Source of the DNA: Basidiobolus ranarum
Lineage: Eukaryota
Assembly: GCA_040143965.1 (NCBI GenBank)
Contig: JASJQH010000062.1
Coordinates: 1 to 35,895 of the forward strand
Direction: 5' to 3'
DNA length: 35,895 nucleotides
Part shown: positions 1-35,895 of the stretch, one piece after another
Position numbering within the stretch: the stretch's first letter is position 1
Layout: each line of letters opens with the position of its first letter
Program-made: the position numbers and the translations under genes
The notes under the pieces: model-generated
The model's database searches: none
Told to the model about the DNA's origin: nothing
Seen by the model: only the letters and a program-made list of their open reading frames with translations

Positions 1-957
1 GTGATAAAATCGCAATTACATCAGCTGTGGCTTAGATATTTGGTACACATCAGCAGAGTATGATGATTGATGCATGTGCAAATTTTCAGTGCTTCTCATT
101 GGCTAGATCCCGAGATATTGACAATTTAAGCTGCTAAATAACAATTTTGCTTAAAAAAGTGGCTTAGCTAGTGGGTTGTTTTAGGTGCTACTTAGGGTAG
201 TCACGATCTAGGAGTTGGAAAAAGTTGCTACAAAGTGTGTAATGAAAGTAAATCCTTCACTGAGATTTGTGTAAAGTACCCTTGCCTCATGTAACATCTG
301 ACTGGGCTAGCAAGAAGCTCCAATACCTAGATTCTCTATCTGAAACTAATCAAATCACGATCAACACTAAGATGTAACCCTGCTTGCCATATTTGGTCTG
401 CTCGCAAGTATATATCTGTTGTAGCATAAGAAATTCACGGACAATAGAACAGCGGGTCAACAATACCGGAGGCTCTGATGCTGCTTGACTGCGATAGGAT
501 AGATGAATCCATACTTCTTTCTTTTGTATCCAGTAGAGTGCACATCGGCATTATCTTACTTAGATTGGGTATTTATGTAATCAGATCTATGTTAGGATGT
601 TGACTGTGAGTGATTTGTTCATAGTAATTGTACACAACCGCATGCGAGCTTCCATAAAAGGTGATTTTCGAATTGTAGTGCTGTTTCATCATACTGTTAT
701 CAGATCCTGAGTTGTTTTGTTAATATATATAGAAATTAAAAGCTACTTTAATCAAGAAAGTAGTACTTCCGTCACCCTAGCGAATCTAATCAGAATTTCG
801 AAATTGGTAGGTCGATGGAAAATATTGGTAATCTTTATAGCCATTCGAAATGGTTAAAACCTCCTTGGCCTGGAGAAATATTAATCATTACAGACAGTGT
901 GTAGTCATTTCGGCTACTTTTCATATTTGTTGAGTTTCCCCCAAGTTCGGGCCTAAT

Positions 958-2855
958 ATGACAGGATACATTATGTCCTTGTGCAATAGGCGGTTATTCT
1001 TCTCTTCTATGAGCTTAGGTAGAAAAATACCTGAATCTATGAATGTTGCTTTTCGTGAGAAAAGAGGCTCTGCAATCCGTCTATTTAATCAATACAAATT
1101 TCGCAGCATTCATTCTCGTTCTCTATTACACACGAGCAAAGTGATCTCACCAACAACATTACTTAGCCAACCGAAGCGGTATCCCCATTTATTAGTTCCA
1201 ATAGTCAACAAAAGATGGCATGCAGGTCATTCTCATGACCATTCGCACACTGAGGAACAGGCGCATTTAATGAAGGCCTTCAAGGGAGCTAAGGGTAATT
1301 GTGATGGATTATCTGACCAAATCTCTCTTATTAAAATTGTAATGTATTCACACCTTAATAGACCCAGGTTCAAGAATCACATTGATCGGAATGGGTGTCA
1401 ATGTCGGATTAACAGCACTCAAAGGAGTAGGCGGCTGGTAATTCCCTCTTTTGCTAGTTGTGACTCACCACTCACTTAGCATTCACTTTAACCACCATAT
1501 ATTTTCTCTTTAGGATGACTAACTCGGCTTCTTTAGTTGCTGACGCAGCTCATTCTTTGAGTGGTAAGTATTGAAATAAGGAAACTACTGCCTTTAGTAA
1601 ACGAAAACCAGATGTTTATTGTGTTTCGTGTATTAAATTTCGAGATATTTAACGAAATTTCATTGTTTTTTCCATCATTCAATATAGATTTAATCAGTGA
1701 TGTGGTCACTTTGTATACTTTCAATAAGGCACGTCAACCCTCCGATACAAAATATCCATTTGGATATGGTATGCTATCTTATTGAATGCATTGATCTTGA
1801 ATTTATGTCCCGTGTCATAACCATTGATTCGTTAGGTCGATATGAGGCCATTGGGACGCTTGGAGTGTCTTCGTTTTTGATCCTTGCCGCAGTAGGGATT
1901 GGCCAACACTCGATAGAGTTACTGATTGAAACATTGCCATATTTCGCGGAGTCCTTGGCTGCTACTGCACCCGTCGAGGTGGTCGAAGCAGGGTCCACTG
2001 TTGGATCATTGAAGCCAGTTGAAAGTGTATCACTTTCGCATTCACACGGACATCATGGTGCAATCAGTCCCAATGCCCTTTGGTTCGCTTTGATATCGGT
2101 GTTTGCAAAAGAAGCACTCTATCGAGCCAGTAAGTCATGAATTTCCAAGGCACTTCGTAAATCTTACTCATACATATCTCCATGTAGCCATTGTGACCGC
2201 CAAAAAAACTAACAGTCAAGTACTTGCCGCAAATGCTTGGTAAGTTGCTCAAATCAATCTAATTATGCAGTGAGCAGTTGGTCTTAACTAAATATCGATT
2301 TAGGCATCATCGAAGTGATGCATATTCTAGTATGGTTGCAGTTGGTATGTAAATCTTGGAAAACAATCTCGAATTAGATTATTCTGGTGGAGATACTGTT
2401 ACAGTTACAGTCATCGATACCGATATTAACATGGTTCCTCTTTTCTAGCCGCTATTATAGGAGCATACGCTGGGTTTCCCGCATTGGATCCCATTGGTGG
2501 AATCATCGTATCAGGAATGATATTAAAGAGTGGTGTAGGAATGGGCCTAGGTGCCCTTAAAGAGTTAACTGATGTTCGACTTAGCCCTGCAATTGCTCAC
2601 AAAGTAGAACATTTCATACTTGAATGTCAACCAGATCTTGGGACATATTTTGAGTTAGGACCACTACGCGGTCGTAAGACAGGCCCCTTCTATCACCTTG
2701 AGGTCACTCTACTTCCAGAGCCACAAACTACAATCGAACAGTTAAACAAGATACAACAAGTATTGAGAAAGAAAATTGGAGAGAATCATGATTTGAAAGA
2801 TTTCAAAGATATCGTATTTATTGTCGGGGAAAAGAGGGACACAACTACATTTTAA
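958..2855 (+). CDS. MMT1: Mitochondrial cation diffusion facilitator (MMT1/MMT2-like Fe/Zn-CDF), about 445 aa, 8 exons: 958-1294, 1362-1437, 1514-1563, 1688-1768, 1836-2129, 2188-2239, 2304-2344, 2449-2855
   Basis: Hand splicing at GT-AG sites gives one open frame: basic presequence-like N-terminus, HAGHSHDHSH, DPGSRITLIG, NSASLVADAAHSLSDLISD, YPFGYGRYE, ANAWHHRSDAYSS, LDPIGGIIVSGMI, LRGRKTGPF. Start ATG uncertain (958, 973 or later). Confidence 0.92.
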
Positions 2856-3466
2856 TGAAAATGAATCCCTCTGCACTACGATGTATACCATACATGTATC
2901 CTTCATCATTCTCAATCTTCAGTGATTTTAGCATTCATCTTTTTAATAATCACTCTTCCTTAGAAATAATGGTTAGGAATACCTTGTAACATTTCAAGGC
3001 TTCGAATAAATCAATGGGATTCTATAAGTTTACGCCAATTCCTCATCTTTCCATTCACATTAGGTATGTTGTGGATAGCAACCACATTATGGAATTGTTT
3101 ACTACCTAGAGAATGCGAACATAATACTTATCTGTCTGATTTAAGTGGTTATCAGTCAGAAGGAGGTAGGGATAGAATTTATCGGATATGATTGCTTGGT
3201 TTATTTGAAATATAATACATCTTTTTATAAATGAATTCCTGCATATGATAAATCGTCAAAATCTCCAAGTTAATCTACAAGTAAATTTCCTAGTAGAGTG
3301 ATTGGAGTCTTTAGGATGTGATATAGGTTTTGCTTAAGTAAGAATGAGTATGAGGATTACGTAAGCTTTGAAATGACTATTATATTACGAATATAACGTT
3401 TGATCAAGGAAGTGGACGTAGTATCCGAGCGGAGGATTGTTATATATATAAGGTCTTGGACAAGTG

Positions 3467-5393
3467 CTACGGAAATGTATAAATCTTGGGTTGTAGTGCA
3501 TAAGCTGCTTTCAATCCCTTTCTATTGATAAGCTGCTTGAAGTATAGACTAGGAATCTCATGAACCTTATGCCCAAATGATTCCCAGACTGCATCCACTC
3601 CAGCATTTTTACTCGTCATTTTTCGGCCGATGCATCCAATTGCCCAGTTATTAGCTGAAATCGCTGGTCGCGTTAGAATTAATTGGTTTGCTTCACAGTT
3701 CCATAATACCTAGAGATTAAAAATGGTTGAGTTGTAAAACTTCTGACCTCAAGTTCATTTAATATGAATTTACCTGAGTTACGCCAGCCCAGCCTTGACC
3801 GCTTCCAGCTAACAGTAAAGATCGATTCATTACTTTTCAATATACTGTGGCTCTTAATTGCTGACATATTTACACTTACCAGAGCCTCTATTCTCAACGC
3901 TTATTCTGCCATCTGTTTTAACGTTGTCGTAACTATAATCGTAAAAAATATTTGATTAATCCAAATAAGTCTCAGTCAATAGGACAGTAACTAAACCCTC
4001 ACAGTGTTCCAATCCCGAAATGATTGTGAGGTCCGATATCGGCGTATTGGTCAACACCAACAGCATAGCTAAACACATTCGGGCCTTGCACTCTTGATCC
4101 GGTGGAGAAAGCATGGCGGGATTTCCGAGAGAAAACTCTTAAAAATAGAGAACTCTGTCCATCGACTTGAAAAGAATATCTTCTAGCTCCTGTAATCATA
4201 GAGACAGGGTCGAGATCTGCTGAATCTTGAACTGTAACATATCTAGCACTAGGTCGAATATTAACACATCCATGAACAAAGTGCTTTGACACTATATCGC
4301 TGACCCATATGTTTTCGACTCCTCCTTCAATTATTACAGCATCCGTTGCATGCTTCTCATCCGAATCTTCTTGCCCTCTTACAAATTCGGATATAAACTG
4401 AAGGTTTTCAATGCCGATTTCTCGAATACGTTTGGGCTCATTGATACGTACGAATTCGGCACCACCATATCTGGCATCTAAAGACATAAGTAAGGGTGTA
4501 TCAATGGTGATTTTTTTGGTAGTTCGGTCGATATCTACGATACGCTTTTCGAATACGAAATCAAATCTCCCAGATTGCCATTGACGTACTCGTTTACCAT
4601 CACCACGAGTTGGCATGCGATCCATACCTATATCATCTAAAGGTATGTCTTAGCTAAGATGTATTTTTACTATCGATTTTACTAGCTACTTACGAATCCA
4701 ATTGGAGGGCGAGGGTCTATGGATAACAATGGTTTGCCCCACCTCCATATGTTTGTAAGAAGCAGACCACTCCACCTGAAATTCGGTAGCTCCGATAGGT
4801 ATTGGGGGGTCAGTAATTAAATAGACTTTACCACTATTACTCAGATTTCGGTAAGGTGGTAAATGTGGACCAGCAATCCTAATTAAAGGACGTAATTTCG
4901 TCCCAGTGGCAATGATAGTGGTAGTTTTGGCACTATCTCTTGTCAAATTTCCTGAAAATAGTTGATGGGCAGGGTTCTCTCCACATCCTTCTCCTCTTAA
5001 TACTACACCGTCTTTGTTTAAAACGAGAGTTTCAGAGACTCGATATATCCCCGCTTTTAATAGAACTGCTCCTCTTATACCATCGTTGCCCAGGGGTAAC
5101 GATCCTACTGCATTGATTGCCGCCTGTATACGTTGAGTGTCGTCTACAGCATTGGGATGAGGATATAATACTTTTACTACTGGAACTGAGGGAAAAGGTA
5201 CACCACCCCCTTTATATCCAGCATGGGAGAAGTCGGGGATTTTGTTCCCTTCAGCGTCTCCTCGATAGACTAATTTATCAGTCTCAAGGTCGTTATATAC
5301 CGAAAAGATCGATCCACTACCAGAAGGGGAACCATAAATTCCCCTTCCCATACGGTTAAACATAAGGAGAAACAGAAGAATATGGTAAAACAT
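3467..5393 (-). CDS. Bacterial-type right-handed beta-helix / pectate-lyase-superfamily-like protein, about 554 aa, 5 exons: 5393-4694, 4636-4003, 3932-3880, 3808-3774, 3709-3467; possibly secreted
   Basis: Splicing joins two track ORFs and three further exons into one frame. Motifs: IPDFSHAGYKGG, DDTQRIQAAIN, GAVLLKAGIY, GVVLRGEG, WIHDIGMD, RYSF, GPNVF, GPHNH, LYDNV, NRGSAGSGQGWAG, VLWNC, NWAIGC, WES, PSLY. Hydrophobic N-terminus MFYHILLFLLMF. Confidence 0.85.
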
Positions 5394-5939
5394 GGTAACA
5401 ACCGTACTTTGAACAAAGCCAAGTGAATATAAAGTTCGCTTTAAAAACTATAGAGAAATTCTAAATAAAGAGTAGCAGTTAAATTATGGGTCAAACTTTG
5501 AAGTGAATCAATGATGGATTATAAAGTAATTACGATGTTGGCTCAGCTTGGGCAATCTGATCTTGGTGATATGGAAAAGCCCATCGTGTATGGACTCGCT
5601 TAATTGGATAATGGATTTATATATGTACATTAATTCATTTTTCGCCCCATTGTTCAACATAGAATTCTTCTTACATGTGTTTCACTCGGCGCATCTCATT
5701 ACTGGGTATCCTCCACTGAATTTTAATTTGGTGTATTTGCCTGTGCCAAGGACAAGGAATATGTATATAGACTGAATCCAGAAAGTTGGCGCTGTTTTAT
5801 TGAATTTGGAAAGGCAAATATAACGAGTGATTAATGGTAAATAAATTGTCTTATAAGCCGTACTAAGGTTGTCATGCTATCGATGGTGTTGTTTTGTATG
5901 ATATATTCTTGGAATTCCGAAGGCGTTATCGAACTTGAC

Positions 5940-7622
5940 TTATAAACGCACAACATGAACGGTGAATCGACCAGAGTTGAATTTCGCTAATTTTTTCTGT
6001 ATCTTTGCCAAGGATTTCTCAACAAAAGATCCTTCAACTAACAGGCTTTGCTCAGGAAGTGTTAGAGTTAAAGCGCTGGGCTTATCATCTGAGCTTGAAG
6101 GAACGATGCTGAGATCCACATTGCGAATCAGATCCATTTCTAGGGGACATAATGCCACTAGAAAGCTAAGCATCTCGCCAATCAACTTGGCTCTTTTAAG
6201 AACCGGTTCAGGAACAATATGCTGAACTTGCTCTACCCTAGGAACTGACAACTCTGCGCCGTAACTGTGAGATAAGATTAGTGCAAGAAGAATACGCTCA
6301 TCATGTATCAGCCCAGGGAGGTTGCTGAGAAGACCACCGGTGAGTGGCAGTCTAAATGCGATATTGGCAGCGGACTCTTTAGGATATTTCAAAAGGTATC
6401 TGGACAAGTAAATTGCACTTTTAACGAGACGATCGTTCAGACAGCGTGCCACTATTGACTTTGAAGTTTTATCCTTGTATTGAATACTAATAAGTGGCTT
6501 AACAACTCTATAAACCTCAAGGACATCTTGATCTGTAGGAGGATTAAAAGATCCGGTGATGAACTCTTTGACTCCACTAATTACCGGGTCCTGGGCTTGT
6601 TCCTCTGAAGACATCAAGTCGAAATAGCTTCCTTGACGCACTCCTCCCTCAGAAAAATAAACATCTTCAACTTGGTTTAATACTTCTAAGGCTGCACTTA
6701 AAAGAACACAGCAGGCAGGTATCTGTTTGGCTCTTCGGTTAGAAATTCTAAATACGTCAAGCTGATCTGTAGCGATGTTGCTATTCTGAGATAAAAATTC
6801 ATCAATAGTTTTTTTCAACTCCTTAACTGAAATTCTGTATCCATTGATGATGGAGATCGGGTACTTGTGCTTCATCATTGACAAATACCCTAATGCTCGA
6901 AATCCACCTCCAGAAAGATATAGAGTTTTGCGCATAACACCGGAGACTTCGTTGGGAACTTTTATTTCTTTTAGGGAATGTTGCATCGCTTCCAAAATCT
7001 CCCGATATATCGCCTTGTGCTCTTCTTGGGTTTGACATTTTGTTAATCGACGAGCTAGTAAAGCCGCACCAAATGGTAATGATTGCGCGTTATCACTACT
7101 CATAGGAGGATTATCGGGATATTTTACCACATAATTAAGTTCTACACTACCACCTCCTAGATCCATAACAAAACCATCCACAGTAGTAAAGCTGGACATT
7201 ATTCCCAGAGCAGTCATTCTTGATTCCCCTTCTTTGGTTAGAAGTTCCACTTTCCAGCCTGTAGTCTGGTTTATTTGATCTTGAATTGCTTGGGAGTTTG
7301 GGGCAGTGCGTAATGCCTCCGTAGCAACGACACGTACTTTTTCCACACCTGCCTCGTTGCAGAGAGTTTGAAAGCGTTTGAAAGTGCGTACCAAGTCTCC
7401 GACAACCTCGGAGGAAATAGAAACTGGTTCTGTTTTGTCGGAACTGGTTGAATTGATCTCTTCGGGATTTTGAGCGTCAAACAAGGAGATTGGTGAGCGT
7501 TCTTCATAAATGATAGGTAAATGTCTAGCCAGAGTAGAGAAAATGCAGAAGCGGATCCCATTGGAGCCGACGTCTACGATGGCTACAGGTCTTTGGCGCG
7601 GTGAAAAGGTTTGTGTGGACAT
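5940..7622 (-). CDS. RTG2: Retrograde regulation protein 2 (Ppx/GppA phosphatase family), 560 aa, intronless
   Basis: Motifs AIVDVGSNGIRF, LARHLPIIYEER, VVATEALR, MDLGGGSVEL, SLPFGAA, YLSGGGFRALG, YPISIINGY, FSEGGVRQG, as recalled for fungal Rtg2. Confidence 0.9.
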   Translation of the reverse strand: MSTQTFSPRQRPVAIVDVGSNGIRFCIFSTLARHLPIIYEERSPISLFDAQNPEEINSTSSDKTEPVSISSEVVGDLVRTFKRFQTLCNEAGVEKVRVVATEALRTAPNSQAIQDQINQTTGWKVELLTKEGESRMTALGIMSSFTTVDGFVMDLGGGSVELNYVVKYPDNPPMSSDNAQSLPFGAALLARRLTKCQTQEEHKAIYREILEAMQHSLKEIKVPNEVSGVMRKTLYLSGGGFRALGYLSMMKHKYPISIINGYRISVKELKKTIDEFLSQNSNIATDQLDVFRISNRRAKQIPACCVLLSAALEVLNQVEDVYFSEGGVRQGSYFDLMSSEEQAQDPVISGVKEFITGSFNPPTDQDVLEVYRVVKPLISIQYKDKTSKSIVARCLNDRLVKSAIYLSRYLLKYPKESAANIAFRLPLTGGLLSNLPGLIHDERILLALILSHSYGAELSVPRVEQVQHIVPEPVLKRAKLIGEMLSFLVALCPLEMDLIRNVDLSIVPSSSDDKPSALTLTLPEQSLLVEGSFVEKSLAKIQKKLAKFNSGRFTVHVVRL

Positions 7623-7873
7623 AAGTGAGGTTTGTCTATCCTTGAATTCTCGAATTGGCGAATATTGGTTATGAAGGGTACTTGGAGGGGAATTGAATAT
7701 TAGGCGATTTCTATTTTTAAAGATGACAAGGCAAATCTGGTCTTCATAAATTGCGCATACAAGAATGTCGTAACCATAGATTTGATTACATTTTATGAAA
7801 GAAATTCACTTTGCTGATGTGACTAAGTGGTTCTCTTGTGATGTGATGTTGTACCAAGCATTTATTTTATTGG

Positions 7874-7880
7874 TGAGTCA
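7874..7880. promoter_or_regulatory. TGAGTCA Gcn4/CpcA/AP-1-type site about 250 nt upstream of RTG2; variant TGACTAA at 7820-7826
   Basis: Exact consensus match. A 7-mer occurs by chance (others at 25298 and 25723), so function is unproven. Confidence 0.3.
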
Positions 7881-10390
7881 GTGATAGGGATTTTGATACC
7901 CATTATAATGGTGGTGCAACCAACACTTATTCAAGGATATGGTCACTGGATAACCATATTAAGTCAGGCTTAACTCAATGGTGTTGCTTTCAATTTCCAA
8001 ATAAGATACTAGATAAGAAATCATTGGTATGACCAAGCATCATATGGACTGAATAAGGCTAGGTATTATTATGAGATTTGAGGGAATGTAGTGGTGATTA
8101 TAACACCTTAAATACTAGGGCAGAGACCACACAATGGCCTATTTGGAAAGTGTGAGCATGAAAGCAAACTCTGAGGTTATTGCAAATATTTATTTGGTGA
8201 TAAAAGCGATTTGAATGATGTGAAGATGCGTCAGTTCTTAGTAAGCTTTACGTAAGGTGCAGAAATAAATCCAACTAAAAAGTTCAGCATTTAAGATTAA
8301 ACAGGACTTTAGAATTTCTTATTGCTATATGCATACAATTAGTTCGTATTATTTTTATTGTATGTATATATACAAACGCTCTTTCCGCCTACCTTCAGCT
8401 ACTAATTTAGCTGAGTTTCGAATATATTAAGAATTTCTATAGGACTATTATATCCTTTTTACCTACCTAGTTTACGCATTCCAAACCCTGAAGCGGTATT
8501 ATAAGAGCCATCAGGCATTTCCATTTTACTTAGACGATCTGAGTGTAACTGGCTAATGTTACCCAGTTTTTTCTATTACTATTTAGTGCATGAATTACTG
8601 GGGTTCAAGACCACATTACGGACTATAGCGTTGCTTAAAGTATTCATATTTTTTTATTCAAAGCGCCAGTATATAATGGTAAAGATGCGTTGCTAGAGGG
8701 TTCAGAAAATAGAAATAAATTGGTGGGGTTCGCCCTGGTATAGGCACATTGCCTTTTCCAAACGTTCCTAAGCTACACTCCGAATGTATGATCCAGTATC
8801 AACTTCAAAAATAGTATAACGTAAGCAATACTCTTACTGAACATGATATACGCAAATTCAGGAGCCTAACTATAATAGTCCAGCATAACTGATGGCTTGA
8901 TCGCTAAATCTACGAACTATTTCGGATATATCCGGAATACACACAGGAGTACTGCAATTTAGCAAATTTATATGGAATATATTACTCTTAGATGCAAATA
9001 CACATCGGTAGTAATATCCTGAATGCTCAATGGTATCTGCATAATCGAAGTGCTCCACCTGCAATTCAGACCTTTGCAAGATCCTCGTTATCGCTGAGAA
9101 ATCCCATACACCAATAAAGTAAAAGTCACATCCACACTAGCGAGAGAACATTCAAAATATACAGTAATTACTTTGGGCGTTAATAACAACTAGTTAAGTG
9201 GTGTTGTTTCATGGATAAAGACCTGGAATCTAGGGATAAACCAAAGTTAATTTCAACTATTTGAAGGCTTTTAAAATTTGGGCTGATCATCCCCCACAAT
9301 AATATAATTATTATTAATAATGGCGAGTTTCGTTCACTTTCAGACTACATTCTCTTGTTATAGACATAGCTCAGTACGAGTCTAGATCTCATTGTCATTG
9401 GTACTGGCATTTGATCTCTGCTGCCATAAACCTTTAATTTATTACTGGAATAAGTAAAAGCTATAGTACTAGATTTAGTGGCTAGACAGTTTCGGGCCGT
9501 GAGACAGAGTTTAAGCGATATGGGTGGAAAAATGGTAACAGAAGTCGCTAATTCCAAAAGTTAGGCAGGAGACTTCCAAGCCTTGAGTTCAAACTGCCTA
9601 TTGAAGCCGTACAGTAAGCAGGTTTTAAAACCTCTATCTCTGTACCTTTTATCTAATTGCATACACAGTATACCGGCCAGCCTGCTGCCAGTAATCGGGT
9701 GGAAGCCTATTATAGATGAGTGCAGTTACCTGCGCTTACATGTACCCCTATGCTGTGTAGTAAGCAGCGATCACGATGCATTCGCTCCAAAACATTCGTC
9801 GATTCAGTGCTTTTCATCTCCGATGTTTCTACTCTGTCTTACAAATTTAAATCGTACTTTCCCAGTGTCTAGAATGAACCTCAATACATTCCAGTGAGGC
9901 TTGTGCAAAGTAGTACTCCTATATCGCCAAGCCAAGATGAATGCCAGACAGCAGCTATAGCACCAAATCTTCTGCAAGCTATCGGCTGCTTGAACCCAGT
10001 GTCCAATATGCCTTCTCGAAAATTGTATTGTGCTTTTTCAATAACTGGGCATTATAAATATATATAGTTCACCGATTTATTTATTTAGATTATGAAATAT
10101 CAATGTTGCAACCAGCATTGAAAGGAATGTTAATCATTGGTCCGCACCAAGGTGGAAGCAGTTGCAAACCACCTCAGGCGGCGCTTGTATTTATTAAGGA
10201 AGGTCTCGAAATATGCACTTGGTACGATAACGAAGTGCCGAATCAGCGGTATAAAGAAAATATTTGTTGTAAGAGTTGGTTTTATATTAAATTAATTTTG
10301 GTTAGAGATGGTAAACATGTACATATATGACTGAGTTCATTATATTACAAAATGCATGCAATTTAAGATAAGCTAAAATTCCAATTGGCT

Positions 10391-10651
10391 TCAGTTTAAA
10401 AGCTCTTTTGGAGTGAGGGTAAAGCGAAGTGTGGTTACATGCTGATCAAGAAAATTAAGAGAAAACCCTTCTTGAACCACTCGATCAAAATTAGGCGAGC
10501 TCCGTATCACATATAAAGCTTCTTCAAGAGCGAGCTTTGACTCTTGGTTTTCGGCTAGACCTGATCGTTCTGATTTGCGTTCGAATAAATGGAAGCGTTT
10601 ACAAAAGGCCTCTGCTATCAAAATACCCTTTGATCTGTTTTGTTTACTCAT
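10391..10651 (-). CDS. Small hypothetical protein, 86 aa, ending TLRFTLTPKELLN
   Basis: ATG-initiated ORF with plausible protein composition, TATAAATA 80 nt upstream, C/A-rich leader and AT-rich 3' region. Confidence 0.6.
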   Translation of the reverse strand: MSKQNRSKGILIAEAFCKRFHLFERKSERSGLAENQESKLALEEALYVIRSSPNFDRVVQEGFSLNFLDQHVTTLRFTLTPKELLN

Positions 10652-10730
10652 AGTACTAACGATTAAAGTGAACTTTGGTGAATTTGAAGAGGTGGATGTG
10701 TATGTTGAGGATTAAGCAAATAAGCAGGTA

Positions 10731-10738
10731 TATTTATA
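10731..10738 (-). promoter_or_regulatory. TATA box (TATAAATA) of the 86-aa gene
   Basis: Canonical TATA sequence on the minus strand, 80 nt before ATG 10651. Confidence 0.5.
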
Positions 10739-13453
10739 CTGAACGCTCTAGCTATGCACTGCCATTTCAGTGGTCAAAAGAGTGGGCCTTGAGCCATCCA
10801 ATTTAAATGATGTTTAAGGAACGAGAGATGACCAGTGCTGGTAACCAATAAACGAGCTTGAAAGACCACTTAGCGGTTCCATCCCCGACCTTGATCTCTT
10901 GGCCGGAAGTAGGACTGAGTCGATGTTGGAATTCATGGATACTCTTATCACAGTTTTATATCGAGCACTACATGAACACTGCATTTGCGGGTTTTTGAGA
11001 TAAACGACCAACCATATTCCTTCAGATTAGATTCTTTCCCTTTAACCGTAAATTGTAAACATGAGAAAGGAATGCGAGTGAAATCAAGGTGTTCCATCAG
11101 AAGAGCACGGTCAAGTGCTGGGTGTACAAGTCATGGTGATTGAGTAAAATGAATCGCGGTGGTATATACAAGAAGTACCCATTGCCATTCCGAAGGAATG
11201 TCTCAGTTAGCATATTGATTGACAAGGGGAACTTGGACCAATGTAAAATACGAGTAAAATAATAGATGAGGGAGCCGTAGATGTAGGCGTGAAACCATAG
11301 TAAATCAACCGTGATCTGTCAACACAGATGAATTATGGGTCGAGGCTTAGTTTTCCAAGGGAATCTAGAATCTAAAAGGCCAGTAAGTTTAAGGCTAAAT
11401 TAATATGCAGTGTTTTAATAACAATGGCTTGCTTGCTATGCCACCAATTATGAAACAACTCGCTCTTGGACGAACCGAAAGCTAAAGAGGTTAGTTCCAA
11501 TTGACATCTGAAGTCGTATTAAAAAGATTTTCCTCAAAAAGGAGTGCATTAAGGGATGATCAGCTATTAGTATTATCTGTGCGCCATGAAATCGGTAACG
11601 ATTCTACATAGCGCTCTCCGACATGGTGCTTAAGAAAATTTAGGTGTGAAAGCTATAGGCGTGCGGTATTGTAGCACCTAGTGATGGTTACTAAGTTTCG
11701 ATCCAACAAATGATGCATTCGAAAGAGGCGTCGAAGTAGAGGTTATTTGGAGTCGTGCGCGAGAGTCACTTCGTAGTTCAACGAATGGGCAAGCGGATAT
11801 CCAATCGAATCTTCAGTATACAGTTACAAGAAAGTTAGCTTGGCGTTCAGAGGTGGAAGATTGGCTGACACAACTATTGACCTATCATGAAACCTTCGTC
11901 TCAAAATCCGTTGGTATCATGATAATTTGAATTGAAGAGTCAACTTTGTCACACCTCCTATTGTGGTATATAGATTTGGAAATTACAAGTTTTCCATTTG
12001 ACACCGCATGGCATTCTTTTAGGCTTATGAGCTGACATTGAATCTCTTTATCATTGATTATGTAAGGAATCCACCACCGGATAAACGGTAGCTATTTAGC
12101 AATGTATTAGTGACTAGAAAATATCCATTAGCACTGAGAAGACAACTCGCGTGACTCTTCGCAACTCTGTATACTTCTAAGACTGTTTGGTTGCTTTTTC
12201 TAAGTTTGGGCTATTAGAAGATAATGTTGTTGAAAGAATGTTTCCTGACTGGCGGTTAATGTTGTTTGACGAAGGAGTATCTTCCACAAGTTAGTCAAGT
12301 TGGAGGTGTCTGTACTTTCGAGCAGGTATGAGTCGTGCCGCAGGAATTGGACGACAGAATACTCAGATTAGTTGATGTGTTCAAGAGTCATCAGACTTGG
12401 CACTATGCATCAAATCAACACATATTGAAACTGAGCAGGCCCGAGTGTGCTGAATAGTTCAAAATCAATCGTATAGTGCCCTCAGGCTTGATAAAACGTA
12501 AGTTCATATCAATTTCTATACACTAATTTATTTGCAGAATGGGCTAGATGAGCGTTCGTGTGATTCTCTGCTTCATAGATCCCCATTACTTCAAGCAACT
12601 TGTGGATATTTGCGTTTATATAACAATGCATCATCTGCTTGCTATGACGTTGGAGAATATGGACTGCAATCAAAATACAGTCACAAACGATTTTCAACTC
12701 AAGATTCCAGAGTTTTGCAGATGAGCTCAGTTATAATTACTGGGAATTGGCTCATCATATTGCAAGTAGCCAGAAGAAATATAATTCTCGGGCAGAAATC
12801 AAATTAAAATTGTCTTCACTAACACTATTGACTGCCTGACAGTACAGCACTATCGAGTAGGCCAGTATGTTTCTATGGGGATACCACAATGTTATACGAC
12901 TGGTATTATGTACGATAACCTTAATATTCATAAGCCGGTGTAATCGTTCACTTATTCAAAATTATCAGACAAGTACACTCTAAAATGTTAGCACAGTCTA
13001 GAATAAATGTTTGTTAGCAAATAAATACCCAGGGAGATTAAATTCTACATAACCTAAAACTAATCTGTTGAAGAATACTATCAACATGATAGAAATCAGT
13101 TTGCACAATTTAAATTTGATATGTATGGAAGAGCATATTTCAGATGGAAGAATTGTGCCCTAAAGTGTGATGTAATTGTTCAATAGAAATAAATTACTCT
13201 TACTCAGTACCGTATCTAGCAGGTACTATATAAAGCACTATTCTTGTATTTGCTGAAGTTTTTACTCCATCATATTGGGTATCCTAATTATCTTATACCT
13301 AAATATTTCATGAGTTGCATCCAAGTCAATTAGTACTAACACTCGGATCAAAATAATGTTCAGCTTGAAGGCTCAAAGTGTATATCTATTAAACATAAAT
13401 ATGTTCAAAAATGAAATAACTCTCATACTTCTTCTTTCAGTACATAAAGTACA

Positions 13454-13908
13454 ACACCAGAGATGAGAATATGTTTGTTTGAAGACAAGATGCATGGATG
13501 CTGTCCGGGCGAAGAGGCATTAAAAGTATGGAACCTCACTGCATCAAAGAAATTGTTTACTTAAAAGCTTGAAACTGCTCAAGCAAAAGATAGATGGAGA
13601 GGAGACCTGAGCTAATATAAAACTGACAACAGAAATTCTTGGTAAATAAATGGAGGGCAAGATATTCCTGAACACCTATGCTTTGACGTTCTCATGATAT
13701 CTGTACATGGGTGTGATGTAGGAGAAGAAATGGTAATTGATTAGAGGGAAAAAATCACTTTAAAAAGCAAAATGGTAGATATGGTTTTCTTATAAGATTA
13801 CAGAGAATGGATTCGCGATCAAGTTAGACTTTGGATATCACCATATGGGATTGCTGCCTGTGCTTCCGAACTTTTCACTTATGTAGTGCAATGGCTTATA
13901 CGGTACTA
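13454..13908 (+). mobile_element. Possible decayed non-LTR retroelement (LINE C-terminal zinc-knuckle region)
   Basis: One stop-interrupted frame reads KKLFT*KLETAQAKDRWRGDLS*YKTD...QDIPEHLCFD, loosely resembling the recalled KL..xLPT...RPDLY...CxxC..E..EHLF pattern. The cysteines are lost. Confidence 0.25.
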
Positions 13909-15846
13909 ATGTGAAAATGAGCTAGATTACATATCCGTATAAGAGCTAACTGTTAATTGTTAAAGTACTTTGGGAGCCTCTTGGAAGTGGTTTAGAGAAA
14001 TAGAGAAATTGGTGGCTTTCACTTATTGATTTATTGAGTAATCAATTGACATTTATAGTTTTGTCAAGATGTAAGCAAACTAACGTGTAGAATGTGTTAA
14101 AAAAGGTCCCAGAAACATGTGTGCAAAGTTTGGGGCTTCTTTGAAAAATCTATATATCTGAGAACTCCTAAGTTGGTGTCAATATTCTAAGTAAATTCCA
14201 ATTGAGAATAATGGGTGATATCTTAGTTCAATATAGGATAACTAAATACTAAGCTATATATGACTATATAGGTGTTTAGGCAATGCTAACTTCAACATTA
14301 ATAAGATGCAAAATAGAAAAATATTGGCCTAATAGCCAGGGTTACCAAAAAAAAGTCATATAGAAGCTATGCCAACTTTGTGCTCTCAATGTTTTAACTA
14401 GCAGTACCTGATGAATGTGTTTGTATGTGGATGTGGCTAGTCATTAGTATTTATACTAATATCGAAGTACTGATTCGGACTATGTTGCTTGCAAAACTCG
14501 GTCGCTTAATTCACCGTATCATATCACACCATTAGGATTTTGAATTGGGATTATTATGCTAAATCTTCTATTACTATTAAAGCTTTTTATCTCGGTCATA
14601 TTTGCCATCCACACCCCACTATTGTGTAAGTCACATTGAAGTTGATAAAAATAGTTTAATCAAATATCACTTAACCCAAAAAATGTATGCTTGTGTATAT
14701 TCTTTATCCAAGAATTAGTAAAGTTAGACTCAAATTCATTCAAAATAGTCCCTGCTTAATTTTGCCTATGCTCTGAACACAACTTTCCCGTTTTTTCTGT
14801 ATTACCTTCAGTATAGATCCTACATTCCTGATCAATCAATAAACATCACTCAAACTTACAATAGCTTCGTTGTTTAAACCTTTGTTTACAAACCTCCAAT
14901 CGCACAAGTATTTGCGCAATATATCAGTAAATGAATCACTCTGTCATAACTTTGATAAACTCTTGGCTTTCACAATCCTTTCATTAATTCAGAGCAATTT
15001 AATATTCTTCCATTTGTTGGTGGTTTCTGAGACTCCACACTAGACTATGTCTGCAAGGATCAGCTGTCAGTATTATCTTTCAGCTGGACACATCAAGTAA
15101 CTTGCAAATTGCATATTTTCTTTTCCTATCTCTACTGCCATATAATAATATCCAAAAACATTATTGGTTGTACTTGCGCCTACATGGAGTGCTGGGGCTC
15201 ACACATAGACACATACACATACATCCAGCCAATTCCATCATCATTTGCTAAGTACCATTATTTATAGAATTTACTGTGCTGAATAGGCTGAAGCATGGAA
15301 ATATATTGATAGTATTGGATAGATTTCATAGAGCCTATCAGGGATAGCGCAGAGCTTACATGGATGTGCAATGGTCGAATATATGCAGTATTGAGTTGAC
15401 CGAGTTCGAACTTCATTACTACGGTACTGTAGACAGAAGTGAGGCCAATCAACAAATACGCAGATAGGTGCTAACTACCGAGACGCAATAATTGGATTGT
15501 TCGAGTAGAAATTCGTAGCATAACACGGCTGATCAATACATGGATTTCCCTTTGCATCACTGCGGTAGCTGCATTACGTATAAGAAATTAACTTATAATT
15601 ATCGGATTGTTATACAGTTAATTGATCTTTATGTTGTCATAAGCCCCATAAATAATACCAATACCTATTGGCCTACAGCCATCTCTTGACTATTTCCAAG
15701 ATTCATATAGTCCACCTTGTTATAGTAGCCCGCAGCGCAGCGAATGATGACGACAATATCACTTGACTTGATCGGATCCCTACAAAGATGAAATAAAAGC
15801 CATCCATTTACAGACCAAACAACAGTCCATCTAAAGTATTTTGTAA

Positions 15847-16335
15847 ATGCCTCGCTCATCTAGACGCTCAGCACCTGCTGCTCGCTCAGCCCCTCGCACT
15901 CAAACTCGCTCAGCTTCCACTGCACAACCTCGACATGCTCCTCAACAATCTGCTCCTCCTCCACCAACATCTATGACCTCAGCACCACCAGCCGCTATGG
16001 GACGTCCGCAACCTCAGCAACCTGGTTTATTTGGGCAAATGGCTTCTACAGCTGCTGGTGTAGCCGTTGGTTCTGCAGTTGGCCATTCTATCGGTCACGG
16101 AGTTTCTGGCATGTTTGGTGGCAGAGATAATTATGAAGAACCTGAAGCTACTCCTCAAACTTCAACTCCCCAATATGATACTGCTTCTTATCAAGCAACC
16201 AATAGTCATAGCTGTGATGCCGATCTAAAAGCTTTTACTAATTGCTTAGACGCGAATAATAACGACCTTTCGGCTTGTCAGTTTTATCTTGATATGTTAA
16301 AGCAATGTCAAGCGTTCGCTGCCAATCGTGTATAA
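15847..16335 (+). CDS. MIX17: Mitochondrial intermembrane-space twin CX9C protein (Mix17/CHCHD2/CHCHD10 family), 162 aa
   Basis: Arg/Ser-rich N-terminus, PGLFGQMASTAAGVAVGSAVGH segment, C-terminal CX9C-X10-CX9C. Confidence 0.96.
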   Translation: MPRSSRRSAPAARSAPRTQTRSASTAQPRHAPQQSAPPPPTSMTSAPPAAMGRPQPQQPGLFGQMASTAAGVAVGSAVGHSIGHGVSGMFGGRDNYEEPEATPQTSTPQYDTASYQATNSHSCDADLKAFTNCLDANNNDLSACQFYLDMLKQCQAFAANRV

Positions 16336-18816
16336 GCCAATGTAACATTTACACTGACTCAGCTACTAATTATGGAATATCAGAGCTAATGTATCGCAAA
16401 AAGGCATCCATTTCTGCATGAAAACGCATCTTACTCCGTCTCTTGCCAAATCCCTGTACAATATCGTTACATCATGTTTCGCTAAAGTATAGGCGTTTTG
16501 TACTTTCTAAAATAAACACTTTGTATTCTTTACGTAGCATCTTACCAAGAGCTTTGATTTCAACAAATTTGATCTTGAGCATCATCATATTACAGCGTAC
16601 TAATCTAGTTCAGTATGATTATGATGATTTAACTTTAGCACAGCTAACTCAATGACATAATCATTATACAGTCGCAGTTTACTCATATAGGTAGCATTAA
16701 TATACGCTATTATTCTTGTGACGAGACTATTAGGTAAGAATTTTTCTCCTGTGAATGGTTTCTGAGTGTGAGATTACTTATTCGCAATTAGATATGACGT
16801 AGTGCAATGATAGTCTCTCCATGTAGCATTTAGTTTGAAAGAAACCTCTGAAGAACTTCAACAACAACGCTCTGCCTAATCACCCGAGGGACACATTGTT
16901 GTCAGAAATCTACGAAAGCGATGATAACTTGATCAATGTTAAATGAAAATCATAGTTGCGAGCATGCAACATAGACTGCACACTTTCCGACTTCTCATGT
17001 AACCATAGTAGCTGTGGTTAAATGATGTTCACTAAAGGTATTATATATGTTAAGTGGTACTTGCCAATCTGTTCTTTCAATGTTTAATAGGTTGAATGCA
17101 GGAGTACCACTTCATTTTTTATCTCAGTTGATTTTGCTTTTTTAGGCTAACCAATTTTGCTTTAAATTACAATCACTGTCAGTTCATTGACTTTATATAT
17201 TAACCAGATGTCTGGCATGTCTAGACCGTTTGGTATTCTCGGGTATATCACTCGACATGATTACGGTCTAGAATGCCATTTTACCAAGCATGAACTTGGC
17301 CTATGAGCCAACATCAATAAAGAATAATGGTGGCAACAAAGCTTAAACCCCACAATAAATGTAAATCAAAATCACGAGTGGAACCCTCATCGTTCATGTT
17401 TATAGAAATGAAAGATACATTAGGTAACCTGAAATGCCGTATGACTACACAATCAAGTAGTTGTTTATCGGACTGATACTCTTAGCGCTCCCTTGGCGTG
17501 AATCTCTATCATTTCAACGTATTAAAAATAACCTACCATAAGATATATATGTCATATTCCTTTATAACTGTGAACTTTTCAACCGTCTGACCGTAGCACC
17601 GCCGTTAGTGTCTCCTTCCAAATTCCTATTAAGGTAATTTTTCGAAACCTTTTCTCGCTCTTTGACAGGGCTAAAGGGTCATATCTGGAGTGCTAATATG
17701 GCACTTAGCTGTGGAGTGTGGTTGAGCTTGAGTAACAGCATCTTGTATTTCTAAACCATTTAAATGCATGTATATATAATACCTTTAAATTAGCTATACC
17801 TTAAAAAGGCCCATTGTATATATATTACTTTTGTTTCGGACTGTTTCGGGATGCGCCGCACAGAACAAATACCACATTTCAAAAGTTTGCTAGTATTGCG
17901 AAGATCGCCAAGAAGCCAGTGCTGAATTTGCGTAGTGTTGTATGATTTGACCCCCAGAACTGTTATATGTACCCTTTATACTGCGACCTAGGTATACCCC
18001 CGTTTGTATTGCCTCAAGTAGATGCTTAATAGGGATGTTCAGTACCCGCTTTTTTGATAAGATAACTCCACCTCAGCTAGTCTATCGACAAAATGACTGG
18101 GTTTCAATCGCAGCGTCACACATCAAAGATCTGAGAGTTTCTCAGCACTCGGAAAATTTCACGTAGGAAGCCTATTGGTTTAGGGAAAATGATGTTGGTA
18201 CATGAAGGGTACACTTGATACACCTTTTTATAACGTCCTTTCCGTTCGTTGTTGTTGAGCAGATTGCAGTATATGACGACCAGCGGAGTAATTACCCTCC
18301 AGGCAAGAGGAGTTTTCTATAGTTAAGTCATACTAGATGGAATATACTCGAGATAAAATAGACTTAGTTTAGTCTAGTTGTGTTACAATAATAGCCATCA
18401 AGCACTCCAGCTTCCAACATTTCGAACGGTTGATCTCACATGGTAGATTTACTGGACTATCGCGAGATGTTGTATGTCGTTCTAGGCCTGGTTTTTCTAA
18501 TCTGTAATACCCCAATTCCTTTAATTGATACTCTGCCACTTACTCGTAACACTCTCATTGATCTGATCCACTTCAATATACACCAAATAAAGTGTTTATA
18601 CAAATATAACCCATAACCCTAATTAGCTAAGCCAATTCATCAATCCCAACCAAATTATGTCATATGGCTACGTAATTTGCTATCAGATCTCGAGAGGTAG
18701 AATTCGTAATCCAGTTAGCTTTTTTTGAGTTGCAAACATTCGGATTCTACAAAATCCCTCAGTTGCGAACTGCTCTCCTTGTTACGTTATTGTGCTATTT
18801 GGTTTAACATATTAAC

Positions 18817-21800
18817 ATGGTAATTGTAACTTCTGGGAATAGACGTTTGGCTATTCAGTAACTGACCATTCTATCCTTTTTTTAGAGTAAAATGGATATT
18901 GATAAGTCTGATGCGACCATCGATGAAGGATTATATTCTAGACAATTGTAATTACATCTCGCTAAGATTGTACTCTAAACATATGTATTAACGTTTATTC
19001 AACATAGGTATGTCTTGGGCCACGAAGCCATGGCTAAGATGAGCAGCGCCAATGTTCTACTTGTCGGTCTTAAGGGTTTAGGAGTTGAAATTGGTATCAC
19101 GTCGCTTTCAAAGCCTATTTAATCTTGTATAACTACTTAGCATCTTTTTTCAACAAATATGTAGCTAAAAATGTTGTTTTGGCTGGTGTCAAAAGTGTAA
19201 CTCTATATGACCCTGAGACTGTTGAGATCTCCGATCTTGCTGCACAATTCTTCCTTACAACCGAAGATGTTGGTAAAAACAGAGCCGAGGCTTGCGTTCA
19301 TCGTCTTGCCGAACTCAACCAATATGTACCAGTTACTGTTCTTGATGGTGAGCTGACCACTGACAAATTAAGCCAATTCAAGGTATTTATTTTCTACAAC
19401 CTGAAAAGTACTCAACCCATTACTTGGATTATAACTGATATTGACGATTTCAGGTCGTGGTGTTGACTGAGACATCATTAGAACGTCAACTCGAAATCAA
19501 TGACTTTACTCACAAAAATGGCATCTGCTGTATTGTTGCTGATAATCGTGGGTTGTTTGGGTTAGTAATTCTAATTAGTTTTGTATTGTTTTCCTTTAAT
19601 TTAATTATTATGATCCAAAATTTAGTATGGCTTTCTGCGATTTTGGCGAAGGTTTCATCGTCAATGACGCTACTGGTGAGAACCCACATACTTCTATGAT
19701 TGCAGCTGTCTCCAAAGACGCAGAGGCTGTGGTGACCTGCTTAGATGAATCTAGACACGGTCTTGAAGACGGGGACTATGTTACTTTTACTGAGATCAAG
19801 GGAATGGAGGAACTGAACGGTTGTGAGCCCCAAAAGGTTAAGGTTTTGGGCCCATATACCTTTAGTATTGGGGATACTTCTGCATTCAATGACTATGCTG
19901 GTGGTGGTGTATTTACCCAGGTCAAGATGCCCAAGATTTTGAATTTCGTAAGTTCTCGTTCTCTCTGTATATTTTATCTGACAAGGATTAGCTAATTTGT
20001 TGTTTTGTTAGAAATCACTACGTGAATCGCTCAAACAATCGGAATTCTTAATCACCGATTTCGCCAAGTTTGATAGACCTGCTCAACTCCATGTTGGTTT
20101 CCAAGCTCTTGACGCTTTCAGAGTCAAACACTCTCGTCTTCCTAAGCCAAGAGACGAAAGTGATGCTAATGATGTCCTTCAGATCGCCAAGGATATTAAT
20201 GACAAAGCTGACGAAAAGGTTGAGCTATCTGACAGCTTCATCAAAGAATTATCTTATCAGGCAATGGGGTATCTCTCCCCCATGTCTGCTTTCCTCGGTG
20301 GCGTTGTTGCCCAAGAGGTCTTGAAAGCTTGCAGTGGAAAATTCCACCCAATTTATCAGTATCTTTACTTCGATTCATTGGAGTCTCTTCCTACTAGCAC
20401 TACATTAAATGCTGAAGAGTGCAAACCTATCGGCTCTCGTTACGATGGACAGATTGCTGTTTTTGGTCGCCAATTCCAGGAAAAGCTATCAAATGTTCGA
20501 CAATTCCTTGTCGGAGCTGGTGCCATTGGTTGCGAGATGCTTAAGAATTGGACCATGATGGGCTTGGCTACCGGCCCGGAAGGTGTGATTCATCTTACCG
20601 ACATGGATACTATTGAAAAAAGTAACTTGAACAGACAATTTCTCTTCCGCTCAACTGATGTTGGTCAGCTAAAGTCAGAAACTGCTACTAGAGCTATCGT
20701 CAAGATGAATCCTGATATCTCCGGAAAGATCGTTTCCCATCAAGATCGTATTGGTGTCGAGACTGAGAATATCTATAATGATAGTTTCTTTGCTTCTCTA
20801 GATGGAGTTACCAACGCTCTCGATAACGTAGAGACTCGTAAGTACATGGACAGACGCTGTGTTTTGTTCAGAAAGCCACTTTTGGAATCTGGTACTCTTG
20901 GTACCAAGGGTAACACTCAAGTTGTCATTCCCTTCTTGACCGAATCGTACTCTTCATCTCAAGATCCACCAGAGAAGTCAATTCCCATTTGTACTTTGAA
21001 GAATTTCCCTAACGCTATAGAACACACCATCCAGTGGGCACGTGATCTATTCGAAGGTCTCTTTAAGCAACAACCCGAAAACGCCAATCTCTATCTTTCC
21101 CAGCCCAACTTTATTGAACAATTGTTGAAACAAGGAGGTAGCCAAAAAGACGTACTTGACGGTATCAGTAGCTGTTTAGTAACCGCTAAGCCAAGCTCAT
21201 TCCAAGATTGTGTCGCATGGGCAAGACTTCAATTCGAAGAACTTTACCATAACAATATCATGCAACTACTTTACAACTTCCCTAAAGACTCTGTCACTTC
21301 TACCGGCACTCTTTTCTGGTCTGGGCCAAAGCGTGCTCCCAATGTCCTTGACTTTGACTCTGAGAACAAGCTCCATATGGATTTCATTGTAGCCGCAGCC
21401 AACCTTCGTGCATTCATCTTTGGTTTACCCAACGAAACCGATCGTCAAAAGATCCGTGAGATGACCGCAAATGTCATGGTACCTGAATTTACACCTCGTC
21501 AAGGCGTCAAGATTCAAGTTAATGAGAATGAAAACGATAACTCCGCACAAAACTCTGATGAGGCGGAACTTGAGCAAGTAGTCAAATCTCTGCCCAAGCC
21601 TGATGATTTGAGTAACCTTAAATTGAACCCAGTAGAGTTTGAGAAGGATGATGACACCAACTTCCATATAGATTTTATTACTGCCACCTCTAACCTCCGG
21701 GCTACTAATTATAATATCAATCTTGCTGACCATCATAAAACCAAGTTCATCGCTGGTAAGATTATCCCTGCCATTGCCACCACTACAGCTTTGATCACTG

Positions 21801-22255
21801 GTCTTGTGTGCTTGGAATTATACAAAATTATTGATGGTAAGAACAAGCTTGAAGACTACAAGAATGGCTTTATCAACCTGGCTCTTCCATTCTTTGGATT
21901 CTCGGAGCCTATAGAGGCGCCTAAATTCAAATATCACGATACCGAGTTCACTCTTTGGGATCGATTCGACATCAATAAGGACATCACACTTCAAGAATTC
22001 ATTGAACATTTCAAAAAGAATTACGATCTTGAAGTCACAATGGTATCCTGTGGTGTCTCCATGCTCTATAGCTTCTTCATGCCCAAAAAGAAGTTAGAAG
22101 AGCGTAAAACGATGAAATTCTCCAAACTTGTGGAGACAGTCTCAAGAAAAGAAATTCCCGAGCATGTTCAAGCCTTAATTGTGGAGATTTGTGTGAATGA
22201 TCGTGATGGAGAGGATGTTGAGGTACCCTATGTTCGTATTCAAATTCGGGATTAA
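18817..22255 (+). CDS. UBA1: Ubiquitin-activating enzyme E1, about 1013 aa, 7 exons: 18817-18819, 18886-18947, 19008-19093, 19165-19382, 19454-19560, 19626-19947, 20012-22255
   Basis: [59 protein letters not shown], catalytic [22 protein letters not shown]. All introns are GT-AG. The ATG-only first exon is less certain; an alternative start is ATG 18892. Confidence 0.98.
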
Positions 22256-24751
22256 TTCTATTCTCGACAGACCGTGGACTGCCAACCGCTAGAGAGTCAA
22301 ATATTGGGATGATATAAAGCTAATCTACATTAATTTTATCTCAAAATGAAATTTCTCTGGTTTAAATCAACCATGCTGTTTTATTAAATAAACAAGTTAA
22401 TTGTAAACAAAATGAATTATTTATCATCATTAAATTACTAGGAACCAGAATTTTCGAGTGTATCAGAGTTTGGAAGAGTGCAAATTAATGTGGAATAAGT
22501 GATACTTTACCGACGTACTGTGTTGACATATTTCAAAAAGTTGCTTTCGAGTAGTTTATTAAACAATCCATAGTTGACGAATCTCTGAGTTATCCCAGCT
22601 TATCGAACTGCAAAATCGCAATACTAGGGCTGGCCAACAAGAACAATTGTGCATCATCACAGATAGGTCACACAAGTTGATCTTAGAACGTGAAGTATAA
22701 ATTGGTGTATTATTGTTCTAATGCTTTTTAATAAGCCGTGAAGTTTTAAAAAGGATCTGTTTCAAGTTTGCCATTGGCATTCTCAACCTTGTTCGATGAT
22801 AATATATATTTCACACGAACAGACTGAATATGATTAAAACTTTTGTTAATACAAAACACACATCAAGAACCTCGATGCTAGGTAGTGATAGTTCACATCG
22901 CATACCATTCATTCAGCTGGGCTTAAATCTCAATCTCGGCCATCGAGAACAAATGTAAACTTTGGACATGATTGGTGGGAAAATATCACGCTACGGTTCA
23001 TCGAAATCTCAATCGTTGGTATCATAGCATGATAACTTCAAACATAAGAAACATCAAATGTATTAAAATCAATGTTTTACCAACAAGCTCACAATGGATT
23101 GTGCATATCAGGAATCGAACCTGCAACAGTTTGGACCACCAATGCACAGCAATTTAAACAAATCGTACGTCTATCAGAAATCAAAAAGTATCAATGACAA
23201 CCGAAGGTTATCTCAATGGTTAAGCCTTTTGATAAATTAATTCATCATTTAGTCGTTTCAGCTGAAATGCTCGAAAGGAATACAATTAAGGGAGTTGAAC
23301 CCTTTGTCAAGTGGAACTTAACTTGGAACCGTCCGATTGTACTAATGGATATCCTAAAAATAGACTAAATTGGAGTCAGGAATTGTTCAGGAGTTGTTTC
23401 TACAATGAAGAGTAGATATAGTAGGTCAGGGGTGTCATGTCTCTTCAAAAGGTGATCAGGTGAAGAAATTCAAAAAGCAATTTTTTGAACATCATTCCTA
23501 CAGTAGTAGTATCATAATATATTTGAGATGCTTACCATAAACTGTTGTATCGGCAACATCTTCGGAATATTCCATATGGATATGCTAAGAGAAATTGGAG
23601 AGAAGTAGAGGGTAGAACCTATAACACATCTGACCTCTATTTAACACTCTCAATTGCAAAAAAAATACCCCTGAATTACATCCATGATATTTGATTGGCT
23701 AGTTTTCTCGGCCAACAAAATCACGTTTTTTTTTATCGTAAACAGCAGAAATTCATGATAGATTCTAACTGGTATTAAACTTGAAGTATCTTAATTTTAG
23801 AACGATTTGTTTAGCCCTCAACTTACACATTTAAAGCAAAAAAGAAGACTGAGCCCAATGTATAGGGGTGTTTTATATGATATTCCCGAGTTTCACTTTG
23901 ATCACTGGCATATAATTGATGTAAAGTAGCGAAGTGAAGCTAAAATGAATGATCCGTGGCATTAGCTAGAGACAACATAACCATGAGATCCTTTGTTTCC
24001 CACACGTTGGATTTACAGCCATTATATTACATCTTGTACACATTTGGTATAGCTTATACTCAGACAACCAGATTAAGCTAGTTTGTATTATGCACATCCA
24101 TGCAACATCCACTGATAAATAGTCTTAAGCTACTGCAAGTAATATAGGGAATTAGTTCCGTATTCAAAGTTAGCGACTTCTTGTAGTTTCCCAATCATTA
24201 GCCAAGTAAGATACTCAATGGTGTTGTAAAGTCACGCAAAGTGTATGAAAACTCTTGTAATGTTTAGTTCAGTCTGTCACTCTGACCTTTTGCTCTACTC
24301 GTATTATGATCTTTGTTTACTGCAACTCACTTCTCCACGCAAGCATGAGATACTGAAAACCAAAACACTTTTTATACATCTAGTTGAGGAGAATGGAAGC
24401 GAGCTATTTTCCCGATTGTGTCACAAAATAGTTCAAGCAAGGTGGGGAGCAGGTTGCAGCAATAGTTAAGGCGTGTATGGTTATTTTGTTTGTGTATAAA
24501 CGAGCTGTAGGCCGATGTGTCAATTTACATCCCCAGTTTCTTGTTTCAAGGAATCTATTTCCTTGAATACATATAAAAGAAAAGATATCCAGTAGCAATC
24601 ACCTCGACATACACATCTGCAGCTTCTATATATTTGTTTTGTTTATTTCAGTAAGAAGCTTTAGGATTTAGAACATAGTGCTTTTTAAATACCACTGATA
24701 TTTATATCGATACCCCCTACTTACCTTTACTCGTCACTTTCTGTGCATAGT

Positions 24752-25300
24752 ATGAATATATCCAGTATCTCTTCAGTAACTCGTAATGCTTACACTTGGA
24801 CTAGAGGAAATTACTTTGTTAGTACAGATCCCAGAGATCTTGACCTAAATTTTGTTTATGAGCATATTAATTCCTTAAACGACAACGAGGAGCCTTTGTG
24901 TAAGACTAATTTCAAACGAATTCTAAACTTCTCTCTGTGCTTTGGCCTATTTGTCACTTTGCCCAAGGAATATGGCAGTCTTGGGATGCCCACTGTTTAT
25001 CAAATTGGATTCGCGCGAGTCGCCACCGATTACATCCGCTTGGCCTACCTATGTAATATTCATGTTTCAGAGGCTTATGAGGGGTTGCACCTTCGAGAGT
25101 GGCTTATGGAGATTGTATTGAATTACCCTGAACTTCAGAGCATCCATTGGGTCGTACGAACTGCTGACATAAAGGGAAATTTAACAAAATCTACACAGAA
25201 GAGGAGTTTAGATTCGATCAGTGAGCTTTGTCTTGTAGAGAAGAGTCTCAAAAAGTCAAGGCTAAGTAACGATTTGCTTGCTATAACAGCGGATACTTGA
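24752..25300 (+). CDS. GNAT-fold N-acetyltransferase-like protein with a degenerate acetyl-CoA motif, 182 aa, intronless
   Basis: YFVSTDPRDLD, SLCFGLF, QIGFARVATDY, AYLCNIHV, WLMEIVLNYPELQ match a recalled GNAT subfamily. First ATG is 24752 (the track start 24743 is GTG). TATAAAA at 24572. Confidence 0.8.
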   Translation: MNISSISSVTRNAYTWTRGNYFVSTDPRDLDLNFVYEHINSLNDNEEPLCKTNFKRILNFSLCFGLFVTLPKEYGSLGMPTVYQIGFARVATDYIRLAYLCNIHVSEAYEGLHLREWLMEIVLNYPELQSIHWVVRTADIKGNLTKSTQKRSLDSISELCLVEKSLKKSRLSNDLLAITADT

Positions 25301-25941
25301 CTCAGCCTTCCAAGAGCATGTATTGCTCCCCTTGTCAAATATACAGCATTCTGACATCCGTTGACGCGACCAAAATATATATGTGCCTCTTTCCACTTCT
25401 GTCTCAATTAAGAATTTCACTTGGTCACTATCAGAATCAACTTCTTTCACTTTCAGAAGCTTTCATGTACAAGAAGACTATTTATTCGAGTAAAAGCTTC
25501 TCTGTTGAAATCCTGAAACGCATACACATGTATAATAAATCAACAATTTTGTGAAAACTAATGGAATTCGGAATCTTGTCAAGAATGGTATATTTGCTGT
25601 ATCTTCAATAGATTGTCACATTGAATCGAATCCAGTATTCTATAGGTAGCGATTCCTTTTAGAGCTATCCATGCTTCAAGAAAGGTAAGTACCGTTTCTC
25701 AGCAGGAGAAATACTGTAGAACTGAGTCATTAACACTTAATATAGGTTCCCCAAAAAGCCTTGTATTCTCCGCATTCTTATTATAAAAACTCTATTTTAT
25801 GGCCAATAAATCATCTCCGATAATAAACTTAGAGAATAGAGTGGCGGTGAACAGGGTAGGAGTCATGACCAATATCGACCAGTAAGTTTCATTTATGAGG
25901 AGCAGGTAATATATGGTTTCAGCGACAGTAAATTATATTTA

Positions 25942-26019
25942 ATGTGTTGCTTATTCAGTAAAATGAGATGAATGGATTCCATGTGTTGCTTATTCAGTAA
26001 AACGAGATGAATGGATTCC
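25942..26019 (+). repeat. Tandem duplication, 2 x 39 bp with 1 mismatch
   Basis: ATGTGTTGCTTATTCAGTAAAA(T/C)GAGATGAATGGATTCC at 25942-25980 and 25981-26019. Confidence 0.97.
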
Positions 26020-26364
26020 CACATTTACCACATTCTCCGAACCCATAAAAGTTTATCAGAGGAATTTCACTTTCTGGCTGATAATTACGTGAAAGATGAA
26101 TTTAGACGACATGAGGATATGGCTTATAAGAATTTGAAGAGATTTGTAGCCGAATGGCATCAATATCTATACGATTTGCAAGCTCAAACTAATACAGAGT
26201 CGACCGAAGATAAACGACTAGGAAAGAAGCTAGATTCTAGTGCTTTAGATAAAATGAACGATGCCATGATAGAACGTCTATGGGACTTACGTACCGAGAT
26301 CAAGAGTCCTATAGCTACAACAGAAATCCAACAAGATGACTTGAGTAAACACCATGATGGTTAG
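26011..26364 (+). pseudogene. SDH7: SDH7/ACN9 (SDHAF3, LYR family)-like sequence; N-terminally damaged or divergent copy
   Basis: ILRTHKSL..E..FLADNYVKDEFRRH...FVAEW..Y...LGKKL...LDKMND matches Sdh7/ACN9. The LYR motif is altered, there is no presequence, and an in-frame TGA directly precedes the ATG. Confidence 0.65.
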
Positions 26365-28346
26365 CCTTGCTGAATTAGCGTATTTATACAGTCTTCCCGG
26401 AGCACATTTTGGCCTCTATTATGAAGTACCTTTGCTGTACTGAAAAGCTTCCCGTTTCTGTGCATAATTTAAACTACACTTAATTATATCTGTGATAATG
26501 GATCAAATCTAGTATACTGCTTAAAATAAATACTTTACATGCAGTCTAGATGAAATCGTCAACATTGAGTGGGCATGTAATAACCATGGTTGATCAAACG
26601 GTCGTATTGATTTCGCAATTGTCAAATTTCGATAGACATCCAAAACCAAAGTCGTATTATTATTAGCATGACCTACGATTCTGGAGAATAATACAGATTT
26701 TAGTGCTCTAGTGAATTTGGAAAACTCTTGATTAAATCTATATTTAACATCATCTAATCCGAGGGAAAAAATGAACGTGCCGTTGGGGCTGAAGGTTCAT
26801 AGAAATCTATCTTACAGTAAGCAATGAATCAGAGGATAAAGATATCGCTTGACTGAATATACTAACAAAGTAACGAATCATTGCTGCTCAATGGAATTTT
26901 AATCTATATGTATTGTGAAACTAAAATCAGTTTTAACCCTCGGAAATCACAAGTGAATGTAATGTAAGAATCTGCACCAGCATGATATGTAGCAATTGCT
27001 ACAAGCTTTTATTGCTTTCTCTTGCGTCTTAGGCAACACAGACGATTGATATTTTCTGAGTTCATCTGGAGCATTAGTCGTGTTATGACCTGGAGTTGTG
27101 TTCTTCTTTGTGGCCGAGTTCTCTAGAGCTTCTACGAGCCATGGCGTGAGGAATTAGATAAATCATCTCAGTGACACGGTTCAATATTAGCCTCATTTAA
27201 GGTGCTTTAAATCTGCATTCCAAATGCTTCATGTATAGCTCTCGAATCGTTAATATAAACACATGTGGTTCAAACCAGGATGATCAGCATCCAAAAATAA
27301 CATCTGTACTATGTAAGCGGATTACTCGCACAGCACATACATATTGTTATCCCACAGCTGCAAGCGCATCAAATTGTGAAACAATTATGAAGTGTACAAT
27401 CATACCCTGTAGCTAGTAGAATGGGTGTAGCCCTCCTACCCCCGCAACACCACAAATTGGCTCCAAGTTAGAGTGCGCCTAAACAAGTTTCTAAAGCACA
27501 TAATTCCCAGGTCACAACAATTCATTACTGAAATATCGCTAATAAATATACAATCAAGTAGTCTATTAGGTGTTTGGACCCCGTACCAGTTTTCATCAGT
27601 AATCAACTGGTTCTGGCATCTCAAAGGCAACCAATCTGTCCAATGAGACTTCACGCACATAATACATCTCTATGTTGTATCGGTTACATTATATCCTGAA
27701 AGCTGCTCAAACTCCTCGGTGTCTTATTTGCCAGTGGCCTACCTTTAACACTCAAACGAGGTGCTGACACATAATCAGCGCAATAACACTTGGCTTGTTG
27801 ATGATTTCGGTTGATGTAGTTTGCCAATCGAAATATAATGCAGGTGAACCAACTTTATGTCGCATAGTAGAGAGAGGTGACAATAAACGATGGCATAGTA
27901 CATATTTTCGCCCTTAATGATTAATCATTGAGCTCCTTTAATCTGCACCTGCCTTATTTTTTTCTTTCTACAAATTTTTTCTCGCACCTGCTACCATCAA
28001 TATATTATCACGATGCCATCAGATCACCTGATCATTTTTAATCTGGTCAATTCGACGCATTGTATCAGCCAACTACCTACTTGACATTAAACCCCACATC
28101 CATTATTCTTTCTTCACTTTGTTCCTTAGATATAGCTCAGCAATACTAAATAAACTTTATCATCCCTATCGCTCAATACTTTTCCAAGGCTCCTTCGGAT
28201 TTAGTGAAAAATTATTAAGAAACACTTGCAGTACAGCCTATTCATCCTCAGGTTCCTCATCTCTCATATAGTTATCATCTCTTCAAGTATTTCATCATCC
28301 ACCGATTCAACTTGTAGAAGTTCAGCAACCTAATCTTTTACATACT

Positions 28347-29732
28347 ATGAGGGAGTCCAACTTTTCCTTTCCTAATCAAAACCGTGCTTGTGTGACTATA
28401 ACCTCAGCCCTATATGACCGTCGAGCCCTGGATTGTACTGCTGTTTTACCATTGATCAATTCGTTGTCTCATCTTATATAACTAACTACCACATCTCCGA
28501 GCATAAGAGACATTATGACCAAAGATGGTGGACTGGAGCGCCTAATCCGTATTTTAAAGACGACCAGGATAGACGACAAGAGGATGGCCTGGATCTGGTC
28601 TATGGCTTTTCAGTGCGTCGTAAATGTCGGTGTAAGAGGGACAGAGACCATTCGTTGTCGTGTTGTAGATGCAGGCATGGTTGAAGTCGTTATTCACATA
28701 TTGAAACATTTTCTCAAAGCTCTTGAAAGAGTTAAAACTGAGAAAGACAAGGAAACACATACTTTATCCAGTACTCTTATGAACGAAAATTCTTTCGACA
28801 ATAATGTTTCGGTTCCTTCCATCGATAATAATACTGAACCACAAATTGAAGATCCTTCTCACCAAAGTGGCGCACAGCATGCTGACATGACTGGAGTGAT
28901 ACGTCGACAAGAGCTGAATAATATGCCATTGATTCGACGCAGTTTGCCTTCTCTTCGTCGCACATTGGTCTCCCAACAACTTCAAAATGGTGAGACTGAG
29001 AATGCTGATAATCTTGCTTTCCCCTCACTTTTGACACAGTCTACTAATACAGCTGCGACAGTTATTCCAGATATGGATACAAATCCAGATACAAGCGATT
29101 CTCAACCAACATCTCCTGCTCCACCTGATTACCAGCACCAAACTAGTAATAGTACTACTGAGATGACCATTCCACTGGAGCATGCACCACTTGAAGAGAC
29201 TTCTGCTCATTCCAACTTGGGCTCTAGCAACATCTCCACAGATATAGTAGAAGAGGTACTATATAGAGAAGAAGACATCCTTCTTTCTCTCCAACTGTTG
29301 GCTTACGTCTCAAAATATCCACACCTTCGACAACGCCTCCATACAGAATTCGAATGTAACATCTTTGGCTTGGTCGAAAAGTTCACCAGCAGAGGGCATA
29401 CTGCAGAAATACAATGCTGGGCTTCTATCATTATGCGAAATGCTTGCCGTAAAGATGAATCCAGAGGAGGTATCAGACAATGTGCAAATATGACTTGCGG
29501 GAAGTGGGAAAGGTACCCTAGAGAGTTTTCAAAGTGTAGACGATGTCGTAAGGCCAAGTACTGCTCTAAGGCATGTCAATCTAAAGCTTGGTCAGACGGC
29601 CATCGCTACTGGTGTGTAGAGAGACACTCCGAGCCAAACACCGGCTCAATTACGACTTCTCAACCTCATTCTCAAGACCTATCATTACTCCAACAAAATG
29701 CCGGACCAACACCCACTCCTATGATGCCGTAA
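28347..29732 (+). CDS. MUB1: MYND-type zinc-finger protein SamB/Mub1, 461 codons, interrupted by an in-frame TAA at 28479-28481
   Basis: From ATG 28347: MRESNFSFPNQNRACVTITSALYDRRALDCTAVLPLINSLSHLI*LTTTSPSIRDIMTKDGGLERL. Later FQCVVNVGVRG, LQLLAYVSKY, IMRNACRKDESRGGIRQCA and an intact MYND finger (CRRCRKAKYCSKACQSKAW...HRYWC). Confidence 0.92.
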
Positions 29733-31452
29733 GGTTAAAAGCGTAATTAGGTCATAATTATCTTTGGGATACGCTTCTTGGAATACCAAACATTCCCATT
29801 TCCACGCTTTATTTTTTCTTACTGTAAACAACCATGTACAACATTGTTTTTCTGAGCTCCTTCAACACAACAGTCTTCTTCCGTATAGACACTCACTGGA
29901 TTAGTTTGAACTATTTTCGCGCATAAACTAGTTCATCTTGAATCTTACTGAAGTCCTTAAAGTTTTTCCTTTCGCAACCGAGTAATAATCGGAACATTTT
30001 TGCTCTTCTGAAGCAACCGAATTGTATCCTATTCCCTTGTTGATACTACACATACCACACACTAGTCTCCGAATTTTTACTCTCCACTTATTTATCCAAT
30101 TGAATTATCACCACTATGCAAGCCAATTCATTTGATGATTTCAATGAGTGAGGAGTAGTACTGGTGGTATTTGTTAGAAACCTTCTACCACAAACATTTA
30201 TTGTTATCCACTAATTTTTACTTGCTTCAACCTGGGGATACATGAATTATTTTTGGATGTAAACCATTGGAATTGCAAGAAACCACTAAATATATTTAAT
30301 ACTAAGAAAGTCCCAGTTGATTGTATTCTATTGAGATTATTTACCGAATTTTTGGCAATCCATTCAGATTATCATAAAGGCTTACCTTTGATTTGAAGGT
30401 TGTTAGATGTTGATAATCCATTGGAATCTAGTGTGGCTTAGACGATTATCTAAAATTAAATCAACCGTGTTACTGGTAGGCGTAGGTGCAGTTTGGCTTG
30501 TATATGATGATGTATGCGAAATTTCGTATTCATCTTATGGTGCTTTTAGCACTATCTTGCATCCAGTTTCATCCAGCACTTGCGCTGAAGAAAGTTACAC
30601 CCCGATCAATCAAAACGCAATAGAAAGTTATATATATAGGAAGGGCGATCAATCGATCGTGATCAATGGCATGCTTCAGGGGGGGGGGACGAATGGTTAG
30701 GAACGGAACGAGATCTATATGCATAAACCAATCTAAGAGATATCAGCAAACATTTTCTTGAGAAATATAATATTACCCACCTTTGGATATTCTAATTCTT
30801 GGTTCTTGGAACCCGAAATGAAGACCACTCTTTTAGAAACTTGATTGATGCAAACTTCCTAAGGGGCTTCGGGATCTTCGGGATCTGTGAGTGAAACTTA
30901 ATGAAGCCATGCTTCATCCCTTAGCTTGATCTGAATGGATTGCTGGGCCGCATTAACTGAGTTAACTGAAGTATCGTAGTAAGACATTCAGTATTATTAC
31001 TAGTGTACTTCCAACAATAATATTTACTTTATTTTGGTCCATTCCGAGTGATTCGAATGGATTCAACCTTGCAGTGATGTTATTGCTCTCGGAGCTAGTC
31101 TAGGCATTGCCTATGCATGGATTGGAACTAGATGTCGGTAGGTGGATAATTGAGTTGCGTTTTTTTAGATTACCGCTATCCAACAACATGCATTCAGTTT
31201 TGTCGGACTCAAAGCTAGTATTCATTCATATGTTAAACGTAAGTCATACTGATGCTATCAAAGAAAGGAATACTTTCGTGGCTATGGATACCATCGAAAT
31301 CGGATCTCAAAATGAATATTCCATTTTAGTCAAGAGAAGTGACCTTGTTCAATATGGACATAAAATAGATTTGAAAAATAGTTGATTGATCGTAGTTTAT
31401 CTACATTTAAAAGGAAATAATGTCATGTAGGTGATATAAGTTTCAATAATTA

Positions 31453-33079
<1,627 letters not shown>

Positions 33080-34312
33080 CACAGTTGTGAGATTCAAAGT
33101 GGAAGATTCAATTAAAGCGTACAAGCACTAGGAATCGCTCGACGATAAAGAGGCTACTCAAAGAAACGGAATAAATGAGATGGAAAGATATTTACACCCT
33201 TTATACAAATGATGAGATCACCTGAGAAGGTCTATTAGCCCCAAACGTCTTACCACGTATATTCTTCCCATCCGAATAAATCCAGGAGGCAGATACTTTC
33301 TGGATCACGTTCAATTGAGAATTGCCAATTTGAATCTCTGTACATACCAATAGTCATATTTGTAGTGGTAACTCCAAATTTAGTTAATACCGAATTTAGT
33401 CCCAAGAAGCGAAATTACCATGATTTATTTCTGCATCGCCATCAATATTATCACCAACGATCCATTTCAGATCGCGAATATGGCTTTTACGTGGTATGGC
33501 TCATAGTGAGCAATTCATGTCAATAAAATTGGTATTCAAAGTGACTAAATGTGAGTAAACAAGTATCAGAAGCATGACTGCTTTGTGATTTCAAGCAGTT
33601 GTACTCTTCAGTGAATACGAATGGATTACCCTTACTTCCATTCCATCACACTAAAGCCGGTTCATCTTCTCATTTTAAATCCAATACTGAATAATTCAAG
33701 TTGATGCTAATAAGCGATCGTTGAGCCCTTTGAAGGGTAACAGAAGGGTTACATTACCCACGCTATGTTGATCATTTCATTTGAATGCACCGTTGAGAAC
33801 CGCCCAAATGCCCGGCTCTAATCAGAACAGTCCGGAAGCAAGAAAATGTAAAGAGCAATACTTATTGTACACAAGATATTTTTGGAACATTCTCACAAGC
33901 TCGCTATATTGACAATTGCTACCTTAGATTTGAATGCATTCTGAAATCGGGAAACTTTCTCACATATCTCTGGTTCAATCGAATATTATGTGAGAAATAT
34001 ACTTGAATTGCTATATTTGGCTGAAGTGTGTAGGATATAACAACATTAAGTGCATGAAGAGAACGTATTGCGTTGTGATGGTTGAATACGTTCATATATA
34101 AGTAGGATGTGTTCGTTTTATATTTTCCTGCAAACATCATATTCATTTAAAATAGCTCATAAATACGAGTTTAATAGAACTTTGGACGATTGTAAAATGT
34201 AGCAAAAACTTTATAGATGTGTTCGGAACATAAACTGCTATGATCAATCAATGATCAGTTTTTAAAGGACATCGACAAGAATGGCTGTTAAGTGATGTAA
34301 ACCAAGTGATAC

Positions 34313-35149
34313 TTATTGGTCGCTGTCACCGGAATCATCCTTCTTCTTCCCTTTCTTTTTGTCCTTCTTACTTTTCTTTTTATCCGAGCTGGAGGAGCTG
34401 TCATCTCCACTACTATCGCTAGAGGAACTATCGGAGCTGTGGGTCTTCTTGGAGCTTTTGCCACTGGATGTACTAGTAGCAGTAGATGGATCGAGAGTCA
34501 CATCTAACGGAAATCCTGTTGAGGTAGGGGCTGGTGCTGGGGCAACTGCAGTTGCTACAGGTGGAGTAGCGTATGGATTTGCAGAGGGTTGTTGTGGCGG
34601 AGTTTGAGGTGGATAATTTGGTGGATAATATGGCGAATAGTAGGGGGGATAGTACGCTGGTGCTGGTGGATAATTTCCATTTTGTGGCTGAGGAGGATAG
34701 CTAGGAGGCATCGACTGTTGAGGTGGATAGTTACCATTCTGCGGCATGGATTGCTGGGGTGGATAACTTCCACTGGGGATGGGGGACTGCTGAGGTCCAG
34801 AGCTGACTACAGGATTTTGCGTAGGATAAGCCAAGCTAGGTTGGTTTGCGATTCCAGTAGATGAGGGTGCTTGCTGACCGCCACCTCCAGTAGTTGCCAT
34901 TGGACCAGGGGGCCCTGCGGGTTTAGTGAATAGCCAACCGAGATTATCTCCTCCATCGCTGCTACTCTTGTCGCTACTATCATCGGAACTATCGCTTGAC
35001 TTGGAATCCTTTTTGCTAGATTTGTCTTTCTTCAAGTTCATTATTGCACCGCTTAGTGAAGTGCTCTCAGAGTCGATAGGATAACCAGATCCTATCTGAA
35101 GAAGAGAGATGGAGAGAATCGCTAGAAGAACGATTGAATACTGATGCAT
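34313..35149 (-). CDS. Secreted low-complexity protein, 278 aa: signal peptide, Lys/Ser/Asp-rich ends, Pro/Gln/Tyr-rich core with YPP repeats
   Basis: Signal-like MHQYSIVLLAILSISLLQIGSG; long ORF with higher GC than the flanks; TATAAAAA at 35220-35213. Confidence 0.85.
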   Translation of the reverse strand: MHQYSIVLLAILSISLLQIGSGYPIDSESTSLSGAIMNLKKDKSSKKDSKSSDSSDDSSDKSSSDGGDNLGWLFTKPAGPPGPMATTGGGGQQAPSSTGIANQPSLAYPTQNPVVSSGPQQSPIPSGSYPPQQSMPQNGNYPPQQSMPPSYPPQPQNGNYPPAPAYYPPYYSPYYPPNYPPQTPPQQPSANPYATPPVATAVAPAPAPTSTGFPLDVTLDPSTATSTSSGKSSKKTHSSDSSSSDSSGDDSSSSSDKKKSKKDKKKGKKKDDSGDSDQ

Positions 35150-35212
35150 AGCGAGATATACTAGTGGAGTAGATTGCTAATTGAATACTGTCTGATTGAC
35201 ACTGCTACAGGT

Positions 35213-35220
35213 TTTTTATA
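35213..35220 (-). promoter_or_regulatory. TATA box of the secreted Pro-rich gene
   Basis: TATAAAAA on the minus strand about 64 nt before ATG 35149. Confidence 0.5.
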
Positions 35221-35895
35221 CCAAATGTATCTTTTCTCTGGCCAACCCAAGAGCGTTTGAGACATTGATTAGAGCGCTTTTCTCTCACTGAGATCATTAA
35301 TTTTCGAAAATTTCTTTACACCAATCCAAACCACTCTCCCATTAAATTCAAATTGAACTATGGATCACTCGCAACCAATCCAGCCGATTCCCTCGTTTTG
35401 CTTGGATAATGAAGCAACTTTAATTCGTTCATCCTACCGATTTCCAAGGTACTCCATGATAATATGAAGTTGAGCTAATTATTGCCAACGAAAATCAAGG
35501 AGCCTGATGAAGAGCTATTCTAGATCGAATGGTGATTTTCGCGTGGCTACCATTCCATTGGATAATTACTTAACAGGGTCAATTATTGCATATTGACAAT
35601 ACTAAGCCTAAGGCCGTCGTTCAAGAAGTCATCGAATGTTAATACCCATGATGAAAAGGATCATTGGGTGCCTCTATGGCCAATTCAAGCCAATTAAACC
35701 GCAAGTTGACTTTTCATTAAGTGCCCTCGAATCACCTCAACAGCGCAATTAATCGCACGAAGAGTCCACACCGTTGGAGGATTTCATCATATCGCAACCA
35801 CACCAACGGGTTGCCTAATTTTATCCTCTACCCCAAGCATCGTGTTGTAGTCTAAAACATTTATCCTGGATACTTCGTGTCTTTATCAAATTAAC

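Follow-up and report, generated by a model that had tools for sequence, protein, structure and literature searches.

A four-intron gene of Basidiobolus ranarum, most likely of bacterial origin, for a probable lyase or related depolymerase of uronate polysaccharides

Among the described systems closest to the locus considered here are the following two. The first comprises bacteria-derived genes in the same fungal genus: Tabima et al. (2020, PMC7466969) report a bacterial origin for 2-5% of the gene models of Basidiobolus, with host-like composition, fungal neighbours and, in about 40%, introns. The second is a polysaccharide lyase family, CAZy PL29, represented by BT3328 of Bacteroides thetaiotaomicron, which PMC9067506 describes as an endo-acting chondroitin/dermatan/hyaluronan lyase; the same source describes a GH88 member in the chondroitin sulfate locus that degrades the unsaturated disaccharides arising from lyases.

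Here we analyse the gene K7432_002352 within a window of 35,895 nucleotides (contig JASJQH010000062.1, assembly GCA_040143965.1). An earlier note on this window had read the gene as a bacterial carbohydrate enzyme that was acquired long ago and later gained introns. We consider it likely that this is an intact B. ranarum gene of bacterial descent, which would have received its introns afterwards and would code for a probable lyase of uronate polysaccharides or a related depolymerase.

Gene model and locus

K7432_002352 occupies the minus strand (5393..3467) in five exons, separated by four GT-AG introns. The joined coding sequence is 1665 nt long and in frame, and its translation is identical to the database protein of B. 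ranarum (554 aa; hereafter P0001). The 554-aa spliced product, the introns of 57, 70, 71 and 64 nt and the short exons of 53 and 35 nt that had been proposed from the letters match this protein exactly.

Exon 1 (4694..5393, minus strand, as are all features of the gene; 700 nt) starts with the ATG at 5393-5391 and covers codons 1-233 plus one nucleotide. It encodes a hydrophobic leader (approximately residues 1-21, 5331-5393), followed by the motifs of the N-terminal cap, IPDFSHAGY and DDTQRIQAAI. On the Kyte-Doolittle scale, the most hydrophobic 9-residue window of P0001 covers residues 4-12 with a score of 2.67 (3.09 in the B. meristosporus protein) and is followed by small residues, which bears out the short leader of the earlier reading; the protein is probably exported in Basidiobolus. 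Intron 1 (4637..4693, 57 nt, GTAAGT..TTTAG, GC 0.30) interrupts codon 234 in phase 1. Exon 2 (4003..4636, 634 nt) encodes the central part of the protein, including a fungal-specific 2-aa insertion (DRTTKKITID), the conserved residues E310 and H329, RRY 385-387, RH 407-408, and the motifs GPNVF and GPH 435-437.

The remaining three introns are found in the 3' part of the gene. Intron 2 (3933..4002, 70 nt, GTGAGG..TATAG, GC 0.30) lies in phase 2 of codon 445, and intron 3 (3809..3879, 71 nt, GTAAGT..GTTAG, GC 0.31) in phase 1 of codon 463. Between them is exon 3 (3880..3932, 53 nt), which codes for YDNVKTDGRISVENRGS and is equal in length to the corresponding aligned stretch of the Pedobacter protein P0021. 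Exon 4 (3774..3808, 35 nt) codes for AGSGQGWAGVTQ and places a glutamine where the bacterial GSGHGW motif has a histidine. Intron 4 (3710..3773, 64 nt, GTAAAT..TCTAG, GC 0.28) follows codon 474 in phase 0, and exon 5 (3467..3709, 243 nt including the TAG stop at 3467-3469) carries WNC, NWAIG, WES and SLY. In comparison with 18 intronless bacterial homologues, all four junctions (WIH|DIGMD, GTL|YDN, RGS|AGSGQGW and VTQ|VLWNC) coincide with conserved, indel-free columns. The remaining motifs on which the earlier note had relied, namely WIHDIGMD, LYDNV and NRGSAGSGQGWAG, are likewise found in P0001.

The adjoining gene (5940..7805, minus strand) is a separate eukaryotic gene with Ppx/GppA and RTG2 C-terminal domains, and its presence places the enzyme locus in fungal DNA. 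Other genes on the same contig encode a UBA1-type E1 (20012-22255), a CHCH protein, a MYND finger and a class-III aminotransferase. The base composition of the enzyme coding sequence (GC 0.428, GC3 0.33) resembles that of four neighbouring open reading frames (GC 0.416-0.438, GC3 0.36-0.43). The host genes that flank it, its host-like composition and its introns together mark the gene as integrated in the fungal genome. In addition, an orthologue (412037) with 86-88% identity to P0001 lies on a 42.7-kb contig of B. meristosporus, an independently sequenced species. K7432_002352 is a genuine, intact B. ranarum gene.

A bacterial family and its predicted chemistry

P0001 belongs to a large, unnamed family of bacterial proteins of about 500 aa, for which there is no Pfam model. 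Searches returned 1042 matches at E<=1e-10, and the relatives are overwhelmingly bacterial, as had been suspected; at least 557 bacterial genome loci are each read as one uninterrupted match. The alignments are collinear and full-length, with E values down to 1e-119 and query cover of 90-99% (best 120 of the 1042 matches), and the bacterial relatives, 36-47% identical to P0001, come from many phyla, the identity being 39-47% for Bacteroidota, Acidobacteriota, Verrucomicrobiota, Latescibacterota and others. The N-terminal part of P0001 alone is matched by 2625 representatives at E<=0.001. Copies, one to six per genome, are present in 31 of 101 genomes sampled from the Pedobacter boryungensis family.

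Proteins of the type of P. boryungensis HQN85_04765 (P0021/P0022) align with P0001 collinearly over their full length at 39-47% identity. The motifs in common are IPDFSxxGY, DDTxRIQxAI, WIxDIGMD, RRYSF, RH, GPNVF, GPH, LYDN, GSGxGWAG, WNC and SLY, and an Atlas model superimposes on models of bacterial clusters with TM scores of 0.81-0.87. Twenty columns are invariant over 130 aligned family rows. Of the 92 columns conserved at >=90% in 119 bacterial rows, P0001 retains 87, which suggests that the protein is still under constraint and argues against a decayed, non-catalytic one. Three near-invariant bacterial columns are altered in the fungal proteins (R439H, W440F and H467Q), and the activity may have been altered with them.

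The 'pectate-lyase fold' assigned to P0001 by the earlier note appears weakly based, on database names and a sub-threshold match to PF12708 (Pect-lyase_RHGA_epim; 13.2 bits, E 0.081, against a gathering score of 27). This model is matched at E<=0.1 by 5 of 23 family members (best E 5.7e-8). The N-terminal cap motif (DDTxxIQxAI ... G.Y ... L.G.G) aligns with PF12708 and with the solved chain 7chu_A, a 'putative pectin lyase', which matches the family profile with an E value of 7.7e-7 over about 70 residues; the likeness to both is confined to these 60-70 residues. For the rest of the protein, the search of solved structures gave no sequence relative (nine chains at E<=1, all but 7chu_A insignificant). 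The Atlas model is a confident one (pTM 0.90) and its neighbours are unnamed bacterial clusters, the sequence links to beta-helix proteins running only via the N-terminal cap. P0001 has no match to PF16315 (DUF4955) or PF19815 (DUF6298), and P0021 scores 14 bits against the 25 required for DUF4955; at E<=0.1, 14 of the 23 members match DUF4955 weakly in their C-terminal part and 8 match DUF6298, and C-terminal neighbours in the Atlas carry both domains. A literature search found no characterised member of the bacterial family and nothing on DUF4955/DUF6298.

Of the characterised families, PL29 alone has a repeatable sequence link to the family of P0001. The NCBIfam model NF058554 (BT3328/PL29 lyase) is matched weakly, at E<=0.01, by 19 of the 23 members (best E 1e-13), over model positions of approximately 313-630 of 840. 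The scores, from 11.8 bits for P0001 (E 0.051) to 48.4 bits for the best member listed (P0021), lie far below the cut-off of 1100 bits, and the proteins have about 500 aa against 840 model positions, as for a distant relative rather than a member of PL29.

The gene neighbourhood of the bacterial homologues recalls the chondroitin locus in its GH88-type enzymes. Of 80 bacterial loci, 27 have a gene with PF07470 (GH88/GH105) no more than 6 kb away, a raw count without a chance control, and all 26 of these loci with a named taxon are from Bacteroidota (the other, L007, is labelled 'uncultured bacterium'). GH29 (17), GH28 (15), GH36 (9) and GH95 (8) are found in the same 80 loci, again as raw counts, and polysaccharide-lyase and alginate-lyase Pfam neighbours in 4 and 5 of the 80. 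In the four loci from outside Bacteroidota, the Pfam assignments of the neighbours gave no such glycan-enzyme context. We note that GH28 and fucosidase neighbours are equally compatible with a hydrolase. Longer homologues are fused to CBM96 (7 of 60), and also to dockerin, CBM6, BACON, T9SS tails and F5/8-C; the founding member of CBM96 binds alginate, according to PMC9971899.

P0001 is probably still a working enzyme on an acidic, uronate-containing polysaccharide, and its mechanism would most likely be beta-elimination as a lyase. A possible alternative, to which we give distinctly less weight, keeps the same origin and assigns another chemistry, either that of a glycoside hydrolase (acting, for example, on a pectic or fucosylated glycan) or that of a non-catalytic, binding or adhesin-like beta-helix. 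Hydrolases are numerous among beta-helix families; PF12708, the best Pfam hint, is common to rhamnogalacturonase A and epimerases; the neighbours from GH28, GH29, GH95, GH31, GH36 and GH97 suggest general breakdown of plant or complex glycans; and H467Q and R439H in the fungal proteins could have altered or abolished the bacterial chemistry. However, PL29, linked through 19 of 23 members, is a lyase family, the commonest neighbours are the PF07470 enzymes, the GH88 member of the chondroitin sulfate locus being described in PMC9067506 as degrading lyase products, and the CBM96 fusions suggest polyuronates. Against the non-catalytic version stand the 87 of 92 conserved columns kept.

Fungal distribution and origin of the fungal copies

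The earlier note had set the motifs apart from standard fungal families. Absence of the family from other fungi is not supported: among the best 120 of 2052 matches to a Mortierella homologue, 96 are proteins of Mortierellomycota, so that at least 96 proteins from 13 genera, with several paralogues, are present there. Judged by these matches, the Basidiobolus case is less isolated than first thought, the family being spread through Mortierella fungi. The note would have given up its reading if homologues turned out to be widespread across fungi and to form a vertically inherited clade; the family is indeed widespread in one further phylum-level lineage, but not across fungi among the matches listed, in which no eukaryotes are named other than Basidiobolus (2) and Mortierellomycota (96) (best 120 of 1042 and of 2052). 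A feature search of the ESM Atlas returned a candidate cluster of 87 mostly Ascomycota proteins (score 0.98). Should these proteins belong to the family, its range in fungi would extend beyond Basidiobolus and Mortierellomycota.

Two sequence marks are common to the fungal proteins. Both Basidiobolus proteins and 54 Mortierellomycota rows carry the 2-aa insertion, while 290 other rows lack it; in the nearest clade, no bacterial row out of 13 has the insertion with its conserved threonine. It also occurs in seven non-fungal rows, which were considered as donors and rejected; these belong to a more distant subfamily (33-38% identity) without the GPH and GxGHGW motifs. The glutamine variant of GSG(H/Q)GW accounts for 80 of 85 motif matches in fungi versus 7 of 234 elsewhere, one of the bacterial rows with glutamine (P0315) being in the sister clade. 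At their N-termini, the Mortierellomycota homologues are mostly without a signal peptide and have instead an extension rich in Q and P. This is odd for a secreted depolymerase.

The introns of the two fungal groups were compared by placing those of five Mortierella-type metagenome genes (L081-L085) onto P0001 by alignment scoring; for L083, two of the three automatic assignments were poor (non-consensus ends, low score), and alignment gaps were used instead. Three introns recur in these genes, after residue 223 of P0001 (phase 0), in codon 418 (phase 1) and in codon 471 (phase 1), and no position is in common with the four Basidiobolus sites. Because a second fungal lineage with the same family carries its introns at other sites, the introns can be shown to be secondary. 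In addition, since the bacterial homologues are intronless and the gene sits among eukaryotic neighbours with host-like composition, the introns must post-date the acquisition, in agreement with the order of events that the earlier note had proposed. In both lineages the introns lie near the same conserved motifs.

The phylogeny was examined in quick trees with SH-aLRT support and in an LG+F+G4 run with UFBoot, distant bacterial subfamilies serving for orientation. With 24 distant rows added, 17 of which form a distant clade with 99% support, the fungal proteins group with a clade containing named Pedobacter and Chitinophagaceae rows (SH-aLRT 86/90/90 and 90; UFBoot 70 and 61). The fungal copies are placed within a bacterial clade, the arrangement by which a horizontally acquired gene would be recognized, with moderate support, and the old horizontal transfer of the earlier note accords with this nesting. 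A bacterial origin of K7432_002352, long ago, is in our judgement most likely.

Within this origin, the fungal copies could derive from one event or from two. Basidiobolus and Mortierellomycota are grouped with SH-aLRT values of 80, 82 and 47 in three trees and with a UFBoot value of 96 (LG+F+G4). When Basidiobolus is constrained to join a bacterial clade of 12 rows, the resulting tree is not rejected (delta lnL 9.4, AU p = 0.369, LG+F+G4), and under a site-heterogeneous model it is slightly better than a short free search (-45386.4 versus -45392.5). The monophyly of the fungal copies is not statistically secure.

A tentative alternative is that Basidiobolus and the ancestor of Mortierellomycota each received the gene from related Bacteroidota-like donors, with the insertion and the glutamine coming from an unsampled donor lineage or arising in parallel. 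As well as the constrained tree, this would fit the different intron positions, the different N-termini (a hydrophobic leader versus MSLEQ..GKRAGRM and the Q/P-rich extension), the glutamine of P0315, and the share of bacterial-derived gene models described for Basidiobolus in PMC7466969. The long fungal stems (0.99 and 0.78 substitutions per site) could also make the grouping a case of long-branch attraction. On the other side, the fungal rows come together in four of four free searches, a bacteria-only branch agrees (SH-aLRT 80), the UFBoot value is high, and neither the nearest bacterial clade nor the 290 other close rows contain the insertion with its threonine. We lean slightly towards a single common fungal origin over two transfers.

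In the preferred sequence of events, an intronless gene from a bacterial family of extracytoplasmic glycan depolymerases of right-handed-beta-helix type would have entered a fungal genome before B. ranarum and B. meristosporus split. The gene would then have drifted to the base composition of the host, gaining a hydrophobic leader of eukaryotic type together with four short spliceosomal introns. The Mortierellomycota copies would come from the same bacterial subfamily as the Basidiobolus gene, and after a single fungal origin the copies would either have evolved apart for a long time or have passed from fungus to fungus.

Far less probable is an ancient, vertically inherited fungal gene that was lost from most fungi, the bacterial copies being either a deeper family inherited at the origin of eukaryotes or taken from fungi. 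Two deeply separated fungal lineages carry the family, the candidate Ascomycota cluster could add another, and the gene has fully host-like composition and introns. However, the fungal rows lie several nodes deep within bacterial diversity in the tree oriented by distant bacterial subfamilies; the bacterial range is huge, with many phyla, the 2625 N-terminal representatives and at least 557 species loci, against Basidiobolus and Mortierellomycota as the only named eukaryotes among the matches listed; the two fungal groups have no intron position in common; and many independent losses would be needed. Bacterial contamination of the assembly or a wrong gene model, to which one might turn because the nearest relatives outside Basidiobolus are bacterial (best 120 of 1042 matches), is effectively refuted by the 35.9-kb contig with eukaryotic genes on both sides, the four GT-AG introns, which no bacterium could splice out, the host-like composition, the orthologue in a second species and the collinearity of the gene model with its homologues.

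Wider setting and comparison with described systems

K7432_002352 offers a clean and checkable case in which a gene from bacteria has become naturalised in a fungus, and its age can be bracketed, the acquisition being older than the split between B. ranarum and B. meristosporus and old enough for host composition. The contrast in introns between two lineages makes it a useful case for asking where new introns land. The family itself is very large and conserved, lies in glycan-utilisation clusters and has neither a Pfam model, nor a solved structure detectable by sequence, nor a paper found in the literature search; a new CAZy-type family would probably be defined once any one member is characterised. 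Animals and people can be infected by B. ranarum, and in such an organism a secreted lyase for acidic glycans of host type or of microbes, if that is what P0001 is, would be worth knowing.

A more speculative reading, which we regard as a long shot, is that the family comprises as yet uncharacterised polysaccharide lyases for the polymers of zygomycete walls and slime that are rich in fucose and glucuronic acid (mucoran/glycuronan). Soil Bacteroidota would eat these polymers with the help of GH88/GH105 enzymes, GH29/GH95 fucosidases and GH36 enzymes, and Basidiobolus and Mortierellomycota would have captured the enzyme for remodelling their own walls of fucosylated uronan. The reading is drawn from the bacterial neighbour sets and from the composition of glycuronan (fucose:mannose:galactose:GlcA of 5:1:1:6, as given in PMC6433966), two lines with no direct link between them. 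The lineages of Basidiobolus and Mortierellomycota are picked out in PMC10481521 for rich fucose metabolism and fucosyltransferases. Under wall remodelling, the change from histidine to glutamine and the intracellular-looking Mortierella forms would mark a new role.

In comparison with its bacterial family, the fungal gene differs in its four introns and in a eukaryotic leader that replaces the bacterial signal or lipoprotein peptide, and P0001 differs in a 16-residue insertion after the REG motif, in the 2-aa fungal insertion and in the substitutions R439H, W440F and H467Q. Among genes already described in fungi, K7432_002352 is most like the intron-gaining, bacteria-derived xenologs of early-diverging fungi (Tabima et al. 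2020, PMC7466969; Ciach et al. 2024, PMC11291939). Its membership of a family that is common to Mortierellomycota, where the introns occupy other sites, goes beyond the descriptions of such xenologs considered here.

Gene model and fungal setting

The start codon ATG at 5393, on the minus strand, opens a frame that is broken by four introns: 4693–4637 (57 nt, GTAAGT..TTTAG; phase 1, codon 234), 4002–3933 (70 nt, GTGAGG..TATAG; phase 2, codon 445), 3879–3809 (71 nt, GTAAGT..GTTAG; phase 1, codon 463) and 3773–3710 (64 nt, GTAAAT..TCTAG; phase 0, after codon 474), all on that strand. Their removal leaves a 1665-nt frame that ends with the stop codon TAG at 3467–3469, and the spliced translation is identical in every residue to the 554-aa NCBI protein K7432_002352 of Basidiobolus ranarum (P0001). 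The gene model of the earlier note is thus reproduced, including its intron lengths and its short exons 3 (53 nt) and 4 (35 nt), and every motif it listed is present in P0001. The junctions were tested by homology in a 23-row alignment including 18 bacterial proteins, and all four lie in gap-free conserved columns (WIH/DIGMD, GTL/YDN, RGS/AGSGQGW and VTQ/VLWNC, the slash marking the junction); the GTL-to-WNC stretch is as long in P0001 as in the Pedobacter homologue P0021. The B. meristosporus orthologue comprises 551 aa, with 86–88% identity. We note that in both Basidiobolus species 16 additional residues, ENPAHQLFSGNLTRDS, follow the RGEG motif (P0001 residues 139–154; the region spans residues ~137–157, window ~4923–4985, minus strand); bacteria and Mortierellomycota lack them.

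Bacterial contamination is excluded by the eukaryotic-family ORFs on the contig and by a composition near that of the neighbours. An RTG2-like Ppx/GppA protein, a eukaryotic family match, is encoded directly upstream (5940–7805), and further ORFs match a UBA1-type E1 enzyme, a CHCH protein, a MYND finger and a class-III aminotransferase. The coding sequence has a GC of 0.428 versus 0.416–0.438 in four neighbouring ORFs, and a GC3 of 0.33 versus 0.36–0.43; the introns have a GC of 0.28–0.31. Just downstream of the gene, three long plus-strand open stretches with no Pfam match (934–1479, 1694–2140 and 2430–2855) probably represent exons of a gene that looks unannotated or is lineage-specific. 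The plus-strand ORF at 15847–16335 encodes a CHCH domain and also matches the 'bacterial' DUF2076, though below threshold (27.9 bits, cut-off 38).

Relatives in bacteria and fungi

Basidiobolus aside, a full-length search returns 1042 proteins at E ≤ 1e-10, the best 120 of which, at 38–45% identity, include named Blastocatellia, Armatimonadota, Pedobacter, Mucilaginibacter, Chitinophagaceae, Opitutaceae and one Mortierella protein; exon 1 alone, searched exhaustively, finds 2625 representatives at E ≤ 0.001. Relatives are encoded at at least 557 loci on bacterial contigs (one genome per species). The best 80 of these belong to Bacteroidota (Pedobacter, Desertivirga, Chitinophagaceae, Prevotella), Latescibacterota, Opitutae and other Verrucomicrobiota, Acidobacteriota, Armatimonadota, Poribacteria and Marinomonas, and each is a single unbroken match. 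Of 101 genomes sampled from the P. boryungensis family, 31 have 1–6 copies, many of them ~1050-aa forms, which occur in many Sphingobacteriaceae-type genomes; P. boryungensis itself has a second member of 707 aa (G001:C3:495525–497081, locus L162) ~30 kb from the first. The best match outside Basidiobolus, the JGI protein P0061 (955 aa), carries two complete domain copies fused in tandem (residues 34–511 and 536–941) and a bacterial-type signal peptide.

That the family is absent from other fungi is wrong for Mortierellomycota. A search with the Mortierella homologue P0265 places 96 named Mortierellomycota proteins among the best 120 matches listed, from 13 genera (Mortierella, Linnemannia, Podila, Dissophora, Gamsiella, Lobosporangium, Actinomortierella, Entomortierella, Gryganskiella, Lunasporangiospora, Modicella, Haplosporangium and Benniella), with several paralogues per genome. 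P0001 and P0265 share 42–45% identity, no closer than P0001 and the best bacteria. Possible Ascomycota members come from an ESM Atlas lead only, which an Atlas query with the C-terminal half alone did not recover.

The Basidiobolus N-terminus is a hydrophobic leader. Most Mortierellomycota proteins (P0319–P0349) instead begin with a conserved MSLEQ(L/I)GKRAGRM followed by ~100 Q/P-rich residues, and most have neither signal peptide nor hydrophobic stretch, which suggests that in this lineage the protein acts inside the cell or has been re-targeted in some other way; P0343 and P0346, both M. alpina paralogues, have a signal-like hydrophobic leader.

Origin and intron gain

Five trees bear on the origin. 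In a FastTree analysis of 232 of the 285 collected proteins (lengths 430–720 aa only), 60 Mortierellomycota, the two Basidiobolus and two further rows group with a support of 32. Fifty-nine rows (every fourth bacterial row, seven chosen rows and 12 Mortierellomycota, with seven long-branch rows left out) split in a quick LG+C20 tree into 14 fungal and 45 bacterial ones (SH-aLRT 80). With 24 more distant, domain-trimmed rows added (83 rows; 17 of the 24 form their own clade, 99), the fungal clade (82) joins a clade holding named Pedobacter and Chitinophagaceae rows (86), and both lie inside further bacterial groups (90 and 90). After 16 rows were dropped and four Gln-bearing rows added (71 rows), the fungal clade has 47 and the fungi-plus-Bacteroidota-type clade 90. 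IQ-TREE (LG+F+G4, 1000 ultrafast bootstraps) supports the fungal clade at 96, and the grouping of that clade with a 12-row bacterial clade at 70. Forcing Basidiobolus to join those 12 rows without Mortierellomycota costs 9.4 lnL (AU p = 0.369). With the mixture model this constrained tree slightly outscores a short free search, and in it Mortierellomycota is still the next neighbour. The five trees and the forced-tree comparison thus give moderate support to fungal proteins nested in bacteria, and they favour fungal monophyly without proving it. The bacterial origin put forward earlier is well supported.

Two rare changes are shared by the fungal groups. Two extra residues between R264 and D279 (DRTTKKITID/DQATRTVTID) are present in both Basidiobolus and 54 Mortierellomycota rows and absent from 290 other rows; none of the 13 bacterial rows nearest the fungi has them. 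The seven non-fungal rows with the insertion fall in a more remote subfamily that lacks the GPH and GxGHGW motifs. In GSG(H/Q)GW, Gln occupies the variable position in 80 of 85 fungal motif matches, and of 234 non-fungal matches 227 show His and seven Gln, P0315 of the sister clade being one of the seven.

A metagenome scan with a fungal alignment yielded five Mortierella-type contigs (L081–L085; 57–80% identity to P0265) in which three GT-AG introns recur: after the position equivalent to P0001 residue 223 (phase 0; L081, L084, L085), at codon 418 (phase 1; L082, L084, L085) and at codon 471 (phase 1; L081–L084). They span 602–685 and 1422–1520 in L081, 243–335 and 492–575 in L082, 141–225, 806–893 and 1050–1131 in L084, and 1664–1741 and 2328–2421 in L085; in L083 the first two are also visible as alignment gaps. 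L081 lacks the middle intron, so intron content differs between paralogues or species. None of these three positions coincides with the four of Basidiobolus, the nearest pair being 11 nt apart (codon 471 versus after codon 474) and the next ~31 nt (after 223 versus codon 234); the introns therefore arose after the two fungal lineages split, or after separate acquisitions. The differing sites and the unbroken bacterial loci give good support to the later intron gain that had been proposed.

Putative function and known cases

No Pfam family reaches its cut-off for P0001; PF12708, which aligns to the N-terminal cap, stays below its cut-off at 13 bits, and weak matches occur to DUF4955 in 14 of 23 members and to DUF6298 in 8. 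A 130-member profile matches, among solved structures, the cap alone of 7chu_A (~70 residues, E 7.7e-7). The NCBIfam model for BT3328, described as the founding PL29 chondroitin/hyaluronan endo-lyase (PMC9067506), matches 19 of 23 members weakly (best E 1e-13; cut-off 1100 bits). A confident model of the exact P0001 sequence is available in the ESM Atlas (pTM 0.90); its structural neighbours are bacterial clusters (TM 0.81–0.87), some with a fused BACON domain, T9SS tail or F5/8-C domain. CBM96, whose founding member is described as alginate-specific (PMC9971899), is present in 7 of 60 longer homologues, and dockerin or CBM6 also occurs among the longer forms. Of 92 columns with at least 90% conservation in 119 bacterial rows, P0001 retains 87, departing at V198I, R264K, R439H, W440F and H467Q.

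In a Pfam scan of four Bacteroidota loci, the gene lies among PF07470 (GH88/GH105), GH29, GH95, GH36, GH31, GH28, GH97 and lyase-type genes; no consistent pattern appears at four loci of other phyla. Raw local phmmer counts within 6 kb, which carry no chance baseline, place PF07470 relatives near 27 of the 80 loci (union of listed sets), GH29 near 17, GH28 15, GH36 9, GH95 8, alginate-lyase-type 5 and PF14099 4. We judge at about even confidence that P0001 is a polysaccharide lyase acting on an acidic glycan; a hydrolase or other role is less likely. A 683–704-aa protein with no Pfam match is conserved beside the homologue in 12 of the 80 loci (for example L010:2460–4508 and L003:3485–5596, both minus strand), and is a possible functional partner.

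Bacterial-derived genes reportedly make up 2–5% of Basidiobolus genes, many with introns (PMC7466969), and such intron-bearing genes are already described in fungi (PMC7466969, PMC11291939). The P0001 gene is therefore a further example and not a new kind, its points of modest interest being that the enzyme family is uncharacterised and that it occurs in two fungal lineages with introns at different sites.
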